DNA of 64,000 nt, from NCBI GenBank assembly GCA_016870355.1, contig VGBR01000011.1, positions 33,140-97,139 of the forward strand. The letters are read 5' to 3'. Positions 1 through 64,000 of this stretch are shown here, piece after piece (within the stretch, counting starts at the first letter, position 1; each line of letters starts with the position of its first letter). The DNA comes from Actinomycetota bacterium (GTDB taxonomy: Bacteria > Actinomycetota > Acidimicrobiia > IMCC26256 > PALSA-555). A program made the position numbers and the translations under genes. The notes beneath the pieces are model-generated. The model did not search any database. It was not told where the DNA came from and saw only the letters and a list, made by a program, of their open reading frames with translations.

Positions 1-500
1 CCGAGCGCATGGCGAGCCGCATCCTCGGGATGGGTGACGTGCTCACGCTCATCGAGAAGGCCGAGGAGACGTTCGACGCCGAAGAGGCCGCGAAGGCGCA
101 GGAGAGGCTGCGCAAGGGTGAGTTCACGCTCGAGGACTTCCTCGAGCAGATGCAGCAGATGAAGAAGATGGGGCCGATCCAGAACATCATCGGGATGCTC
201 CCCGGCATGCCGAAGGAGCTGCGCAACGCCGACATCGACGAAGGCGAGCTGGGCCGGGTCGAAGCGATCATCTGCTCGATGACTCCGGGCGAACGCCGCG
301 ACCCGTCGACGATCAACGGGTCACGCCGCTATCGCATCGCGACCGGCAGTGGCACCACCACCGCGCAGGTGAACGCGGTTCTCAAGCAGTTCAAGGGCGT
401 CCAGCAGATGATGAAGCAGATGATGCGGCCAGGGAAGAAGGGCAAGAAGGGCCTGATGATGCCGGGCATGCCAGGGATGCCCGGCCTGCCAGGCACGTAG
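1..500 (+). CDS. ffh: Signal recognition particle protein Ffh, C-terminal part (5' truncated by window)
   Basis: RILGMGD and FTLEDFLEQ motifs, Met-rich M domain (SMTPGER..INGSRR); precedes rpsP. Confidence 0.97.
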   Translation, partial: ERMASRILGMGDVLTLIEKAEETFDAEEAAKAQERLRKGEFTLEDFLEQMQQMKKMGPIQNIIGMLPGMPKELRNADIDEGELGRVEAIICSMTPGERRDPSTINGSRRYRIATGSGTTTAQVNAVLKQFKGVQQMMKQMMRPGKKGKKGLMMPGMPGMPGLPGT

Positions 501-574
501 GCCTTCCCTGTAGGCTGTCCCGTCTGCTCTCGGACCTGCCGCGAGCGCCGTTCGACCTCTGAAGGACTGATCTC

Positions 575-1087
575 TTGAGCGTGAAGATCCGCTTGATGCG
601 GGTGGGGAAGACCAAGCAGCCCAGCTATCGGGTGGTGGTGGCCGACTCGCGGTCGCCGCGCGACGGGCGGATCATCGAGACGATCGGTCACTACCGACCG
701 CGCCAGGACCCCTCGCACTTCGACATCGACGACGAGAAGGCGTTGAACTGGCTCCGCAACGGCGCGCAGCCGAGCGAGCAGGTGCAGAAGCTCCTTGCAG
801 TGCACGGCCTTTGGGCGACCTTTGAGGCCGAGAAGGAAAAGAAGCCCGACACGAAGCTCAATCGGCGCGGATACGTCACCGGCAAGCACACCGAGCTGAA
901 GCGCAAGAAGAAGGAAGTGCCCGAGGAAGCCGCGCCGCCAGCTGCCGCAGCGCCGGCCGACGAGGCGCCCGCCGCAGAAGCCGACGCGCCAGCGGAAGTC
1001 GCGGCCGAAGAGGTACCAGCAGCCGAGGCTCCCGCCGAAGAAGCGCCCGCCGCAGATGAGTCTGCGGCTGAGGAGTCGAGCGAGTGA
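575..1087 (+). CDS. rpsP: 30S ribosomal protein S16 with Ala/Glu/Pro-rich C-terminal tail
   Basis: VKIRLMRVGK..YRVVVADSRSPRDGR..IG motif; TTG start; candidate -10 TAGGCT at 511-516. Confidence 0.97.
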   Translation: MSVKIRLMRVGKTKQPSYRVVVADSRSPRDGRIIETIGHYRPRQDPSHFDIDDEKALNWLRNGAQPSEQVQKLLAVHGLWATFEAEKEKKPDTKLNRRGYVTGKHTELKRKKKEVPEEAAPPAAAAPADEAPAAEADAPAEVAAEEVPAAEAPAEEAPAADESAAEESSE

Positions 1088-1425
1088 CCGACGACCCGAA
1101 CCTGAAGACCGAAGACGACTACGACGACGAGTACGACGACGACTTTGAAGACGACGAAGTCGGCGGCGAAGGCAACCGCATCGTCGGCACCCGCGCCCGC
1201 GCCGTCGTCGAGCACATCGCCCGCGGTCTCGCCGAAGACCCCGACGCCATTGACGTCGACCTCTCCGAGCGACGCGGCGAGGTCTTGCTACTCGTGCACG
1301 CCAACCCCGACGACATGGGGCGATTGATCGGTCGCCGCGGACGTGTCATCCAGGCCATGCGTCAGGTCGCGCGCGCGGCGGGCGCGGCCGAGGGCGTCAA
1401 GGCGACGGTCGACGTCGCGGAGTAG
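1084..1425 (+). CDS. khpA: KH-domain RNA-binding protein (KhpA/YlqC) with acidic N-terminal extension
   Basis: DMGRLIGRRGR KH motif; canonical position between rpsP and rimM. Confidence 0.92.
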   Translation: MTDDPNLKTEDDYDDEYDDDFEDDEVGGEGNRIVGTRARAVVEHIARGLAEDPDAIDVDLSERRGEVLLLVHANPDDMGRLIGRRGRVIQAMRQVARAAGAAEGVKATVDVAE

Positions 1426-1439
1426 CGCCAGGCCAGGCA

Positions 1440-1904
1440 ATGCCTGACGGGGCGCGTCTGGAGGTCGGTCGGATCGGCCGACCGCATGGCTTGAAGGGTG
1501 AGGTCACGGTGATGCTCGTGACCGATCGCCACGAGCGCCTCGATGACGGTGCACAGCTCTTCGCCGACGAGCGCACGCTGACCGTCGAGCACGCACGCCC
1601 CCAGCGCGACGGCTGGGTGGTTCGATTCCAAGGAGTCACCACTCGCGAAGGTGCGGAGGCATTGCGCGGCTTGATCCTCACGGCTGACCCGATCGACGCC
1701 GGTGACGATCCCTGGGTCCACGATCTCATCGGGTGCGAGGTGTCGGACGTGTCCGGTCGCGCGCTCGGCAGCGTCACTGCGGTCGAGGCCAACCCCGCGC
1801 ACGACCTGCTCGTCCTCGAAGGCGGCGCGCTCGTCCCGATGCCGTTCGTCGTCGAGCACGAACCCGGTCGTGTGGTCATCGATCCGCCAGAAGGATTGCT
1901 CTGA
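1440..1904 (+). CDS. rimM: 16S rRNA processing protein RimM
   Basis: VGRIGRPHGLKGEV N-terminus, DLIGCEV, PPEGLL end; synteny. Confidence 0.96.
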   Translation: MPDGARLEVGRIGRPHGLKGEVTVMLVTDRHERLDDGAQLFADERTLTVEHARPQRDGWVVRFQGVTTREGAEALRGLILTADPIDAGDDPWVHDLIGCEVSDVSGRALGSVTAVEANPAHDLLVLEGGALVPMPFVVEHEPGRVVIDPPEGLL

Positions 1905-1906
1905 CA

Positions 1907-1988
1907 TGAGCGAGCGACCGCGGCGCACGTATCGTGCGACGCAGCGAGCGGGGCCCAAAGCGGCCCGGCCCGCAGGGCCGAGAGCGGG
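1907..1988 (+). repeat. Dispersed ~80-bp palindromic repeat, family A, copy 1
   Basis: Shares TGAGCGAGCG, GCAGCGAGCGGGG and an identical 21-mer AGCGGCCCGGCCCGCAGGGCC with 53406-53486. Confidence 0.85.
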
Positions 1989-1989
1989 A

Positions 1990-2721
1990 ATGATGCGCAT
2001 CGACGTGTACACCGTCTTCCCCGAGTACCTCGAGGGTGCATTGTCGGCGTCGCTGCTCGGCAAGGCGCGCGCCGGTGGCCTGCTTGACGTGCGCATGCAC
2101 GACCCGCGTGACTGGTCGACCGACGCACACCGCAGCGTCGACGACGCGCCGTTCGGTGGTGGCGCGGGCATGGTGATGATGGCCGAGCCGCTGTTCGCGG
2201 CGGTGGAAGCCACCGAGCCGATCCGTCCACTTTTCCTGCTCTCGCCGAGCGGCCGACGCTTCGACCAGTCGCTCGCGAGAGAGCTCGTCGCCGGCGACGG
2301 CTTCTCGTTGGTGTGCGGCCGCTACGAAGGTGTTGACCAGCGCGTCGCGGAGCACCTCTGTGATGACGAGCTGTCGGTCGGCGACTACGTGCTCGCGGGT
2401 GGTGAGGCCGCGGCCCTGATCGTCATCGAGGCCGTCGCGCGCCTGGTGCCCGGCGTGCTCGGCAATGACGAGTCACCTGCGCACGAGTCGTTCACCGACG
2501 GCCTGCTCGAGGAACCGCAGTACACGCGCCCGGCCGAGTTCCGCGGTTGGGAGGTGCCCGAGGTGCTGCGCAGCGGCGACCACGGCCGCATCGAACAATG
2601 GCGGCGAGCCCAGGCGCTGCGGCGCACGCTCGCGCGACGCCCGGATCTGCTCGACGACTCATCGCTCAGCGTCGAGGACCAGGCGCTTCTCGAGGAGTTC
2701 CCTGCGCCCGAGGACGGCTGA
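1990..2721 (+). CDS. trmD: tRNA (guanine-N1)-methyltransferase TrmD
   Basis: [39 protein letters not shown] motifs; another in-frame ATG lies at 1906. Confidence 0.97.
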
Positions 2722-2794
2722 AGCCCGGCAGTGCCAGGCGGAGGTACGCCTCGCTACCATGGGTGCCCCGTCCGGAACCCTGGAGATCCCCGCG

Positions 2795-3139
2795 ATGAAC
2801 GCCACTGACCTTGTCGATGCCGCCCGGGTGCGCACCGACATCCCCGACTTCGCCGCCGGCGACACCCTCAAGGTGCACGTGCGGGTGACAGAGGGTGGGC
2901 GCGAGCGCACTCAGGTGTTCCAGGGCGTGGTGATCCGGCGCAAGGGCAGCGGGATCCGCGAGACCTTCACCGTGCGCAAGGTCAGCTTCGGTGTCGGCGT
3001 GGAGCGCACCTTCCCGGTGCACTCGCCGATCCTCGCCAAGGTCGAGGTCGCCAGCCGTGGCGACGTGCGCCGGGCGAAGCTCTACTACCTGCGCGACCGG
3101 ATCGGGAAGGCCGCGAAGGTCAAGGAAAAGAGAGTGTGA
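2795..3139 (+). CDS. rplS: 50S ribosomal protein L19
   Basis: [41 protein letters not shown]. Confidence 0.98.
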
Positions 3140-3149
3140 GAGGTCTCAC

Positions 3150-3443
3150 GTGAGCTCCGAAGATCTGGAGCGCTACGAGACCGAGATCGAGCTCCAGCTC
3201 TACCGGGAGTACCGCGACGTCCTGCCGCTCTTCGCCTACGTGGTCGAGACGGAGCGGCGCTTCTACCTGGCCAACGGCGTCGAGGTGCACACCGAGAACG
3301 AAGGCGGCCAGCCGTACTTCCGCGTCGAGCTCACCGACGCATGGGTGTGGGACATGTACCGCCCGGCACGGTTCGTGGGCAACGTCCGCGTCCTCACGTT
3401 CAAGGACGTCAACATCGAGGAGCTCACAAGCCCCAACCCATGA
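3150..3443 (+). CDS. DUF2469 family protein
   Basis: SSEDLERYETEIELQLYREY..ETERRFYLAN..DAWVWDMYRP, the actinobacterial family found upstream of yraN. Confidence 0.9.
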   Translation: MSSEDLERYETEIELQLYREYRDVLPLFAYVVETERRFYLANGVEVHTENEGGQPYFRVELTDAWVWDMYRPARFVGNVRVLTFKDVNIEELTSPNP

Positions 3444-3802
3444 CCTCTGACGCTCGTCGGAGGCTGGGCGCCTCGGGGGAGGACTTCGCTGCGGCGTGGT
3501 ACCTCGAGCGCGGGTACGACCTGCTCGACCGCAACTGGCGCTGCAACGACGGCGAGCTCGACCTCGTGCTCGGGGCGCGGCGGCTCGTCGTGTTCTGCGA
3601 GGTGAAGACGCGCCGCAGCGCCGCGTTCGGCGCGCCGTTCGAAGCGGTGACGTTCACCAAGCAGCGCAAGCTGCGAACGCTGGCGATGCGATGGTTGGAC
3701 GCGCACCCTCGTCGTGGCATCAACCTCCGCTTCGACGTCGCCTCCGTCTACGCCCCACGCGGCGAACAACCGACGATCGAAGTCATCGAAGCGGCTTTCT
3801 GA
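3440..3802 (+). CDS. yraN: YraN (UPF0102) family putative endonuclease
   Basis: LGASGE..RNWRC..GELDLV..FCEVKTR..RFDV motifs. Confidence 0.93.
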   Translation: MTSDARRRLGASGEDFAAAWYLERGYDLLDRNWRCNDGELDLVLGARRLVVFCEVKTRRSAAFGAPFEAVTFTKQRKLRTLAMRWLDAHPRRGINLRFDVASVYAPRGEQPTIEVIEAAF

Positions 3803-4007
3803 CCCGAGCGTCGCGCTCCCAGCAGGAGCGGTGCCAGTGGCGACGTTCGGACGGGTCGGCGCGCGGCACGACGACGACATGCCCTTCGCCGGGTCGGATC
3901 TCGTGATCGCAGCCGGGGCAGCGGTACGTCTTAGTCGCCTCGTACGGCTGCACGCGACGGACCTCGATCCCATCGTCCGCGTCGTCGGGAAACTCGTGCT
4001 CGGCCAC
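3783..4007 (-). CDS. Small putative Zn-binding actinobacterial protein
   Basis: YRCPGCDHEI..HVVV..RRHWH..CW motif; start codon uncertain. Confidence 0.75.
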   Translation of the reverse strand: MAEHEFPDDADDGIEVRRVQPYEATKTYRCPGCDHEIRPGEGHVVVVPRADPSERRHWHRSCWERDARVRKPLR

Positions 4008-4017
4008 GACCGTGAGC

Positions 4018-4101
4018 TCAGCCGAAGAAGGCCCAGGCGAGCAACGCCGCAACCACGAGCACCGCGGCGGCGACGATGAGCACGTCACCCTGGTGCTTCA
4101 C
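4018..4101 (-). CDS. Putative 27-aa single-pass membrane peptide
   Basis: GTG-started ORF MKHQGDVLIVAAAVLVVAALLAWAFFG, co-oriented just upstream of the Zn-binding ORF. Confidence 0.4.
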   Translation of the reverse strand: MKHQGDVLIVAAAVLVVAALLAWAFFG

Positions 4102-4206
4102 GCGCGTTCGGAACGGGTTGTAGCCCACGGCGGTACGGTACTTGCACAAGATGGAACGGAGGCGTGGCCGGACGGCCGGGACGCCGGAGTGGAATCGACC
4201 ATAGAG

Positions 4207-5016
4207 ATGTCCTACGAGACCTTGCTCGTCGACCGTGACGATCACGGCGTGGTCACCGTCACGATGAACCGCCCCGAGAAGAAGAACGCGATGAGCCTCG
4301 AGATGAACATGGAGCTCACGCAGGTCTTCGACGAGGTGGCCGACTCGCGCACCGACCGCGTGCTCGTGCTGACCGGTGCGGGCGATGCCTTCACGTCGGG
4401 CGCCGACCTCACCCCGAGCAAGGACAGCAAAGACGCCGACGCCTTCGTGGCCGGCGGCGTGGGGGCCGCGCTGCACGGCATGCGTCGCCTCGGCCGACTC
4501 GTCGTTCGGCTGCATGATCTGCCGAAGCCGACGATCGCCGCGGTGAACGGTGTTGCCGTCGGCGCTGGGTGCAACCTCGCGCTCGGGTGTGACCTCATCA
4601 TCGCGTCGGACCAAGCGCGCTTCTCGGAGATCTTCGCTCGCCGCGGCCTCTCACTCGACGGAGGCGGCTCGTGGCTGCTGCCGCGCCTGATCGGTCTGCA
4701 CAAGGCGAAGGAGCTCGCGTTCCTCGCCGAGATCCTCTCGGCCGAGGACGCCGAGCGATTCGGGATCGTCAACCGCGTGGTGCCGGCCGGCGAGCTGGAG
4801 AAGGTCGTCACGGACCTGGCGCGTCGCATCGCCGCGCAGCCCCCCATCCAGATCTCGATCAGCAAGAAGATGCTCAACCAGTCGATGTCGGTCTCGATGG
4901 CCGAGGCCGTCGAGTTCGAGGACGTCGCGCAGAGCCTCGCCTTCGGGTCGCAGGACACCAAAGAGGCAATGCGCGCCTTCGTCGAGAAGCGCGACCCGAA
5001 GTTCATCGGCGAGTAG
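4207..5016 (+). CDS. Enoyl-CoA hydratase/isomerase (crotonase) family protein
   Basis: NRPEKKNA, FTSGADL, AAVNGVAVGAG, F.EKR.P.F.G motifs. Confidence 0.93.
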   Translation: MSYETLLVDRDDHGVVTVTMNRPEKKNAMSLEMNMELTQVFDEVADSRTDRVLVLTGAGDAFTSGADLTPSKDSKDADAFVAGGVGAALHGMRRLGRLVVRLHDLPKPTIAAVNGVAVGAGCNLALGCDLIIASDQARFSEIFARRGLSLDGGGSWLLPRLIGLHKAKELAFLAEILSAEDAERFGIVNRVVPAGELEKVVTDLARRIAAQPPIQISISKKMLNQSMSVSMAEAVEFEDVAQSLAFGSQDTKEAMRAFVEKRDPKFIGE

Positions 5017-5042
5017 TCATCGGCGAGGAGCTCGACCCCCGC

Positions 5043-5091
5043 GTTCTCGGCACGCTGAACAACAAGTAGAGAGGTTGAGCGTGCCGAGAAC
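5043..5091. repeat. REP-like inverted repeat, family B, copy 1 (18-bp arms, 13-nt loop) between convergent genes
   Basis: GTTCTCGGCACGCTGAAC-N13-GTTGAGCGTGCCGAGAAC; same arms at 33631-33677. Confidence 0.85.
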
Positions 5092-5097
5092 CCGTTC

Positions 5098-6213
5098 TTA
5101 CCGGGGCCAGATTGCTCCTTGGTGACGGGTGATCCATCCGGTGCGTTCGAGCTCGAACAGCGCCACGGCGACGCGCTCTGGCGGGAGGTCGGCGCGGCTG
5201 GCGAGCTGATCGGGTGTCGCCACGTCGCCACCGAGAGCACGAAGCAGCGCGGCGCCCTCGCGGCCCGGGGCGGGGCGGGGTGGCGGCTTCAGCACGGGTG
5301 CGCTCCCATCTGACAACCCAAGCGCGACGAGCAGATCGCTCCACTCGAGCAGCGGTTGGGCTCCGTCGGCGATCAGCTGGTTGGTGCCGGCTGCCGCGGG
5401 GTTGCGGCGAGAGCCGGGCACCGCGAGCACGGTGCGGCCGTACTCCAACGCGAACTGCGCGCTGATGCGAGCGCCACCCTTGAGGGTCGCCTCGACGACG
5501 ATCAGGATCTCTGCGAGGGCGGCGATGATCCGGTTGCGCACGGGGAAGCGCCAGCGCTCGGGTCGAGTGCCGTATGCAGCCTCGGTGATCACCACCCCGC
5601 GTTCTCGCACTCGTGCGTAGAGCGCGCGATGACGACGTGGGTACTCGATGTCGAGCCCGGTCGCGACGACGCCGACGGCCAGTCCGCCCGCGTCGAGCGC
5701 TCCTTCGTGCGCCGCGGCGTCGATGCCGATGGCCATCCCGCTGACCACGGTGACGCCGATCGCGCCGAGATACGCGCCGATCTCGTAGGCATCGGTGAGG
5801 CCGTGAGGTGTGGCCGCGCGAGTGCCGACCACGGCGACGCGGCGCGCGTCGAGCGCACTCGCCATCGAGCCTTCGCCGAGGAGCACAGGAGCGCGGTCGG
5901 GGATCTCGTCACCGATCGGGTAGCCCGGGCTGCCCTCCACCCACACCTTGGTGTGCCGTCGGGCGAGACGAGCGGCCGTCGTGTCCGGGTCGGCGTGTGC
6001 TCTCCAGCTCGATGCGAGCTCGCGCGGAGACACCGCGTGGGGGGTGCCGCGTTCAGCCGTCAGTGGCGCCTCTGCCGCGCGGCCAGCTTGCACGGCGGCC
6101 AGCGCAACTCGCGGTCCACCGAAGTGGTCGAACAGCATCTGCAACCGCACGGGTGTCATCTTGGGTAGCGAGACCAGCGTCGCCGCGGCGATCGCTTCGT
6201 TCGAGGCGCTCAC
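5098..6213 (-). CDS. dprA: DNA-processing protein DprA
   Basis: VAVVGTR, VSGMAIGID..AH, FPVRNRIIA motifs; C-terminal winged helix. Confidence 0.95.
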   Translation of the reverse strand: MSASNEAIAAATLVSLPKMTPVRLQMLFDHFGGPRVALAAVQAGRAAEAPLTAERGTPHAVSPRELASSWRAHADPDTTAARLARRHTKVWVEGSPGYPIGDEIPDRAPVLLGEGSMASALDARRVAVVGTRAATPHGLTDAYEIGAYLGAIGVTVVSGMAIGIDAAAHEGALDAGGLAVGVVATGLDIEYPRRHRALYARVRERGVVITEAAYGTRPERWRFPVRNRIIAALAEILIVVEATLKGGARISAQFALEYGRTVLAVPGSRRNPAAAGTNQLIADGAQPLLEWSDLLVALGLSDGSAPVLKPPPRPAPGREGAALLRALGGDVATPDQLASRADLPPERVAVALFELERTGWITRHQGAIWPR

Positions 6214-7709
6214 GGCACGTCTTCGCGCAGCAGTGCAGCCCACATGATGTGAGCTTCCAACACGTCGGCCACGTCATCGAGGTCTGCGATCGTTCGGGCG
6301 ACGCGTCGGACTCGTGCCGCGCCGCGTCCGGTCATGACCCGGAGCTCCGACTGTGCACGCCAGGCCGCGGCCGCGTCGCCCGACAGTGGGATCAGCCGCT
6401 CGAGCGCGCCGGCGGGGATGTGTCCGTTGTGCCGCCAGGGCGTGCCGGCGAGCCGAGCGGCCTGGCGCGCGACCGCGTTGATCACGCGGCCGCGCACGGA
6501 CTCAGACGTCTCGCCGGCCTGATCGTTGGCTTCGGGCGGGCGGACGGCAAGGCGAAGGTCGAACCGGTCGAGCAATGGTGCCGAGAGCCGGCGGCGATAG
6601 CGCGCCCGTTGGAACTCCGTGCACGAGCAGCCGGGCGGACCGAGCCCGCATGGGCATGGGTTGGTGCAGGCCACGAGCAGGAAGTCGGCTGGGAAGGTGA
6701 GCGTTCCCTGCTGACGGGAGATGCGCACGACCCGTTCCTCGAGCGGCTGACGCAACGCGTCGAGCGCCGATGGCGGGAACTCACCGAGCTCGTCGAGGAA
6801 CAAGATGCCGCGGTGCGCCATCGTCACCTCACCAGGTCGAGCGCGCGCCGCGCCGCCACCCACGAGTGCCGCGACGGATGCCGTGTGGTGCGGGGCGCGC
6901 ACCGGGACTGCGCGCATCAATCCGGCTGGCGCGCAGCCGGCGACGGAGTGAATCCGCGTCGTCTCGAACGCTTCGTCGTCGCGCAGCCTCGGCATGATCG
7001 TGGCCAGTCGCCGAGCGAGCATCGTCTTTCCGGCCCCCGGCGGACCCGAGAGCAACAAGTGGTGATGTCCCCCAGCCGCTACTTCGAGCGCGCGTCGCGC
7101 CCAGGTGAGCCCACGCACGTCGGCCAGATCGAGGGGATCCGCCTCATCATCGGCGAGATCGACGGGTGCCAGCGGTGGTGGTGGGTCCGGCCACGGCGCC
7201 TCGCCCTTGAGGCACGCGCGCAGCTCACCGAGCGTGCGCGCGACGCGCACGTGCAGGTCGGCCGCGAGCATCGCCTCGGAGGCACCGACCTCCGGGACGA
7301 TCACCGTGGTGATGCCCGCGCGCCGCAGCGCGTCGACGAACGCGAGCGTGCCGGGCACGGCGCGCACGGAGCCGTCGAGTCCGAGCTCGCCGACGACGCC
7401 GACTCCGTCGAGTACTCCCGCGGGGAGCTGGCCCTCGCCGAGGAGCAGGCCGAGCGCGACGGCGAGCTCGAACCCGGCGCCGGTCTTGCGCACTCCGCCA
7501 GGGGCCAGGTTGACGGTGATCCGCTGCTGTGGCCACGGCAGCTCTGACGACAGCAATGCGGCGCGCACTCGCTCTCGTGATTCGCGGACCGCGGTGTCGG
7601 GCAGCCCGACGACGTGGTACGCGGGCAGCCCCGGCGACACATGGACCTCGACGGTGACGACCTGCCCTTCGACTCCGAGCAGGGTGGCGCTGACGACCGA
7701 CGCGAGCAC
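6210..7709 (-). CDS. comM: YifB/ComM family Mg-chelatase-like AAA+ ATPase
   Basis: VGLPDTAVRESRERV, GPPGAGKT Walker A, LFLDE, NPCPCG; GGAGG RBS before GTG at 7709. Confidence 0.95.
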   Translation of the reverse strand: MLASVVSATLLGVEGQVVTVEVHVSPGLPAYHVVGLPDTAVRESRERVRAALLSSELPWPQQRITVNLAPGGVRKTGAGFELAVALGLLLGEGQLPAGVLDGVGVVGELGLDGSVRAVPGTLAFVDALRRAGITTVIVPEVGASEAMLAADLHVRVARTLGELRACLKGEAPWPDPPPPLAPVDLADDEADPLDLADVRGLTWARRALEVAAGGHHHLLLSGPPGAGKTMLARRLATIMPRLRDDEAFETTRIHSVAGCAPAGLMRAVPVRAPHHTASVAALVGGGAARARPGEVTMAHRGILFLDELGEFPPSALDALRQPLEERVVRISRQQGTLTFPADFLLVACTNPCPCGLGPPGCSCTEFQRARYRRRLSAPLLDRFDLRLAVRPPEANDQAGETSESVRGRVINAVARQAARLAGTPWRHNGHIPAGALERLIPLSGDAAAAWRAQSELRVMTGRGAARVRRVARTIADLDDVADVLEAHIMWAALLREDVP

Positions 7710-7792
7710 GCTTCGACCTCCGAGCAGGCCCCGATCCGCACGCACGGGGCAGGAACGGCTGGTCGAGTGGCCGCGACCGCAACGGCTTGAGC

Positions 7793-7814
7793 ACCGTACG
7801 GCAGGGGTGTGACA
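7793..7814 (-). promoter_or_regulatory. PafBC/RecA-NDp-type DNA-damage promoter motif upstream of comM-dprA
   Basis: Minus strand TGTCAC-N10-TACGGT matches the TGTC..-N10-TA-NNN-T architecture. Confidence 0.6.
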
Positions 7815-7839
7815 TCGAGCGTGAGCGTTCCAGACTTGT

Positions 7840-8280
7840 CTATTCCAACGGGACTTCCGTCCACGGGATGTGCTCGGCGTCGAAGACTGCCGGAAGCACT
7901 CCACGACTCGCGGCTGGAGAGAGCCACACGGCAGCGTCCAACAGCAACGCGGCAGCTGTCGCCTCCCGGTTCATGAGTCTCAAGTGTGGATGGCGTTGCG
8001 CTACATCGACCATCACGGGCACGAGTGGGCGTGGCTCCGGGAGCACGACGTGCGCGGGCAGCCGGAGCATGGACTGGATAGCGCCCTCTTGAAGCGCCCT
8101 CGGGAACGCGCGGAACGGCCCGGAGAGCTTTCCTCCCGTGCCAGCGACCGCGGCGCGGCATGCACGGAAGTGCCACCACACCGTCGTGTTCAGTGTCGCA
8201 CCACTCGGGAAATCAACTTCGATGTTGAGGACGTGCGCGACGAGCAACCGATCGTCGATGAGAATGCTATTGGTCGGCAA
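7840..8280 (-). CDS. Divergent PIN-like putative toxin
   Basis: N-terminal ILIDD motif, ~146 aa, overlaps the upstream AbrB-like gene. Confidence 0.55.
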   Translation of the reverse strand: MPTNSILIDDRLLVAHVLNIEVDFPSGATLNTTVWWHFRACRAAVAGTGGKLSGPFRAFPRALQEGAIQSMLRLPAHVVLPEPRPLVPVMVDVAQRHPHLRLMNREATAAALLLDAAVWLSPAASRGVLPAVFDAEHIPWTEVPLE

Positions 8281-8527
8281 GATCGGGATCGTCGAGCGCA
8301 GCGACCGCGTCGTCGTAGCCCCCCTCGGTCAAGAGCAGGCGGCGAAGCTCCGCGACCGCAGCGTCCAGTCCTCCCGGGACGATCAACACGGCATCGCCGA
8401 GGTCGATGAACCCGAGCACGCCGCCATCTTCGATGCCCCAGCGATGACGGAGTGCGGCGGGCAACGTGGTTTGGCCACGGTGGGACACCCGGCCGGTCGA
8501 CGTGTGGGTTGCAGCCATGGTGTGCAT
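8267..8527 (-). CDS. AbrB/MazE-like antitoxin
   Basis: RVSHRGQTTLPAALRHRWGI motif, acidic C-terminus. Confidence 0.8.
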   Translation of the reverse strand: MHTMAATHTSTGRVSHRGQTTLPAALRHRWGIEDGGVLGFIDLGDAVLIVPGGLDAAVAELRRLLLTEGGYDDAVAALDDPDLADQ

Positions 8528-8636
8528 TGTATTTCTTTATCTTTACAAGGCAGCGGCGCACCACTGAAAGGGAGTGACCCACGAGCCTCGTGTGGGTGAT
8601 GGGGAACCCCAGCGCAGGTGGCTACCGTTTGTGGCC

Positions 8637-9542
8637 ATGCCCTGGGAAGTCGATGGGTATCTGGCCACGCTGAGCGGCCGGAGCCACCACACCCGCCGTG
8701 CCTATGAGCACGATGTCCGGGAGTTCGTGGCCTGGGCCGAACGGGGCGGCTGTGTTGAGCCGAGGTCTGCTGACCGCCGGTCGCTGCGGCGATACCTCGC
8801 GTACCTGGGCACTCGCGGGTTCGCTCGCCGCTCGGTGTCACGCAAGACCGCGGCCGTGCGGGCGTACCTCCGGTACCTCCACCGTCAGGGTGTGCTTTCG
8901 TCCGACCCTGGACGCGCGCTGCGTGCACCGCGGGGCGACGCCCGGCTTCCTCGCGTCCCCAAGGCCGACGAGATCGGTGCGCTGCTCGACAACGCGAGCG
9001 CGCAGATCGGTCTCACCGATGCCGACCCCTTCGCAGCGGCGCTGGCTCGCCGCGATCTCGCCGTGCTCGAGCTCCTCTACGGCGCGGGCTTGCGCGTCAG
9101 TGAGTGCTGCGGCCTCTCCGTCGCGGATGTTGACCTGAAGGTCGGCCTCGTGACGGTCATCGGCAAAGGTGGACGGATGCGACGCGTCCCGCTCGGTGAG
9201 CCGTCACGCGCCGCGATCCGCGACTGGCTGAAGCACGGCCGACCCGTGCTCGCAACCGAAGACTCGCCGCCGCGCGCGGTGTTCCTGTCGCGACGAGGCG
9301 GGCAGCTCGGTCCACGCGACGCGCACCGCATCGTGGCGGCACAGCCGACGGGTTCACGCGACGTGCTGCACCCGCACGCGCTTCGACACGCGTACGCGAC
9401 CCATCTGCTCGAGGGTGGTGCAGACCTGCGCGCGGTTCAGGAGCTCCTTGGGCACGCCGACCTCGCGACCACGCAGATCTACACACATGTCACTCGCGAC
9501 CGCGTCCGTGCGGTCTACGACGAAAGCCACCCTCGTGCCTGA
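8637..9542 (+). CDS. xerC: Tyrosine recombinase XerC
   Basis: LYGAGLRVSE, GKG, HPHALRH.YATH, LLGH, TQIYTHV; start may be as far upstream as 8574. Confidence 0.9.
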   Translation: MPWEVDGYLATLSGRSHHTRRAYEHDVREFVAWAERGGCVEPRSADRRSLRRYLAYLGTRGFARRSVSRKTAAVRAYLRYLHRQGVLSSDPGRALRAPRGDARLPRVPKADEIGALLDNASAQIGLTDADPFAAALARRDLAVLELLYGAGLRVSECCGLSVADVDLKVGLVTVIGKGGRMRRVPLGEPSRAAIRDWLKHGRPVLATEDSPPRAVFLSRRGGQLGPRDAHRIVAAQPTGSRDVLHPHALRHAYATHLLEGGADLRAVQELLGHADLATTQIYTHVTRDRVRAVYDESHPRA

Positions 9543-10311
9543 CGATCCGGAGCTCACCGCGCTCATCCAGGGTCTCTGGGAGGACTACAAGGGCGGCGGG
9601 ACCACCGAGGCGCGCGAGCGCCTCATCATCCACTACTCACCGCTCGTGAAGTTCGTGGCTGGTCGTGTCGCCGCGGGTCTGCCCCAGAACATCGAGCAGA
9701 CCGACCTCGTCAGCTACGGGATCTTCGGGCTCATCGACGCTATCGACAAGTTCGAACCTGAGCGCGGCTTCAAGTTCGAGACCTACGCGATTGCGCGCAT
9801 CAAGGGCGCGATCATCGATGAGCTGCGCTCCATCGACTGGGTGCCGCGTTCGGTGCGCGCAAAGGCCCGAGCCGTCGAGCGCGCCTACTCGAAGCTCGAG
9901 AACGAGCTCCGGCGCAACCCGCAGGACGGGGAGGTGGCCAAGGAGCTCGGCATGACCGAAGACGAGCTCGGCGCGACCCTGTCGCAGATCTCCTTCACCG
10001 GCCTCGTCGCGCTCGATGACCTGATCGGGGCCGGCAACAGTGAACGGTCGGGATCCACCCTCGGCGAAACGCTCACCGACGGTGCCCACAATCCGGTCGA
10101 GGCGTTCGAAGTCGATGAGATGAAGCACCTGCTCGCTGACCTGATCAACCGCATGCCCGACCGCGAGCGGCTGGTGCTCACCCTCTACTACTACGAGGCA
10201 CTCACGCTCGCGGAGATCGGGCAAGTCCTGGGCGTCACCGAGAGCCGCGTCTGCCAGATCCACACCAAGGCGATCCTCCAACTGCGCGCTCGACTCGCCA
10301 ATCCCGCGTAA
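9535..10311 (+). CDS. whiG: WhiG/FliA family (sigma-28) RNA polymerase sigma factor
   Basis: KFETYA..IKGAIIDELRSIDWVPRSVR; LYYYE.LTL.EIG.VLGVTESRVCQIH. Confidence 0.93.
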   Translation: MPDDPELTALIQGLWEDYKGGGTTEARERLIIHYSPLVKFVAGRVAAGLPQNIEQTDLVSYGIFGLIDAIDKFEPERGFKFETYAIARIKGAIIDELRSIDWVPRSVRAKARAVERAYSKLENELRRNPQDGEVAKELGMTEDELGATLSQISFTGLVALDDLIGAGNSERSGSTLGETLTDGAHNPVEAFEVDEMKHLLADLINRMPDRERLVLTLYYYEALTLAEIGQVLGVTESRVCQIHTKAILQLRARLANPA

Positions 10312-10419
10312 CCGCGCAGGAAAACCGGAGTCTGCTCTTCCCATCGACCGCGCGCGCCGCTACGGTGCTGCGCACTTCCCTTCGGCTTCCCCGCCCGTGT
10401 CCAACCCCGGGGGAAGCCG

Positions 10420-12210
10420 ATGCCACCGCTACGTGCGCAGAAGCGCCGCGCGCCGTGGGTGCTGGTCGTCACGCTCACGGCCCTTGTCGTCAGCACGTTT
10501 CCGGCACCGCCTGCGTTCGCCGCTGACAACTGGTCGCCGCCGGTGCCCGGTGTCGTCGTGCGCGGCTACCGGGAACCACTGGCGCAGTTCGCGCCAGGTC
10601 ACCGCGGCGTCGACCTTGCGGCACCCGCGGGCACCATCGTGCGAGCCGCAAGCGACGGAACGATCACGTTCGCGGGCGACGTCTCCGGCGCGCTTCACGT
10701 CGTCATCGAGCACACCGGCGGAATCCGCACGTCCTACTCGTTCCTTGCTCATGTCGACGTAGAGGCCGGCGACACGGTTCGTCGGGGCGCGGTTGTCGGG
10801 ACCGCGGGCGGCCGCGGGAGTGGTCACGCCACCGGGGTCTTGCACTTCGGCGCCCGATCCGGGAGTCGCTACTTCGACCCGATGCTGCTGTTCGGTCCGA
10901 CCGACCTCACCGAGCTCGTGCGGTTGGCTCCCGCTGATCGGATCACGGCAACCGACGTCGCGCTGCTCCTGCGCGAGTTCGACGACGGCTGCGGTCTTCT
11001 CTGTGACATCGGCAATGCAATTGGCGACAGCACTGATTGGGTGGTCGACCAGGTCGAGGATGCCATCGAGCTCGGGATCGAGGCGCTGCGCACCATTGGC
11101 GAGCTCACGGAAGAGCTCATCGAAGAGATCGAGCAACTCGCCCGCGAGGTGCTCGAGACGCTCATCGAAGCTGCGGCGGACGTCGTCGAAGCGGTCGCGC
11201 AGTTCGCCGAGATGCTCGTCAACGGGGTGGCCGAGTTCGTCGAAGCCATCATCGAAGCCGGCATTCTTCTCTACGAGCAGCTCACGTCGTGTCCGCAACC
11301 GCCACCGAAGGCGCACTCGAAGGGCTCGGGCAATGCCGCCTTCCTCGTTGCCGGCCTGACGAGCTCGATCACGAAGCGGCCTCCCGACAAGCACGGCGAC
11401 GTGTACGACGAGTCCTTCAAGCCGCGCCTGAATCCGCTGGGTTACACGCGCGACGAGGTCGAGCACTTCTCGTACCGCGAAGGGTCGCGTACGTATCGCC
11501 CACAAGACACCGTCACTGATCTCCACGAGCAGGCGGCGTCGATGGGTCGTCAGCTCAAGGAGTGGGCTCGAGAGCATCCCGGCGAGTCCATCGACCTCAT
11601 CGGACACTCACAAGGAGGTGTGGTGATCGATCTCTTCCTGATCGAGCAGTACGCAGGGCACGAAGACGAGTTCCCACCGATCGAGAACATCGTGACGTTC
11701 GGATCCCCTCACGAGGGGACGCCGATCGCTGACTTTGCAGAGAAGGTCGACAATCACCTCTCGCTCGGTATCGCGGCGCGCACGCTTGACCCGTTGGACT
11801 TGATCGGTTCGGATGCGGTCACGCAGATGACTTCTGATTCGTCGACGATTGACGGGATACAGAGTCATGACGACATCACCAACGGAATCCGATTCCTGTC
11901 GATCGCGGGCTCGGAGGATCCCATCGTGCCTTCGAACAGGAGCGACGTACCTGGGGCTACCAAGGTCGTGGTGCCGGTAGGCGTTCCGTTGCTTCCCGAC
12001 GATCACAGTGCCGTGGTCCGCGACGACGACGCGATCAGCGCCGCGCAAGCGCACTTGGAAGGTCGATCGCCCGCTGACTCGTGCGGGCTGCTCGTGGACG
12101 TAGGAGGAGAGTTGTGGTCGGGGCTCGTCGACTGGGCGGCCAAGAAGACCACCACCGTTCCCGGCGACCTTGGCCCAGTCGACGAGTTCGTCAGGGACCA
12201 CGTCCTGTGA
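10420..12210 (+). CDS. Secreted fusion protein: M23 peptidase domain, acidic helical linker, alpha/beta-hydrolase
   Basis: Signal peptide; HRGVD and LHFG (M23); GHSQGG, TFGSPH, EDPIVP and DH (Ser-Asp-His triad). Confidence 0.85.
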   Translation: MPPLRAQKRRAPWVLVVTLTALVVSTFPAPPAFAADNWSPPVPGVVVRGYREPLAQFAPGHRGVDLAAPAGTIVRAASDGTITFAGDVSGALHVVIEHTGGIRTSYSFLAHVDVEAGDTVRRGAVVGTAGGRGSGHATGVLHFGARSGSRYFDPMLLFGPTDLTELVRLAPADRITATDVALLLREFDDGCGLLCDIGNAIGDSTDWVVDQVEDAIELGIEALRTIGELTEELIEEIEQLAREVLETLIEAAADVVEAVAQFAEMLVNGVAEFVEAIIEAGILLYEQLTSCPQPPPKAHSKGSGNAAFLVAGLTSSITKRPPDKHGDVYDESFKPRLNPLGYTRDEVEHFSYREGSRTYRPQDTVTDLHEQAASMGRQLKEWAREHPGESIDLIGHSQGGVVIDLFLIEQYAGHEDEFPPIENIVTFGSPHEGTPIADFAEKVDNHLSLGIAARTLDPLDLIGSDAVTQMTSDSSTIDGIQSHDDITNGIRFLSIAGSEDPIVPSNRSDVPGATKVVVPVGVPLLPDDHSAVVRDDDAISAAQAHLEGRSPADSCGLLVDVGGELWSGLVDWAAKKTTTVPGDLGPVDEFVRDHVL

Positions 12211-13352
12211 GCACCCGGATCGCTCGACGCTTGGCTGTGACGGCGCTCGTCATGTGCATGTGCACGCTTGCGCCGCACGTTGCCGTCGCCGAGGAGCACA
12301 CGCTCGAGCCCCAGTGGTCGGCTGCCGGACCAGACGCGCCATCGCTGCTTTCGGCCGACGCAAGCGGCGCGGCCGCGCTCGGCCACACCGGTGACGTCGT
12401 GGTCGTCGACAGCGAGGGCGAGGAGCTGTGGCGCCGCTCTGTGGACGCCTCAACCGTCGGACCGGTCGCGATCGGCGGAGATGTAGTGGTCGTCGTCGCG
12501 GACGACCAGCTCCTGCTCGCCTTTGATCGCGCGTCGGGAGCGGAACGCTGGCGGCACCAGCTCGCCCGGATCGACTCCGTCGCAGTCGGTGCCGGTGCTG
12601 CCGGCGAGACGTTGGCTGCGCTGGTCACGGAGGAAGGCGGCGTCGAGCTGTTGGATGGCGGTAGCGGAGCCGTGCGATGGACCGTCGCCGTCCCGGTCGG
12701 CGAGAAGATGTTCGGTTCGCGCGCGTGGATCACGGACTCACGCGTGATGATCATGTGGCAGGACGAAGAGGCGCGCCTGCGAGTCTTCGATGTCGTCACC
12801 GGAGCCGTGAGCTGGGGTTACGGCGCACCCGAGCTCTTCACGATGCCAGCAGTGACGAATGGCATCGTGGCGTTCACGGAGGCCATCCGCCTCAATGCGC
12901 GCAAGACGCGCGTGATCGGGTCGATGCGCGGTTTCGCAGTCGCCGACGGGCGCGAGCTGTGGACTCGCTCGACGCGGAGCAAGTCGGGCTTCTTCACGGG
13001 GGTCGCGACAGCGGCTGGTGAAGGCGGCATCGCGATGGTGGATCTGGAAGGGAAGGTGACTGCGCTCGATCCGCAAAGCGGTGAGGTTCGTTGGCGCCGC
13101 GAGACCGGCTTGCTCCAGTTCGAAGCAGAGCCACACGTGGTCGGCAACGTGTTCGTGCTTCCCATGTACGGCACGGGCTTGTTCGCGGCGGACGTGACCG
13201 ACGGCGAGCCCATCGAGATCGATGCGATCAGACCCGGCCAGACGGCGATGACGATCGAGGCCACCGCGTCCGCCGGCAACCGGCTCTACCTCCTCGTGTC
13301 GTTCCCATGGGGCGACAACGAGATCTGGATGCTCGAACCCACGTCGACCTGA
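12207..13352 (+). CDS. Secreted PQQ-like (BamB-type) beta-propeller protein
   Basis: Signal peptide; repeated A.D..SG...W blades; GTGA overlap with upstream stop. Confidence 0.85.
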   Translation: MSTRIARRLAVTALVMCMCTLAPHVAVAEEHTLEPQWSAAGPDAPSLLSADASGAAALGHTGDVVVVDSEGEELWRRSVDASTVGPVAIGGDVVVVVADDQLLLAFDRASGAERWRHQLARIDSVAVGAGAAGETLAALVTEEGGVELLDGGSGAVRWTVAVPVGEKMFGSRAWITDSRVMIMWQDEEARLRVFDVVTGAVSWGYGAPELFTMPAVTNGIVAFTEAIRLNARKTRVIGSMRGFAVADGRELWTRSTRSKSGFFTGVATAAGEGGIAMVDLEGKVTALDPQSGEVRWRRETGLLQFEAEPHVVGNVFVLPMYGTGLFAADVTDGEPIEIDAIRPGQTAMTIEATASAGNRLYLLVSFPWGDNEIWMLEPTST

Positions 13353-13395
13353 CGCCGCGCACCCGTCCGGCGGGAGGTCGGGATGGGGTCACCGC

Positions 13396-13517
13396 TACAC
13401 TGGCTCCTCGACTCGGACGCCTTCGGGGGTCCGGGATCTCACAGGCCCACCGCCTCAGGGTCGCTCCGCTTCGGCGGGGTGCCGGCGGGCCGACGCACAA
13501 CTCAAGAGGAGTCACCA
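13396..13517 (+). promoter_or_regulatory. rpsB promoter (-10 TACACT) and 5' leader
   Basis: TACACT at 13396-13401, ~115-nt GC-rich leader, GAGGAG RBS. Confidence 0.5.
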
Positions 13518-14513
13518 GTGGCTGTCGTCACCATGAAGCAGCTTCTGGAGGCCGGGGTCCACTTCGGTCACCAGACGCGCCGTTGGAACCCGAAGATGCG
13601 TCGCTTCATCTTCGGGGAGCGCAACGGGATCTACATCGTCGACCTCCAGCAGACGCTGGACCGGATCGACACCGCCTATCGCTTCATCCGCAAGACGGTG
13701 GAAGATGGCGGGACGGTCCTGTTCGTGGGCACCAAGAAGCAGGCCCAGGAGCCGGTGCAGAGCCAGGCTGACCGGTGCGGCATGCCGTACGTGAACTACC
13801 GGTGGCTTGGCGGGATGCTCACCAACTTCCAGACCGTGCACGCACGCGTCTCGAAGCTGCACGAGCTCGACCGCATGGTGGCGTCGGGCGAGACCGAGCA
13901 GATGATCAAGAAGGAAGGCCTGAAGGTCAAGCGCGAGCGCGACAAGCTCCAGCGCAACCTCGGCGGCATCGCAAAGATGGAGAAGCTCCCCGACGCGGTG
14001 TTCGTGATCGACACCAAGAAGGAGCACATCGCCGTCACCGAGGCGAACCGGCTCGGCATCCCGGTGATCGCGGTGGTCGACACCAACTGCGACCCCGACA
14101 TCATCGACTTCGTGATCCCCGGCAACGACGACGCGATCCGCTCCGCGTCCCTGATGAGCCGCATCGTCGCCGACGCGGTGCACGAAGGTCGGCTGCTCGC
14201 GCAGCGCAAGGGTGGCAGCAAGCCAGCGGAGAAGGCCGAGAAGGCAGCGCCGAAGGAGCTCACGCCCGAGGAGCAGGTCGCGACGAACGAGGCGCAACAG
14301 AAGGCGAAGGACGAAGCCGCGGCCGCGCAGGTGAAGCGCGAGGCCAAAGCCAAGACCGCAAAGAAGGCGCCGGCCAAGAAGGCGGCCGCAAAGGATGATG
14401 GTGGCGCGGCGGCCGAGGCGACCGACACGGCGGACGCGCCCGCCGACGCACCAGCAGAACCAGCACCCGAGGCAGCCGCTGACGCAGCTGCAGACGAGAA
14501 AGCAGCTACCTGA
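13518..14513 (+). CDS. rpsB: 30S ribosomal protein S2
   Basis: [37 protein letters not shown]. Confidence 0.98.
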
Positions 14514-15358
14514 TGGCGGACTTCTCCGCAGCCGACGTCGCGGCCCTCCGCAAGGCCACCGGCGCTGGGATGATGGACTGCAAGACGGCGCTCACCGAGA
14601 ACAACGGCGACATGGAGGCAGCCAAGGACTGGCTGCGCACCAAGGGCCTCGCCGGTGCGGGCAAGCGCGCCGGGCGCGCGGCTGACCAGGGTGCGATCGA
14701 CGTTGTTGTCGACGGTGGCGTCGGCGCGCTCGTCGAGCTCACCGCCGAGACCGACTTCGTGGCCAAGAGTGCCGAGTTCACCGACACGGTGACCAAGCTC
14801 GCGCAGCTCGCCGCCAAGGAGAAGCCCGACAACCTCGGCGGCCTGCCGTTCGAGGGCAGCACGGTCGAGGAGCACGTCACCCAGATGGCCGCCAAGCTCG
14901 GTGAGAACGTCGCGCTCGGTCGCGTCGCGGTCTTCGACGGTGGCGACGGGGTCATCGACGGCTACAAGCACGTCCAGAACGGTCGCGGCACGATCGGCGT
15001 GCTCGTGGAGGTCGGTGGCGTCGATCCGATGGACGCCAAGGCGACCGAGGTCGCGCACGACATCGCGCTGCACATCGCCTCCGCGGCACCGAGGTGGGCG
15101 ACGCGTGACGAGGTGCCGCCCGACGTGGTCGAGAAGGAGCGGGCGGTGCTCGAGGAGCTCACCCGCAACGAGGGCAAGCCCGAGAACGCGCTCGAGAAGA
15201 TCGTCGAGGGTCGGCTCAACGGCTTCTACAAGGAGAACGTGCTCGTCGAGCAGGCCTTCGTGCGCGACGCCAAGACCACGGTCGGCAAGCTCGTCGAGGG
15301 GCTCGGCAAGGACGCGAGCGTGAAGCGCTTCGCCCGGGTGAAGATCGGCGAGGACTAA
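14513..15358 (+). CDS. tsf: Elongation factor Ts
   Basis: LRKATGAGMMDCK, ETDFVAK motifs; follows rpsB. Confidence 0.98.
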   Translation: MADFSAADVAALRKATGAGMMDCKTALTENNGDMEAAKDWLRTKGLAGAGKRAGRAADQGAIDVVVDGGVGALVELTAETDFVAKSAEFTDTVTKLAQLAAKEKPDNLGGLPFEGSTVEEHVTQMAAKLGENVALGRVAVFDGGDGVIDGYKHVQNGRGTIGVLVEVGGVDPMDAKATEVAHDIALHIASAAPRWATRDEVPPDVVEKERAVLEELTRNEGKPENALEKIVEGRLNGFYKENVLVEQAFVRDAKTTVGKLVEGLGKDASVKRFARVKIGED

Positions 15359-15520
15359 CTAGGAGTCCAACCGCCCCGGGTCGAAGCGACGTGATCCGAC
15401 CCGGTCGCCCAATCCCTGCCCCCGCCTTCGGTTCGCTCAACGCGCACGTGGGTTGAACGCCGCGATCGCCCGGTAGGGTGGCTCGCCGACCGGGCCGGGC
15501 ATGCACACCAGGAGGATGAC

Positions 15521-16252
15521 GTGGCCGAGAGCCAGTACCGGAGGGTGGTGCTGAAGCTCTCGGGTGAGGCGTTCGCCGACACGTCCATCGGGTACGGCAT
15601 CGACGCCGCGGTCGTGCAGCGCATCGCCGATGAAGTGGCGCACGCGCACAACAACCTCGGTGTCGAGATGGCGATCGTGGTGGGCGGCGGCAACATCTTC
15701 CGGGGCATGAGCGGCGCCCAACGGGGCATGGACCGCGCCCGGGCGGACTACATGGGCATGCTCGCCACCGTCATCAACGCGCTCGCGATCCAGGACGCGC
15801 TCGAGTCGATCGACCAGCCGGTGCGAGTGCAGACGGCGATCACGATGTCGCAGGTAGCCGAGCCCTACATCCCGCGCCGCGCGATCCGTCACCTCGAGAA
15901 GGGTCGCGTCGTGGTGTTCGCAGCCGGCACGGGGAACCCGTTCTTCACCACCGACACCACCGCCGCGCTGCGCGGCGCGGAGATCGGCGCCGAGGCGATC
16001 CTGAAGGGCACGCATTCCGGCGTCGACGGCATCTACTCCGCCGACCCGCGCAAGCACGCCGATGCCGAGAAGCTCACCGAGGTGAGCCACTTCGAGGTGC
16101 TCAACAAGCGGCTCGAGGTGATGGACTCGACCGCCATCACGTTCTGCATGGACAACAAGCTGCCGATCATCGTGTTCGACGTGATGCAGCCGGGCAACAT
16201 CGCCCGCGCGCTCGTGGGCGAGCCGATCGGCACGCTCGTCCGCACCGCCTGA
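15521..16252 (+). CDS. pyrH: UMP kinase
   Basis: [24 protein letters not shown]. Confidence 0.98.
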
Positions 16253-16268
16253 GACCGAAGGGAGCATC

Positions 16269-16841
16269 GTGGCCGACAACGAGCTCGCCGACCTCGCGGT
16301 CGAGGAGTGTCACGACAAGATGAAGAAGGCGATCGAGCACCTCAAGGGAGAGTTCGGCGCGGTGCGCACCGGTCGCGCCAACCCCGGGCTCGTCGAGAAG
16401 CTCATGGTCGACTCGTATGGCGCGATGGTGCCGCTTCAGCAGCTCGCTGGGTGCAGCGTGCCCGAGCCGCGGCTGCTCGTGATCTCGCCGTACGACAAGA
16501 ACAACATCAAGGCCATCGAGAAGGCGATCAATGCGAGCGACCTCGGGGTGAACCCGAGCAACGACGGTGTGGTCATCCGCCTCGCCTTCCCGCAGCTCAC
16601 CGAGGATCGCCGCAAGGAGCTCGTGAAGGTCGTGAAGGCGAGAGCGGAAGAGGGCCGGGTGGCCGTCCGCAACATCCGCCGCGACGCCCGCAAGGACCTC
16701 GAAGCCCTCCAGAAGGACAACGACATCTCCAAGGACGACCTCGAGCGGGTCGAGAAGGACCTCGACAAGCACACCCACGGGGTCGTGGCCGAGATCGACA
16801 CCCTCCTCTCCCACAAGGAGAAGGAGCTCCTCGAGGTCTAG
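16269..16841 (+). CDS. frr: Ribosome recycling factor
   Basis: RTGRANP, PQLTEDRRKEL, VRNIRRD. Confidence 0.98.
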   Translation: MADNELADLAVEECHDKMKKAIEHLKGEFGAVRTGRANPGLVEKLMVDSYGAMVPLQQLAGCSVPEPRLLVISPYDKNNIKAIEKAINASDLGVNPSNDGVVIRLAFPQLTEDRRKELVKVVKARAEEGRVAVRNIRRDARKDLEALQKDNDISKDDLERVEKDLDKHTHGVVAEIDTLLSHKEKELLEV

Positions 16842-16845
16842 GTAT

Positions 16846-16933
16846 CACGGGGGAGGCAGGCCTCCCCCGTGTGCCCCCTCCGGCGCGACCAGAGCCTCGA
16901 CCCTGTGGTTGCGGGGCGGCAAAGCCACCCCGC
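16846..16933. repeat. Two GC-rich hairpins after frr (terminator or REP-like)
   Basis: CACGGGGGAGG-CAGG-CCTCCCCCGTG (16846-16871) and GCGGGGCGGC-AAA-GCCACCCCGC (16911-16933); no U-tract. Confidence 0.55.
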
Positions 16934-17021
16934 GGCGAGCCAAGTCCAATCCCACGAACCTCACAGCCCACTCTGGCCCCCCCTGTCGCTCGGAGACCCT
17001 GGCGTCTAACCTGGTGGCCCT

Positions 17022-18524
17022 ATGTCGGACTGGCGGGACGACGATTTTGTCGACGACGACTGGGTGCCTCGCCCGGCAGGCGAGGGTGTCCGGGTCGTCG
17101 GCGACCAAGGCCACGAGTTCGCCCGGCCGCCCGAGGCGCCGCCCCCGGCGGCGGCACCGGGCCGACGGCCCGCGGGGCGCTTCCCCCTGCCCGGCGAGGG
17201 CGCCGGCAACGAGAACGAGTTCTGGGGCGACGAGGCCCCGCCGCCCCGTCGCCGTGGTCATGACGAGACCCCTGTCGAGCTGCCCCATTGGACCGAGCCG
17301 GCCACTGGCCAGGTGCCGCGGGTCCTCGGCGGCGGTGACGCCGACGACGACTTCGGGCCCTGGGCGCAGGTGAGTGGCCGGGCCGGGCCGCGCTACCGCA
17401 CCGGCGGCGCTGACTGGGCCGGCGGCGACTGGGCCGAGGGCGAGCTGTTCAAGGACGAGACCACCGGGATGGGCGCGCTCGCCGACTCACACGACATGGG
17501 TGACGTCGCGCCCCGCAAGCGCGGGCGCCGCGGCCGGCGCGGGCGACGGCCCGAGCGCGACTTCGAGCACGACATGCCATCGCAGGCACCGGGCACGCTC
17601 GAGGGGTCCGCGCCCGCGGGTCCGCACGACGGCTTTCACGGCGGCTACGCCGAGGGCTACGAGACCGGCTACGACTACGAGAGCTACGAAAAGGACGGTC
17701 CGGCACGCGCCGAGGTCGGGCCGCGTCTGATCACCGGCGTGATCATGGCGGCGGTGTGCTTGGGTGCGTTCGCCGCCGGTCGCGTGCCGGCCATGCTGCT
17801 CGTCACCGCGATCGTGGGCGCGGGAGCGTTCGAGCTGTACACCGCGTTCCAACGCGCCGGGTACCACCCGGCGACACTCCTCGGCTTGGTCGGGTGCGCG
17901 ATGGTCGTGCCGCTCGCGTTCGAGCAAGGGCCTAGTGGAATCCTCATCGGCGCGTTGCTCATGGGCGCGTTCACACTGATCTGGTACTTGTTCCAGGTCG
18001 TGCATGCACGCGCGACCGTCAACATCGGACTGTCGCTCATCCCGTTCGCATGGGTCGGCATCTTTGGCGCCTACGCGGGGATGCTGCTGTCCAACGATCC
18101 CGGTGGCACCGGGCTGGTGCTCGGCGTCGCCATCTGCGCAGTCGGCTTCGACGTCGTCGCCTACTTCATCGGCCGGTCGATGGGCCGCACGCCGTTGCTC
18201 CCGCGGGTGTCGCCGAACAAGACCGTCGAGGGGCTGGTCGCCGGCGCGATCGCCGCGATCGCGCTGGGCGGCGTCGTCGGCAGCACGCTGCACCCCTGGG
18301 CCGACAAGGGCATCGGCGCCGGGATCGTGCTCGGGATCCTCGTCGCCATCACCGCCCCCCTCGGCGACCTCGCTGAGTCGATGATCAAGCGCGACCTCGG
18401 CGTGAAGGACCTCGGCGGGATCCTGCCTGGGCACGGCGGCTTCCTCGACCGCTTCGATGCCATCCTCTTCACGCTCCCCGCGGCCTTCTACTGGGCAGTT
18501 CACCTGGCACCATTCGGTTCGTGA
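17022..18524 (+). CDS. cdsA: Phosphatidate cytidylyltransferase with long disordered N-terminal extension
   Basis: SPNKTVEG, GDLAESMIKR.LGVKD, PGHGGFLDRFD; frr-cdsA-dxr synteny. Confidence 0.93.
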   Translation: MSDWRDDDFVDDDWVPRPAGEGVRVVGDQGHEFARPPEAPPPAAAPGRRPAGRFPLPGEGAGNENEFWGDEAPPPRRRGHDETPVELPHWTEPATGQVPRVLGGGDADDDFGPWAQVSGRAGPRYRTGGADWAGGDWAEGELFKDETTGMGALADSHDMGDVAPRKRGRRGRRGRRPERDFEHDMPSQAPGTLEGSAPAGPHDGFHGGYAEGYETGYDYESYEKDGPARAEVGPRLITGVIMAAVCLGAFAAGRVPAMLLVTAIVGAGAFELYTAFQRAGYHPATLLGLVGCAMVVPLAFEQGPSGILIGALLMGAFTLIWYLFQVVHARATVNIGLSLIPFAWVGIFGAYAGMLLSNDPGGTGLVLGVAICAVGFDVVAYFIGRSMGRTPLLPRVSPNKTVEGLVAGAIAAIALGGVVGSTLHPWADKGIGAGIVLGILVAITAPLGDLAESMIKRDLGVKDLGGILPGHGGFLDRFDAILFTLPAAFYWAVHLAPFGS

Positions 18525-19642
18525 CACCCCGGCGGGTGGTCGTCCTCGGGTCGACTGGCTCCATCGGCACCCAGGCCCTGGACGTCATCGCACGACATCG
18601 CGACCTGTACGAAGTCGTCGCGCTCGCGGCTGGCCGCAACACCAAGCTCCTTGCCGAACAGGCCGCGGAGTTCGGCGTGCCCGACGCGCACGTCCGCACC
18701 AGTGCCGACGGACCCGACGCGCTCGCCGAGCTCGCGGCGCTGCCCGACGTCGACGTCGTGCTGAACGCGGTGGTCGGCTTCGCCGGCTTGCCGGCCACGA
18801 TCGCGGCGCTCGAAGCCGGGACGCGGCTTGCGCTCGCGAACAAGGAGAGTCTCATCGCCGGGGGACCGGTCGTGAACGCCGCGCGCGAGCGCGGTGGCGG
18901 CGAGATCGTGCCCGTCGACTCCGAGCACTCAGCGCTGTACCAGGCACTGCGCGCCGGTGATCGCCGCGAGGTGTCGCGGCTCGTGCTCACGGCGAGCGGA
19001 GGACCGTTCCGGGGCAAGACCAGATCCGAGCTCGAGCTCGTGACCGTCGAGGACGCGCTGAAGCATCCAACCTGGGACATGGGTGCGAAGATCACCATCG
19101 ACTCCTCGACGCTCATGAACAAGGGCCTCGAGGTGATCGAGGCGCACGAGCTGTTCGGCGTCGACTACGACCAGGTGGAGGTGGTGGTGCACCCCCAATC
19201 CGTGGTGCACGGGATGGTGGAGTTCACCGACGGCGCCACGGTCGCCCAGCTCTCGATGCCCGACATGCGCCTGCCCATCGGCTTGGCGCTCGGCGCCCCC
19301 GACCGGCTCGACGAGCCCTTTGGTGCGATCGACTGGTCGAGCCTCGGGTCGCTCACGTTCGAGGCCCCCGATGTCGATGCATTTCCGTGTCTCGCGCTCG
19401 CCTACGAGGCGGGTCGGGCCGGTGGGAGTGCGCCGGCGACCCTCTCGGGCGCCAATGAGGTGGCAGTGGCGGCGTTCCTCGACCGTCGGATCCCCTGGCT
19501 GTGCATCGCCGAGGTGAACCGCAGCGTGCTCGCCGAGGGGACGGGGAACATCACCTCCGTCGACGACGTTCTGGAGGCAGACCGGATCGCACGGGAGCGA
19601 GCCGGTCGCGTCGTCGAGCAGATCGAACAGAGAGCCGCGTGA
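18521..19642 (+). CDS. dxr: 1-deoxy-D-xylulose-5-phosphate reductoisomerase
   Basis: LGSTGSIGTQ, LANKESL, PVDSEH, NKGLEVIEAH. Confidence 0.98.
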   Translation: MTPRRVVVLGSTGSIGTQALDVIARHRDLYEVVALAAGRNTKLLAEQAAEFGVPDAHVRTSADGPDALAELAALPDVDVVLNAVVGFAGLPATIAALEAGTRLALANKESLIAGGPVVNAARERGGGEIVPVDSEHSALYQALRAGDRREVSRLVLTASGGPFRGKTRSELELVTVEDALKHPTWDMGAKITIDSSTLMNKGLEVIEAHELFGVDYDQVEVVVHPQSVVHGMVEFTDGATVAQLSMPDMRLPIGLALGAPDRLDEPFGAIDWSSLGSLTFEAPDVDAFPCLALAYEAGRAGGSAPATLSGANEVAVAAFLDRRIPWLCIAEVNRSVLAEGTGNITSVDDVLEADRIARERAGRVVEQIEQRAA

Positions 19643-20865
19643 AGAAGGACCCGCTCGAAGAAGCGTCTGAGAACGTCACTCGCCGCGGCGCGACCTACAT
19701 CCTGTTGCTCGTCGTCATCGGGCTCTTGGCGCTGTTCATCCTGCGGCCAGGGAGCCGCGACGCACTCGCCATCATCCTCGGCATCGCGCTGATGATCTTG
19801 CTGCACGAGGCCGGGCACTTCGTCGCCGCGAAGCTCACGGGCATGAAGGCCACCGAGTTCTTCATCGGCTTCGGGCCGCGGCTCTGGTCGTTCCGCCGCG
19901 GCGAGACCGAGTACGGCGTCAAGGCCATCCTGCTCGGTGGCTACGTGAAGATCATCGGGATGACCAACGTCGAGGAGGTCGACCCGGCCGACGAGCACCG
20001 CACGTATCGGCAGGCATCGCACGGCAAACGACTGATCGTGGTGCTTGCAGGCGTGACGATGAACGTGCTCCTTGCTCTGGTGCTGTTCTTCTCGTTCTAC
20101 GCGGCGGGTGGCGAGATCCCTGATGGCCCCGGCACGCGCGTGCAACAGGTCGTGGACGACAGCGCCGCACAAGCAGCGGGGTTCGACAGGCTTGACCGCA
20201 TCGTCACGATCGATGGCTCGAAGGTGACGAGCTGGGACGACCTCGTGGCGAGCATCGAGGCTCGCGGGGGTGAACCGACCACGTTCGTCATCGTTCGCAA
20301 CGGTGAACGACTGACGATCGATGCAACACCGAAGACGCGCAACGGGAAGGGCTTCCTCGGGATCGCGCCTCTCTACGAGTCACACACCGTCAGCGTGAGT
20401 GGTGCAGTGCCCGAGAGCTTCCGCGCCCTCGGCGACGTGACGTCAGGCACCGTGGGTGGGTTGGTCAACCTGTTCTCACCCGAGGGGCTCTCGGACTACA
20501 GCAAGAACTTCACGTCTGACGCTCCGAAGGCCGGATCGCCCGAGTCGGCGGCGCGTCCCCGTTCTTTGATCGGAATCGTCGACGTCGGCAGCGACATCGT
20601 GAATGGGGACATCAAGAAGCTGCTCTTCCTCTTGGCCGCGATCAGCCTCGTGCTGGCGATCTTCAACACTCTTCCCCTGCTTCCCTTCGATGGTGGCCAC
20701 GCCGCGGTCGTCATCTATGAGTGGGTCGGATCGAAAGTCACACGGCGCGCCGTGAAGGTCGACTACCGCAAGCTCATGCCTTTGACCGCGGTCGTGCTCG
20801 CCCTGTTCCTGACGCTCGGCTTGAGTGCGATGTTCCTCGACATCCGCGAAGCCGTCGGGTCCTGA
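19639..20865 (+). CDS. rseP: RseP/Rip1-like M50 site-2 metalloprotease with PDZ domain
   Basis: HEAGH, LGGYV, FNTLPLLPFDGGH. Confidence 0.93.
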   Translation: MKKDPLEEASENVTRRGATYILLLVVIGLLALFILRPGSRDALAIILGIALMILLHEAGHFVAAKLTGMKATEFFIGFGPRLWSFRRGETEYGVKAILLGGYVKIIGMTNVEEVDPADEHRTYRQASHGKRLIVVLAGVTMNVLLALVLFFSFYAAGGEIPDGPGTRVQQVVDDSAAQAAGFDRLDRIVTIDGSKVTSWDDLVASIEARGGEPTTFVIVRNGERLTIDATPKTRNGKGFLGIAPLYESHTVSVSGAVPESFRALGDVTSGTVGGLVNLFSPEGLSDYSKNFTSDAPKAGSPESAARPRSLIGIVDVGSDIVNGDIKKLLFLLAAISLVLAIFNTLPLLPFDGGHAAVVIYEWVGSKVTRRAVKVDYRKLMPLTAVVLALFLTLGLSAMFLDIREAVGS

Positions 20866-20940
20866 TCTGCACGACATCTCCTTATTGCTAGCGGCGTGCG
20901 GACATGAGCTGCGCGCCAGCGCCCTCGTAGGCTCGTAGCC

Positions 20941-22149
20941 GTGCAGCCGCGCCGGAAGACCCGTCAGGTCAAGGTCGGCAACGTGCTCGTCGGTGGCGAC
21001 GCGCCCATCTCGGTGCAGTCGATGACCACCACCAAGACCGCCGACGTCGAAGGCACGCTCGAGCAGATCTATGCGCTCGCCGCCGCGGGGTGCGACATCG
21101 TGCGCTGCACCTGCAACGAAGAAGAGGCGGCCGAAGGACTTGCGCAGATCGTGCCGCGCTCCCCGGTGCCGATCGTGGCCGACATCCACTTCCAGTACCG
21201 GCTCGCACTGGCCGCGATCGAGGCCGGCGTGCAGGCGCTGCGGCTGAACCCGGGCAACATCCGCAAGCCTGAGCAGATCAAAGCGGTCGCGGCCGAAGCG
21301 CGTGATCGCGGGCTACCGATCCGCATCGGCGTCAACGCAGGCAGCCTCGATCCCGAGATCGAGAGGCGTCACGGCGGGGCCACACCGGAGGCATTGGTCG
21401 AGTCGGCGACGCGCGAGCTCGCGTACTTCGCTGACGTGGACTTCGATGACGTGAAGATCTCGGTGAAGGCATCGAGCGTGCCGCTCATGATCGATGCGTA
21501 CCGGCTCCTGTCAGAGACGGTCGACCACCCGTTGCACCTTGGCGTGACCGAAGCCGGCCCGCCGCCCGCGGGCCTGGTGAAGTCGACTGCGGGCATTGGC
21601 ACGCTCCTCGCCGAAGGGATCGGCGACACGATCCGCTACTCACTCACCGCGGACCCGGTCGAAGAGGCGCGCGCCGGGCGGACTCTGCTCGAGTCGATGG
21701 GGCTGCGTGAGCGCAAAGGTCTCGACCTCATCGCATGCCCATCATGCGGGCGCGCCGAGGTCGACGTGATCAAGGTCGCCAACGACGCGCAGGCCGCGCT
21801 CGAAGACCGCAACATCCCGCTCCAGGTCGCAGTGATGGGCTGCGTGGTCAACGGACCAGGTGAAGCCAAGGGTGCCGACCTCGGCATCGCCGCGGGTCGC
21901 GGCAAGGGACATCTCTTCGTGCGTGGTCACGTCGTGCGCGTCGTCCCTGAAGTCGAGATGGTCGCCGCGCTGGTCGAAGAAGCCGAACGGATCGTCGAAG
22001 AGGGGATCGAAGCGAGGATCGCGGCGGCCGACGCCGACGCGGAGCGCATCGCCGCCGAAACGCGAGAAGAGCTCCTCCAGATCCAGGGCACCGACGCCAA
22101 CCACGACGCCGAGAAGATCGAGAAGATCCGAGAGATCGCCGAGAGCTGA
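20941..22149 (+). CDS. ispG: 4-hydroxy-3-methylbut-2-en-1-yl diphosphate synthase
   Basis: ISVQSMT, VADIHF, RIGVNAGSL, CPSCGR, MGCVVNGPGE. Confidence 0.98.
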   Translation: MQPRRKTRQVKVGNVLVGGDAPISVQSMTTTKTADVEGTLEQIYALAAAGCDIVRCTCNEEEAAEGLAQIVPRSPVPIVADIHFQYRLALAAIEAGVQALRLNPGNIRKPEQIKAVAAEARDRGLPIRIGVNAGSLDPEIERRHGGATPEALVESATRELAYFADVDFDDVKISVKASSVPLMIDAYRLLSETVDHPLHLGVTEAGPPPAGLVKSTAGIGTLLAEGIGDTIRYSLTADPVEEARAGRTLLESMGLRERKGLDLIACPSCGRAEVDVIKVANDAQAALEDRNIPLQVAVMGCVVNGPGEAKGADLGIAAGRGKGHLFVRGHVVRVVPEVEMVAALVEEAERIVEEGIEARIAAADADAERIAAETREELLQIQGTDANHDAEKIEKIREIAES

Positions 22150-22377
22150 TTCAGGTGGGACGGGCGCGCGTCTTTTTGACGACGGCATTCGGAGCAGCTG
22201 ATGTGAGCTCGTCGTTCCGAGATTGGACCGACCGCGACGGTCGTGTCTTACCGCTCTTCGCAGCGCTGTCGGTGTACGTGGTGGCCCTGTGGTTCTGGTT
22301 GGCGGGTGTCCAGATGATTGGGCTGAGTACCGCCGCGCCTTCGACGAAGAGCGCGCCCTTCAGAGGTACTTGAGCAA

Positions 22378-22884
22378 CTACCGGTCGCGCTCAGCGATCT
22401 CGTCTCGCAGCGCGTAGAGAACCGGAAGCGCGGCGCGGTCTTTGGGTCGATTCGCTTGTTCTTTCGATTCGATCACGTTGTCCAGCGCCGCGATCCGCAC
22501 CTCTACGGAACCCACAGGAATCGCCACTGCTTGGGGAGCGAGGTCGGAGTAGCCGTTCTCGAACGCGGGGGGCTCGAAGGTGAGGTCGAGCTCTCCGAAG
22601 TCAGTGACGAGGTTGAGCATGCGCATCCCGGCCAAGAGCTCGGGGTGACATTGGAAATCGACACCATCGTCTTCAGAGGCGGTGCGGATGCGCGCATTCA
22701 TCGCGCGTAGCGCGTCGCAAAGGCGTTGAAGGTTCGCGGGATGCGTGTCCGGACAGATGTCGACGTCCACCGTCATCAGCGGTGAGCCATGCAGGGCAGC
22801 CGCGATCCCTCCGATCACGATGTACCGGACGCGGTGCTCATGAAGCGTCGCGAAGAGCTCTAGGACGCGAAGGGCCTTCGGCAT
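22378..22884 (-). CDS. Minimal nucleotidyltransferase-fold protein (DUF6036-like)
   Basis: VIGGIAA..G....T.DVD motif; C-terminal SK...RPKD. Confidence 0.75.
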   Translation of the reverse strand: MPKALRVLELFATLHEHRVRYIVIGGIAAALHGSPLMTVDVDICPDTHPANLQRLCDALRAMNARIRTASEDDGVDFQCHPELLAGMRMLNLVTDFGELDLTFEPPAFENGYSDLAPQAVAIPVGSVEVRIAALDNVIESKEQANRPKDRAALPVLYALRDEIAERDR

Positions 22885-22885
22885 G

Positions 22886-23224
22886 TCACTTGCTGGCGAG
22901 ACCGACGAGCTCCGACATCTGTTCGCTGGCGACCAGCCGTTCCGCCGGTGTCAGCGCGAGCTGGGCGCGGATCTGTGCGCGATCGACGTCATCAATCCTC
23001 CGAAAGACCAGATCAGCGCTGAAGCCGCACGCGAACAGCGCTCGAGCAAGCGCATCGACGCGCGGCTGATCGATGCCGCGCTCCCATCGGGAGACGACGG
23101 GTTGCGTGGTATCGATGCGAACGGCCAGCTCAGCCTGAGAGATGCCTGCGAGTGCGCGTGCCTCACGAAGCAGCGCCCCGGCATTGAGCGAGGCGAAGGG
23201 GCGGCGGGCAGGGCGATCAACCAT
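22886..23224 (-). CDS. XRE-family HTH regulator, probable antitoxin
   Basis: LREAR..GISQAELA..TTQPVVSRWERG HTH; ends 1 nt before the NTase start. Confidence 0.85.
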   Translation of the reverse strand: MVDRPARRPFASLNAGALLREARALAGISQAELAVRIDTTQPVVSRWERGIDQPRVDALARALFACGFSADLVFRRIDDVDRAQIRAQLALTPAERLVASEQMSELVGLASK

Positions 23225-23230
23225 GGGAAT

Positions 23231-23258
23231 ACTATATCAGGCATAAGACGTATGCTGA
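23231..23258 (-). promoter_or_regulatory. Leaderless promoter (-10 TATAGT, 6 nt before ATG) with adjacent operator-like inverted repeat
   Basis: AT-rich patch; TCAGGCATA-AGACG-TATGCTGA at 23237-23258. Confidence 0.6.
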
Positions 23259-23290
23259 ATAAGTCATGTCAGTGGGGAGAACCAGCCCCG

Positions 23291-24085
23291 CTACCCCCGT
23301 GCGAGCATTCGGTCGCGCCACCACTTTCTTGCGCCCTTGGACATGCCGGCGTCGAGGCGCTCTGCTCGGAGGCTCTGCTCGAGGGTCGCGTCGAGCGAGG
23401 GGAGTCCGCCGGTCACCCAGGCGAGGATGCGGTCGGCGAGCTCGACGTTGCGGGGGAGCACCGGTCCGTGCAGGTAGGTGCCGATGATGCGCTCCTCGAG
23501 CACACCCTCGACACCGCTGCCGTCGCCGTTGCCGCCACCGGCGAGCACGTTGCCGAGAGGAGTGACGTCGGGACCCAGCGTCGTACGACCACCGTGGTTC
23601 TCGAAGCCGGTGAGCGCGCGCGGTGTGCCGAGCTCGCCCCACACGTCGTTCTCGGTCGGTTGGACGACGACCTCACCGATCAGTCGCGGCGAGCCGGCGC
23701 GCGTCTCGAGATCGACGAGTCCGATGCCTTCGAGCACCGACTCGTCGGCCGCGACGTAGCGGTGCCCGATGAGCTGGAAGCCGGCACAGATCGCGAGCAC
23801 GACTGCGCCGCCTCTGTGCGCCCGTTCGATGTTCGCCTTCGAGGCGCGCATGCCTTCGGCTGCCATGTGCTGCGGGTCGTCCTCACCGCCCCCGAAGATG
23901 TAGACGTCGAGCGAGTCGGGGATCGGGTCGCCGGCGGCGATCTCCACCAGCTCAGCCGGGATCCCACGCCAGCGCGCCCGCTGAACGAGCACGACGGCAT
24001 TGCCTCGGTCGCCGTACGTGCCGAGCAGCTCGGGGTAGATGAGCCCGATGCCCACGGCGGAGTCGCGGGGCTTGTCGTCGCTCAT
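23291..24085 (-). CDS. gatD: GatD / CobQ-like glutamine amidotransferase (lipid II amidation)
   Basis: YPELLGTYGD.GN, GGGED, AICAGFQ, GFENH, YLHGP; coupled to murT. Confidence 0.9.
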   Translation of the reverse strand: MSDDKPRDSAVGIGLIYPELLGTYGDRGNAVVLVQRARWRGIPAELVEIAAGDPIPDSLDVYIFGGGEDDPQHMAAEGMRASKANIERAHRGGAVVLAICAGFQLIGHRYVAADESVLEGIGLVDLETRAGSPRLIGEVVVQPTENDVWGELGTPRALTGFENHGGRTTLGPDVTPLGNVLAGGGNGDGSGVEGVLEERIIGTYLHGPVLPRNVELADRILAWVTGGLPSLDATLEQSLRAERLDAGMSKGARKWWRDRMLARG

Positions 24086-25314
24086 CGCCCGTGGCCGTGC
24101 TTGCGATAGAGCGCGGAGAACTGTGTGTACGACGCGACGATGTGCACCTCGTCGCCAGGAAGCGCGCGCGCGGCCATGATCGGGTCGGGCTCGATCTCGT
24201 AGTCGACGTCGGCGTAGCGAAGCCGAACCGCGACGTCGAGCCGTCGTTCGCCAGTCGCGGCGGTCTTCTTCCCGCGCAGCAGCTCGTACGGCACGTCCCA
24301 GAGCCACGACGGGTCTTTACCATCCGCGACGCGCGCGTTCACCGCGATCACGACCGCCGTGTCGCGGTGATGGAGGAATTGGAGGACTTCGGTCCAGCCG
24401 GCAGGGTTCTTGGCCAGCAGCACGCGGGCGTTGCGGCCGTCGCCGAGCGGCACCGACATGTAGCGGCCGGCGACGCTCGTGACCGCGTCGAGTGATTCCG
24501 CCGCAACCGACGGATCGACGCCGAGGTGTGCAGCGGCGGCAACTGCGAGGGCGGCGTTCGCCCGGTTCCACGACCCAGGGAGCGCGATCGACAACGCAAT
24601 CCGCGTGCCGTCCAATACGAGGTCGGTGCCGTCCAGGATGTTCGGCGCATCGGGTTGACCGAAGCCGCACGACGGGCAGTCGAACCGATCCACCGACCAC
24701 TGAAGAAGCGCCCCGCACTGCGGACAGGTCGCCGCATCGGATCGCCAGCCCAGTCCGAGCGCGACCCAGGTGACCTTTGCCGGCGTCGCAGCCCAGACCA
24801 CGTGCGGGTCAGACGCGTTGGCGATCACTGCGAGCTCGGGATGCGCCTCGGTGGTCTCGCGCCACGTCTCGCTGAGTGCGTGCACCTCGCCGTACCGGTC
24901 GAGCTGGTCGCGCGACAGGTTGCCGAGCACGAGGAGCTCAACGCCGAGGGGGTCGACCATGCGCGGGAGCACGCGCTCGTCGACCTCCAACACGGCTTCG
25001 CCCGGCCCCTTGGCCTTCGCGAGCGTCGGCGCGATTCCAGATGCGAGGTTTGCACCGGTCGAGTTGGTGGTGACCGTGCGTCCGCCTGCCGCGAGCGCGG
25101 TGGCGAGGAAGCGAGTGGTGGTGGTCTTGCCGTTGGTGGCCGAGACGAGCGTGACGCGCTGACCCTCGGCGAGCTCTTGCAGGGCGTCGGGTGCGATGGC
25201 GTTGATCACGCGCCCGCTGATCGTGGCTCCCTGGCCGCGGGTGATGGTGCGCGACAGCCAGCCGGCGGAACGCCCGGCCGCGACGCCGAGCTTGGTTCGC
25301 ATCGACGCGCTCAT
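24082..25314 (-). CDS. murT: MurT ligase with DUF1727
   Basis: TNGKTTT, GANL, LEVDE, NLSRDQLDRYGE, CPQC..CPSC, LAKNPAG, SWLWDV. Confidence 0.92.
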   Translation of the reverse strand: MSASMRTKLGVAAGRSAGWLSRTITRGQGATISGRVINAIAPDALQELAEGQRVTLVSATNGKTTTTRFLATALAAGGRTVTTNSTGANLASGIAPTLAKAKGPGEAVLEVDERVLPRMVDPLGVELLVLGNLSRDQLDRYGEVHALSETWRETTEAHPELAVIANASDPHVVWAATPAKVTWVALGLGWRSDAATCPQCGALLQWSVDRFDCPSCGFGQPDAPNILDGTDLVLDGTRIALSIALPGSWNRANAALAVAAAAHLGVDPSVAAESLDAVTSVAGRYMSVPLGDGRNARVLLAKNPAGWTEVLQFLHHRDTAVVIAVNARVADGKDPSWLWDVPYELLRGKKTAATGERRLDVAVRLRYADVDYEIEPDPIMAARALPGDEVHIVASYTQFSALYRKHGHGR

Positions 25315-26081
25315 GGCAGCCTCTCGCACCAGTAGGCGTCGACGCGGTACGGGATGTCGAGCTCGTCGCGTCCAATCGTGTCGGGGTGCGTGGTGAGGAC
25401 GGTCCGCACTTCGTCGAGCACGCGTTGGCGCTCGTCGTCGGGGAGCACGACCACGTGGCTGACCGACGCGATCCGGTCGACGACGTCGTCGGGGGAGAGC
25501 CGCTGGGTGTGGCGGAACCCCGCTTGGTGGAGCTCGCCGAACCCTGGCCTCACGCCGAGCGCGTCCGCGCTCCACTGCTCGTGATCGCGCCATGGGGCCC
25601 GCTTCTCGACGCGGTCCATGATCGACCACACCTCGTTGACCCAGTGGTTGGTCCGGTCGCGGATGTTCCAGATGATCCCGACCCGTCCTCGGGGGCGCAG
25701 CACGCGTGCCAGGTCGCCGAAGGCGCGATCGGCGTCGAACCAATGGAACGCCTGCGCGACGGTGACGGCGTCGAGTGACCCGTCGGCGAGCGGGAGTTGC
25801 TCGGCCATGCTGGCGACGACCGGTACCGAGGGGAGTGCCGCCCGCAGGTGGGCGGACATCCCCTCGACCGGTTCGATCGCGAACAGCGATGCCCCGGTCG
25901 GCACGAGCAACCGCGTCAGCTTCCCCGTTCCAGCGGCCAGGTCGCAGACCCGCGCGCCGGGCGCGATGCGCAGGTTGTCGACGAACCACTCGGCTGCTTC
26001 CGGTGGGTACGAAGGTCGCGCCCGCTCGTACGCATCAGCGCCGTCACCGAACCCGCGCTGCGCGACCTCGTGCACCGGCAT
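25311..26081 (-). CDS. Class I SAM-dependent methyltransferase
   Basis: YERARPSYP, DLAAGTGKLT, AQAFHWF. Confidence 0.9.
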   Translation of the reverse strand: MPVHEVAQRGFGDGADAYERARPSYPPEAAEWFVDNLRIAPGARVCDLAAGTGKLTRLLVPTGASLFAIEPVEGMSAHLRAALPSVPVVASMAEQLPLADGSLDAVTVAQAFHWFDADRAFGDLARVLRPRGRVGIIWNIRDRTNHWVNEVWSIMDRVEKRAPWRDHEQWSADALGVRPGFGELHQAGFRHTQRLSPDDVVDRIASVSHVVVLPDDERQRVLDEVRTVLTTHPDTIGRDELDIPYRVDAYWCERLP

Positions 26082-26173
26082 GCCCCGATGTTGCCAGACG
26101 CTCGCCCGGACACGTTCCCGTGACGCTCAGGGTCGCTATAGCGACCTGAGCGTCCCCGAAATGCGTGACCGAA

Positions 26174-26950
26174 CTACTGGTGGAGGCCGCACTCCAGCTT
26201 GCCGGTGCCTGACCAGCGGCCGGCGCGGGGGTCTTCACCGGGCTCGATGGTGCGCGTGCACGGCCAGCAGCCGATCGAGCCGTAGCCGCGGTCGTGCAGC
26301 GGGTGGCGCGGGAGATCACGGTCGGCCTCGTACTGACGGACGTCGTGCTCGGTCCACGTGGCGATCGGGTTGACCTTCACCATGCCGCGACCGAGGTCGA
26401 ACGACACGATCGGCGCGTTGGCACGGGCCGGCGTCTCCTCGCGCCGCAGCCCTGACATCCACGCGTCCTTGCCAACGAGCGCGCGCTCGAGCGGTCCGAC
26501 CTTGCGGGCCGCGCAGCAGGTGTCGATGTCGGTCTTCCACCGGTCGTCGGGGTCGATGGCCGGGCGCACGATGTTGAGGTTGAGGTCGTAGCGCTCGCGC
26601 ACGTGCTCGACGTACCAGAGCGTCTCCGCGAAGTGGTACTGCGTGTCGAGGAACGCAATCTCGATCTCCGGCGCGACCTGCATGGCCAGATCGATCAGCA
26701 CGCAGTCCTGGAACGACGACGCCAGCGTCACATCCGGACCGAAGCGCTCCCATGCCCACTTGATGACCGTCGTGGCCGGCGCCGCCTCGAACTCCTTCGA
26801 GACCGTCGCCAGCTCACCCAGATCCGGGATCTCGTGCGGCGCGGCAACCGGAGCGAGGGGAGCGAGCGCAGGTTGCTCGCTCAGCGAGAGAGCGCCCGCG
26901 GCGGAGGTACCCTCCGCCGCAGCGAGCGAGCGAGACAAGGAGGCGCTCAT
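26174..26950 (-). CDS. cysH: APS/PAPS reductase CysH (Fe-S type)
   Basis: FLDTQYHFAET, CC..RK, GYGSIGCWPCT, ECGLH C-terminus. Confidence 0.95.
   Translation of the reverse strand: MSASLSRSLAAAEGTSAAGALSLSEQPALAPLAPVAAPHEIPDLGELATVSKEFEAAPATTVIKWAWERFGPDVTLASSFQDCVLIDLAMQVAPEIEIAFLDTQYHFAETLWYVEHVRERYDLNLNIVRPAIDPDDRWKTDIDTCCAARKVGPLERALVGKDAWMSGLRREETPARANAPIVSFDLGRGMVKVNPIATWTEHDVRQYEADRDLPRHPLHDRGYGSIGCWPCTRTIEPGEDPRAGRWSGTGKLECGLHQ
26878..26949 (-). repeat. 66-bp in-frame palindromic insert at the 5' end of cysH, flanked by TGAGCG direct repeats
   Basis: Central hairpin GCGGCGGAGG-TAC-CCTCCGCCGC; TGAGCG at 26949-26944 and 26883-26878. Confidence 0.65.
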
Positions 26951-28722
26951 GTGGCGCACTCCGAGTCGCCGACCTGTGCCTCGTACGGACCGGTCTCGTC
27001 GAAGTCGACGTAGAAGTCGGGCGCATCGTCGGGCGTCGGGAACTCGTCGAGGTCCTTGAGCCCGTCGCCGACTCCCTTCGCACCGCCGCTGCGGCCAAGC
27101 CAGTCGGTGAACGTCTCACCCGCTGAGCGCTCGTTCGCGAAGCGGTCGACGACGCGCACGACGGCCTGAGCGGCCGCCTTCGCCGGCACCTTGGAAGCCT
27201 TCTCGCCGAACGCGATCTCCATCTGACCGACGCGGCCGCCGAGGAACATCTGGTACCCAGGCGCGGAGCGACCGTGGGCGCGCCGCTCGAGTCCGCAGAA
27301 GCCGATGTCGGAGATGTGGTGCTGACCGCACGAGTTCGTGCAGCCCGAGATGTTGACGCGCACGCCACCGACCTCGGCGAGGCCTGCCTCGTCGAGCGCG
27401 CGGCCGATGTCGGCTGCGAGGCCGCGTGACTGGGTGACCGCGAGGTTGCAGGTGTCGGCACCCGGGCACGCCACCACGTCACGGGCGAGCTCTGCACCGG
27501 CTTCGGCCATGTCCAGCGCGGCGAGCCGCTCGTGCAGCTCGGGGAGCTGGTCCTCGGTGAGGCCGCGGAGCACGAAGTTCTGGCGGTTCGTGATGCGAAC
27601 CTCGACGCCGAAGTCCTGCTGCACCGCAACCAAGCCGCGGAACTGCGCGGTGGTGATGTCGCCGAGGCGGCAGTAGGCGTAGGCGCTCACGGTGCCGTTG
27701 GCGCGGCCGCGCACCACGTTCGCCAGCTCCCACTTGTTGTAGGGGTCGAGTCCCTTGAGCTCCACGGGCACGCCGTCGGCCGGGGTGGTGCTCATGCCCG
27801 CGGGCGCGTCGCCGTGCTCGGCAACCGGCGCGGGGATGCCGCCGGGGTACGACGACGATGCGATCAGGAACTTGCGCTCCTTGATGATCCGCTCGCGCAG
27901 CTCGTCGATGCCCATCGTGTCGACGAGCCACTTGAGCCGGGCGCGCAGCTTGTTGTCACGGTTGCCGTGGTGGTCCTGCACGCGCAGGATCGCCTCGATC
28001 GTCGGCAGCAGGTCGTCGCGTGAGGTGAACTCCTCCAGCGCCTGCGCGGGGTGCGGGTTCGCGCCGAGTCCACCGGCCATGAACACCCGGAACCCGGGCT
28101 CCACCGAACCGTCGGGCAACGGACGGCTGACGGCGATCACGCCGACGTCGTTGAACATCGCCTGGCCGCAGTCGGTGGCGCAGCCGGAGAAGTTGATCTT
28201 GAACTTGCGGGGGAGGCGCTGCGCGATCGGGTTGCGCAGGAAGAGGTCCTTGGCGGCCTCGGCCCACGGGCTGATGTCGAGCACCTCGTACGGGCACGCG
28301 CCGGCGAGGTGGCAGCCGGCGACGTTGCGCACGGTGTCGCCGCACGCCTCGCGGCTGGTCATGCCGACCGACGCGAGCAACCGCAGTGCCTCGGCCGTCT
28401 GCTCGAGCTCGACGAAGTGGAACTGCACGTTCTGGCGCGTAGTGAGGTGACCCCAGCCGCGGGAGAAGTTCTCCGCGATGTACGCCATCATCTCGAGCTG
28501 GTCGGGCTCGACGCGACCGTACGGGATCTTGACGCGCAGCATCTGGTTGTGGCCGCCTTGACGCTGGCCGTAGATGCCCTGGTTCAAACGGAACACGCGG
28601 AAGGCGTCCTCGTCGATCTCGCCCGCGAGGTACTTGCGCACACCCTCTTGGAAGCGATCGAGCTCGGCCTCGATCTCGGGCTCGAGCGGGCGGACGCGCA
28701 GGGAGGTGACGTCGATGCTCAT
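26947..28722 (-). CDS. sir: Ferredoxin-dependent sulfite/nitrite reductase (siroheme)
   Basis: GIYGQRQ, HLTTRQNVQ, LPRKFK, ACPGADTC, SGCTNSCGQH; coupled to cysH. Confidence 0.92.
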   Translation of the reverse strand: MSIDVTSLRVRPLEPEIEAELDRFQEGVRKYLAGEIDEDAFRVFRLNQGIYGQRQGGHNQMLRVKIPYGRVEPDQLEMMAYIAENFSRGWGHLTTRQNVQFHFVELEQTAEALRLLASVGMTSREACGDTVRNVAGCHLAGACPYEVLDISPWAEAAKDLFLRNPIAQRLPRKFKINFSGCATDCGQAMFNDVGVIAVSRPLPDGSVEPGFRVFMAGGLGANPHPAQALEEFTSRDDLLPTIEAILRVQDHHGNRDNKLRARLKWLVDTMGIDELRERIIKERKFLIASSSYPGGIPAPVAEHGDAPAGMSTTPADGVPVELKGLDPYNKWELANVVRGRANGTVSAYAYCRLGDITTAQFRGLVAVQQDFGVEVRITNRQNFVLRGLTEDQLPELHERLAALDMAEAGAELARDVVACPGADTCNLAVTQSRGLAADIGRALDEAGLAEVGGVRVNISGCTNSCGQHHISDIGFCGLERRAHGRSAPGYQMFLGGRVGQMEIAFGEKASKVPAKAAAQAVVRVVDRFANERSAGETFTDWLGRSGGAKGVGDGLKDLDEFPTPDDAPDFYVDFDETGPYEAQVGDSECAT

Positions 28723-28873
28723 GACGGCCTCGCCTCCATTGGTCGACTCCGCTTCGTCGTCCCGGCCGTCCGGCCACGACTTCGCTGCGTTTCGATGATG
28801 AGGTCTTGCGAGAGGTAAGACACGCGCGGCTCCCGGAAAGGAGGGACGGGGAAGCGGGGCGCGGGCGCTGTGA

Positions 28874-28975
28874 CTAGCGGGCGCGACCCGGACGGACGCA
28901 GCGACACATCTCGTCGCGCACCTCGTGCGGCGTACGGCCCATCGAGATGGATGGCGCACCGCGGTCCCGGATCAC
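28874..28975 (-). CDS. Putative leaderless Cys-containing leader peptide (33 aa)
   Basis: MIRDRGAPSISMGRTPHEVRDEMCRCVRPGRAR; -10 TACGCT (28988-28983) lies 7 nt before the GTG; upstream of sir-cysH. Confidence 0.55.
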   Translation of the reverse strand: MIRDRGAPSISMGRTPHEVRDEMCRCVRPGRAR

Positions 28976-29095
28976 GAGGAACAGCGTACCCACTCCCACC
29001 CCCAAATACCAGCGGCAAGGTCAGATTTCCGCCCCGAGCCCTTGCCCGGCGGGATTTGACCCGTTCGGGGACCCGTCCCCTCGTACCCTCACCTC

Positions 29096-30820
29096 ATGCG
29101 GATGTCCCGGCTGTTCCTGCGCACCCTGCGCGACGACCCGGCTGGCGCAGACATCGCGAGCCATCGGCTCCTGCTGCGGGCCGGATGCATCCGGCAGGTC
29201 GCCAGCGGGGTCTACGCCTGGTTGCCGATCGGCCAGCGGGTGCTGGCCAAGGTCGCCCAGATCGTGCGGGAAGAGATGGATGCGGCAGGCGCGCAGGAGA
29301 TGACGATGCCGATCGTCCAACCGCGAGAGCTGTGGGAGCAGACCAAGCGCGACGTCGACTACGGACCATTGATGTTCCGCCTCGAGGACCGCAAGCAGGC
29401 TCGCTACAACCTGTCGCCCACGGCGGAAGAGGTCATCACCACCATCGTCGCCGGGGAGCTCGAGAGCTACCGCGATCTCCCGATGAACCTCTACCAGATC
29501 AACTGGAAGTACCGCGACGAGCTGCGACCGCGGTTCGGTTTGCTGCGCGCGCGTGAGTTCCTGATGAAGGACGCGTACTCGTTCCACATCGATGTCGATG
29601 ACCTGAAGCGCACCTATCAGGACATGTACGACGCGTACTCGCGTGTGTTCACACGCTGCGCGCTCACCTTCCGACCCGTCGAAGGTGAGGCGGGAGAGAT
29701 CGGCGGCGACACCAACCACGAGTTCATGGCGATGGCGGCAGTCGGTGAGGACGACGTCGTCTGGTGCCAGAAGTGTGACTACGCCGCGAACGCCGAGGTG
29801 GCGCGACGGAAGTCCGAGACGGTGGATGGCAAGGCTGACGCGCCGGCCCGAGAGAAGGTGCACACGCCCGACATGCCGGGGATCACCGCGGTCGCCGAGC
29901 ACCTTGGGGTGCCGGCCGGCGAGCTGCTCAAGTGCATCGCCTTCGACCTCGACGGTGAGGTCGGGCTGGCGCTCGTGCCTGGCGACCGCGACGTGAACCC
30001 GGCGGCGCTCGCGCAAGCGGTCGCGCCCAAGCGCGCTCGCTTGCTCGCCGACGACGACTTCGCGGCCCATCCCCATGTGGTGAAGGGCTACATCGGTCCC
30101 GACGCCGAATCCGTTGCCCTGGTCATCGCCGATCCGATGGTGAGCGCTCCACACGGGTGGGTGACCGGCGCGAACGAGATCGACCACCATGTCCGCAGCG
30201 CGGTGCTCGGCCGCGACTTCGAGGTCGGGGAGTGGGCTGACCTGGTCGCGGTGGTTCCGGGCGATCCCTGCCCGCGGTGTGGATCCCCGTTGTCGATCGA
30301 CCGCGGGATCGAAGTCGGCCAGGTGTTCGAGCTCGGCACGAAGTACTCGGAGGCGCTCGGCGCCCTCTACACCGACGAAGCCGGCGCGCAGCATCCGATG
30401 GTGATGGGTTGCTACGGCATCGGGATCTCGCGCATCATCACTGCGGTCGTGGAGGAGCACCACGATGAGCAAGGGATCGCGTGGCCCGCGGAGCTCGCGC
30501 CGTACGACGTGCACCTCGTCGTCATCCCCGGCAAGGGCGACGAAGCGAGCGAAGTCATCAAGACGGCCGACGAGCTCTACGACGCGCTCGCCAACGCAGG
30601 TGTTGACGTGCTCTACGACGACCGTGATGCCTCGCCCGGCGTGAAGTTCGCCGACGCCGATCTGCTCGGGGTGCCCGTGCGCCTCACCGTGGGCGCGAAG
30701 GGCCTCAAACGCGACGTCGTCGAGCGGAAGCTTCGCAAGACCGGCGAGGAATCAGAGCTCCAGATCACCGACGACCTGCTCACCGTGAGCGCAGAAGAGC
30801 TGCGTACCGCTGTGCTCTGA
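29096..30820 (+). CDS. proS: Proline--tRNA ligase with INS editing domain
   Basis: SHRLLLRAG, PTAEE, KYRDELRPRFGLLR.REF.MKD, GCYGIG. Confidence 0.98.
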   Translation: MRMSRLFLRTLRDDPAGADIASHRLLLRAGCIRQVASGVYAWLPIGQRVLAKVAQIVREEMDAAGAQEMTMPIVQPRELWEQTKRDVDYGPLMFRLEDRKQARYNLSPTAEEVITTIVAGELESYRDLPMNLYQINWKYRDELRPRFGLLRAREFLMKDAYSFHIDVDDLKRTYQDMYDAYSRVFTRCALTFRPVEGEAGEIGGDTNHEFMAMAAVGEDDVVWCQKCDYAANAEVARRKSETVDGKADAPAREKVHTPDMPGITAVAEHLGVPAGELLKCIAFDLDGEVGLALVPGDRDVNPAALAQAVAPKRARLLADDDFAAHPHVVKGYIGPDAESVALVIADPMVSAPHGWVTGANEIDHHVRSAVLGRDFEVGEWADLVAVVPGDPCPRCGSPLSIDRGIEVGQVFELGTKYSEALGALYTDEAGAQHPMVMGCYGIGISRIITAVVEEHHDEQGIAWPAELAPYDVHLVVIPGKGDEASEVIKTADELYDALANAGVDVLYDDRDASPGVKFADADLLGVPVRLTVGAKGLKRDVVERKLRKTGEESELQITDDLLTVSAEELRTAVL

Positions 30821-30882
30821 GAGGCGCGTGTTCGTCTTCTCTGCACGGCATCTCGACACCATCTGCACAGCTCATCCGTAGG

Positions 30883-31497
30883 ATGCGCGGCGTGGATGTC
30901 TTGATGGGGAACGGCATCTGGATGGTGTGGAACACGATCCTCGCCCTGATCCCGCTCGTGTTCGCGGTGTTCCTGTTCGCGGGCGACCGTCGTCACCATC
31001 GTGTGCATTGGTGGCTCGGTGTCGTGGTGTTCGTCGCCTTCCTGCCGAATGGTCCGTACGTGATCACCGACTTGATGCACCTCCGGGGCGATTACGCCGC
31101 GTTGCAGGGCGATCAGAGCACCCGCCTGTTGCTCGCGCTGCAGTACGCGGTGTTCGTGCTCATCGGCGTCGCGGCGTACGCGGGCTCACTTGAGCTACTG
31201 CGCCGCTACGTCCGTGCGCGCGGCTGGTCGAAGTCGCGCGCGCTGGGTCTGGAGCTTGTGCTGCACGCGCTGTGCTCGGTCGGTGTGCTCCTCGGCCGCT
31301 TCGCTCGGTTCAACAGCTGGGAGATCGGCACCCGACCCGGCGACATCCTCGATCACGCCACGTCGCGTCTCGACCGACCGGGCAGCTGGCTCCTCTTGTT
31401 CACGACGTTCGCGGTGATCGCGAGCGCCACAGGGCTGCTCCGCCTCGTGGGGTCCGGGTTCGGCCACCTCCGGGATGGGATAGACAGCCGTACGTGA
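30883..31497 (+). CDS. DUF1361 family membrane protein
   Basis: WNTILA, FLPNGPYVITDL.HL, LGRFARFNSWE. Confidence 0.85.
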   Translation: MRGVDVLMGNGIWMVWNTILALIPLVFAVFLFAGDRRHHRVHWWLGVVVFVAFLPNGPYVITDLMHLRGDYAALQGDQSTRLLLALQYAVFVLIGVAAYAGSLELLRRYVRARGWSKSRALGLELVLHALCSVGVLLGRFARFNSWEIGTRPGDILDHATSRLDRPGSWLLLFTTFAVIASATGLLRLVGSGFGHLRDGIDSRT

Positions 31498-32558
31498 CGC
31501 TCGCCGTGCGACCACCCGTGTCGCCGATGCTCGCCAAGCTGACTCGTGAGCTGCCCACAGGTGACGGGTGGGCGTACGAGCCGAAGTGGGACGGGTTCCG
31601 CTGCATCGTGTTCCGCGACGGCGACGACGTGGTGCTCGGCAGCCGCAACGAGAAGCCCATGGAGCGCTACTTCCCCGAGATCCTCGGTCCGCTGCGCGAC
31701 GTGCTCCCAGACCAAGCGGTGGTCGACGGTGAGCTCGTGATCGCGACCGAGCACGGTCTCGACTTCGAGATGCTCTCGCAGCGCATCCACCCGGCCGAGA
31801 GCCGGATCAACAAGCTCGCGGGCGAGTGGCCGGTGTCGTTCGTCGCGTTCGACCTCCTTGCCGCGGACAACGACGATCTGCGCACCTCGCCCTTCTCCGA
31901 GCGACGGGCGCGCCTCGAACAGATCGTCGGTGCGGGGAACGACTCCGTGCACCTCACCCCGCTGACCACCGACCCCACGGTCGCCGAGCAGTGGTTCGAG
32001 CGCTTCGAGGGAGCGGGGCTCGACGGCGTCGTCGCCAAACGCCTCGACGAGTCGTATCAAGAGAACAAGCGCACGATGGCGAAGGTGAAGCACCTGCGCA
32101 CCGCCGACTTCGTGGTCGCGGGGTACCGCACCCACAAGGACGGCAACGGCGTCGGTTCGTTGCTGCTCGGCCTGTTCGACGACGCCGGCGATCTGCACCA
32201 CGTCGGCGTCGCCAGCAGCTTTGCCGCGCCGATGCGCAAGCAGCTCAAGGACGAGATCGCCGACCTCGAGAAGGACGCGTCCGTCGGCCACCCGTGGGGT
32301 GAATGGGCGAACGCGCAGGAGAACCTGGGCCAGATGCCCGGTGCCGGCAACCGGTGGAACGCCAAGAAGGACATGAGCTGGACGCCGTTGCGCATCGAAC
32401 GCGTCGCGGAAGTCGCGTACGAGCACCTCCAAGGCGATCGCTTCCGGCACACGGCGCGCTTCCAACGTTGGCGTCCCGATCGCGAGCCGTCGTCGTGCAC
32501 GTATGAACAGCTCGAGTCGCCCGTGCCGATCGAGTTGAAAGAGGTATTCGGGGTCTGA
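31494..32558 (+). CDS. ligC: ATP-dependent DNA ligase LigC
   Basis: PMLAK, YEPKWDGFR, GLDGVVAK, KVKH.RTAD, FRH..RWRPDR. Confidence 0.9.
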   Translation: MTLAVRPPVSPMLAKLTRELPTGDGWAYEPKWDGFRCIVFRDGDDVVLGSRNEKPMERYFPEILGPLRDVLPDQAVVDGELVIATEHGLDFEMLSQRIHPAESRINKLAGEWPVSFVAFDLLAADNDDLRTSPFSERRARLEQIVGAGNDSVHLTPLTTDPTVAEQWFERFEGAGLDGVVAKRLDESYQENKRTMAKVKHLRTADFVVAGYRTHKDGNGVGSLLLGLFDDAGDLHHVGVASSFAAPMRKQLKDEIADLEKDASVGHPWGEWANAQENLGQMPGAGNRWNAKKDMSWTPLRIERVAEVAYEHLQGDRFRHTARFQRWRPDREPSSCTYEQLESPVPIELKEVFGV

Positions 32559-33619
32559 TGCATCGAGTCGTGCAGTGGGGAACAGGGAACGTCGGACGGC
32601 TCGCGTTGCGCGCCATCATCGAGCACCCGCACCTCGAGCTCGCGGGTGTGATCGTGCACAGCGCAGACAAGATCGGGCGGGACGCGGCCGAGCTGTGCGC
32701 GCTCGACACGCCGACCGGTGTCGTTGCTACCGACGACGTCGACGGGCTGCTCGCGGAGAACCCGGATGTGGTGTCGTACATGGCGACCGGCGATCTTCGG
32801 CCCGTGGAGGCGGTACGCGACCTGTGTCGCGTGCTGAGCGCCGGGGTGAACGTTGTGAACACCGCGGTCGTGCCGCTCGTCTACCCGCCGGCCGCGGATG
32901 CGCGACAGGTGCGGATGCTCGAAGAGGCGTGCGCGGAAGGCGGCTCATCGTGCTTCACGTCCGGGATCGACCCTGGCTTCGCCAACGATCTGCTGCCGCT
33001 CACGCTCACTGGCATGTGCGCCCGTGTCGAGTCGGTGCGCATCCAAGAGAACCTCAACTACGACACCTATGACCAGGCCGAGGTGCTGTTCGGCATGTTC
33101 GGGTTCGGCAAGCCGCTGGACGAGACGCCGCTCATCCTCTCGCCAGGAGTGCTGCGGATCACCTGGGGTCCGACGGTGCAGATGATCGCCAACGCGCTCG
33201 ACGTGCAGCTCGACGACATCGCGGAGGTGCACGAGCGTCGACCGGCAACGGAGACGTTCGACATCCCAACCGGCACGATCGAAGCTGGCACGACCGGCGC
33301 ACTTCGCTTCGAGGTGCAGGGCATCGTGAACGGTCGTCCCGCGATCGTGCTCGAGCACGTGACCCGCTTGCGCGATGACCTCGCGCCGGAATGGCCGGCA
33401 CCACCCGAAGGTGGTGGCTACCGCATCGAGATCGTCGGCGACCCGTGCTGGACGATGGAGCTCGGCATGCGCGGCGCCGACGGCGACCACAACACCGGCG
33501 GGTTGCTCGCCACCGCGATGCGACTCCTCAACGCGATCCCTGCCGTCTGCGCCGCCCCACCTGGTCTGCTCACCCCCACCGATCTCCCCCTCATCACCGG
33601 CCGCGGCCTCCTCAGCTGA
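32558..33619 (+). CDS. NAD(P)-dependent oxidoreductase (DapB-like / amine dehydrogenase family)
   Basis: VVQWGTGNVG Rossmann start, SGIDPGFANDL, NAIPAVCAAPPG. Confidence 0.8.
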   Translation: MHRVVQWGTGNVGRLALRAIIEHPHLELAGVIVHSADKIGRDAAELCALDTPTGVVATDDVDGLLAENPDVVSYMATGDLRPVEAVRDLCRVLSAGVNVVNTAVVPLVYPPAADARQVRMLEEACAEGGSSCFTSGIDPGFANDLLPLTLTGMCARVESVRIQENLNYDTYDQAEVLFGMFGFGKPLDETPLILSPGVLRITWGPTVQMIANALDVQLDDIAEVHERRPATETFDIPTGTIEAGTTGALRFEVQGIVNGRPAIVLEHVTRLRDDLAPEWPAPPEGGGYRIEIVGDPCWTMELGMRGADGDHNTGGLLATAMRLLNAIPAVCAAPPGLLTPTDLPLITGRGLLS

Positions 33620-33630
33620 CGAACACCGGG

Positions 33631-33677
33631 TTTTCGGCACGCTGAACCCAACTCTGTGTTGTTCAGCGTGCCGAAAA
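33631..33677. repeat. REP-like inverted repeat, family B, copy 2 (17-bp arms, 13-nt loop) between convergent genes
   Basis: TTTTCGGCACGCTGAAC-N13-GTTCAGCGTGCCGAAAA. Confidence 0.85.
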
Positions 33678-33692
33678 ACCGGGTGGGATGCG

Positions 33693-34886
33693 TCAGACGG
33701 AGACGGTGGCGGGTGCGGGGCGGTAGCTCTCGACGCGCAGCGTGTCGAGCAAGAGAGCGACTTGGTCGGGGTTGCCTTCCACGCCGATGCGACCGAAGCC
33801 GTCGTCGGTGCACTGCTCGATCGCTGAGTAGTTGGGAAGCTCCAGCGGTGGGCGAGTCGAGCACGGACCTGGCGTGAGCACGACGCTCACGTAGATGTCG
33901 CTGCCGTTCGACCACGACAGCTCGATCGGGTAGCGGCTCGGGTCGCCCGTGAACGAAGACTTCGCGAGCTGCACACCCTCCGCCTCGACCTGGTCATGGG
34001 CGAAGCGCACCGGCGCGGACGGAGTCAGCACCGGGAAGCCGTCCTTCGACGTGTAACCCGTGAGGTGCCGCGCGACGCGCGCCCGGTCTCGCTCGCTGAG
34101 CACTTCGTCGCCGTCGTCGTTGAACTGGTAGGTGCGAGAGACGAAGCCAGTCCACTTGCCCAGATCGATCACCAAGCCCATGCGCGCGTCGAGCTCGACC
34201 TCCCGCTGACCGGTCGGACCTTCGTACGTGCGCACGAGCTGTTGGGCTTCCACCGCGCCCGGTTGGAACGACACGGTGATCGGTGGACCGTCGTCCAGCA
34301 GCAGCTCGGCGTACGGCCGCACCTTCCACCCGTCGGACATCTCCTCCGGCAGGATCAGCTTCGCCCGCGCCCCGTCGGGAAAGGTGAGCGCGACTTGGTG
34401 CGCGCCGCTCGCGACGGTCGACGCGACCTCGTGCTGCCGATAGGGGATCTTCTTCGGATCGCCGGGACAGCGAACCGGCGTCCACTCCAGCAAGATCGCG
34501 CACACCGTGTCGCGGGCCACGAGCCAACGCCCGTCGATCTTGTGCGCGGCGCCCGGCCACCCGGTGACGAGCATCCCGTTCGCCATCAGGCTGGCGTTCA
34601 CCTCGGCATCGCCGCCGAACGCATGGACCGAGTACACCTCGATCCCGGTTGACTGGATGGGGAAGCCGCTGATGTCGTCCAGCGAATCGAGCTCGCGGAG
34701 GGTGGCACGGAGCTTCTCGCCGTCCTCGAGGTGGGTGAGGCGCTCTCCGAGCGGGATGGACCGGTCGAACACCCGCGCGTACGCCTCACGGATCTGAGCC
34801 TCAGCACCCACATCCTTGGCTCCAGCCACGGGCGCCATCCCGAGCGACACCAAGACCAGCGCGACGAGGACGAGGGGGCGGCTCAC
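33693..34886 (-). CDS. Secreted hypothetical protein
   Basis: Signal peptide (AGA site); two Cys pairs; N-domain ends G.A..IDGRWLVARDTVC. Confidence 0.75.
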   Translation of the reverse strand: MSRPLVLVALVLVSLGMAPVAGAKDVGAEAQIREAYARVFDRSIPLGERLTHLEDGEKLRATLRELDSLDDISGFPIQSTGIEVYSVHAFGGDAEVNASLMANGMLVTGWPGAAHKIDGRWLVARDTVCAILLEWTPVRCPGDPKKIPYRQHEVASTVASGAHQVALTFPDGARAKLILPEEMSDGWKVRPYAELLLDDGPPITVSFQPGAVEAQQLVRTYEGPTGQREVELDARMGLVIDLGKWTGFVSRTYQFNDDGDEVLSERDRARVARHLTGYTSKDGFPVLTPSAPVRFAHDQVEAEGVQLAKSSFTGDPSRYPIELSWSNGSDIYVSVVLTPGPCSTRPPLELPNYSAIEQCTDDGFGRIGVEGNPDQVALLLDTLRVESYRPAPATVSV

Positions 34887-34965
34887 GCCGGTTCGACGCC
34901 CTGCCGAGCGTCCGCGTTGCCTGTGGGAACCCTGATCGGCCAGAGAAATTCAGGGCGTCCTCTGG

Positions 34966-34971
34966 TACAAT
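34966..34971 (+). promoter_or_regulatory. Extended -10 (TGG-TACAAT) of the rimP-nusA-infB operon
   Basis: Near-consensus -10 about 105 nt before rimP. Confidence 0.65.
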
Positions 34972-35015
34972 CTCTCGGCAAGTTCGGCTGGCGAGACGGC
35001 CCCCCGGTCGTCGAC

Positions 35016-35044
35016 GACGTGGGCATGTGCCCACGTCTTTTTTT
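35016..35044 (+). terminator. Intrinsic terminator/attenuator in the rimP leader
   Basis: GACGTGGGC-ATGT-GCCCACGTC followed by T7, between promoter and rimP. Confidence 0.85.
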
Positions 35045-35076
35045 CGGGCGAGCGCCCGGGAGGAGGTGAGGCGGCG

Positions 35077-35721
35077 ATGACGGACCGACCTGCCTCCTTG
35101 GTCGACTCCGCAAGCTCCGTCTCCTCAGGAGGCGAGCAGCGGAGCCCCTCGCCTCCTCAAGCCTTGGTCGACGCCGTCGAGCCCGTCCTCAGCCGCCTCG
35201 GACTCGAGCTCTACGACCTCGAGCTCGTCGGCCGCCCGCCGAGCCGCATCCTGCGCATCACGATCGACCGCGCAGGCGGCGGCTCTGCCGACCGCCGGAG
35301 CACGGAGTCGTCGCCTGCGACGGCGACCAATGTGGGCGAGGGCGGCGTCGACCTCGACGCGATCACCGCGACCACCGAGGCGCTCTCACCCATCCTCGAC
35401 CACGACCCCGCAGCCGAGGCGGTCCTGCGCGGCGCGTACACGCTCGAAGTCACCAGCCCCGGCCTCGAGCGCAGCCTGCGTACGCCCGACCACTTCCGGC
35501 GCGCCATCGGCACCACGGTCTCGGTCAAGACGGGCGCGGGCGCCGACGCGCAGCGCCGTCGCGGCACCCTCGTGGGCGCCGACGACGCCAGCCTCGACCT
35601 CGACGTCGACGGCACCCGCGAGCACATCGCCTACGCCGACGTCATCCAAGCCCGCACGGTTTTCGAGTGGGGCTCCGCTTCCACGCCGAAGCGCGGCAAG
35701 CGTCAGAAGGTCTCAACATGA
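35077..35721 (+). CDS. rimP: Ribosome maturation factor RimP with two repeat-derived insertions
   Basis: LELYDLE, GGVDLD, YTLEVTSPGLER.L; upstream of nusA. Confidence 0.93.
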   Translation: MTDRPASLVDSASSVSSGGEQRSPSPPQALVDAVEPVLSRLGLELYDLELVGRPPSRILRITIDRAGGGSADRRSTESSPATATNVGEGGVDLDAITATTEALSPILDHDPAAEAVLRGAYTLEVTSPGLERSLRTPDHFRRAIGTTVSVKTGAGADAQRRRGTLVGADDASLDLDVDGTREHIAYADVIQARTVFEWGSASTPKRGKRQKVST

Positions 35722-35797
35722 ACAGGGAACACAGCGAAGCCGTGCTCGGACGAGCCCAATCGGTGAGGGCGCGGCGTAGCGGAGTCACCCAATGAAC
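35718..35797 (+). repeat. 74-bp insert at the rimP/nusA overlap with ATGAAC direct repeats, forming a 25-aa bridging ORF
   Basis: ATGAAC at 35718 and 35792; ORF 35718-35795 overlaps the rimP stop and the nusA start; contains GCGGAGTCACCCAATG. Confidence 0.65.
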
Positions 35798-37048
35798 TCC
35801 GAGATGATGGAGGCGCTCGAGAACATCGAGCGCGAGAAGGGCATCTCGGTCGAGATCATGCTCGAGGCGCTCGCGAACGCGCTTGTCACCGCCTACAAGC
35901 GGCTGCCGAGCTCGGCCGAGGAAGCGCTCGTCGAGATCGACGTCGAGACCGGCGACATCAAGGTGATCGCGCAGGAGCTCGACGAAGAGGGGCATGTCGT
36001 CCGAGAGTGGGACGACACCCCCGACGACTTCGGTCGCATCGCCGCGCAGACCGCGAAGCAAGTGATCCTCCAGCGGATCCGCGACGCCGAGCGCGAGATG
36101 AAGTACGAGGAGTACGCCGGCCGCGAGGGCGACATCGTCACCGGCATCATCCAGCAGACCGATCAGCGCTACACGCTGCTCGACCTCGGTCGCGTGGAGG
36201 CGCTCCTCCCGCAGGCCGAGCAGGTGCAGAACGAGCGCTACGAGCACGGCTCGCGCCTCAAGGCCTACATCCTCGAGGTGCGCAAGACGGCGAAGGGCCC
36301 CCAGATCGTCGTGTCGCGCACGCACCCGGGTCTCGTGAAGCGGTTGTTCGAGCTCGAGGTGCCCGAGATCGTCGACGGTGTCGTCGAGCTCAAGGCCATC
36401 GCGCGCGAGCCCGGCCACCGCACGAAGATCGCGGTGGCGTCCAACGACAACAACGTCGACCCCGTCGGCGCCTGCGTCGGTGCGCGCGGCTCGCGCGTGC
36501 GCATGGTCGTCAACGAGCTCCGCGGTGAGAAGGTCGACATCGTCCCCTACAACAACGACGCCTCCGAGTTCGTGATGAAGGCGCTGGCCCCAGCGCGTGT
36601 CCGTGAGGTCCGCATCCACGAAGACACCGGCACCGCCGAGGTGATCGTCCCCGACTTCCAGCTGTCGCTCGCGATCGGCAAGGAAGGCCAGAACGCTCGC
36701 CTCGCGGCGCGCCTCAGCGGCTGGCGGGTCGACATCAAGAGTGAGACGCAGCTCCACGACGAGGAGTCCGGCGGCTCGGTCGAGTACGCCGAGGGTGAGT
36801 GGGTGCAGAACGAGAGCGGCGAGCTCGTGTTCCAGCCCGCAGAGGGCGGCGAGGCGATCTCGGCCGCCGAAGCGGGGTACGAAGTCACGGCCGGGGATGG
36901 CGACGGCGACGGATCGCCGCCTGCCGACGCTCCCGACGCCGCGCCGGCCGCGGAGCCTGCGGCGGAAGCCGCCGACGACACAGCCGATGCCGCAGCCGAA
37001 TCCACCGCCGCGGTGGCGCCGGCAGCAGAGGAGACCGTCGAAGGGTGA
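35792..37048 (+). CDS. nusA: Transcription termination/antitermination factor NusA
   Basis: [40 protein letters not shown]. Confidence 0.98.
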
Positions 37049-37185
37049 CGGTCGCCTGCGGCGATCTGCGAGACTGGAAGACATGAGCGGCTGACACGGC
37101 GGACGGGCCGCCGACGGGCCGGACCCCTGAAGGGGGATCGGCAGACGCCGCCGCGAACACGCGGAAGAGAGAAGGCGAAGCGGCC

Positions 37186-39831
37186 TTGGCCACCAAGAAG
37201 ATCCGGATCTACGAGCTGGCGAGAGAGTTCGGCGTCGAGAACGAAGTCGTGCTCGACCTCGCCAACGAGCTCAAGATCGGGGTCAAGAGCCACTCATCGA
37301 GCATCGAGGACGCGATGGCTGATCGCGTCCGGCGCCTCGCCGACACCAAGGGCCTCCGCAAGGCGCCCGCGCCCGAGCCCGAGCCCACCAAGGCTCCGAC
37401 GCGCAAGGTCGCCAAGCAGCAGCCTGCGGAGCCCGCGCCGGTCGCGCCCGCGGCACCGGAACCTGCCGCCGAGGCACCGCAACGCGTCGTGCGCTCCACC
37501 GGCGGCATTCCCGAGGCCGACCTCCTTCCTGAGGCGCCACACCGCGTCGTGCGCTCGACGGGCGGCATCCCCGAGCCGCCGCCACCCGTGCGTGATCCCG
37601 CGCCGGCACGCCCGGCCGCGGCGAGTCCCGATGTGCGCCCCGACTTGCCGCTCGACGACAAGCCGATCCCACCGCCGCCGACGTCGTCCATGGGCAAGGT
37701 CATCCCGCCGCCCCCCGGGCAACGCCGTCCGCCGCCGGCACCCCCGAGCGGTCGCTCGTTCGCGCCCGACGCCGGCTCCGGCCCGCGTCCGCAAGGCGGC
37801 GCGGGTGGATTCACTGGTCGCGGTCGTCCGCCCGGGTCTTCGTTCCCGTCGCGTCCCGGTGGCGGCGGGCCAGGTGGTCCCGGTGGCGGGCGCGGTGGCC
37901 CTGGCGGTGGTCCGGGTGGGCGCGGTCGTCCCGGCCCGCAAGGGCAGCGACCTCGCCGCAAGAAGCGTCGCCGTCGCAACCTGGAGGAGATGGGCCCGCA
38001 GGCCGCGCCGACGCTCACGCCGCTGGACGCGCCGGTGCCCGAGGGCGAGATCGTGGTGCCGCGCGGCATCACGATCCAGGAGCTCGCGCCGAAGCTGAAC
38101 CGCAACTCCGCCGACCTCGTGCGCCTGCTGTTCGACGCGGGCGAGATGGTCACCGGCACGCAATCCCTAGCCGACGAGATGATCGAGCTGATCGCCGAGA
38201 CGCTCGGGGCCGAGGTGCTGCTCGTCGAGGCGGGCCAGGAGCAGGAGCTCGAGCTCCAGGCGCTGCTCGGCGAGGAGGAGGAGGAGGACGAGTCGCTGCT
38301 CGAGCCGCGGGCCCCGGTCGTCACGGTCATGGGTCACGTCGACCACGGCAAGACCACGCTCCTCGACCACATCCGCAACGCCAACGTGGTCGCGGGTGAG
38401 GCCGGCGGCATCACCCAGCACATCGGGGCCTACCAGGCCGAGAGGAACGGGCGCCCGATCACCTTCATCGACACACCCGGTCACGAGGCGTTCACCGCGA
38501 TGCGTCGCCGGGGGGCGCAGGCCACCGACATCGCGGTCCTCGTGGTCGCCGCCGACGACGGCGTGATGCCGCAGACGGTGGAGGCGATCAACCACGCCCG
38601 TGCGGCCGAGGTGCCGATCATCGTGGCGATCACCAAGATCGACCGCGAGGACGCCAACACCGAGCGCACCCGCCAGCAGCTCGTGGAGCAGGAGCTGGTG
38701 CCCGAGGAGTGGGGTGGCGACACGATCGTGAACGAGGTGTCGGCACCCGAAGGAGTGGGCGTCGACGAGCTGCTCGACTCGATCCTGCTCGTCGCCGACG
38801 TCGAGGAGCTGACCGCCAACCCGAACGCGCCCGCCCGGGCCTTCGTGCTCGAGTCGAACCTCGACCCGGGCCGTGGCCCCGTCGTCACCGCACTCGTCGA
38901 GCAGGGCACGCTGCGCGTCGGCGAACCGGTGGTGGCCGGCGGCGGGTGGGGACGCGTGCGTGCGATGTTCGACGACCACGGCGAGTCCGTGAAGGAAGCC
39001 GGCCCGTCGGTGCCGGTCGAGATCCTCGGCCTCGACGACGTGCCACTCGCGGGCGACGAGCTGCGCGTCGCACCCGACGAGAAGGTGGCGCGCACGGTCG
39101 CCGAAGCCCGCTCTCACCGCCGCCGCGCTGCGAGCCTGGCCCACCCGACGATCCTGTCGGGCGGTGCACGGCTCGAGGACATCTTCGCGATGGTGCAGCG
39201 AGGCGAGGTCGCCACCCTCAACCTCGTGCTCAAGGCCGACATGCAGGGTTCGCTCGAGGCGCTCACCGACGCGCTTCGCAAGCTCGACCAGGAGCACGAA
39301 GAGGTGCGGCTCTCGTTCGTGCACCGGGGTGTCGGCGGCATCACCGAGTCCGACGTCGACCTCGGCGCGGTCTCCAACGCCACGGTGATCGGCTTCAACG
39401 TGCGTCCGAACCGTCTGGCCCGCGAGCGCGCCGAGGCCGACAAGGTGGAGCTGCGCCTCTACGAAGTCATCTATCAGGTGCTCGAAGACGTCAACAACGC
39501 GCTCGTCGGCATGCTCCAGCCCGAGTTCGAAGAGGCGGTCACGGGCGAAGCCGAGGTCCGCGAGGTGTTCTCGGTGCCGCGTGTCGGCAAGATCGCCGGG
39601 TGCTACGTGCGCGACGGTGCGATCACCCGGGGGTCGCGTGTCCGCTTCCTCCGTGACGGCGTCGTCATCTGGAACGGCACCATCCAATCACTGAAGCGCT
39701 TCAAGGACGACGTGCGCGACGTGCAGTCGGGCTTCGAGTGCGGCATCGGGCTGTCGGACTTCCAGGACCTCAAGCAGGGCGACGTCATCGAGACCTACGA
39801 GCTCAAGGAGATCGCCCGCGCCGCGTCCTGA
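37186..39831 (+). CDS. infB: Translation initiation factor IF-2
   Basis: RIYELA N-terminus, [22 protein letters not shown]; TTG start. Confidence 0.98.
37471..37575 (+). repeat. Internal tandem duplication in infB (60-bp period, [11 protein letters not shown] twice)
   Basis: 37471-37515 and 37531-37575 encode near-identical peptides. Confidence 0.85.
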
Positions 39832-39846
39832 CGGCGAGCGCGGCGC

Positions 39847-40311
39847 TCAGCTGGTCGGTGACGAAAGCCGTCCCCGAGCGCGACTCGAATCCTTCACCGC
39901 AACGTGGCGACCCGCGCGGGCGAGACCTCGCGCCGGCATGTTGTCGTAGATGACCTCGTACTTCCCGGGCGCGATCACGTAGGTCTCGTGCCAGATGCCC
40001 GCTTCACCGGTGCGGTGCGCGAGCTTGGTGTAGGTGCGCCACTGCTCGAGATGAGGATCCGGGTCGTGCGCGAACGCTTCGAGGGCCTCGAACGAGCGCC
40101 AGTACTGGATGCTCGTGAACCCGGCGGTCTCCTGGTGGAGCATCCCCTTCTCCGGGTGGGCTTCGAGGTGCTTGACCATCTTCTTCAGGTTCCCGAGCGC
40201 GCGGAGCGCCTTCACGAGCCGCCATGGCTTGTTGACCCGTGCGCCGATGATGAAGACGACGAACTCGCCGTCGATGTCGGCCGTGTACCGACCGGGTGTG
40301 TACTTCGCCAT
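39847..40311 (-). CDS. DUF4188 family (monooxygenase-like) protein
   Basis: FVVFIIG.R.N, QYWRSFEAL, GIWHETY, YE.IY.NMP..GL. Confidence 0.85.
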   Translation of the reverse strand: MAKYTPGRYTADIDGEFVVFIIGARVNKPWRLVKALRALGNLKKMVKHLEAHPEKGMLHQETAGFTSIQYWRSFEALEAFAHDPDPHLEQWRTYTKLAHRTGEAGIWHETYVIAPGKYEVIYDNMPARGLARAGRHVAVKDSSRARGRLSSPTS

Positions 40312-40375
40312 GGTGTGCCTCCCCCTGAGTGCCCGTGTCTCATCGGGCCGGCGCGGATCGGCACAATAGAGAGGT

Positions 40376-40687
40376 ATGCACGCCGCCGCCGTTCGCTTCG
40401 AGCTCTTCGTGCCGGAGTCCCGGTCGTTGAAGGCCAAGCGTGCCGCGATCCGGCCCATCGTCGACTCGTTGCGGCACAAGCACCATCTGTCGGTCGCCGA
40501 AGTCGACCATCAGGACACCTGGCAGCGGGCCGCGATCGCGGTGGCCGTCGTCGCCGAGAGCGACGGGCACCTGCGCGAGCTCCTGGCCGGCGTCGACCGG
40601 TTGATCGCCAACGCCCCGGGTGTCGAGCTCCTCGACACCGAGACGGCCTGGCTCGACCCCGATCCGGCCCCGCTCGGGGAGGTCTGA
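40376..40687 (+). CDS. DUF503 (YlxP) family protein
   Basis: SLKAKR, SVAEVDHQD.WQRA; position before rbfA. Confidence 0.9.
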   Translation: MHAAAVRFELFVPESRSLKAKRAAIRPIVDSLRHKHHLSVAEVDHQDTWQRAAIAVAVVAESDGHLRELLAGVDRLIANAPGVELLDTETAWLDPDPAPLGEV

Positions 40688-41043
40688 TGCCGTCCGCGCG
40701 TCGCTACCCCCGGACCTTGCGTGTCAACGAGGTCGTGCGAGAGGCGCTGGCCGATGATCTGGAGCGGCTGTCCGATCCGCGCCTGGAGATGGTCACGATC
40801 ACCGGTGTCGACGTGAGCCCCGACCTTCGTCATGCCACGGTCTGGTACGCGGCGCTCGGCCGCCACGACGACGAAGTCGGCGCCGCGCTGCGCTCGGCGG
40901 GCCCGCACCTGCGCGCGACGCTCGGTCGCCAGGTGCGCTTGAAGTACCTTCCAGAGCTGCACTTCCGCGAGGACCCAGCGATCGAAGCGGGCCAACGCGT
41001 CGAAGACATCATCCGCGAGCTCCACCGCGACCAGGATTCCTGA
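40687..41043 (+). CDS. rbfA: Ribosome-binding factor A
   Basis: DPRL..VTIT.V.VSPDLRHA, LKYLPELHF..D. Confidence 0.96.
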   Translation: MPSARRYPRTLRVNEVVREALADDLERLSDPRLEMVTITGVDVSPDLRHATVWYAALGRHDDEVGAALRSAGPHLRATLGRQVRLKYLPELHFREDPAIEAGQRVEDIIRELHRDQDS

Positions 41044-42026
41044 TGCCGAGCCCCTCCATCCCGCCGATCGAAGAGGTGCCGCTGTCGACCGCGGCCGCGG
41101 CCATCGACGCCGCCCCGCGCGTCGCGCTGGCGTGCCATGTAAGTCCTGACGGCGACGCGTTGGGATCGATGCTCGGGCTGTTCCATGTGCTTCGCGCGGC
41201 TGGGCGTGACGTGGTGGCGTCGTTCCCGCCGCCGTTCATCGTCGCGGCGCACTATCGCGAGCTCCCTGGCCTGGACCTTCTCGTCGCGCCGGAGCACTTT
41301 CCCGAAGAGCCCGACGTGATGGTCACCTTCGACTGCGGATCACTCGGCCGCCTCGGCGACCTCGAGCGGTCGGCCAAGGCTGCGCGCGAGCTGATCGTCA
41401 TCGACCACCACATCTCGAACGACCGGTACGGGACGATCAATCTCGTCGAGCCGGACGCGGCCGCAAGCGGGTGGGTCGTGCTCCGGCTGATCGACGAGCT
41501 GGGGCTTCCCCTCAACCGTGACGCGGCCGTCGCGCTCTACGCCGCGCTCGTGTGTGACACCGGACGGTTCCAGTACGAGACCACTACGCCCGCCGTGTTC
41601 GACATGGCGCGTCGGCTCACGGAGTTCGAGGTGCCGGTGTCGCGGTTGAGCCGCACCCTCTTCGAGGAGCACCGATTCGCGTACCTGCGCTTGCTCGGCG
41701 ATGCGCTCGGGTCGGCAGAGCTGGTGCGCGAGCAGCGCTTCGTGTGGACCGCCATCACCCAGGAGATGCTCCAGCGCCACGAGGTGGAGATGGAAGAGGT
41801 CGAAGGCCTCATCGACATCCTTCGCCGCGCCGCGGAGGCCGAGGTGACGTGCGTCCTCAAGGAAGAGCGTGACGGCACGGTGCGCGTGAGCCTGCGCTCC
41901 CTCGGTGACGTCGATGTCTGCCGCATCGCCGAGGCGCACGGCGGGGGTGGGCACCGCTTCGCCGCCGGGTTCAGCTCCGATCTCCCCATCGCCGACGTCG
42001 TGGCCCGAGTGCGCGCTGCTCTGTAG
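41043..42026 (+). CDS. nrnA: DHH/DHHA1 oligoribonuclease-PAP phosphatase NrnA
   Basis: H..PDGDALGS, IDHH, DTGRF, GGGH motifs. Confidence 0.92.
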   Translation: MPSPSIPPIEEVPLSTAAAAIDAAPRVALACHVSPDGDALGSMLGLFHVLRAAGRDVVASFPPPFIVAAHYRELPGLDLLVAPEHFPEEPDVMVTFDCGSLGRLGDLERSAKAARELIVIDHHISNDRYGTINLVEPDAAASGWVVLRLIDELGLPLNRDAAVALYAALVCDTGRFQYETTTPAVFDMARRLTEFEVPVSRLSRTLFEEHRFAYLRLLGDALGSAELVREQRFVWTAITQEMLQRHEVEMEEVEGLIDILRRAAEAEVTCVLKEERDGTVRVSLRSLGDVDVCRIAEAHGGGGHRFAAGFSSDLPIADVVARVRAAL

Positions 42027-42050
42027 ATGTCGCACCAGGTCTAGTACCCG

Positions 42051-42938
42051 ATGATGTGGGACGGGTTGGTGGTCGTCGACAAGCCGACTGGCTTCACGTC
42101 GCACGATGTCGTCGCGAAGCTGCGCAAGATCTACGGGCAGAGGCGGGTTGGGCACGCCGGAACGCTTGATCCCGATGCCACGGGTGTGTTGCTCGTCGGG
42201 CTGGGTCGCGTCACGCGACTGCTCAAGTACCTCCAGGCCTCGGGGAAGGAGTACCGCGCCGACGTGCGCTTCGGCGTCGCGACCAGCACGCTCGATGCCG
42301 CGGGTGATGTGCTCGATCGCCAGGAGATGGAGTTGACGCGCGCGGAGGTCGAGCAGGCCGCCACTCGCTTCGTCGGCGACATCGAGCAGGTGCCACCGAT
42401 GGTGTCGGCGATCAAAGTGGGTGGACGCCGGCTGCACGATCTCGCTCGACGCGGTGAGGAGGTCGACCGCGCGCCGCGACCGGTGCACATCGAGCGCCTG
42501 GAGGTCGAGGAGTTCGAACCCGGCCCGTATCCGCTCGCAACCGTGTTCGTCGAGTGCGGGAGCGGCACGTACATCCGCACGCTTGCGGCCGACCTGGGTG
42601 CTGCCCTCGGTGGCGCTGCGCACATCGAGACCTTGCGCCGCCTGCGAGTTGGCACATATGGGCTCGACGAAGCGTTGACGCTGGATGTGATCGAGTCGGA
42701 TCCGAGTGCCGCGGTACGTCCACCCGCCGATGCGGTGCGTGATCTCGAGATGCTCGAGGTCGACGCCGACTCGCAGCGAGCGATCCTCCACGGCATGACG
42801 TTCCCTGCGGGTGCGCTCGGCGAGTCGGGTCCCGGCCCGTTCGCGGTGATTGGCGACCACTCAGAGCTTCTGGCCGTCTACGAGCGTCGTCGTGGCGGCG
42901 TGAAGCCATCGGTCGTGATCGCGCAGGTAGCGCAGTGA
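42051..42938 (+). CDS. truB: tRNA pseudouridine(55) synthase TruB
   Basis: DKPTGFTSHDVV, GHAGTLDP.ATG, GTYIRTLA. Confidence 0.97.
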   Translation: MMWDGLVVVDKPTGFTSHDVVAKLRKIYGQRRVGHAGTLDPDATGVLLVGLGRVTRLLKYLQASGKEYRADVRFGVATSTLDAAGDVLDRQEMELTRAEVEQAATRFVGDIEQVPPMVSAIKVGGRRLHDLARRGEEVDRAPRPVHIERLEVEEFEPGPYPLATVFVECGSGTYIRTLAADLGAALGGAAHIETLRRLRVGTYGLDEALTLDVIESDPSAAVRPPADAVRDLEMLEVDADSQRAILHGMTFPAGALGESGPGPFAVIGDHSELLAVYERRRGGVKPSVVIAQVAQ

Positions 42939-43894
42939 ACGTCGTCTACGACCTCGTCGGGCACACGCCCGCCGAGACGGGTGCGGTCGTGACCATCGGT
43001 GCCTATGACGGCGTGCACCTCGGTCATCAAGCCGTGCTCCGGCTGGTGCGCGAGCTGGCCACCGCCCGCGATCGCGAAGCCGTGTGCCTGACGTTCGATC
43101 GGCATCCCGCCGAGGTCGTGCGGCCCGAGTCGGCGCCGAAGGAGCTGACCGAACTCGATCAGAAGCTCGAGCTGCTTGCAGCCACCGGGTTCGTCGACAC
43201 CGTCTGCGTGCTCACCTTCGACAAGGAGCGCAGCAAGGAGCCCGCCCAAGACTTCGTGCGCGCCGATCTGGTCGACGGCCTTGGCGCGCGCCAGGTCGTC
43301 GTCGGCGCCGACTTCCACTTCGGTCACCGCCGCCACGGCAACGTCCGACTGCTGGAGCAGATGGGAGCCGAGCTCGGATTCGAGGTCGTGGGTCTCGGCC
43401 TCGTCACCGCGGTCGACGATCCCACGGCCCTTCCGTACTCGTCGACGCAGGTGCGCGAGCTGCTCGCCGCGGGCGACGTGCGCGCCGCGGCACAGGTCCT
43501 CGGCCGACCACCGCGCCCGCACGAGGTGCGCGGACCGGTCGAGCGCGGCGACGCGCGTGGTCGCGAGCTCGGCTTCCCCACGGCGAACGTCGCCGTCCCT
43601 GAGCGCGTCTGCCTCCCCGCGGACGGGATCTACGCCGGCACCTTCCTCGGCGAAGACGGCGTCGAGCGCCCCGCGGCGATTTCGCTGGGGCGGCGGCCGA
43701 CCTTCTACGTGGACGCGAAGAAGTCGCTCCTCGAGGCGTTCGTGCTCGACTTCGAGGGCGACCTCTACGGCCAGCAGGTGAAGGTGCGATTCGTCGAGCG
43801 CATCCGCGGTGAGGAGCAGTTCGACTCCGTCGAGGCTCTCGTGGAGCAGATGACCAAGGACGTCGAAGCGACCCGCGGGATCCTCGCCCCCTGA
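42935..43894 (+). CDS. ribF: Bifunctional riboflavin kinase/FAD synthetase
   Basis: G.YDGVHLGHQ, GRELGFPTAN, DLYG. Confidence 0.97.
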   Translation: MNVVYDLVGHTPAETGAVVTIGAYDGVHLGHQAVLRLVRELATARDREAVCLTFDRHPAEVVRPESAPKELTELDQKLELLAATGFVDTVCVLTFDKERSKEPAQDFVRADLVDGLGARQVVVGADFHFGHRRHGNVRLLEQMGAELGFEVVGLGLVTAVDDPTALPYSSTQVRELLAAGDVRAAAQVLGRPPRPHEVRGPVERGDARGRELGFPTANVAVPERVCLPADGIYAGTFLGEDGVERPAAISLGRRPTFYVDAKKSLLEAFVLDFEGDLYGQQVKVRFVERIRGEEQFDSVEALVEQMTKDVEATRGILAP

Positions 43895-44149
43895 CGCGCG
43901 CCGCCGGATCAGCGCTCGTCGATGTCCTCGCAGGTCCACTCGTGAGGCAGGAGGGGAGGTTCCCCTGCACGACTTCGATCGGCACCCGCCCCATGTGTCC
44001 TCGGGCCGGCTGCCCTGCGGAGGCGGCGGCTGTGCCGACCGCCGTAGCAGGAGCCGTCGCTCCGACGGCGACCAAGAGAGCCTGGTAGCCTGATCCGGTT
44101 CCGGCCACCGGGCTGGAGCACCTTCCACTGCAAGGCACTTCTGCGACGC

Positions 44150-44407
44150 ATGCCCGACACAGCCTCCACGATCGCTGAGCACCGCCGCCACGAGACCGAC
44201 ACCGGCTCGGCGGAGGTCCAGATCGCGCTCCTCACCGAGCGCGTCAACCACCTCACGGAGCACCTGAAGGTCCACACCAAGGACCATCACTCGCGCCGTG
44301 GGCTGCTCATGCTCGTGGGCCGGCGCCGTCGGCTGCTCGACTACCTCCGACGCAACGACGTCGACCGGTATCGCGCGCTGATCGCCAAGCTGGGCCTGCG
44401 GCGGTAA
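44150..44407 (+). CDS. rpsO: 30S ribosomal protein S15
   Basis: [28 protein letters not shown]; candidate -10 TAGCCT at 44086-44091. Confidence 0.98.
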
Positions 44408-44564
44408 GGACCAGGGGCGCGGAACGTCCGCACCCCGTCTCGCAAGACGCGAGCAACGAGCGGCGTCGGTTGTCAGTCGCCAGCGCCCGGGCTCGACCCT
44501 GTCGAGTCCGGACCCTGCCAACTGGGAACCGCCGCTCTCGCCAACAAGAGAGGAGCGGCATCCC

Positions 44565-47054
44565 ATGGCGGACGCCATCCGAGTATCCGGTCCCGTCACC
44601 GAGGCCGGCAAGACCATGTCCTTCGAGACCGGCCGGCTCGCGCAGCTGGCCGACGGCGCGGTCGTCGTCCAGCTGGGCGAGACCACGCTGCTGACCACCG
44701 TCGTCACGAGCAAGCCACGAGACGGCATCGACTTCTTCCCGCTGACGGTCGACGTCGAAGAGCGCATGTACGCCGCGGGCAAGATCCCCGGCTCGTTCTT
44801 CCGTCGTGAGGGTCGTCCCGGCGAGCAAGCGATCCTGACGTGCCGGCTCACCGACCGCCCGCTGCGCCCGTCGTTCCCCGACGGATTCCGCAACGAGGTG
44901 CAGGTGATCTCCACGATCCTCGGCGCCGACCTCGAGAACCCGCACGACGTCGCGTCGATCAACGGCGCGTCGGCTGCGCTGATGATCTCGGGCATCCCGT
45001 TCAACGGCCCGATCGGCGCGGTGCGCATCGCGCAGGTCGGCGGCGAGTGGGTTGCGCACCCGACGTACCAGCAAGGTGACGAAGCCACGTTCGAGATGGT
45101 CGTCGCCGGCCGTCAGCTCGACGACGGTGACGTCGCGATCATGATGGTCGAGGCCGGCGGCACCGACGCCACCTGGACGCTGTACGAAGGCGGTGCACCG
45201 AAGGTCACCGAAGAGGTGATCACCGCGGGTCTCGAGGCATCGAAGGAGTGGATCAAGGCTTCGATCGGCCTCCAGAACGAGCTCGTGCAGAAGGTCGTCG
45301 CCGCGAACGGGCCGATCACGCCGAAGTCCTACGAGCCGAACGTCGACTACCAGCCCGACGCGTTCGACGCGGTGGCCGACAAGGCACGTGCTGGCACGTC
45401 CGATGCGATGAAGATCGCCGACAAGCACGACCGCAACGAGAAGCTCGACGAGATCGAGGCCTCGTTGGTTGCCGAGCTCGTGGGCACCGACGACGCGCCG
45501 GGCACGTTCGCCGGCCGGCGCAGCGAGATCAAGGGCGCGTTCCGCTCGCTTCAGAAGCAGATCGTGCGCACCCGCATCGTCGAGGAAGGCGTGCGGATCG
45601 ACGGTCGTGGCACTGCCGACCTGCGTCCGATCTCCGCCGAGGTCGGCATCATCCCGACGTCACACGGTGACGGACTCTTCCAACGGGGTGAGACGCAGGT
45701 GCTGAGCGTCACGACGCTCGGCATGCCCCGCATGGAGCAGATGCTCGACACGATCGGCACCGACGATCGCAAGCGCTACATGCACCACTACAACTTCCCG
45801 CCGTTCTCCACCGGTGAGACTGGGCGCGTCGGGTCGCCGAAGCGCCGCGAGATCGGTCACGGTGCGCTGGCCGAGCGGGCGATCGTGCCGATCCTCCCCA
45901 ACGCCGAGGAGTGGTCGTACACGATGCGCGTCGTCTCCGACGTGCTCGCATCGAACGGGTCCACGTCGATGGCATCGGTCTGTGGCTCGACCCTGTCGCT
46001 GATGGACGGCGGTGTGCCGATCAAGGCCCCGGTCGCCGGCATCGCGATGGGCCTCGTCTACCACGAGGGCAAGTACGTGACGCTGACCGACATCCTCGGA
46101 GCCGAGGACGCGTTCGGCGACATGGACTTCAAAGTGGCGGGTACCGACGAATTCGTGACCGCACTCCAGCTCGACACGAAGATCGACGGCCTCCCCGCCG
46201 ACGTGCTCGCGCAGGCGCTCACACAGGCCAAGGAAGCCCGACTGAAGATCCTCGAAGTGATGAAGGGCGCGATCTCCGAACCTCGTTCGGACGTGCGCCG
46301 CAGCGCACCGAAGATCATCAGCTTCGAGATCCCGATGGACAAGATCGGCGAAGTGATCGGGCCCAAGGGCAAGGTCATCAACACGATCACCCAGGAGACC
46401 GGTGCCGACGTGTCGGTCAGCGACGACGGCGTCGTCGGGCGGGTGTCGATCGGTTCGAAGGACGGCGAGTCGGTCGAGGAGGCGAAGCGGCGGATCGAGC
46501 TCATCCTCGACCCACCGACCGCCGAGCTGGGCGCCAACTACAGCGGACGAGTCGTGAACATCACCAAGTTCGGCGCGTTCGTGAACATCCTTCCCGGCCG
46601 CGACGGGCTGCTCCACATCTCCAAGCTCGGTGGCGGCAAGCGCATCGACCGGGTCGAGGACGTGCTCAACCTCGGTGACGAGGTCGAGGTGCGTGTCGAC
46701 GACATCGACAGCGGGGGCAAGCTCTCGCTGAGCATGGTCGGCCCCGACGGCGAGGTGATCGGCGGCGGCGGATCGGGTGACGGCGACGACCGTCCTGCGC
46801 GCCGCGAGCGCTCACCGCGGCCTCGTCGGGACGACGGCGACGACGAAGGGTCCGGAAACGGCGACCGGCCCGAGCGGTCGGGCTCGACCGCCAAGGGGGC
46901 CTCGTTCGAGGACCAGTGGGAGGCCCAGGCCAAAGAGGAGTACGGCGACCTCGGTCCGGCCGAGGCGGCTCGCTCCGGCAGTGGTGGGGGCGGCGGCCCC
47001 CGGCGCGGTGGCGGTGGGGGCGGCTCCCGCCGAGGAGGTCGCGGTCGCCGATAG
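44565..47054 (+). CDS. pnp: Polyribonucleotide nucleotidyltransferase
   Basis: FFPLTVD, FFRREGRP, SNGSTSMASVC, DMDFKVAG, KH and S1 domains, RGG tail. Confidence 0.98.
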   Translation: MADAIRVSGPVTEAGKTMSFETGRLAQLADGAVVVQLGETTLLTTVVTSKPRDGIDFFPLTVDVEERMYAAGKIPGSFFRREGRPGEQAILTCRLTDRPLRPSFPDGFRNEVQVISTILGADLENPHDVASINGASAALMISGIPFNGPIGAVRIAQVGGEWVAHPTYQQGDEATFEMVVAGRQLDDGDVAIMMVEAGGTDATWTLYEGGAPKVTEEVITAGLEASKEWIKASIGLQNELVQKVVAANGPITPKSYEPNVDYQPDAFDAVADKARAGTSDAMKIADKHDRNEKLDEIEASLVAELVGTDDAPGTFAGRRSEIKGAFRSLQKQIVRTRIVEEGVRIDGRGTADLRPISAEVGIIPTSHGDGLFQRGETQVLSVTTLGMPRMEQMLDTIGTDDRKRYMHHYNFPPFSTGETGRVGSPKRREIGHGALAERAIVPILPNAEEWSYTMRVVSDVLASNGSTSMASVCGSTLSLMDGGVPIKAPVAGIAMGLVYHEGKYVTLTDILGAEDAFGDMDFKVAGTDEFVTALQLDTKIDGLPADVLAQALTQAKEARLKILEVMKGAISEPRSDVRRSAPKIISFEIPMDKIGEVIGPKGKVINTITQETGADVSVSDDGVVGRVSIGSKDGESVEEAKRRIELILDPPTAELGANYSGRVVNITKFGAFVNILPGRDGLLHISKLGGGKRIDRVEDVLNLGDEVEVRVDDIDSGGKLSLSMVGPDGEVIGGGGSGDGDDRPARRERSPRPRRDDGDDEGSGNGDRPERSGSTAKGASFEDQWEAQAKEEYGDLGPAEAARSGSGGGGGPRRGGGGGGSRRGGRGRR

Positions 47055-47121
47055 CGACCGTCGGCGAGACCAACTAGGAAAAGGCCTTCATGCCCCCTGG
47101 TTCGGCGCCGATCCAAGACTG

Positions 47122-48399
47122 ATGGCTGGGTTGGCCGCGCACGCGGCGATTCGACGCACGCGCCTTGATTCGGGTGCGCGGATCGTCACCGAAGCGATGC
47201 CGATGCTGCGGTCGGTCGCAATCGGCTTTTGGGTGGGCACCGGCTCGCGTGACGAGCCCGAGGAGCTCGCCGGGGCGAGCCACTTCCTCGAGCACCTCTT
47301 GTTCAAGGGCACCGACTCGCGCACTGCCGCCGAGATCGCGGACGCCGTCGAGTCGGTCGGTGGCGACATGAACGCGTTCACCACCCAAGAGCTCACCGCG
47401 TTCTACGTGCGCGTGCCCGACGAGTGCTTGGACCTCGCGATCGAGATCCTCTCCGACATCGTCTGGGAGCCGGCGCTGCGTCTCGAGGACGTCGATGCCG
47501 AGCGTCAGGTGATCCTCGAAGAGATCCGCATGCGCGACGACGCGCCCGAAGATCTGGTGCACGACGTGTTCGCGGACGCGATGTTCCCCGGTCACCCGAT
47601 CGGCCGAGAAGTGATCGGCTCCCCCGACACCATCGACGCGATGGGTCCCGACGAGATCAGCGCGTTCCACCAACGGCACTACCACCCGAGCAACGTCGTC
47701 GTAGCGGTTGCGGGCAACCTCGGCCACGACCACGTGGTTGAGCGAGTCGAGCAGGGCATCGGCGGCGCGAACGGGTCACGGCCACCGCGCGACATGTACG
47801 CCGGCGAACCCGCGCCCAGAAGGTTGGCCGTGCTCGAGCGACCAACCGAGCAGGCGCACATCGTCGTGGGCATGCGGTCGCTGGCTCGCGCTGATGAAGA
47901 CCGATACGCGCTCACCGTGCTCAACCAGACGCTCGGCGGCGGCATGTCGTCTCGCCTCTTCCAAGAGGTGCGCGAGCGTCGTGGTCTCGCGTACTCCGTG
48001 TACTCGTTCCGCGCCGCCTTCGAGGAGACCGGGGCCTTCGCCGTGAGCGCCGGAACCTCGCCCGAGCGGCTCCCCGAGCTGCTCAGCGTGATCGATGCCG
48101 AGCTGGAGCGGGTCGTCGCCGACGGTGGCATCTCGGCGCGCGAGATGGATGCGGCCAAGGGTCACCTTCGCGGTTCGCTCGCACTCTCGTTGGAGAGCTC
48201 CGCGAGTCGGATGCACCGGCTCGGTCGCAGCGAGCTGACGATGGGCGAGATCCCGTCACTCGACGAAGTGGTCGCCGAGGTCGACGCCGTCCAGGCAGAC
48301 GACGTCGCGCGAGTGGTCGATCGCGTGCTCGCCACCGATGAGCGCACGCTCGCCGTCGTCGGCCCCGTCGAGGAGCAGGAGCTGCTCGCAAGAGCGTAA
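47122..48399 (+). CDS. M16 family zinc peptidase
   Basis: HFLEH inverted zincin motif, NAFT, SSRLFQEVRERRGLAYSV; follows pnp. Confidence 0.93.
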   Translation: MAGLAAHAAIRRTRLDSGARIVTEAMPMLRSVAIGFWVGTGSRDEPEELAGASHFLEHLLFKGTDSRTAAEIADAVESVGGDMNAFTTQELTAFYVRVPDECLDLAIEILSDIVWEPALRLEDVDAERQVILEEIRMRDDAPEDLVHDVFADAMFPGHPIGREVIGSPDTIDAMGPDEISAFHQRHYHPSNVVVAVAGNLGHDHVVERVEQGIGGANGSRPPRDMYAGEPAPRRLAVLERPTEQAHIVVGMRSLARADEDRYALTVLNQTLGGGMSSRLFQEVRERRGLAYSVYSFRAAFEETGAFAVSAGTSPERLPELLSVIDAELERVVADGGISAREMDAAKGHLRGSLALSLESSASRMHRLGRSELTMGEIPSLDEVVAEVDAVQADDVARVVDRVLATDERTLAVVGPVEEQELLARA

Positions 48400-48468
48400 G
48401 AACGGAGCGCTCGACGCGCTCCTAGTAGGGAGTGACCGATTCGGTTCGCCCCCTACGATCGTGACGGC

Positions 48469-49884
48469 ATGCAGGACGCGGAGATTGCTCAAGCGATCGC
48501 GGCTGGCGACACGGAGGCGTTCGCCGAGCTCTTCGAGCGCTATGGCGCCGCGCTCCACGACTTCTGCGCGTCAGTGCTGCGCAACCGCGACGAAGCGCGA
48601 GACGTGGTCCAGGACACCCTGGTCCTCGGGTGGGAGCGCGCGGCCCAGCTGCGCGACCCGAGCAAGCTCAAGCCGTGGCTCTTCGCGATTGCGCGGCACG
48701 AGGCACTGCGACGGCTGCGTGCGCGCCGACGGTCCGTGCCGCTTCAGGACGTCGAGATCGACCGTCCCGCCCCTGGGTCCGATCCGGTGGACGCCGTGAC
48801 TCGTGAAGACGCGGCCGCGATCGTATGGGCAGCCGCGGCCGGCCTGTCACCGCGCGACCAGGTCCTGCTCGAGCTGCACGTGCGCCAGGGACTGGAGGGC
48901 CAGGAGCTCGCGGACGCGATGGGCACGAACGCCAACCACGCGTATGTGCTCGTCAACCGCTTGCGAGCCAGGGTCGATCGTTCGCTGGGCGCGCTGCTCG
49001 TCGCGCGCCTCGGTCGCGAGGAGTGTGAGGAGCTCCAGCGCGTGCTCGAGGCTTGGGACGGCACGTTCTCGCCGCTCTGGCGCAAGCGCGTCGTCCGTCA
49101 CGTCGACGAATGCGAGATCTGCTCGGAACGGCGAAAGGCGCTGGCGAGCCCCTTCGAGCTGCTGCCGACGCTCGCCGCGGTCATGCTGCCGTCCGACCTG
49201 CGTGACGACGTCTTCGACCGAATCCGCCACATCTCGTCGCACACGCGCATCCCCGGCGATCGGCGAGCGCGCGGGTGGCGCCGTCGTCACGACGGCTTTC
49301 CGCCACCGTTGTACATGCCACCTCGACGTCGGGTGGCGGGAACCGCCGCCGCAGTCGTGGCCATCTTGGCGAGCGGCGGCATCGGGGCCGCGATCACCGC
49401 GGGACCAGGGAGCGACCGCCACGTGAACGTCAGCGACGAACGCCGCAATTCGTCCCCCTCCACGACCCGAGGTCCGCTGGGTGCAGCGCCCACGACGGGC
49501 GGAACGGCGCCGCCGGCTTCGACGACGGGTGCGGCGCCGCCGAGCATGGCGCTGGATGGCAAACCCCCGTCGATCAGCGGGCTCAGTGTGAGCCCAACGT
49601 CGTTCTTCGAATCGCTCGGCACGTGCAACCCTGAGACGGCCACCGTCAGCGCGGCCGTCAGCGATCCGAGCGGCCTCGCGTCGGTGTTGATGCTCTGGTC
49701 TTCGACGGCTGGCAGCGGCTCGAAGCCGATGACTGGGGGCGCGACGCGCTCGGCAACGCTGGGGCCGTTCGCGCAGGCACCATCTGCCATCACGCCGATC
49801 ACGATCACGGTCCGGGCGACGGACGGTGCCGGGAACGTGGCCGAGGCCACCACCGCGGCCGAGGTCCAACAGTGCGTGATCTAG
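48469..49884 (+). CDS. ECF sigma factor fused to zf-HC, a transmembrane helix and an extracellular Ig-like domain
   Basis: Sigma region 2 (DVVQDT, WLFAIAR), region 4, HVDECEIC (HxxxCxxC), hydrophobic helix, S/T/P linker, beta-rich C-domain. Confidence 0.88.
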   Translation: MQDAEIAQAIAAGDTEAFAELFERYGAALHDFCASVLRNRDEARDVVQDTLVLGWERAAQLRDPSKLKPWLFAIARHEALRRLRARRRSVPLQDVEIDRPAPGSDPVDAVTREDAAAIVWAAAAGLSPRDQVLLELHVRQGLEGQELADAMGTNANHAYVLVNRLRARVDRSLGALLVARLGREECEELQRVLEAWDGTFSPLWRKRVVRHVDECEICSERRKALASPFELLPTLAAVMLPSDLRDDVFDRIRHISSHTRIPGDRRARGWRRRHDGFPPPLYMPPRRRVAGTAAAVVAILASGGIGAAITAGPGSDRHVNVSDERRNSSPSTTRGPLGAAPTTGGTAPPASTTGAAPPSMALDGKPPSISGLSVSPTSFFESLGTCNPETATVSAAVSDPSGLASVLMLWSSTAGSGSKPMTGGATRSATLGPFAQAPSAITPITITVRATDGAGNVAEATTAAEVQQCVI

Positions 49885-49992
49885 GTGCCTGAGCAGGCAG
49901 CGCGAAAAGCCTGCAAACTGTAAGAGAGGGCCGGGCTCGCTGCTCTGGTTCCCGAGAGCATCCGGGGCGAACCGGTCTGCGGGAGGTGCGGG

Positions 49993-50757
49993 GTGGTGCG
50001 AGGCGTGCGAGGGGCGATCGCCCTGACCCAGCTGCTCGTGGCAGGCACGATCGTGGCCGGTGGTGCCGGTGCTGGGGTGGCACTCGACCAGACGGGCGTG
50101 TTCGGTGGTGGTGACGAAACCGTCGAGGTCAGCCTCGACGCCGTCTCCGTCTACGACTGCCCTGACGGCGCGGAGAGCGGTGAGGTGCACCGCGGGGACC
50201 GGGTGCTCGCCACCGGGCGCGACGGCAGCGGCGCATGGATCGAGATCCGCGACCCCCGCGACCTTGGTGCGCGCGTCTGGGTCAAGGCCCCGTATCTCGT
50301 GCCCGACGCCGATCTCTCCGGTCTCGACGTGCGTGACTGCGAAGAGGTCGAGGTTGCGCTGCCCACGACCACGACCGCACCGTCCGATGGCGGTGGTGGC
50401 GGTGGTGGCACGGCGGCCGACACGACCGGTCCGACCATTTCCGGCGTGAGCGCAAACCCGAATGAGATCTGGGAGACGTTCCCGTCCCTGTGCGGCGAGA
50501 TGGCGAAGCAGTCGACGATCACCGCGAGCGCGAGCGATCCCGCGGGCATCGCGTCGCTGACCGCATCGTGGGCCTTCGGACCGGTCAACCAGACGAAGAA
50601 TATTCCCGCGCAGTTCGGACCGTTCCCGTACTTGACCGTGCCTGACAACACGCAGCCGACGATCACGATCACGATCACGGCACGGGACACTCATGGCAAC
50701 ACGCGCACCGCCACGACAACCGTCGTCGTTCACAGCGCGGCCCAGTGCTCCATCTGA
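49993..50757 (+). CDS. Secreted or membrane-anchored protein: SH3-like domain plus Ig-like domain
   Basis: Hydrophobic N-terminus; GDRVLATGR...WIEI...VWV (SH3b-like); C-domain resembles that of the upstream sigma. Confidence 0.8.
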   Translation: MVRGVRGAIALTQLLVAGTIVAGGAGAGVALDQTGVFGGGDETVEVSLDAVSVYDCPDGAESGEVHRGDRVLATGRDGSGAWIEIRDPRDLGARVWVKAPYLVPDADLSGLDVRDCEEVEVALPTTTTAPSDGGGGGGGTAADTTGPTISGVSANPNEIWETFPSLCGEMAKQSTITASASDPAGIASLTASWAFGPVNQTKNIPAQFGPFPYLTVPDNTQPTITITITARDTHGNTRTATTTVVVHSAAQCSI

Positions 50758-50761
50758 TCCG

Positions 50762-52486
50762 ATGACGCGCATCAGCTCGATCCTCGCTGCGCTCGGCCTG
50801 CTGGTCGTCTCGATCGTCGGTGGCGCGCTCGTGTCAGGTGGCCTCGCTGGCGACGCGGTGGTCACGCGCGCCCTGCCCGAGCGTGAGCAGGCGATCCCGG
50901 TGATCGGCCCGTCCGACGGCGCGCTCGGCGCGACACCGGCGTCCGCAGACGGCGGTGGCGGCGGGGGAGCGGGCGGCGACGCGAGTGACGACGAGGTGCC
51001 AGTCAGCGACCCGGTCGGCGTCGTCGAGCCCTACGTGCCGGCCGATGACGGGGACCCCTCGACGCTGCGCTTCATCGACCCGTGCGCGGCCGTCGAGGGC
51101 GAGTGCGACGGCATCGGCAGCACTGTGCTCGGCTTCCACGAGGCGCCGCCGTTCGAGATCCTCGGCGTGTCGGGTGGCGGCGATCGCTGCACGGAGCGGG
51201 GCGTTGAAGCACGGGTGATCGGTGATCCCTTTTTGATCCGCTCCACCACGCCAGCTGAGTTCACAGTGACCGCGCGCGATCGAAACGGCGATACGAAGAC
51301 GGTCCGCGTGTCGACCCCACCAAACGAGGTCGACGACTTCACCGCGCGCTACGACGACGATCCGGGCACGCATACAGATCCGTCCTTCTTGGACGAGCGC
51401 GTCAGCACCTGCTTCGGGATCCTGTTCCCCAACCGCTCGACGCAGTGGGACCTCGTCGTCGAGGGACGTACCGGCGATCAGACCGACACCTACGAGTACG
51501 CGTGGGACGTCGTGGCCACCGGTGGCCGACCACCGGTCCGCATCGACGACCCGCGGCCGCCCTACGAGCACCAGCTCCACGTCGTGGTGCCGGCGAAGAG
51601 CGGGAACAGTGGCAAGGTCGTTGTCGACCTGGCGTCGAACTCGGGCGGCGCGACCGGCGATGCCTGTCGTGCGCGGGAGGGGTTGAGCACGTCAGCGGTG
51701 AGCAGCGCGCTGATCCCGGGGCAGCCGGGCTCTCCGACGCGCGCGATCGCGCGCCGGGAGCTCACTGCCCCTGACTACCCCTACGACGAGGTGTACGACC
51801 ATCGCTTCGACCACACGTTCAGCGATTTGGCACCGGGCCATCGCTACGACCTCTGCATCTGGTGGCTCGGGCCGCCCGGCCGTGGGGTCGAGGAGCGGGT
51901 CGTGTACCCGGTCTTCACCCCACAGCGCTACACGGTGTTCTTCCGCGTCGCGCGCGTGGACTTCACGCACGCGCGATCACCCAGCTCGATCGAGATCTCG
52001 ACGTTCGCCGGCGCGTGCCGGTTCAGCCTGCCGCGCGCCGAGGCCGCGCGCCACCACGTCTACGACCCCGCATATGTTCCCACCTCGGCCACCAGTGGCG
52101 AGCAGCCGTGCAACCACAGTCGAAGGCTCGAGCCGCTCCCGGGAAGTTTAATCTCGTTCCCGTCGTTCGATCCTCTCCTGCGCGTCGAGGTCACCCGGGG
52201 CGAGACGACGCTCGCCGACTATCTCCACGCGCCGTTGAGCCCGTGTCCGGTCGGTGGTCGCGCGTGCGATCCCAGTGAGGACTTCACTGAGGACTACGTG
52301 GTGAGCCTCGGCTCCGTCACGACCGGACTCTGCGGCTCGTCGTTCGGTACCTGTGACCCGCCGACGGAGCGAGTCGGCACGATCACGTTCCGCTTGCGCT
52401 TCCGGAGCAGCGGGCACGAAGGCGGCCGCTACTGGGAGATCGGCGAGCCGACCACCTTCGAGGCCCCGGAGGATGAGGAGTCCTAG
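50762..52486 (+). CDS. Secreted or membrane-anchored Cys-containing hypothetical protein
   Basis: N-terminal hydrophobic segment, Gly/Asp linker, many Cys; starts 4 nt after the previous stop. Confidence 0.78.
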   Translation: MTRISSILAALGLLVVSIVGGALVSGGLAGDAVVTRALPEREQAIPVIGPSDGALGATPASADGGGGGGAGGDASDDEVPVSDPVGVVEPYVPADDGDPSTLRFIDPCAAVEGECDGIGSTVLGFHEAPPFEILGVSGGGDRCTERGVEARVIGDPFLIRSTTPAEFTVTARDRNGDTKTVRVSTPPNEVDDFTARYDDDPGTHTDPSFLDERVSTCFGILFPNRSTQWDLVVEGRTGDQTDTYEYAWDVVATGGRPPVRIDDPRPPYEHQLHVVVPAKSGNSGKVVVDLASNSGGATGDACRAREGLSTSAVSSALIPGQPGSPTRAIARRELTAPDYPYDEVYDHRFDHTFSDLAPGHRYDLCIWWLGPPGRGVEERVVYPVFTPQRYTVFFRVARVDFTHARSPSSIEISTFAGACRFSLPRAEAARHHVYDPAYVPTSATSGEQPCNHSRRLEPLPGSLISFPSFDPLLRVEVTRGETTLADYLHAPLSPCPVGGRACDPSEDFTEDYVVSLGSVTTGLCGSSFGTCDPPTERVGTITFRLRFRSSGHEGGRYWEIGEPTTFEAPEDEES

Positions 52487-52595
52487 GTCTGATGAAGCGC
52501 GCGCGACCTCACTTCTCGCTGCCGGCCTGGATCGAAGCTGACTGACACCGAGAAGCAACGGGCGGGCCCACAGGCGACCGCGTACCCTTCCGAGC

Positions 52596-53408
52596 GTGAT
52601 CAGAGTCGGTGTGTTCGGTGCCGGTGGGCGCATGGGCTCCACCGTGTGCAGCGCCGTCGCGGCGGATCCCGAACTGGAGCTCGTTGCCGCGGTCGACCCG
52701 TACCACGAGGGCATCGACCTGACGCAGCTCGGCGTTCCCGACACGGGGTTGACGGTGAACCGAGCGGTCGACACGTTCGCGGAGCAGGGCGTCGATGTTG
52801 CCGTCGACTTCACGGTCCTCGACGCGGCACGCGACAACATCGCGTGGTGCGCTGACCACGGTGTGCACGCGGTCGTCGGCACGACGGGCTTCACCGAAGA
52901 CGAGCTCGATCAGCTGCGCGTGCGCTTTCTGAACGCCGCCGCGAACGCGGTGATCGTGCCCAACTTCGCGATCGGTGCGGTGCTGATGATGCGGTTCGCC
53001 GAGCTGGCCGCGCCGTACTTCGACACCGCCGAGATCATCGAGATGCACCATGACGAGAAGGTGGATGCCCCGTCGGGCACCGCGATGCTCACCGCCCAAC
53101 GCATGGCCCAGGCGTCGAGCAGCTGGGGGAAGGACCCCACCGAGAAGGTCGTGATCGAAGGCGCCCGCGGCGGCGAGGGACCCGGCGGCATCCACATCCA
53201 CTCCGTCCGCATGCGCGGAGCCGTCGCGCACCAAGAGGTGGTGCTCGGCACGACGGGTCAGTCGCTGACGATCCGCCACGACTCCTACGAGCGGACCTCG
53301 TTCATGCCCGGCGTGCTGCTCGCGATCCGCGCGGTCCGCGAGCGCCCCGGCCTCACCATCGGCCTCGCCGCCCTCCTCGGCCTCGAAGGGAAGGTGGGGA
53401 AAGCCTGA
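52596..53408 (+). CDS. dapB: 4-hydroxy-tetrahydrodipicolinate reductase
   Basis: GAGGRMG, VDFT, VVGTTG, EMHH..KVDAPSGTA. Confidence 0.97.
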   Translation: MIRVGVFGAGGRMGSTVCSAVAADPELELVAAVDPYHEGIDLTQLGVPDTGLTVNRAVDTFAEQGVDVAVDFTVLDAARDNIAWCADHGVHAVVGTTGFTEDELDQLRVRFLNAAANAVIVPNFAIGAVLMMRFAELAAPYFDTAEIIEMHHDEKVDAPSGTAMLTAQRMAQASSSWGKDPTEKVVIEGARGGEGPGGIHIHSVRMRGAVAHQEVVLGTTGQSLTIRHDSYERTSFMPGVLLAIRAVRERPGLTIGLAALLGLEGKVGKA

Positions 53409-53486
53409 GCGAGCGGCCGCGGCGCGGGTCTCCGCGCTGCAGCGAGCGGGGGCTCGAGCGGCCCGGCCCGCAGGGCCCAGAGCAGG
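53406..53486 (+). repeat. Dispersed ~80-bp palindromic repeat, family A, copy 2
   Basis: Aligns with 1907-1988; its first TGA is the dapB stop codon. Confidence 0.85.
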
Positions 53487-53504
53487 TAAGTAGGGTCACG
53501 CCCC

Positions 53505-53899
53505 GTGACGGGGGATGCCCCCCAGGGGGGAACGGGCGGCGCGCCGCTGTTGGCGTTGCGGAACCTGGAGGTCGTGTACGGCGGCTCCATCCGAGTGCTG
53601 CGCGGCGTCAGTCGGGATGTGCCCGCGGGCAAGGTCGTCAGGCGATGGCGCAGGTGCTCGAGCAGGCCGTGAAGAGCGGCGACCTCAGCCGCGCTGGAGT
53701 CCCGGCGGCGGTCGCCAAGATCAAGAAGCTGACCTTCGACGGCCTCGACGAGGACTACAAGTACGGCAACCCGGCGAAGCGCAACCCGCCACGGGCCACG
53801 GCCGTGCTCTCGGTCGACCCGGCCGGTCCGGTGGGTCTCGCGATCCTCGGTGAGCAGACCGCATCCGAGGCAGCCACGAAGTACAAGATCGAAGACTGA
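53505..53899 (+). pseudogene. Remnant of a branched-chain-type ABC operon: ATPase 5' end joined out of frame to a substrate-binding protein 3' end
   Basis: LLALRNLEVVY..IRVLRGVS.DVPAGKVV ends before Walker A; QVLEQAVKSGDLSRAG.. follows in another frame; junction near 53638. Confidence 0.75.
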
Positions 53900-54004
53900 C
53901 CCTTCGATCGTCACGTCACCGGGCCCGCTCCCGTCAGCTTCGGCTGGGGGAGCGGGCCTGGTCGCGTCACGGCTCTCATTTCCTGGTCGGCGTAGCGTCG
54001 CGTC

Positions 54005-54604
54005 GTGCCTGACGCGACCGATCCGCGCGAGCGCGTGCTCGCCGGGACCTACGAATGTGCGGCGCGCTTCGGGTTCGGCAAGACGACCATCGACGACGTC
54101 GCGCGCGAGTCCGGTGTCTCGCGAGCAACGATCTATCGGCTCTTTCCCGGCGGGCGCGAGCAGATCCTGCGCGAGACGGTCGGCTGGGAGATGAACCACT
54201 TCTTCCAGCGCCTCGCCGATGACGTGGCCGATGCCCCCGATCTCGTCACCCGGGTCGAGCGGGCGCTGGTGTTCGCCCGCCAGGCGCTGCTCGAGCACGC
54301 CGTGCTCCAGAAGGTCCTGGCGTCGGAGCCCGACGTGCTGCTGCCGCTGTTGACGGTCGAGCAGCACCGGGTGCTCGGCTACATCCGGGAGTACGTGGGA
54401 CCGCTGCTCGCGGCCGAGCGAGACGCCGGCCGGCTCGTGCCCGGCGTCGACCTCGACGCGGCCGCCGACCACGTCGCTCGCCTGCTCCTCTCGCTGATCG
54501 GCTCCCCGGGGCGCTGGGATCTCGCGGATCCGGGGCAGGTCAGGAACCTCGTGCGCTCCGAGCTCCTGGGTGGCATCGTGCGCGCCGCAGGGTCCCCGAA
54601 ATGA
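54005..54604 (+). CDS. TetR/AcrR family regulator
   Basis: GFGKTTIDDVARESGVSRATIYRLF. Confidence 0.92.
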   Translation: MPDATDPRERVLAGTYECAARFGFGKTTIDDVARESGVSRATIYRLFPGGREQILRETVGWEMNHFFQRLADDVADAPDLVTRVERALVFARQALLEHAVLQKVLASEPDVLLPLLTVEQHRVLGYIREYVGPLLAAERDAGRLVPGVDLDAAADHVARLLLSLIGSPGRWDLADPGQVRNLVRSELLGGIVRAAGSPK

Positions 54605-54681
54605 GCCATTGATCGCGCGGGCCGAGCGGTGCACACTGGGCAACGGGGGTGAGGCCCCGGATGGGAGGACCGACGGTGGGC

Positions 54682-55134
54682 ATGTTCAAGGACCTCAAGA
54701 AGATGTCCGACATCGGCAAGGAGATGTCGGAGCAGAAGCGCAAGGAGATGGGTTGGGAGAAGAGCAAGAACCCGCTCAACCCGTCGGGCTTCAAGATGTC
54801 CGACGCGTTGAAGGCGGGAGCCGACGCGGCGGAGCAGGCGCAGGCGCTGCAAGCCGAGATGATGCGCCAGCAGGAGCTTCTGACGACCGGCATGCCCGGC
54901 ACGGCGACCGTCAAGGGTCTTCAGGACACCGGTCAGATCGTCAACTTCAACCCGCAGGTCGTCCTCGACCTCGAGGTCACGATTGAGGGCAAGGGCGCGT
55001 ACCCCGTCCAGTTCTCGACGACCATCCCGCAGGTGCACATCCCGATGGTGCAGCCAGGGAACACGATCGGCGTCCGGGTCGACCCGAACGACCCGTCGTC
55101 GGTCGCGATCGACTGGGCCCGCCCGCAGGGCTGA
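54682..55134 (+). CDS. Hypothetical protein with C-terminal DUF3592-like beta domain
   Basis: Met/Lys/Gln-rich helical N-half; DTG..VN.NP.V...QPG....VRVDP.DP..VAIDW. Confidence 0.75.
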   Translation: MFKDLKKMSDIGKEMSEQKRKEMGWEKSKNPLNPSGFKMSDALKAGADAAEQAQALQAEMMRQQELLTTGMPGTATVKGLQDTGQIVNFNPQVVLDLEVTIEGKGAYPVQFSTTIPQVHIPMVQPGNTIGVRVDPNDPSSVAIDWARPQG

Positions 55135-55211
55135 TCAGACTCGCGATCGCACCGCCGGAGGAGTCGGAGTCCTTCAGCTGGGGGGAAGAACCTTCCGCGA
55201 GCAGCGATCGC

Positions 55212-55607
55212 GTGGGGCGACGGGATGCCGTCGTCATAGGAGAGGAAGGCAAGATAGCGGGAACGCTCGAAGAGGTCACGGTCGTCGAGCTCGCCACCCG
55301 GAACAACAGCTGGCGGGGCGATTGCCCCTGCGTGTGGTCGTGGGACGGGCGTGCGCTCGAGGTGTTCAGCTGGATCACGGGGAACGGCCGGTACCACCGT
55401 GATCAGGGTGTCCAGATCGACGCCATCGAACGAAGGGGTCACGTCTGGGTCTACGTCGGGTACCCGCCGGGAGGTCAGGGCTCGATGACGGGTCGGCGGG
55501 GGAACTTCTCCGGCGCGTACTACGAGTTCGACCAGGCGGAGTACGACCGCCTGCGGCCGCTGCTCGACAAGGTGAACGCGGAGTGGAACACGGCACCACG
55601 CGAGTGA
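55212..55607 (+). CDS. Hypothetical protein
   Basis: 131-aa ORF with plausible codon usage; start uncertain. Confidence 0.55.
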   Translation: MGRRDAVVIGEEGKIAGTLEEVTVVELATRNNSWRGDCPCVWSWDGRALEVFSWITGNGRYHRDQGVQIDAIERRGHVWVYVGYPPGGQGSMTGRRGNFSGAYYEFDQAEYDRLRPLLDKVNAEWNTAPRE

Positions 55608-55704
55608 CGCCCGGGTCGCCTACCTTGACAGCGACGAGGCGCGGTCACGCCGGCCGGTTGACCGTCGCAGGTCGTCCCATCCCCGTCTGCCCGTGAGGCC
55701 GCCG

Positions 55705-57298
55705 ATGCGGAGGCACGTGCTGACCGCCATCGCCCTGGTCGCGACGGTGGTTTCGCCGGCGCAACGGGCTGGGGGGTTCGGTGCGCGCCGGCGCCCAGCC
55801 GACACCCAAGACCGTCGAGTTCGGATGTGGCGCGAGCCCTCAGTGGACCGCACCCCTCGGCGTTCACGCGGCGACGGTCGATGCCTACGGCGCAGAGGGT
55901 GGCTCTGCCCTCTGGACGACCAAGCTCCAGCTGTCCGAGAACCTCCCGGGCCCGATCACGGAGACGAGGGTCAGCCCGGGCGGGCTCGGGGGACGAACGC
56001 TGGCGAAGGTTCCGATCGACCCCGGCGCGCTCTACCACGTGTTCGCCGGCTGTAGCGGCCAACCCAACGCTGCGCTCTGTTACGAGAAACCAACCTATTC
56101 CACCTGGGGCGGTGCCCCGGGAGGTGTCGCCGGGGGGAGCACCGGTGCCGGCGGTGGCGGGGCTTCCTACATGACCAAAGCGGGCAGCAACAAGATCCTG
56201 GCCATCGCCGGGGGCGGCGGCGGGGGCGCGGCCAACAGTGGGGGCAAGAGTGTGTCGAGCGCCGGCGCCGGCGGTGCTGGCGGCGGCGCCTTCCAGCCAG
56301 GGAAGGACGGCAAGTCCTTCGGCATCGGTGGGCAGGGCGGCGGCGGCGGTGGGCTCGTCGAGTGGGGCAAGGGCGGCGGCGCGATCTGGCCGTACCCGTG
56401 GAACATCTCAGATCCGGCCGTAGGGTCCAACGGGACGTTCTTCTACGGCGGCTCGGGGGGCGGCTCCATCACGTGCTCGCCCACCGTGGGGATGGCCGGC
56501 GGTGGGGGCGGTGGTGGCGGCGCAATCGGTGGTGGCGGCGGGGGTGGGCACGTGGGCAGCGGGCACCTGGACGGCTTCGTCAAGCAGTACAGCCTTGCGT
56601 ATGCCGGCGGTGGTGGTGGTGGCTCTGGGTTCAGTGCCGACTTCGATGCGCATGGTGAGACCGGCGTGCGCAAGGGCAACGGGCTGGTGAAGATCACGTA
56701 CACCGTCGATCCTCACGCGTGGATCGAGCTGTTCAACGTCACGTCGATCCCGGTGCAAGGGAAGTTCCAGTTCGCGCTCTTCAAGTGCGTGGACCAGAAG
56801 GAACGATCACGCGCCGCGGTCGTCGACAGCGGACCGCCAGGGCGGTCCTGTACGCGGGTCTCTGACGCCGCGCTGAGCGACGACGACGGCAAGGTGTTCA
56901 CCGGTCTGAGGGTAGGGACGTACGTGCTTCGCCAGACCGGCGCGCCGGATGGCTGGACGCTCGGCGACATTCGATGTGTGGACGTGCCGGGCGGCGCGGA
57001 ACCCTCCGGTGAGATCGAGGTGGGAAGCCCGGTGGTCGCAGACGGTGAGATCGTGCTGAAGTTCCGTCGGCGACAGCACGTCCGCTGCACCTTTGCCAAC
57101 CGCAGCGCCTTCGCCGGGCTGCCTGGGCCTGCGCAGACCATCCCATCCACCACCACGACGAGGCCGAGGGCGACGACTCCGCCGCCGACTGCGCCGGTGA
57201 CGACCCCGCCGACGGAGCCGCCGACGGACCCGGCGACGGACCCTCCGACCACCCCGACCACACCACCGTGCTTCCCCGGTACGCCCGGCTGTCCCTGA
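55705..57298 (+). CDS. Secreted glycine-rich surface protein with Ig/SpaA-like domain and PT tail; signal peptide out of frame at a G6 tract
   Basis: MRRHVLTAIALVATVV (frame of 55705) versus mature ORF 55781-57298; GGGGG runs, GNGLVKITY, GWTLGDIRC..VRCTFAN. Confidence 0.7.
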
Positions 57299-57316
57299 CG
57301 CGCGAGCAGGCCCAGT

Positions 57317-57904
57317 TCAGACGATGGCGGCGTAGGGCGGTGCGGGGTTGTACTCGATCATCAGCTGCACGTCGCGGGCGTGCTGCACGTCGTACATCTG
57401 GCCGACGAGCCACAGCGACATGTCGATGCCGGCCGACACGCCCGCGGCGGTGACGACGTTGCCGTCCCGCACGTAACGCACGTCCTCGAGCACCGTCACG
57501 TCCGACTCTTCCTTCATCGTCGGGATGTAGCCCCAGTGCGTGGTGCACTGCTTGCCCGCGAGGAGACCCGCGGCGTGCAGGAGGATCGCACCGGTGCACA
57601 CGCTCGTGACCCAGGTGCAGCCGGCGGCGACCGTCTTGATCCAGTCGAGCGTCGTCGCGTCCGTCGCGAGCGGGCGCGTACCCATGCCGCCGGGTACGAG
57701 CAGCACGTCGAGCGCCGGCGCGTCGTCAAAGCCGTGATCGGGGACCACCTTGAGGCCGTTGAACCCGGTGATCGGGTCGGCGGTCGCGGCGATCGTGACG
57801 ACCGAATCACCCTCCTTCTTCGCGATGGTGAGCACCTCATAGGGCCCGGCGAAGTCGAGCTCCTCGACTCCGTCGAACAGCAGGATCCCGGTGGTGAACG
57901 GCAT
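57317..57904 (-). CDS. DJ-1/PfpI family protein
   Basis: FDGVEELD.AGPYEV, VPGG, SVCTGA, TAAGVSAGID. Confidence 0.92.
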   Translation of the reverse strand: MPFTTGILLFDGVEELDFAGPYEVLTIAKKEGDSVVTIAATADPITGFNGLKVVPDHGFDDAPALDVLLVPGGMGTRPLATDATTLDWIKTVAAGCTWVTSVCTGAILLHAAGLLAGKQCTTHWGYIPTMKEESDVTVLEDVRYVRDGNVVTAAGVSAGIDMSLWLVGQMYDVQHARDVQLMIEYNPAPPYAAIV

Positions 57905-58001
57905 GGACGCTCCTCTCGGCTCCGCCGACACTGGCAGATCCGAGGACCCGGCGGGCACTGCTTTCCAGGCGGTCCCGGCCGGGTCGGTGACGTGCGACTC
58001 G

Positions 58002-58035
58002 TTGACATTGAGACACTTTCGGTCATATCGTCTCA
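58002..58035 (+). promoter_or_regulatory. sigma70-type promoter with overlapping TetR-like operator
   Basis: TTGACA (58002-58007), 18 nt, TATCGT (58026-58031); inverted repeat TGAGAC-N15-GTCTCA (58009-58035). Confidence 0.65.
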
Positions 58036-58039
58036 CGTG

Positions 58040-58666
58040 ATGACGGCAATGGCCGACGAGGTCGCCCCTTCGACGACCAACATCCACGAGCGCGTGGTGG
58101 CCGCCACCCTCACCTGCGTCGCCCGTCACGGCCTGCACAAGACGACGATCGACGACGTCGCTCGGGAGGCAGGGTGCTCTCGGGCCACGCTCTACCGCCA
58201 CATCGGTGGGAAGGCCGAGCTCGTGGGCCTCGTCGTGCGGACCGAGGCCGACCGCATCGCCGAGCAGGTGCGCGCCGCGGCGGACCTCGAGGACTCCCTC
58301 GAAGACGCGGTCGTCGCGATGCTCGCGATCGCGGGCAAGGAGCTCGACGAGCACGACGCACTGCGGTTCGTGGCCGACTTCGAGCCCGAGCGGCTCCTTC
58401 CGCATCTCACGTTCGCCGGCGGCGATCGGTTCCTCGCGCGCGTGAGCGCAGCGTTCGCCCCCGCGCTCGAACGTTTCGTGCCGGGCCACCCCGACCGTGC
58501 CGCCGAATGGGTGGCGCGGGTCGGGCTCACGCTCTGGCTGTGCCCGAACGGTCCCGTCTCGCTCTCCGATCTCAACCTTCTTCGCGACTACGTCCGGGAC
58601 TTCGTCGTGCCGGGTCTCGTTGCCATTTCCGACACTCCGACCCTCGCTGTCACCTCGAGGAGGTAG
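58040..58666 (+). CDS. TetR/AcrR family regulator
   Basis: GLHKTTIDDVAREAGCSRATLYR. Confidence 0.92.
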   Translation: MTAMADEVAPSTTNIHERVVAATLTCVARHGLHKTTIDDVAREAGCSRATLYRHIGGKAELVGLVVRTEADRIAEQVRAAADLEDSLEDAVVAMLAIAGKELDEHDALRFVADFEPERLLPHLTFAGGDRFLARVSAAFAPALERFVPGHPDRAAEWVARVGLTLWLCPNGPVSLSDLNLLRDYVRDFVVPGLVAISDTPTLAVTSRR

Positions 58667-58670
58667 CGCC

Positions 58671-59807
58671 ATGGCCATCGACCAGACGACGTCTCACCAC
58701 GAGCTCATCGGCCGTGACGACGTCAACGACATCGACGCGATCCTCGCGATCACGAACACCGATGTCGACGAGGCCGCGCATGCAGTGCGGGCCGAAGGCG
58801 ATGCGATCTTCACGTGGGACTACGAGCAGAGCCGCACGGCGCTGCACCGCCTGTACGAGAAGGCCAAGACCTCGCAGTGGAACGGCACGACCGACCTCCC
58901 GTGGGACACCGAGGTCGATCAGGAAGCTGTCGTCGCGGCGAATCAGGCGCAGAACAACTTCCTCTACGAGAACATGGACATGACCGGCACGGTGCTCGAG
59001 CACTGGGGCGACAAGGAGTGGATCGAGTTCGGCGTGCAGTCCCAGAACTGGACGCTGTCGCAGTTCATGCACGGCGAGCAGGGCGCGCTCATCTGCACCG
59101 CCCAGATCGTCGAGACCGTCCCGTGGATCGACGCCAAGTACTACGCCTCGACCCAGGTGATGGACGAGGCCCGCCACGTCGAGGTGTTCTCCCGCTACCT
59201 CGACACCAAGCTGTCGGGGCACTACCCGATCAACGCGCATCTGAAGATGCTGCTCGACGACATCATCTCCGACAGCCGCTGGGACATGACCTACCTCGGC
59301 ATGCAGGTGATGGTCGAGGGGTTGGCGCTGGCTGCGTTCGGGTTCATGCACCAGATGTCCACCGAGCCGCTGCTCAAGCAGCTCCTTCGCTACGTCATGA
59401 GCGACGAAGCCCGCCACGTCGCGTTCGGCGTGCTGTCGCTCCAGGAGTACTACGCGCAGCTGAGCGCACCCGAGATCCGTGAGCGCCAGGAGTTCGCGTT
59501 CGAGGCTGCGGTGCGCATGCGCGACCGGTTCCTCCAACAGGAGGTCTGGGAGCGGATGGGCGTCGACGTGAAGGGAGCGATCAAGGTCATGATGAGCGCC
59601 CCCGACCGCCCGATCTTCCAGTCGATGCTCTTCTCGAAGATCGTGCCCAACTGCAAGAAGCTCGGTCTGCTCGACGCGGCCGACGGCTGGCTGCGGGAGA
59701 AGTTCACCGAGCTCGGCGTGATCCAGTTCGAGGACGCGATGGACACCGGCGAGGAGTACGAGACCCTCGACGAGGTCGCCAAGGACCGCGCGGCCGCCGC
59801 GGTGTAG
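58671..59807 (+). CDS. Ferritin-like diiron protein (AurF/desaturase-like)
   Basis: HGEQGAL, DEARH (twice), MVEGLA. Confidence 0.88.
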   Translation: MAIDQTTSHHELIGRDDVNDIDAILAITNTDVDEAAHAVRAEGDAIFTWDYEQSRTALHRLYEKAKTSQWNGTTDLPWDTEVDQEAVVAANQAQNNFLYENMDMTGTVLEHWGDKEWIEFGVQSQNWTLSQFMHGEQGALICTAQIVETVPWIDAKYYASTQVMDEARHVEVFSRYLDTKLSGHYPINAHLKMLLDDIISDSRWDMTYLGMQVMVEGLALAAFGFMHQMSTEPLLKQLLRYVMSDEARHVAFGVLSLQEYYAQLSAPEIRERQEFAFEAAVRMRDRFLQQEVWERMGVDVKGAIKVMMSAPDRPIFQSMLFSKIVPNCKKLGLLDAADGWLREKFTELGVIQFEDAMDTGEEYETLDEVAKDRAAAAV

Positions 59808-59893
59808 CGCACGCTCGGCAGCCTCGGCTCGACGCGAGGTCGGCCCGGGGCTGTGACTACTGAGGGTGAAGTGCGGCGAGTACCCTCGTCACG

Positions 59894-61555
59894 GTGAGCG
59901 CGACCGTCCGGATCGTCTTCTTGGGCGGGCTGGGGGAGATCGGGCGCAACTGCTTCTGCCTCGAGGTCGAGCGCCGGATCATCGTCGTTGACTGCGGCCT
60001 CATGTTCCCCGGGCAGGAGATGCCGGGCGTCGACCTGGTGCTCCCGGACTTCACGTACCTGCGGGCGAACGCCGACCGGGTCGACGGGATCGTCCTCACC
60101 CATGGGCACGAGGATCACGTGGGCGCGCTGCCGTACCTGTTGGCCGACGTCCCCGCGCCGGTGTACGGATCGGCGCTCTCGCTCGGGTTCGCGCGCAAGC
60201 GCATCGAGGAGGCGGGTGTGCTCGGTCAGACCGAGCTCATCCCCGTGCGCGACGGTGACGTGCGACAGATCGGCCCGGTCGAGTGCGAGTTCGTGCCGGT
60301 CACGCACTCGGTGCCACACGCGTTCGCGGTCGCGTACCGCACGCCAGTCGGCACGATCCTGCACACCGGCGACTTCAAGCTCGACCTCACTCCTGTCGAC
60401 GGCCGCACCACCGACCTTCCTCGCCTCGGCCAGATCGGACGCGAAGGCGTGCGCCTGCTCATGTCGGACTCGACGAACGCCGAGCGGCCCGGGTTCACCG
60501 AGTCCGAGATCTCGGTGGGAGAGACGCTCAGCGACCTCTTTCGCGACTACCCGAACCAACGGTTTGTCGTGGCCTCGTTCGCGTCCCACCTGCACCGGGT
60601 GCAACAAGTCGCGCGCGCCGCGGTGAACGCCGGGCGGTACGTCGCCTTCCTCGGCCGATCGATGGTGCACAACGTGACGCTAGGCCGCGAGATGGGGCTG
60701 CTCGACGTTCCCATCGATCGCGTGATCGACATCGATGAGACGCCGCGCTTCGCCCCGGGCGAGGTGTGCGTGATCTGCACCGGCTCGCAGGGTGAGCCAC
60801 TGAGCGCACTCGCACTCATGGCCGCGCACGAGCACAAGTACGTGAAGGTGAGCGAAGACGACGTCGTGGTGCTCTCGTCCCACGCCATCCCGGGGAACGA
60901 GGCCAACGTGTCTCGCGTGATCGACTCGCTGCACCGCGCCGGCGCCGAGGTGGTGCACGGCTCCAACGCGCACGTGCACGTGTCGGGGCATGCGTCACGT
61001 GAGGAGCTCAAGTTCATGCTCGATCTGGTGCGGCCGGAGTGGTTCGTGCCGGTGCACGGCGAGTACCGCCACATGGTCCACCACGCCCGGATCGCCGAGG
61101 AGGTCGGGGTGGCGTCCGATCGCATCCTCGTGTGCGAGGACGGTGACGTCGTCACGCTCGATGCGGCCACCGCCGAGGTCGAGCGGCGCGAGGTGCCCGC
61201 TGGCTATCAGTACGTCGACGGGATCGGCAGCGACGTGGAACAAGGTGTGCTGCGTGACCGCCGCAGCCTCGCGGCCGAAGGCTTCGTCGTGGTCATCGTG
61301 ATGGTCGACGCCACGACCGGAGAGGTCGTGACCGGGCCTGAGATCGTCACCCGCGGATGGGTGTACGAGGCCGAGGCCAACGCGCTGCTCGAAGAGGCGC
61401 GGACGGTCGTGAAGAGCGCGCTCGTTCAGGCTGCGGGTGAGGGCGCGACCGACTTCGACAACCTCCGCCGGGTCACCCGGCGCGCGCTGGGGCGGCTCAT
61501 CAGCGAGCGCACCCGGCGCCGCCCCGCGATCATCCCGGTGGTGATGGAGGTCTAG
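59894..61555 (+). CDS. rnj: Ribonuclease J
   Basis: LGGLGEIG.N, THGHEDH.GA, HTGDFK, DSTNAE, HVSGHA, PVHGE. Confidence 0.97.
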   Translation: MSATVRIVFLGGLGEIGRNCFCLEVERRIIVVDCGLMFPGQEMPGVDLVLPDFTYLRANADRVDGIVLTHGHEDHVGALPYLLADVPAPVYGSALSLGFARKRIEEAGVLGQTELIPVRDGDVRQIGPVECEFVPVTHSVPHAFAVAYRTPVGTILHTGDFKLDLTPVDGRTTDLPRLGQIGREGVRLLMSDSTNAERPGFTESEISVGETLSDLFRDYPNQRFVVASFASHLHRVQQVARAAVNAGRYVAFLGRSMVHNVTLGREMGLLDVPIDRVIDIDETPRFAPGEVCVICTGSQGEPLSALALMAAHEHKYVKVSEDDVVVLSSHAIPGNEANVSRVIDSLHRAGAEVVHGSNAHVHVSGHASREELKFMLDLVRPEWFVPVHGEYRHMVHHARIAEEVGVASDRILVCEDGDVVTLDAATAEVERREVPAGYQYVDGIGSDVEQGVLRDRRSLAAEGFVVVIVMVDATTGEVVTGPEIVTRGWVYEAEANALLEEARTVVKSALVQAAGEGATDFDNLRRVTRRALGRLISERTRRRPAIIPVVMEV

Positions 61556-62423
61556 GCGCGCGGGTGGCGAACGTCTTGTAGACGAAGGAATCAGTGTCGA
61601 CCACCACCGACGGGTCGCACGTTCCCGGCGGAAGGACCGAGTCACTGCCCGTCCAGGTCACCCCGTCATGCGACGTGAGGTGAACGACACCACGCTGCTC
61701 GCACACGTAGAGGTGGAGCGATCCGTCATCGCCGGTCGTGATCTCGGGCACGCCGCCCAGGACGGTCGCGACCTGCTCGAACTCGAGTCCGTCGTCGGAC
61801 CGAGCGATGTACGACTCGGTGCCGTGGCTCACCGCGAGGTACCAGACCCCGTCGTGCACCGTGAGGGAGGGGTCGGTGAGGTCCGTGCCACGGAAGATCT
61901 CCCCGACCGACTCGAAGTGGATCCCGTCGGTCGAGTCCGCGATGCACATCACGTGGTCCTGCTCGGGGTCGGGCGGGCCGAAGCCGTTGAAGTACGCCAG
62001 GCGGATGGTGCCGTCGGGAAGGCGGATCACGTCGGGGTCGACCGCGCTCCCGCCCTTCACGCCGTCGATCACGACGGCGCGCCGATCGTGCAGCAGCCCC
62101 TCGCCGTCGAAGACGCCCCGGGCCATGATGTTCTTGGCTCCGTTCACGAAGTACACGGCGATGTCGCCATCTTCGAGCGTCACGGCATCGGGAACCGATG
62201 CGTGGTCGGCGAGCAACTGATCGCCCTGCACCACGCCGTCGGCCATCGTGCCGATCCGCACCTGGTGGTAGTAGGGCCCGTTCGGGTTGGCGACGATCTC
62301 ACGGTCGTCGACGGGTTCGCCCGGCGTGCACCCGGCTTCCGCCGCTGGAGCCGGCACCGTCGACGCGACGACCGCGTTGCCGGTCACGATCGCGATCAGC
62401 AGTAGTCGAAGCGCGCGCCCCAT
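61530..62423 (-). CDS. Secreted five-bladed beta-propeller / Asp-box (glycoside hydrolase-like) protein
   Basis: Signal peptide; SVPD/DPD/DPS blade starts; STDG/SDDG/SHDG repeats; 26-bp convergent overlap with rnj. Confidence 0.78.
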   Translation of the reverse strand: MGRALRLLLIAIVTGNAVVASTVPAPAAEAGCTPGEPVDDREIVANPNGPYYHQVRIGTMADGVVQGDQLLADHASVPDAVTLEDGDIAVYFVNGAKNIMARGVFDGEGLLHDRRAVVIDGVKGGSAVDPDVIRLPDGTIRLAYFNGFGPPDPEQDHVMCIADSTDGIHFESVGEIFRGTDLTDPSLTVHDGVWYLAVSHGTESYIARSDDGLEFEQVATVLGGVPEITTGDDGSLHLYVCEQRGVVHLTSHDGVTWTGSDSVLPPGTCDPSVVVDTDSFVYKTFATRAPRPPSPPG

Positions 62424-62475
62424 GGCACCATGTTCCCCGTTCGATCCTGAAGGCTTCCTGTGGAAGGCTTACCAC

Positions 62476-63264
62476 GTGATCCGCGACTGGTCGGGCTTCA
62501 TCGGTGGGCGGGTGGCGCTCGTCACGGGTTCGGGAGCCGGCATCGGGCGGGCCATCGGCATCCAGATGGCGCGCGCCGGCGCCGAGGTCTGGATCAACGA
62601 CGTCGACGAGGCACGCGCCGACACGGTGGTACGCGAGATCGAGGCCGACGGGGGCAAGGCGCAACTGGTGGTTGCCGACGTGTGCGATCCCGCCGCGGTG
62701 CGCGAGATGGCCGCCACCACCGGGCCGCTCGACATCATCGTGAACAACGCCGGCACCGGGGTCCGCGCCTTCGACTCCGGCGGCATCCCGCTCGTGCCCT
62801 TCGCCGAGAGTGACCCCGCCGACTGGGAGCCGGTGATGCGGGTGAACCTCACCGGTGTCCTGCACGTCACCCACGCCTACCTGCCCGACATGATCGAGCG
62901 GGGGTGGGGTCGGGTGCTGACGATCGTGTCCGATGCCGGGCGCAAGGGGGAGCGCCGCCAGGTCGTCTACGGCGCGGCGAAGGCCGCGGCGATGGGCTTC
63001 ACCCGGGGCCTTGCCGCCGAGGTCGGGCGCCAGGGCATCACGGTCAACTGCATCGCACTCGGATCCATGCGCCATGGTGCGCTGGCCGCCGCAGTCGACG
63101 CGGACCCGGAGCTCGAGCGGAAGCTGACGGGCGCTTACCCGGTCGGTCGGCTCGGACGCGTCGACGATCCTGCGCCGCTCGCGGTCCTGCTCTGCAGCGA
63201 CGCCGCCGAATGGATCACCGGCCAGGTGTATCCCGTCGACGGGGGTTACGCGCCCGCGCTTTGA
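62476..63264 (+). CDS. SDR family oxidoreductase
   Basis: TGSGAGIG, NNAG, YGAAK, ITGQ..VDGG. Confidence 0.93.
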   Translation: MIRDWSGFIGGRVALVTGSGAGIGRAIGIQMARAGAEVWINDVDEARADTVVREIEADGGKAQLVVADVCDPAAVREMAATTGPLDIIVNNAGTGVRAFDSGGIPLVPFAESDPADWEPVMRVNLTGVLHVTHAYLPDMIERGWGRVLTIVSDAGRKGERRQVVYGAAKAAAMGFTRGLAAEVGRQGITVNCIALGSMRHGALAAAVDADPELERKLTGAYPVGRLGRVDDPAPLAVLLCSDAAEWITGQVYPVDGGYAPAL

Positions 63265-63274
63265 GACCGGCGAG

Positions 63275-63697
63275 CTACGCGAACGGCGACTCGATGCGGA
63301 CGCCGTCGATGATGCTGCCGGGATGCAGATCCTCGGTGACGAGACGGCTGGCGCCCGAGCGGCGCGCGGCCACGAGGATGAGCGCGTCCCAGAACGAGAG
63401 CCGATGTGCGTCCTCGACCTCGCTCGCGGCGATCACATCGTCGGGTTCCAGCCGTTGCACCGGCCAGGCGCTGTAGTTCTCGATCACGGCGCGGGCCAAT
63501 GGCCGCGGCATCGGCGGGATCAGCTTCCGTGTCAGGTTCACGTACAGCTCTTGGAGCACCTGGGTGCTCAACGTGCCCGAACCGCTCGTCCAGAGATCGG
63601 CGACGACTGATCGTGCACGATCGTGCTTGATGCCTGCGTCGACATCGTGCGCGTACACGAGCACGTTGGTATCGACGAAGGTGAGCTCAGCGTTCAT
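63275..63697 (-). CDS. vapC: VapC-like PIN toxin
   Basis: FVDTNVLVYA, STQVLQE, LSFWDALI, TEDL. Confidence 0.9.
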   Translation of the reverse strand: MNAELTFVDTNVLVYAHDVDAGIKHDRARSVVADLWTSGSGTLSTQVLQELYVNLTRKLIPPMPRPLARAVIENYSAWPVQRLEPDDVIAASEVEDAHRLSFWDALILVAARRSGASRLVTEDLHPGSIIDGVRIESPFA

Positions 63698-63923
63698 GGA
63701 GCTCGTCACGCGAGGGGAGAGGTCGACCTCCTCCATGGAACCCGGTTTCCAACAAGGCCAGGGCTCGGCGACGGGCGGCGTCGTAGCGCGCGTCGTCCGC
63801 GACCAGCGCCTCGAGCTGCTCGGCAACAAGGCGGCTCACTGAGGTCGAACGCTCCGCGGCCAGCATGCGGGCACGGCGCACGATCTCTTCGTCGAGCTGC
63901 ACGGTGATGTTCCGGCGACCCAT
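63687..63923 (-). CDS. RHH-type (DUF6364-like) antitoxin
   Basis: NITVQLDEE..AR..AA...TSVS, RDELHER end; overlaps vapC. Confidence 0.85.
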   Translation of the reverse strand: MGRRNITVQLDEEIVRRARMLAAERSTSVSRLVAEQLEALVADDARYDAARRRALALLETGFHGGGRPLPSRDELHER

Positions 63924-63930
63924 CGGGTGA

Positions 63931-63969
63931 ACGTTACCACAGGATCTGTGGACCACAGAAACTGTGGTC
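63931..63969 (-). promoter_or_regulatory. Leaderless promoter with two tandem palindromic operators
   Basis: CCACAG-N3-CTGTGG at 63937-63951 and 63953-63967; -10 TAACGT lies 7 nt before the ATG. Confidence 0.75.
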
Positions 63970-64000
63970 AAGGGAGGAAGAAGAGCCGGTCCTGGATCGA

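Follow-up and report, generated by a model that had tools for sequence, protein, structure and literature searches.

Among described repeats, the closest to the element reported here are MIRUs, repeats of 40–100 bp that lie between the genes of operons. In a 2025 review (PMC12548453), which cites Supply et al. 1997, MIRUs are described as apparently mobile and as inserting at start codons with hardly any disturbance of target expression. The element reported here is likewise found at start codons and at stop/start overlaps. REPs are single palindromes of 20–40 nt, usually located 3′ of genes; they face either way or pair up as inverted doublets, and RAYTs mobilise them. Bacterial MITEs (Correia/NEMIS, ERIC, RUP) are non-autonomous repeats of about 100 nt that carry short target duplications, are co-transcribed and can alter expression, while Rickettsia palindromic elements (RPEs) are structured repeats that can lie inside open reading frames (ORFs) and be translated. 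Integron attC sites are imperfect hairpins of 60–140 nt, defined by structure, which lie between ORFs in one orientation and are recombined at a 3-nt core.

We analysed a 64,000-nucleotide stretch of DNA, hereafter the window, from a lake genome of an uncultured Acidimicrobiales/Acidimicrobiia lineage. The block at 1905-1993, between rimM and trmD, is probably a single copy of an interspersed repeat of Acidimicrobiales that is structured, non-autonomous and works in the manner of MIRUs. Insertions lie in sense orientation, precisely at the boundary of a stop codon and the start codon of the following gene; the commonest target is a TGATG, ATGA or TAGTG overlap, and the flanks usually show an apparent 3–4 nt duplication (TGA, ATGA, GTGA or TAG). 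The unit is about 85 nt long, has no ORF of its own and consists, in order, of a stop codon, T(G/A)A, situated on or spanning the 5′ edge, a long hairpin (P1/P2) with tandem G·A, two further hairpins (P3 and P4), the purine tail GAGAGCGGGAR and a start codon.

With MIRUs the repeat shares an actinobacterial host, the occurrence of tandem arrays (a single one here, in which 3 units repeat every 88 nt at G000:C4:229303-229531, most loci being single-copy) and a location between co-directional ORFs, seen in 20 of 38 full copies and at six occupied junctions of the S10/spc operon. It differs in that the ORF with −4 coupling that defines MIRUs is not kept (frame offsets of 4/8/8), although single copies such as that at rplO fit, in its conserved and covarying three-hairpin structure with a Shine-Dalgarno (SD)-like tail, and in its range, which spans an order of Acidimicrobiia. 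To our knowledge MIRUs are not noted for a well-defined covarying structure, and the likeness is drawn from descriptions of MIRUs. As in the REP/BIME and REPIN–RAYT systems, the repeat is extragenic, structured, multi-copy and presumably transcribed within operons, and its hairpins carry compensatory changes. Effects of REP elements on mRNA decay are proposed in one preprint (bioRxiv 10.64898/2026.03.23.713779). In contrast to REPs, the present unit is 85 nt long with three different hairpins, lies in sense orientation in 32 of 38 full copies and adjoins start codons, and the Y1 transposase of REPIN–RAYT systems was not found here or in 56 of 61 relatives. MITE-like features are its lack of autonomy, a size of about 100 nt and apparent short target duplications, but no terminal inverted repeats are visible by eye in alignment A1 (described below), the ends resembling direct repeats (GCGAGCG and CGAGAGCG) instead; no related IS was found, and a stop/start junction as target and a fixed orientation are also unlike MITEs. 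The in-frame position of the long hairpin in the RplD tail and the extension of DapB by 7 residues recall RPEs, from which the repeat is set apart by the intercistronic location of most copies and by unrelated lineage and sequence. The resemblance to attC is mechanistic only, in that the 3-nt core of attC ends up on both sides; no cassette array, integrase context or GTTRRRY core was seen, and copies are scattered among housekeeping operons.

The 85-base three-hairpin repeat is a new family, a variant of the known MIRU-like kind. A search of the window against Rfam 15 gave no match at gathering score, and in a search of four loci with E values up to 10 the two matches obtained were at chance level (E = 4.6 and 8.4) and outside the element. 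No description of the repeat family was found in the literature searched, and the accessible part of a genome-language-model preprint contains no mention of Acidimicrobiia or Actinomycetota.

Copies in the window

Features of the two copies and of their surroundings are collected in Table 1. A single C separates the rimM stop from the ATG at 1906. When the flanks were compared, ATGA was found to adjoin both ends of copy 1 directly, and we interpret the left ATGA as one half of a target duplication. At the right end TGA 1991-1993 overlaps the trmD ATG as TGATG, and ATG 1990 is an alternative trmD start; TrmD orthologs begin with MRIDV or VRIDV, placing the conserved N-terminus at 1993. The coordinates, TGAs and in-frame ATG given for this copy in the preliminary description all proved correct on re-reading the sequence. 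Its remark that this ATG lies 28 codons upstream of trmD holds as a matter of coordinates (1906 to 1990 is 84 nt in the same frame, which is open from 1702), but has no general meaning, as over 20 copies the upstream stop is offset from the downstream frame in a 4/8/8 distribution and copies differ from one another by 1–2 nt indels.

Table 1. Positions in the window of copy 1, copy 2, a related hairpin and the adjoining genes.
Feature	Position	Strand	Remarks
rimM ORF	1440-1904	+	Own stop TGA 1902-1904; ORF list; tblastn orthologs in 29 relatives
Inserted block (element plus duplicated (A)TGA)	1905..1993	+	Missing in congener G001 (ctcTGATGcgc)
Left ATGA	1906..1909	+	ATG 1906-1908 overlaps TGA 1907-1909; recurs as ATGA 1990-1993
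Module A, long hairpin	1910..1949	+	Covariation; MFE fold gives P2
P1	1910-1915 with 1944-1949	+	Tandem G·A at 1912-1913 with 1946-1947
P2	1920-1929 with 1933-1942	+	Loop UAU 1930-1932
Hairpin P3	1951..1966	+	GGGCC (1951-1955) with GGCCC (1962-1966); 6-nt loop in copy 1
Hairpin P4	1967..1979	+	GGCCC-GCA-GGGCC
Purine tail GAGAGCGGGAA	1980..1990	+	Unpaired; Shine-Dalgarno-like; immediately 5′ of start codons
trmD	1993..2721	+	ATG 1993, product MRIDV...; Pfam tRNA_m1G_MT, E = 1.6e-25
Module-A hairpin of related second family	26890..26925	+	Partial match to model R1, model positions 10-45, 35.3 bits
dapB	about 52596-53408	+	Stop is the element's TGA 53406-53408
Copy 2	53402..53497, core 53406-53488	+	R1 75.2 bits; degenerate tail CAGAGCAGGTAA

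The match of copy 1 to the covariance model R1 extends from 1903 to 1999 and scores 87.3 bits. Contig X11, obtained from an independent run (810 nt, 0 differences), spans 1716-2525; because it bridges these positions, the rimM|trmD insertion is not an assembly artefact. Neither excision nor an empty allele was observed within the species: no joint skipping 1905-1993 was present in contigs of four DNA runs, a result that is silent on whether an empty allele exists. Most of the joints listed in those contigs stem from other organisms (90% likeness).

Copy 2 overlaps the end of dapB and is followed by a truncated ABC-ATPase gene fragment. Common to both copies are a 10-mer, a 13-mer and a 21-mer (TGAGCGAGCG, GCAGCGAGCGGGG and AGCGGCCCGGCCCGCAGGGCC), and a repeat search paired 1936-1988 with 53434-53486 as a 53-nt repeat of 85% identity (family D19). 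The middle hairpins differ, with GCACG-TAT-CGTGC in copy 1 and GCGCGG-GTCT-CCGCGC in copy 2; both the shared words and the variable middle are as initially described. The last 7 dapB codons (EGKVGKA) and the stop are absent in congener G001, whose DapB ends 7 codons sooner at a TGA of its own. Copy 2 has taken the place of the native dapB stop and extends DapB by 7 residues, which bears out the original proposal that the second copy supplies this stop. The hairpin of the related second family is followed by AAGGAGG and, after 6 nt, by ATG 26950. A further, weak R1 match at 6690-6781 (E = 0.27) resembles coding sequence and was dismissed.

Abundance and covariation of the repeat

The source genome (2.82 Mb, 31 contigs, 96%-complete) was searched with blastn and then with nhmmer using a 13-copy seed. 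Copies 1 and 2 were recovered with E = 2.4e-17 and 3.3e-13, and their likeness is far above chance. The repeat had been predicted to be dispersed beyond these two copies, and at least 65 nhmmer matches (E < 1e-3), 38 of them full length, and at least 61 matches to R1, from 68 scored candidates, were found in the genome; copy numbers per genome are lower bounds, since no more than 68–150 candidates were scored in a genome search. Apart from the full copies, the nhmmer matches are mostly the first hairpin alone, inside a related second family; truncated and chimeric copies also occur. Within the order, 34 of the 61 genomes examined and 18 of 32 genera have R1 matches, these relatives not being independent samples. 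They often number tens per genome (at least 68 in G001, at least 63 in G057 and at least 62 in G029), while none of 7 genomes of genus g8 has a match.

Structure was tested on alignment A1, which comprises 34 full copies and four helices. The consensus of P1 is GGCGAGC/GCGAGCC with tandem G·A at its centre, and P2 consists of 10 bp with a UAY triloop. P3 reads GGGCC-CGAGC-GGCCC, its CGAGC loop occurring in 27 of 34 copies, and P4 reads GGCSC-GCA-GSGCC, with GGCCC/GGGCC alternating with GGCGC/GCGCC; at pair 70-76 of this helix, 16 copies have GC and 14 have CG. Of 836 pair cells, 94.4% are paired, compared with 33–44% when the 3′ partners are slid by 1–3 columns. Compensatory changes, on both sides of a pair, are found at 19 of 25 pairs, including 5 of 5 in helix 1 and 7 of 10 in helix 2, and uphold the earlier suggestion of a hairpin maintained by such changes. 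None of 500 shuffles attains any of five structure measures, and RNAalifold recovers P2, P3 and P4 independently. Tandem G·A persists in 28 of 34 copies, with U-A/A-U in its place in 2 others; sheared tandem G·A pairs classically occur in the context GGCGAGCC. In the P2 loop, conservation is at least 90% at both T28 and A29, and 30 of 34 copies have TAC or TAT. G-C replaces A-U at pair 25-33 in four copies, and copy 2 is without the TA.

G-U cells outnumber A-C cells by 23 to 16, 9 of the latter falling in the doubtful pair 7-48, and by 17 to 7 when doubtful pairs 7-48 and 50-64 are left out. The resulting strand asymmetry is modest, and the structure would be best placed in the sense strand, as RNA or as single-stranded DNA. 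Folding energies are unexceptional for the GC content, with z = -0.32 for copy 1 and -0.33 for copy 2 (antisense, -1.26 and -0.14). Because single-sequence folds are no stabler than those of shuffles, the evidence for structure is covariation and not stability. Two further pairings, one joining GAGCGG of the tail to CCGC at the foot of P2 and the other given by RNAalifold (8-85 / 9-84), were not adopted; they show no covariation because the tail is nearly invariant.

Occupied and empty gene junctions

Gene calls made for this analysis were GC3-based. A co-directional ORF begins within 50 nt downstream of 32 of the 38 full copies, which supports the placement at stop/start junctions claimed in the preliminary description and shows a strong bias to sense orientation; the remainder are one inner unit of the tandem array, copy 2 before its gene remnant and four copies without a clear co-directional gene. 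In 23 of 38 copies the start codon follows the purine tail directly, -3 to +8 nt from model position 85, and many right ends read TGATG, ATGA or GTGA. On the other side, a co-directional ORF ends no more than 20 nt before the element in 20 of 38 copies, and the upstream gene is divergent at 11. The arrangement recurs in G041, a genome from another taxonomic family, in which an upstream stop (TGA, TAA or TAG) adjoins 16 of 22 family-A copies and a start lies within 12 nt past the element in 11 of 22. Comparison of 29 downstream ORFs with Pfam matched 27 to a family and left 2 without a match. Because many of these matches begin at profile position 1-2 (SMC_N, Glyco_hydro_4, CoA_binding, OTCace_N, adh_short), the start assignments are supported. 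The downstream genes, including trmD, ffh, smc, sucD, ctaD, ilvD, purE, purQ, a pyrB/argF-type carbamoyltransferase, rplF, rplO, glnA, two GH4 genes and others, have unrelated functions, and a functionally coherent set of downstream genes at conserved orthologous positions was not seen (0 of 29 relatives at rimM|trmD).

The 3′ end of the 16S rRNA of the genome contains CCTCC. Tails of the GGGAG type can pair with it through their GGAG core, and pairing is poorer in the GGGAA type. Since a conserved tail next to the start partly complements CCUCC, independent initiation rather than coupling is suggested. About 85 nt of hairpins now lies between the rimM stop and the trmD start. In the parts of two papers that bear on this point, coupling is stated to require overlaps or very short distances (PMC10666635), and re-initiation to be governed by structures right after stop codons (PMC7518266). 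Survival of translational coupling across the insertion, as originally supposed, is unlikely. We infer that the element is transcribed and folded and that its tail is used as an SD sequence.

At rimM|trmD, R1 matches only the source genome among 30 loci. The other 29 spacers measure from -8 to +1 up to 26 nt, with one of 159 nt that has no R1 match. As anticipated, relatives are free of the insert, 0 of 29 other genomes carrying the element at this position, and the empty TGATG that removal of copy 1 had been predicted to restore is exactly what congener G001 possesses. From this comparison the insertion appears to be specific to the lineage of this species. A 40-kb syntenic comparison of the source genome (G000) with G001, at ~80% nucleotide identity, identified filled/empty differences at rpmF|plsX, ffh, trmD and one minus-strand partial copy, as well as one copy present in G001 alone and one, upstream of smc, common to both. 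Across 19 genomes, the S10/spc operon has basal spacers of about -13 to +57 nt and, at junctions that differ between genomes, expansions to 61–190 nt. The six occupied junctions in G000 are W|B, V|C, C|P, X|E, H|F and rpmD|rplO, and the expanded junctions in G001 are C|P, X|E, R|E and E|D. R1 misses some of these expansions; therefore, other repeat families take part.

Of 12 filled/empty pairs, 9–10 are flanked by a 3–4 nt direct repeat of stop/start letters. The duplicated letters are ATGA at rplO (versus gcATGAcc, empty in three congeners) and at trmD, GTGA at ffh, (G)ATG at rpsC and rpmD, TAG at rpsE, TGA at rplE, there in two families, and TGAG at the copy confined to G001. No flanking duplication was seen at 2 of the 12 pairs (rplF and plsX). 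Empty sites are stop/start overlaps (TGATG, ATGA or TAGTG) in 7 of 10 cases. The 5′ edge of the element varies by up to 8 nt, and some of the duplications may be element sequence because one subfamily has TGA within its consensus. The signal in a generic comparison of flanks was weak, the longest shared word averaging 4.09 as against 3.65 in mismatched pairs.

Mobility, function and competing explanations

If the repeat is mobile in the manner of MIRUs, integration would aim at the letters of stop codons in a single orientation, and insertions elsewhere would then be purged by selection. The upstream ORF would keep or receive a stop at the left edge of the element, and the downstream ORF would retain its start at the right edge, with the tail providing it with an SD-like site. 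In this way two overlapping, coupled genes would become a pair split by a folded spacer, with independent initiation. The hairpins would fold in the sense strand, as mRNA or single-stranded DNA, and could be needed for mobilisation or else serve as an intercistronic insulator or stabiliser, with the mobilising activity supplied in trans. The element is too small to be autonomous, as previously argued. The RAYT/IS200 partner envisaged in the preliminary description did not materialise, there being 0 matches to the Y1/RAYT transposase (PF01797) in the 96%-complete source genome; 5 of 61 relatives have such matches, and just 3 of those carry the element. The candidate mobiliser families searched were PF01797, PF01548, PF07282, PF00078 and PF01609. 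IS110-type, TnpB, reverse transcriptase and DDE_Tnp_1 proteins are each missing from at least one of G000, G001, G041 and G057: DDE_Tnp_1 has 0 matches in G000 and G001, and the IS110-type content of G000 is one fragment of 77 positions.

Copies do not group by genome: mean identity is 0.77 within G000, 0.85 within G041 and 0.79 between them, and 32 of 49 copies have their nearest neighbour in their own genome, versus roughly 28 expected. This pattern suggests long-resident copies held under constraint more than it does recent bursts. In the smc-upstream copy, G000 and G001 differ by 2 compensatory double changes and 2 G-U changes that keep pairing, with 0 disruptive changes. Because all of these changes keep pairing, they point to selection of resident copies for the fold, as expected of a host-level function, or else to gene conversion. 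A more far-reaching version of the MIRU-like interpretation, which we regard as speculative and rather doubtful, is that of a self-spreading "gene punctuation cassette", made up of a stop, insulating hairpins and a ribosome-binding site, that would target the stop codon at overlaps by means of an orphan or host recombinase with a TGA-type core. Co-opted across the order to uncouple genes, such a cassette would expose dozens of housekeeping mRNAs, with six ribosomal-protein junctions among them, to one common RNA-binding factor or RNase.

Constraint on the fold would also be seen if the element were a cis-regulatory leader or intercistronic element of the host. It would then be a conserved structured RNA, not actively mobile, that was recruited ahead of many genes, is recognised by a common protein, RNase or small ligand and exerts post-transcriptional control or mRNA punctuation across the order. 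The sense placement at a ribosome-binding site in 32 of 38 copies suits such a role, as do the near-invariant positions and the 0.79 identity of G000 and G041 copies at a TrmD identity of 74% at the protein level, the compensatory changes in the orthologous copy, the tandem G·A of 28 of 34 copies, a motif typical of protein-binding sites, and the fact that none of the tested transposases tracks the element. However, the downstream genes have no common function, and the occupancy of orthologous junctions changes from congener to congener, while the threefold tandem array, the truncated and chimeric copies, the absorption into coding tails and the genera without the element fit the dynamics of a repeat better. 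We consider a purely regulatory leader unlikely on these grounds; a regulatory role is nonetheless compatible with mobility, and a domesticated mobile element would fit both sets of observations.

Two further explanations are less likely still. Translation from ATG 1906, either as an N-terminal extension running into trmD (+28-29 residues) or as a mini-ORF with MIRU-like stop and re-initiation, is made conceivable by the absence of a stop between this ATG and trmD, with which it is in frame, by a native SD (GAAGG in G001; GAAGGA 9-10 nt upstream) which precedes the ATG at the same spacing, by the left ATG of the rplO copy, whose frame, read by eye, closes at the TGA within the ATGA start overlap, and by the frequency of TGATG, ATGA or GTGA at right ends. 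It is nevertheless very improbable, given the 1–2 nt indels between copies, the 4/8/8 distribution of frame offsets over 20 copies, a conservation that tracks base pairs and not codons, and the 11 of 38 copies whose upstream gene is divergent; moreover, open frames are expected, the GC-rich consensus being nearly stop-free in all frames. Least probable of all, to the point of being hardly credible, is a portable promoter in which the P2 loop (TACCCT or TATCGT) acts as a -10 element and P3, P4 and the tail form the transcript leader. The actinobacterial -10 pattern is TANNNT, and the conservation of T28 and A29, the TAC or TAT loop of 30 of 34 copies and the location of 11 of 38 copies in divergent regions, upstream of first genes, agree with it. 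Against this, a sigma-70-type scan of 1600-2300 was empty, promoter and terminator scans likewise finding nothing; the G-C at pair 25-33 destroys the final T of the hexamer in four copies, copy 2 has no TA, six copies lie within the ribosomal-protein operon, and the covariation of P1/P2 is left unexplained.

As a probable MIRU-like mobile repeat, the element provides a natural experiment on translational coupling, in which orthologous gene pairs either overlap (TGATG/ATGA) or are split by an 85-nt folded spacer that is predicted to bring its own ribosome-binding site, even within a ribosomal-protein operon. It carries the idea behind MIRUs, that insertion at a start codon can be harmless to expression, to another actinobacterial class, and targeting of stop codons by a repeat that no tested transposase tracks poses a concrete mechanistic question. 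There are also practical consequences. Such repeats break metagenome assemblies, contigs ending within the element, and they mislead gene callers, as illustrated by the frame open from 1702 and by the C-terminal extensions of DapB and RplD. In four genomes (G000, G001, G003 and G019), module A forms an in-frame part of the RplD C-terminal tail.

Variation among copies of the element

Orthologous copies upstream of smc in the source genome, G000 (G000:C11:27139-27234), and its congener G001 (G001:C15:45978-46073) differ by two compensatory double changes, at pairs 9-46 and 25-33, and by two further changes in which pairing is kept via G-U; stem-breaking changes between them were not found. Longer variants of 106–141 nt, located in loci L036-L038 and at G000:C11:23655-23795, carry an additional segment (e.g. 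...CGTTCGCCGAGATGGAGTGGAGCGG...) between module A, the long P1/P2 hairpin of the element, and P4. Such an arrangement demonstrates modular rearrangement within the element family. Both complete units of a tandem array on contig C4 of G000 are identical, and a glyoxalase-family gene is next after it.

Family members in ribosomal-protein operons

In the S10/spc operon of G000 (L165, G000:C3:219000-230000), family members occupy six junctions. In congeners they lie at other junctions. In G000 and the relatives G001, G003 and G019, ribosomal protein L4 (RplD) has a C-terminal tail that is encoded by a module-A hairpin read as protein; the reading frame of this hairpin in rplD differs between G000 and G001. 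A different, GGAGCG-rich spacer at rpsC/rplP is present in G000-G002 and absent from G003. R1, the covariance model of the element, gave no match to this spacer.

Coordinates of features
Feature	Location	Description
Second-family copy	window 26840-26952	small extra hairpin GAGCGAGCGCAGGTTGCTCGCTC 5′ of P1/P2; then AAGGAGG, 6 nt, ATG 26950
Module A in rplD	L165 about 840-900; rplD 3′ ends in L166, L168, L175	
Occupied S10/spc junctions	L165	rplD/rplW, rplW/rplB, rplV/rpsC, rplX/rplE, rpsH/rplF, rpmD/rplO
rpsC/rplP spacer	L165 4216-4304; same junction in L166, L167	GGAGCG-rich, 89-190 nt, contains ...GGAGCGAACGCAGCGGATGGAGCGAAGCGGAAGTAGCGGAGTGGGAGCGCAGCAA...
Remnant 3′ of dapB	window 53489-53660	N-terminal ABC-transporter ATPase fragment, fused near 53640 to C-terminal part of substrate-binding protein gene
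Tandem array	G000:C4:229303-229531	element x3, head-to-tail, 88-nt period

The region 3′ of dapB and a second repeat family

Approximately 6.5 kb that follow dapB in G001 (G001:C15:103468-110039) are missing from G000.

The window also holds a copy of a second repeat family, which has the P1/P2 hairpin in common with the element. "Half" matches of this type are numerous across the genome. In G041, a genome of another taxonomic family, the 5′ flank of the second family is conserved, and a gene resembling rpsM follows one of its copies.

Follow-up and report, generated by a model that had tools for sequence, protein, structure and literature searches.

Two kinds of small repeats come closest to what we report here. 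As described in PMC12548453 (citing Supply 1997), MIRUs insert at start codons and have an internal open reading frame (ORF) that is coupled at -4. PMC3184786 describes tetranucleotide direct repeats in MIRUs, with ORFs that overlap the neighboring genes, and (citing Ogata 2000) RPEs that sit in frame in genes. Given these precedents, repeats that are in frame or that form a relay ORF are not new in kind. To our knowledge, the movement of MIRU-type repeats has lacked an explanation since 1997, and nearly all work on them has been in mycobacteria.

Here, in a lake-water genome from the class Acidimicrobiia, three segments in and around rimP are repeat elements that were inserted with the reading frame and the translational coupling intact. 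In the window (the whole stretch of DNA that we analyzed, 64,000 nt), rimP is at 35077-35721 on the + strand: it has 214 codons and carries two 66-nt repeat-derived in-frame inserts, as judged from the ORF, Pfam, and orthologue alignment. It is followed by a 25-codon relay ORF (35718-35795, + strand), whose ATG overlaps the rimP stop codon (ATGA) and whose TGA overlaps the nusA start codon (also ATGA), and by nusA (35792-37048, + strand), an ORF whose ATG is at 35792 and whose relatives are 79-97% identical. In the rimP product, Pfam finds RimP_N at residues 34-131, which is laid on a 73-position profile and is thus stretched, as well as the RimP C-terminal domain. An Rfam scan of 34500-36500, with E up to 10, gave chance-level matches only. 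Upstream of rimP is a 397-codon gene (33693-34886, - strand) that has no Pfam match at E 1e-5.

The assembly of this metagenome-assembled genome (MAG) is not at fault for the three inserts, because independent contigs from four other lake-water runs (35009-35418, 35445-35833, and 35274-35841) span all of them with 0 differences; one of these four runs is from a different year and study. More broadly, the stretch is present in many lake-water metagenome runs, and about 5% of sampled words were present in RNA runs. Joints that skip an insert, as expected for empty alleles, were absent from the contigs of the four lake runs, which is weak evidence because contigs drop rare variants. These contigs thus give no sign of current mobility.

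Insert (a) is a 66-nt element of family F7 (35092-35157, - strand) that lies after codon 5 of rimP and is antisense to the gene (nhmmer, E = 3.7e-9 for 35092-35150). It includes an inverted repeat in the 5' end of rimP, with GCCTCCT at 35092-35098 and AGGAGGC at 35127-35133. An 11-nt direct repeat, CCTTGGTCGAC, occurs at 35096 and 35162, that is, 66 nt apart, so the placement of insert (a) is ambiguous. When aligned at the nucleotide level, two congeneric genomes (G001 and G003) each have a clean 66-nt gap at this site. Our rough gene caller placed the start of rimP downstream of insert (a).

Insert (b) is a 66-nt element of family F6 (35281-35346, + strand) with two hairpins, and it is also in frame (nhmmer E = 1.3e-17; 87 bits with covariance model R1). 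It has GGCGGC at both borders and sits between ..IDRAGG and GVDLD..; its 22 added residues separate a strand from a helix in the N-terminal domain. It too is a clean 66-nt gap in the nucleotide alignments with G001 and G003, and the segment is present in 0 of 28 informative RimP orthologues in the protein alignment. When RimP was searched against 40 relatives, the match in most of the genomes came in pieces that break at residues 68 and 88. The AlphaFold model of RimP (from 23 sequences) has a mean pLDDT of 80, with values over 90 in the core and of about 50-63 in two coil stretches, residues 1-25 and 66-92. Within these parts, the region of insert (a) is predicted coil with a pLDDT of 55-63, and the residues of insert (b) are coil with a pLDDT of about 50. 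Both inserts are thus predicted to fall in disordered parts of RimP, an N-terminal tail and a surface loop, which would tolerate extra residues. Two minor observations concern insert (b). At 35330-35338, the SD-like GGAGG that usually follows the ATG in this family reads TGGGC, so an internal ribosome-binding motif was lost. Also, RimP from G010 (locus L007) is lengthened in the same loop by an unrelated insert of about 20 residues, which had no match to any of our family models.

These two copies resemble RPEs in being palindromic repeats that lie in frame in a gene for a conserved protein and that add a peptide segment without destroying the protein. They differ in that RPEs are about 105-146 nt and are from Rickettsia, while ours are 66 nt. 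Also, at most 7 of the 395 copies that we found in this genome lie in genes, and they keep no constant frame or orientation, as (a) is antisense and (b) is sense.

Insert (c) is a diverged 74-nt element of family F4 (35722-35795, + strand) and is MIRU-like (nhmmer E = 1.9e-5; 51 bits and E = 7.3e-9 with covariance model R2). It keeps both of the F4 stems despite 12 extra nucleotides in the internal loop. It splits the ancestral ATGA overlap between rimP and nusA, and ATGAAC is duplicated at its borders. In G003, this site is empty and the ATGA is intact; G001 has a homologous insert. A run of N, flanked by identical sequence, interrupts the junction insert of G001 (contig C15, locus L003); the cause is either a tandem array that the assembly left unresolved or an artefact of scaffolding.

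F4 shares several features with MIRUs: units of 40-100 nt in tens of copies (35 for F4), in operon spacers and co-oriented with genes; an internal ORF that overlaps both the upstream stop and the downstream start with -4 spacing; short direct repeats at filled versus empty sites; tandem arrays; and no known transposase. The MIRU host is also in the Actinomycetota. On the other hand, our host is from a different class (Acidimicrobiia), and its elements fall into several families that have covarying hairpins and the same module at the 3' end; two of these families (F6 and F7) are also found inside coding sequence. Homology between F4 and MIRUs is unsupported, because the covariance model for F4 had no matches in 150 other genomes from across the phylum, a sample of unspecified content. 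By analogy, the rimP/nusA element works like a MIRU, and the copies inside rimP work like RPEs and other repeats that are fused in frame; this is a statement of likeness and makes no claim of homology.

The three inserts belong to a large set of repeats. With the sequence of insert (b) alone as the query, we found 26 further copies in the 2.8-Mb genome at E<0.01, all as one element with two hairpins. A comparison of the genome to itself gave 404 regions that were covered at least 5 times; four families turned out to be pieces of paralogous genes and were set aside. Profile searches then gave at least 12 families of hairpin-forming elements of 55-115 nt, with 395 nonoverlapping copies that span 28.3 kb, or about 1% of the genome. 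F0 has 63 copies, F1 62, F3 42, F2 38, F6 36, F4 35 (of about 60-74 nt), F7 33, F8 28, F9 19, F10 15, F12 13, and F13 11. Thus, the three segments are multicopy and not unique, as the nhmmer and covariance-model matches to F7, F6, and F4 establish. The first-pass annotation, which was made from the sequence of the window, had described the palindrome in the rimP 5' end, the 66-bp insert flanked by GGCGGC, the 74-bp spacer flanked by ATGAAC, and the overlapping 25-aa ORF, and all of these can be read in the sequence. It had also proposed a common core in stated orientations, which corresponds to our inverted repeats I2 and I20: inserts (a), (b), and (c) have a common 3' core (GGAGTC..ACCAA), and the rest of each element differs. 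The single family that it had assigned them to did not hold up, and on their sequences the three are members of three families (F7, F6, and F4) with a common 3' module.

Secondary structure is conserved in both families that we modeled. F6 has hairpins of 9 and 7 pairs, with 94% of cells paired and 6 pairs with double changes (0 of 500 shuffles were as high), and F4 has two nested stems of 4 pairs each, with 99.5% of cells paired and 35 double-change cells versus 11 expected from shuffles; shared descent can inflate such covariation among related copies, and RNA hairpins and single-stranded DNA hairpins would look the same by this measure. Of 22 aligned copies of F6, 8 have GTAG ahead of the first hairpin. 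In addition, F6, F10, and F4 form tandem arrays of 2-5 units in this genome (G000:C8:98-304, C2:12675-12870, C10:31693-31877, C6:154062-154185, and C2:226632-226754). Their periods are about 61-70 nt, or 33 nt for the partial units at C10. One of them lies at the end of a contig, which hints that the assembly is interrupted by arrays. F4 also forms tandem arrays in G063 and G026.

Comparisons to related genomes showed that the polarity of these changes is insertion. A comparison of filled and empty sites had been suggested along with the original description, and sites (a) and (b) are empty in both G001 and G003, while (c) is empty in G003. Across the surrounding 20 kb, 8 of 8 elements are present in some and absent from others of the three genomes compared, all from one genus, and the same families occupy other places in these relatives. 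These observations support a noncoding, multicopy origin of the three segments. Copy numbers vary as well: the covariance model for F6 found 60 copies in this genome and 52, 13, 3, and 1 in the other four genomes of the genus. A few copies turned up in four further genera of the family, and the 16 genomes that we searched from the order's other families had none; three more distant MAG loci have F6-like copies. The F4 model found copies in 8 of 28 genomes from the same order (up to 40 scored copies) and in 0 of 92 genomes from the other orders of the class. Our literature searches turned up no account of repeats of this type in Acidimicrobiia.

The rimP/nusA junction has been altered repeatedly. 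We examined 105 loci with both rimP and nusA: the ATGA overlap is kept at 67, a short spacer separates the genes at 18, an insert of at least 55 nt is present at 15, and 5 were mismeasured. Many of the junction inserts are F4-like units of 65-68 nt that have ATGAA at the start and end just before the next ATGAA, and in other genomes these occur as one, two, or three tandem copies. The remaining junction inserts match F8 or none of the family models. The duplicated bases at this site always include ATGA. When the state of the junction was placed on a tree of NusA (96 rows, 82 of them distinct), 11 changes (gains or losses) were required, of which at least 6 are forced by well-supported branches. 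Furthermore, 9 of 11 distinct inserts (leaving out one locus with N and three duplicate rows) link the rimP stop to the nusA start by an unbroken ATGA-to-ATGA series of ORFs, through up to three tandem units; phase alone would keep such a chain in about one in three.

Elsewhere, most of the 395 copies are intergenic, in a genome that is 91% coding by our rough gene call. The claim that none of the inserts breaks the reading frame is correct for the inserts in rimP, but copies that reside in frame in a gene are rare genome-wide (at most 7 of 395, using a codon-score frame test that requires an open frame common to both flanks; this class relies on a home-made codon-score gene caller, and several of the 7 look like shadow frames). 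Just the in-frame copies in rimP were compared to orthologues. Since in-frame residence is rare, and since unit lengths are not restricted to multiples of three, the apparent absence of broken frames is best read as survivorship.

Some families show a strong orientation relative to genes. The 3' end is within 30 nt of a co-oriented gene start for 41 of 63 copies of F0, 17 of 19 copies of F9, 23 of 35 copies of F4, and 30 of 62 copies of F1; the antisense counterparts number 7, 0, 4, and 0, respectively. This co-orientation is not accounted for by a neutral filter and may reflect targeting or function. F6 (6 versus 6) and F7 (4 versus 4) have no orientation bias. The ends of the elements are enriched in translation signals, in agreement with the proposal that they carry ribosome-binding sites, start codons, and stop codons. 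SD-like 5-mers are at the 3' end of 12 of 15 copies of F10, 14 of 36 copies of F6, and 13 of 33 copies of F7 (versus a background of 7%). For F4, 27 of 35 copies have ATG or GTG at the 3' end (versus 32%), and 19 of 35 have a stop triplet at the 5' end (versus 18.5%). Short ORFs that are confined to the element and are coupled to a downstream start occur in 26 of 390 copies in sense and in 4 in antisense. Using a conservative test, full two-sided coupling is seen in 11 of 390 copies, and 7 of 35 copies of F4 pass the conservative test for downstream coupling genome-wide.

Three other sites in the window that had been listed as similar cases, near cysH, sir, and trmD, are also occupied by members of the repeat families. 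An F0 element (1901-1995, + strand) fills the spacer between rimM and trmD: its ATG at 1906, which is 2 nt past the rimM stop, shares the frame of the trmD ATG at 1990 and no stop codon intervenes, so TrmD could carry a repeat-encoded extension of 28 residues. An F1 element (26869-26935, + strand) lies in the 5' coding end of cysH, which is on the minus strand, just after the ATGA overlap of sir and cysH. This element is within the first 30 or so codons and antisense to the family orientation, and it leaves the frame open; the site is filled in G003 and empty in G001. Upstream of sir is an F4 element (28736-28798, - strand), in sense to the gene, whose internal short ORF has a stop that shares ATGA with the sir start; this site is filled in G001 and empty in G003. 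The window also contains an F6 element in the spacer between ribF and rpsO (44015-44081, + strand), at a place that cannot be aligned in G001 or G003, and an F4 element in sense orientation upstream of an enoyl-CoA hydratase gene (4148-4205, + strand). Outside the window, at G000:C5:25054-25112, there is a copy of F1 in an open frame of an 1138-codon ORF. The flanks of this copy resemble the alpha subunit of DNA polymerase III, which is our own reading of the peptides; this ORF is possibly a second core gene with an in-frame insert.

The window had been reported to lack a transposase, and we did not find a plausible mobilizing enzyme in the genome either. Matches of transposase type in this genome are one rve and one IS256-like only; there were no matches to IS110, TnpB, reverse transcriptase, or DDE_Tnp_1. 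Y1/RAYT (PF01797) was absent from all 6 of the element-rich genomes that we searched, and control genomes did give matches. A search for a gene between inverted copies of one family at a distance of 300-4000 nt, a RAYT-like signature, gave nine pairs and no candidate to follow. DUF559 was considered as the mobilizing enzyme and rejected: it is in 8 of 9 F4-positive and 12 of 20 F4-negative genomes of the same order, which is not an association, and one genome with 11 copies of F4 lacks it. Flanking direct repeats, which the first-pass annotation had noted for four inserts, are not clearly above chance across families. In a comparison that used approximate element boundaries, the repeats at the flanks averaged 5.43 nt for F4 (versus 4.90 for shuffled partners, sd 0.21), 5.48 versus 4.93 for F7, and 5.26 versus 5.16 for F6. 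Because these repeats are barely longer than those of shuffled partners, classical transposition with a fixed duplication is unsupported. In addition, the "duplicated" bases at (a) and (b) also belong to the end of the family consensus; as the repeated bases are the element's own end, microhomology or templated insertion is equally possible at these two sites.

These features also set the repeats apart from other known groups. They resemble REPs and BIMEs in being short, GC-rich, imperfect palindromes with compensatory changes in the stems that are mostly extragenic and present in hundreds of copies, but all 6 of our genomes lack Y1/RAYT, and our elements are mostly 5' of genes in sense, not 3'. 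Like the MITEs (for example, Correia, RUP, and ERIC; reviewed in PMC3184786, see also PMC10969869), they are small non-autonomous repeats that can be fused to genes in frame and that carry expression signals. Compared to MITEs, ours have no evident terminal inverted repeats or fixed target duplication, and we found no parent insertion sequence.

We think it likely (a probability of about 0.8) that these are non-autonomous elements that are spread by some activity, that three of them inserted in the rimP-nusA region, and that selection retains the copies that respect frame and coupling. On this reading, the 66-nt copies of F7 (antisense) and F6 (sense) inside rimP survive because each adds whole codons without a stop. 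The copy of F4 sits exactly at the ATGA overlap of rimP and nusA, duplicates ATGAAC, and carries an open frame. A ribosome that ends rimP could then start the 25-codon relay ORF, and ending the relay ORF would put it on the nusA start; as there are ATGA overlaps at both ends, translational coupling would be passed on. We expect that the relay ORF is translated. The preservation of frame and coupling would mainly reflect selection on insertions that were random or were biased towards boundaries, and a trans-acting activity or a templated recombination process would spread the elements.

We consider it extremely improbable that assembly errors, or ordinary indels specific to the lineage, produced the three segments independently of the repeats: the length of the RimP loop does vary elsewhere, as with the unrelated insert of about 20 residues in G010, but the family matches (E from 1e-17 to 1e-9) refute this reading as to family membership, and the independent contigs without differences and the presence of the same families at other places in relatives also argue against it. 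A more serious alternative, which we nevertheless consider unlikely, is that the repeats are chiefly cis-regulatory RNA modules of the host (acting as leaders, in ribosome binding, or in stability) that are copied because they are useful, with the rimP copies as by-products. The covarying stems and conserved loops would fit such a role, as would the enrichment of SD-like motifs and start codons at the 3' ends and the position of several families in sense just upstream of starts. However, covariation in the hairpins is also expected if single-stranded DNA is recognized, and the repeats have no match in Rfam. It would also be surprising for useful modules to differ in presence at 8 of 8 sites within a genus, to be as patchy as F4 is (8 of 28 genomes in the order and 0 of 92 in the class's other orders), and to occur in tandem arrays and inside genes.

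Selection on scattered insertions may also not be the whole story, as the elements could actively home to translational boundaries (starts and ATGA overlaps) by an insertion process that is guided by sequence or structure, so that position and orientation are set at insertion. Homing would account for the co-oriented starts near the 3' ends of F0, F9, F4, and F1, with few antisense cases; for the at least 6 independent changes at one ATGA junction, which involve at least three types of element; for the ATGA that is always among the duplicated bases at the rimP/nusA site; and for the resemblance of the target sites of (a) and (b) to the element's own end. Yet F6 and F7 have no orientation bias, two-sided coupling was found in only 11 of 390 copies (with a conservative test), no enzyme was found, and the same pattern could arise if selection removed insertions that are disruptive. 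Homing seems doubtful to us, although less so than a regulatory origin. About as tentatively, we can imagine an Acidimicrobiia-wide superfamily of structured elements of 60-90 nt, whose 3' module carries a ribosome-binding site and a start codon and which homes to junctions as a relay ORF, spread by an enzyme or a templated process of a kind that has not yet been linked to mobile DNA. If this were true, such elements would have landed at the rimP/nusA overlap again and again, at least 6 times.

These repeats are a further group, structurally distinct from MIRUs, that employs the same device of entering a stop/start overlap as a relay ORF. The many families, the covariation, the differences in presence within the genus, and the repeated hits at one junction give a comparative handle on the mechanism of insertion and on the rules of coupling. 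The in-frame inserts also reveal parts of RimP that tolerate 22 extra residues. When these genomes are annotated, gene callers will misplace starts and will list small ORFs that are not real or proteins with odd extensions.

Finally, the F3 family (42 copies, for example at 33622-33689 and 5031-5099) is a long, AT-flanked perfect palindrome that is mostly found after gene ends. By its sequence and position, it looks like a repeated bidirectional terminator.

Follow-up and report, generated by a model that had tools for sequence, protein, structure and literature searches.

We consider it somewhat more probable than the alternatives together (probability roughly 0.55) that three adjacent genes in the window, the whole 64,000-nucleotide stretch of DNA that was analysed, make up a single cassette for envelope sensing, centred on a one-component ECF sigma factor, in which genes 2 and 3 would be sensing-side partners of the sigma factor and not its outputs. 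The three genes lie on the same strand with gaps of 108 nt and 4 nt. The features on which this reading draws are as follows.

19771..20757, + strand: Peptidase_M50 gene for a site-2 protease of the RseP/Rip1 type, candidate releasing enzyme (PF02163, 141 bits)
48454..48459, + strand: TACGAT, putative -10 element of a leaderless or near-leaderless transcript, 9 nt ahead of the sigma ATG (read from the sequence)
48469..49884, + strand: gene 1, one-component membrane-tethered ECF sigma factor, 471 aa (ORF, family profiles, AF2)
48469..49011, + strand: sigma2 (residues 1-88), flexible linker and sigma4 (residues 112-181) of gene 1 (Pfam/TIGR, AF2, Foldseek)
49012..49236, + strand: helical ZAS-like region of gene 1, residues 182-256, with C186/H211/C215/C218 (alignment, AF2)
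49321..49395, + strand: single TM helix of gene 1, residues 285-309, after an Arg-rich stretch (AF2 helix; hydrophobic, after PPRRR)
49396..49554, + strand: disordered Ala/Thr/Pro/Gly-rich extracytoplasmic linker of gene 1, residues 310-362 (pLDDT < 50 for residues 311-360)
49555..49881, + strand: Cys-bracketed PKD/Ig-like C-domain of gene 1, residues 363-471, with C386 and C469 (AF2; homology to the gene 2 domain)
49885..49992, + strand: spacer between genes 1 and 2, 108 nt (terminator, fold and motif checks)
49993..50757, + strand: gene 2, 254 aa, TM anchor or signal, SH3b-like and PKD-like domains (ORF, AF2)
50128-50352, + strand: SH3b-like domain of gene 2, residues 46-120 (AF2 pLDDT 94-96)
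50410-50754, + strand: PKD-like domain of gene 2, residues 140-254, after a Thr/Gly linker (AF2 pLDDT 88-98)
50762..52486, + strand: gene 3, 574 aa, TM-anchored, Gly/acidic linker, Cys-rich ectodomain (ORF, homologues)

The original prediction described gene 1 as a sigma factor followed by a zinc motif, a transmembrane helix, a linker and an extracellular domain, and this order holds. The protein matches Sigma70_r2 (E 4e-12, 46.1 bits, cut-off 24) and TIGR02937 (68.6 bits, cut-off 42.9), its region 4 scores under the Pfam cut-off (Sigma70_r4_2, 17 bits vs 25.7), and it has the sigma2 and sigma4 domains only, as is usual for ECF (group 4) sigma-70 factors. In the AF2 model the sigma core has a pLDDT mostly of 94-98, and both of its domains superpose on SigW and CnrH (TMt 0.79-0.81). 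The top Foldseek matches are sigma chains taken from sigma/anti-sigma complexes; the sigma part aligns with SigW-RsiW 5wuq_A at TMt 0.79 (rmsd 4.2 Å over 168 columns) and with CnrH-CnrY 4cxf_A at TMt 0.81, and RNA polymerase holoenzyme sigmas compare with the model at rmsd 26-27 Å. As modelled, gene 1 thus takes the closed form of anti-sigma-bound SigW and CnrH. The adjoining region has the H-x3-C-x2-C zinc motif and upstream ligand of a ZAS domain, arranged as C-x24-H-x3-C-x2-C, with all four residues (C186, H211, C215 and C218) invariant across 26 family members and five helices (pLDDT 83-95) within residues 187-256. Beyond the membrane helix and linker, the C-domain is a beta-sandwich with a pLDDT of 79-97. 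Sigma core, ZAS-like region and C-domain are combined in 19 proteins from 18 genomes. Named relatives are from Actinomycetes, Marmoricola and Ilumatobacteraceae MAGs. A second fused-sigma paralogue is found on another contig of the same genome, where it has no neighbours of the gene 2 or gene 3 type.

This architecture is that of a known one-component ECF type, like ECF48, ECF52 and ECF53. Such proteins, with fused anti-sigma and outer domains, have been predicted from genomes. The passages on these three groups in PMC8999054 and PMC5826349 describe a sigma factor with a zinc finger, a TM helix and an extracellular extension for which proteolytic activation is expected, and give SCO4117 of Streptomyces coelicolor as the best understood member. 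In the passages on ECF52, to which SCO4117 belongs, the protein consists of an ECF core, zinc finger, TM helix, long extracytoplasmic linker and C-terminal binding domain, the group is confined to Actinobacteria and release by proteolysis is proposed (PMC5826349). Gene 1 shares with ECF52 the sigma, zinc-finger and TM arrangement, the long extracytoplasmic extension and the actinobacterial host. Unlike ECF52, it has a PKD/Ig-like C-domain in place of an NPCBM-type carbohydrate-binding module (smart00776-type), gives no Pfam zf-HC2 match (residues 175-260 up to E 10, the whole protein up to E 1), and belongs to a cassette of three genes in which a partner carries the outer domain again. As in ECF48, ECF53 and IutY (ECF243, Pseudomonas putida), its sigma part is fused C-terminally to an anti-sigma-like membrane-spanning extension. 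According to the passages in PMC8999054, Prc and RseP release IutY, and the same behaviour is expected of ECF48/52/53. The FecR-type extension and TonB receptor, on the other hand, are particular to IutY, and the passages on ECF48, ECF53 and IutY describe no partner that shares the sensor domain.

Two-protein systems offer further parallels. Gene 1 resembles SigW-RsiW of Bacillus subtilis in that its sigma part has its best structural match in that anti-sigma-bound closed form, and in having a zinc-motif anti-sigma with one TM helix, but SigW and RsiW are separate proteins and the outer part of RsiW is not PKD-like. In that system the anti-sigma is removed by two-step proteolysis. The closest precedent for a sensor that shares a module with another surface protein is SigI-RsgI of Clostridium thermocellum, where the anti-sigma carries an extracellular module of a type also present in the proteins that it helps to regulate. 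SigI is not an ECF factor, SigI and RsgI are separate, and the RsgI modules bind carbohydrate and sense polysaccharide; gene 2 looks instead like a co-sensor.

The domain said to be common to the ends of genes 1 and 2 is a genuine shared feature (E about 1e-7, both Cys kept), although the QCxI tail attributed to it is not conserved. The two C-domains match in BLASTP at E 4e-7 with 32% identity over 71 aa. As a control for chance similarity, six-frame searches of the organism's own genome recovered the same match at E 1.4e-7 and 7e-8 (38-39% over 107 aa), and found the domain only in gene 1, gene 2 and the second sigma paralogue, plus one weak match at E 0.0017. The organism is a lake actinobacterium with a genome of 2.8 Mb. 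An alignment of 26 domains shows the C-terminal Cys in every sequence and the N-terminal Cys in nearly all, and a tail of 0-9 varied residues comes after the final Cys. In gene 2, residues 142-252 adopt a PKD-type beta-sandwich fold, aligning in VIA-align with 2c4x_A (Z 9.3, rmsd 2.1 Å over 90 aa) and with the PKD domains of ColH (Z 8.8) and AAVR (Z 8.7), and PKD domains match at a Foldseek TMt of 0.60-0.66. No Pfam PKD or Big family passes its cut-off (Big_9 E 0.015, 16.6 bits vs 23.6; PKD_4 E 0.12; Big_7 E 0.027), and relatives of the domain give weak DUF7743, Big_7, Big_13 and CBM_56 matches. An objection foreseen from the start was that the domain might be a generic repeat. Worldwide it is indeed common, with 14,162 representative proteins at E<=0.001, but in its own genome it has just the three carriers, and the genes are co-conserved.

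Upstream of this domain, gene 2 begins at a GTG with GGGAGG 7 nt before it, and its N-terminus is a TM anchor or signal that leaves only some 9 residues in the cytoplasm. Two Cys pairs of the protein, C56/C116 and C167/C252, are conserved. Its SH3b-like domain compares with the phage endolysin SH3 4krt_B at Z 7.8 (rmsd 1.8 Å over 58 aa) and with muramidase SH3-like domains at Z 7.4, values that may reflect a common arrangement since they fall below Z 8. Pfam gives no SH3 profile match in the window's gene 2 protein, and a weak SH3_3 match in two homologues (19-20 bits, cut-off 27). Atlas neighbours of gene 2 bear SH3_3, which we take as a lead only.

At 25 loci encoding SH3+PKD proteins, a stand-alone ECF sigma (Pfam r2+r4) lies directly upstream in nine and a fused sigma is present in three; gene 3 adjoins in 14. 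The nine sigma-linked relatives have an extra cytoplasmic N-terminus of 29-54 aa, shortest in L089 and L096 at about 30 aa, and seven of them carry a D-(D/E)-x-(L/I)-R motif there, L089 and L096 being the two that differ. Because these relatives directly follow an ECF sigma and have a cytoplasmic N-terminus, their placement and topology match those of an anti-sigma or sensor and not those of an output, and this position suggests that they may act as anti-sigma factors. The related pairs from Acidimicrobiia have the same ectodomain as gene 2 and often gene 3 downstream. They differ from the window's cassette in that their sigma belongs to another family (nearest TIGR02983, below cut-off) and is not fused, and in the extra N-terminal segment, which is wholly absent from the window's gene 2 protein. 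The window's genome holds no close homologue of their stand-alone sigma (best 31% identity). Gene 2 therefore resembles an anti-sigma ectodomain minus its cytoplasmic part, and from sequence comparison it is more likely to be a co-sensor derived from such an ectodomain.

As originally predicted, gene 2 is followed after 4 nt by a third Cys-rich, TM-anchored protein. Its ATG at 50762, 4 nt past the TGA of gene 2, is backed by homologues, and a further possible ATG lies upstream at 50693. Seven Cys are invariant in the 13 homologues of gene 3, none of which has a Pfam match, and the family has no PDB sequence match. The expectation that the three genes are co-conserved was borne out. In two genomes of the same genus, pnp, the M16 peptidase gene and dapB adjoin one another in flanks that are 83-87% identical, and the 4.1-kb trio, which in the window lies between the last two of these genes, is missing. 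The trio recurs in two other genera in permuted order, with gene 2, gene 3 and sigma in G005 and sigma, gene 3 and gene 2 in G008. Gene comparison thus indicates a cassette that close relatives have acquired or lost whole. The association of the sigma with genes 2 and 3 is facultative: 13 of the 18 fused-sigma genomes have no gene 2 homologue, genes 2 and 3 occur together in genomes without any fused sigma (G130, G122 and others), and in two of the five genomes with both fused sigma and gene 2 the two are on different contigs (G231, G451).

A search for a promoter shared by genes 1 and 2 had also been proposed; upstream of 48469 and 49993 we found no common motif beyond shuffled controls. Nor did the regions upstream of gene 2 orthologues or of each cassette's first gene yield an ECF-type or other motif beyond such controls. 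The TACGAT before gene 1 has counterparts of the form TAnnnT in 10 of 12 sigma genes of its family, at 6-10 nt upstream of the start codon ATG, and likewise before dapB (TACCCT, 52583-52588), and is best read as a candidate housekeeping-type, leaderless -10 element. The 108-nt spacer shows no terminator-like site, an RNA fold z-score of -0.07 and no motif in common with orthologous spacers.

We envisage that the sigma2-sigma4 core of gene 1, fused to its own ZAS-like anti-sigma helices, TM helix, linker and PKD-like domain, would at rest be kept at the membrane under inhibition in cis. Gene 2, with its SH3b-like domain of the wall-binding type and its PKD-like domain, and the Cys-rich gene 3 would be extracytoplasmic sensing partners, gene 2 being an anti-sigma ectodomain that probably lost its cytoplasmic part in the window's genome. 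A cell-wall event read by the SH3b and PKD ectodomains might open the outer part of the sigma to a site-1 protease, after which an M50 (RseP-type) protease could make an intramembrane cut that releases the sigma. A more specific version, doubtful though possible, is an extracytoplasmic sensor divided between proteins: gene 2, as a "headless" anti-sigma paralogue, would pair with the sigma through the matching PKD-like domains of the two, the SH3b-like domain would read the state of the wall, gene 3 would be a third subunit, and loss of the outer complex would open the sigma to proteolytic release. If so, a one-component ECF sigma would be controlled from the outside by a partner imitating its sensor domain, an arrangement that would have arisen by splitting and re-use of an ancestral sigma/anti-sigma pair.

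In the original prediction gene 2 was a target of the sigma. On this account, which we consider unlikely, genes 2 and 3 are the sigma's regulon and the PKD-like domain senses their assembly or titration by like-with-like contact, giving feedback. ECF sigmas commonly control neighbouring genes, and the co-orientation of the genes, their short gaps without an intervening terminator-like site, their joint gain and loss and the reality of the shared domain all agree with such control. Autoregulation of SCO4117, in the passages on it, likewise supports ECF control of a sigma's own locus (PMC5826349). Gene 2 as a target is nevertheless a weak reading when set against the housekeeping-type TAnnnT just before the sigma ATG, the lack of a shared motif beyond shuffled controls upstream of gene 2 orthologues or cassette first genes, the gene 2-gene 3 pairs in genomes without a fused sigma, and the relatives of gene 2 that occupy an anti-sigma position beside another ECF sigma family, at 9/25 loci.

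It is also unlikely that shared ancestry is the whole explanation, with the PKD-like module copied between neighbours or simply locally available, no contact or signalling between the proteins, and an adjacency that reflects a mobile cassette or an envelope theme. Sharing could be simple domain shuffling because the domain type, present in as many as 58 copies in one protein, is among the most frequent Ig-like repeats bracketed by Cys. Most fused sigmas lack a gene 2 partner, and sigma and partner domains show no co-variation: the C-domain tree, whose deep nodes lack resolution, does not group a sigma with its neighbour from the same genome, and C-domain identity is 36-41% within a genome, no higher than the 29-45% across genomes. 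In G032, moreover, the convergent neighbour of the sigma has the same PKD-like domain on an unrelated 632-aa frame. However, the trio stays together despite three gene orders and is acquired or lost whole, and the repeated linkage of gene 2 relatives to ECF sigmas of two families (12/25 loci) is hard to explain without a signalling role for the gene 2 family. A last alternative, in which the fusion is a membrane protein of anti-sigma-like character and its sigma part, decayed or repurposed, has ceased to act as a transcription factor, can appeal to the low region 4 score but is very improbable, given a sigma core kept in 18 genomes (sigcore HMM E 1e-14 to 1e-83), a confident fold in which both domains match solved ECF sigmas, and an intact frame with a coding-type GC3 of 0.84.

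The envelope-sensing cassette, as we favour it, bears on the ligands of one-component ECF outer domains and on how their signals cross the membrane, for which three single-pass proteins would be a compact and testable case: a small disulfide-bracketed domain is common to two of them, and close relatives differ in having all three or none. One ectodomain family joins the fused sigma to the separate sigma and SH3b/PKD protein, and may thus exemplify the splitting, fusion and re-partnering of sigma and anti-sigma factors. Two unannotated families, the PKD-like Cys-bracketed module and gene 3, are common in freshwater Acidimicrobiia.

The RseP-type protease suggested as the releasing enzyme does have a gene in the genome, the M50 gene at 19771-20757 (G000:C11:52910-53896). 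Such a gene is present in 14/14 control genomes; the protease is not specific to the sigma cassette and is a candidate releaser only. Another contig carries a second M50 gene, a weaker one.

Three co-oriented open reading frames lie between the M16 peptidase gene, which ends at 48399, and dapB, which starts at 52596, and they form a real and coherent feature. The trio and the element ahead of it are laid out as follows:

48454-48459: TACGAT, the TAnnnT element of gene 1, ahead of the sigma ATG
48469-49884, forward strand: gene 1, membrane-tethered ECF sigma factor, 471 aa
49993-50757, forward strand: gene 2, SH3b-like plus PKD-like protein, 254 aa
50762-52486, forward strand: gene 3, Cys-rich ectoprotein, with a homologue-supported ATG at 50762, 4 nt past the gene 2 TGA as had been predicted

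For gene 1, the Sigma70_r2 match has E 4e-12, and the score against the ECF superfamily model TIGR02937 lies above cut-off. The AlphaFold model of gene 1 (mean pLDDT 81) resolves into these parts:

residues 1-88: sigma2, followed by a floppy linker
residues 112-181: sigma4
residues 187-256: five confident helices of the ZAS-like region (pLDDT 83-95)
residues 285-309: transmembrane helix, with an Arg-rich stretch in front
residues 311-360: disordered linker
residues 368-467: C-terminal beta-sandwich, modeled confidently

Four residues, C186, H211, C215, and C218, are invariant in an alignment of 26 gene 1 family members and make up a zinc-type motif, C-x24-H-x3-C-x2-C; the ZAS-like region did not match the Pfam zf-HC2 profile even at E 10. 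The nearest Foldseek matches to the sigma part are sigma chains from sigma/anti-sigma complexes (SigW-RsiW, TMt 0.79; CnrH-CnrY, TMt 0.81), whereas ECF sigmas of RNA polymerase holoenzymes fit the model with an rmsd of 26-27 A. Because the fit favors anti-sigma-bound over holoenzyme sigmas, the modeled form is the closed, or sequestered, one, as would be expected if the helices after sigma4 were a fused anti-sigma domain.

This architecture is that of the one-component ECF48/52/53 sigmas of Actinobacteria, which, in published accounts, combine a sigma factor with a zinc finger, a transmembrane segment, and an extracellular extension, and for which activation by proteolysis is expected (PMC5826349, PMC8999054, PMC10766802). 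Compared with those accounts, gene 1 differs in its outer module, a Cys-bracketed PKD-like domain rather than a carbohydrate-binding module, and in having a cassette partner that repeats this module. Within the literature collection searched, the matches listed gave no account of a PKD-type extension on ECF sigmas, and no paper joined an anti-sigma factor with SH3 and peptidoglycan. The RseP-type protease proposed in the original prediction to release the sigma factor would be available, since an M50 site-2 protease gene lies within the window at 19771-20757, though such genes are universal and this one is not specific to the cassette.

The proposal that gene 1 shares its outer domain with the next secreted protein is well borne out. 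BLASTP detects homology between genes 1 and 2 over the C-terminal ~110 residues (E 4e-7), and six-frame searches of their own genome (2.8 Mb, 96% complete) with the two C-domains recovered the relationship at E 1.4e-7 and 7e-8, with 38-39% identity over 107 residues. The same searches double as a chance control: besides one weak match (E 0.0017), the only carriers of the domain in this genome are genes 1 and 2 themselves and, on a different contig, a second paralogue of the sigma. Both bracketing Cys are conserved over 26 aligned C-domains and the last is invariant; the QCxI tail is not kept. The second paralogue, of sigma/ZAS-like/transmembrane/PKD-like layout, also ends in the conserved Cys (contig 5, locus L050, about 7800-9205, forward strand); it adjoins unrelated metabolic genes and has an orthologue in the same-genus genome G073.

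Outside this genome, the domain is abundant. A profile built from the 26 C-domains matches 14,162 representative proteins when the cut-off is E<=0.001 and still 3,181 at E<=1e-10; these include many giant proteins in which the module is repeated up to 58 times in tandem. In the five array proteins that we read (P0103, P0151, P0159, P0184, and P0192), the copies are flanked by the same two Cys. Pfam gives at most weak DUF7743, Big_7, Big_13, or CBM_56 matches on array proteins; together with the number of profile matches, this identifies the Cys-bracketed module as a widespread, unannotated Ig-like repeat. Proteins carrying such arrays (P0068-P0217) reach about 7,300 aa, and every copy begins with a P-x-I-type strand and ends at a Cys. 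By eye, the N-terminal parts of P0103 and P0192 look FecR-like, with no profile match in support. The objection that the domain is a generic repeat in genes that are not co-conserved is therefore half right: the domain is common globally, but it is rare in its own genome and the genes are co-conserved.

Evidence for co-conservation comes first from the same genus, where G073 and G118 lack the 4.1-kb trio: their pnp, M16 peptidase gene, and dapB directly follow one another, and the flanks are 83-87% identical, which indicates that the three genes were gained or lost together. In the order-level set of genomes, all three are adjacent again, arranged 2-3-1 in G005 and 1-3-2 in G008. Aligned with the corresponding loci of G073 and G118 (L109 and L110), window positions 48400-52595 present the cassette as an indel in a locus, rpsO-pnp-M16 peptidase-dapB, that is conserved in other respects; in this comparison the edges of the cassette showed neither repeats nor mobile-element genes.

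The gene 2 model (mean pLDDT 80) has only about 9 residues ahead of an N-terminal hydrophobic anchor, followed by two confident domains, each with a conserved Cys pair. Residues 46-115 resemble the SH3-like cell-wall-binding domains of lysins (Z 7.8, rmsd 1.8 A over 58 aa), and SH3_3 matches, sub-threshold, occur in two homologues. Residues 142-252 are PKD/Ig-like, with Z scores of 9.3 and 8.8 against, respectively, the PKD part of 2c4x_A and a PKD domain from a collagenase; Foldseek matches to PKD domains have TMt 0.60-0.66. Gene 3 encodes a membrane-anchored, Cys-rich protein with a Gly/acidic linker. It evolves rapidly: identities within a set of 13 syntenic homologues are 21-27%, although seven Cys are invariant. 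Pfam and PDB sequence searches with these homologues gave zero matches, a word-based homologue search returned only gene 3 itself, and the Atlas offered no usable match and a poor model. Most members of the homologue set (A6, which includes window 50762-52486) retain a short A-L-P-E...P-V-I-x-P stretch between the membrane anchor and the low-complexity linker, which, going by its sequence, might serve for processing or docking.

A gene 2 profile found matches in 25/201 genomes at the order level, seven with full-length gene 2, and in 51/401 at the class level. We mapped 25 loci, drawn from 19 genomes, each encoding an SH3+PKD protein; six further genomes with partial, SH3-only matches were left out. 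The SH3+PKD gene has gene 3 next to it in 14 of these loci and the fused sigma next to it in three. In nine (L080, L081, L084, L086, L087, L089, L091, L093, and L096), a stand-alone ECF sigma with Pfam r2 and r4 regions lies immediately upstream, often overlapping, and neither sigma type was found in the remaining 13, two of which end at a contig end. A first metagenome scan found no related loci; a second yielded seven short loci with two more gene 2 plus gene 3 pairs and no sigma. The nearest NCBIfam model to the stand-alone sigmas is TIGR02983, below cut-off, and the genome carrying the window has no close relative of them (best match 31% identity, E 6e-11).

All nine gene 2 relatives that follow a stand-alone sigma carry an extra cytoplasmic N-terminus of 29-54 aa, whereas gene 2 of the window and other unlinked copies do not. 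A D-(D/E)-x-(L/I)-R motif is common to seven of the nine; the shortest two (L089 and L096, about 30 aa) have a different N-terminus. One database gene call begins past this segment, while NCBI- and JGI-called homologues include it. No Pfam or NCBIfam model matches these sigma-linked SH3b/PKD membrane proteins, which are candidates for a new type of anti-sigma factor.

In 12 of the 25 loci, members of the gene 2 family accompany ECF sigmas, which belong to two different families, and in nine of these they have the anti-sigma position and a cytoplasmic extension. For this reason we favor, with a probability of about 0.55, a reading in which gene 2 would descend from an anti-sigma ectodomain and partner the sigma on the sensing side, rather than being its output. 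The original prediction had instead cast gene 2 as the target of gene 1, which would sense assembly or titration of its own surface product. The shared outer domain on which that idea was built is real, but relatives of gene 2 hold the anti-sigma position in nine loci and no upstream motif is shared beyond the level of shuffles, and we consider it unlikely that gene 2 is the output. It seems similarly improbable that the common PKD-like domain reflects shared ancestry only. In a C-domain tree (26 rows, 119 columns), sigma and partner domains are intermixed with no within-genome pairing, and identity is 36-41% within genomes versus 29-45% across them; because the deep nodes are unresolved, the tree argues neither for nor against sigma-partner coevolution. 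The cassette, in which gene 2 may act on the sensor side, is a compact experimental handle on envelope sensing by fused ECF sigmas, and it also informs how sigma/anti-sigma modules are re-partnered.

The combination of sigma core, ZAS-like region, and C-domain recurs in 19 proteins from 18 genomes (a count that excludes the unpublished genome G119), in some with a BACON_2 domain between, and named relatives come from Actinomycetes, Marmoricola, and Ilumatobacteraceae MAGs. Thirteen of the 18 genomes lack a gene 2 homologue; in the five that have both, the genes are adjacent in three and unlinked in G231 and G451. A second kind of domain sharing between a sigma and its neighbor occurs in G032 (L054), where a fused sigma (6799-8694, forward strand) and a convergent 632-aa frame (8704-10524, reverse strand) lie tail to tail, 10 nt apart, with the same terminal PKD-like domain and otherwise unrelated sequences.

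A shared promoter ahead of 48469 and 49993 did not emerge: a bipartite-motif count over six gene 2 and seven "first gene" upstream regions found a pair common to at most 2-3 sequences, against 2-4 in shuffles. Two sigma upstream regions seemed at first to resemble each other in "GAAC-N19-TAsT", a likeness that lacked support and was discarded. Consensus scanning of 48200-52700, not tuned to Actinobacteria, returned no E. coli-type promoters and no intrinsic terminators, and the 108-nt spacer between genes 1 and 2 shows no more folding than shuffled sequence does (z -0.07). The sequencing runs listed for the region were 13 of DNA, from lake-water metagenomes, and none of RNA. A TAnnnT element ends 6-10 nt ahead of the ATG in 10/12 fused-sigma family genes, five of the ten being from one genus and the pattern having been picked after inspection; the base composition, with A and T at about 0.155 each, gives an estimated chance rate of about 2% per gene. 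A leaderless, housekeeping-type promoter arrangement is usual in Actinobacteria, and the gene 1 layout is, as judged from sequence, of this type and not an ECF-type autoregulated promoter. The sequences directly ahead of the sigma ATG and the dapB GTG are alike, with TAnnnT and then CGTGA. dapB itself has TACCCT 7 nt ahead of its GTG start (window 52583-52596) and no Shine-Dalgarno sequence, as in G073, and is thus probably leaderless. Further along the window, a 505-aa open reading frame (55781-57298, forward strand), containing long stretches of Gly and ending in a Pro/Thr-rich tail, apparently encodes a secreted glycine-rich repeat protein.
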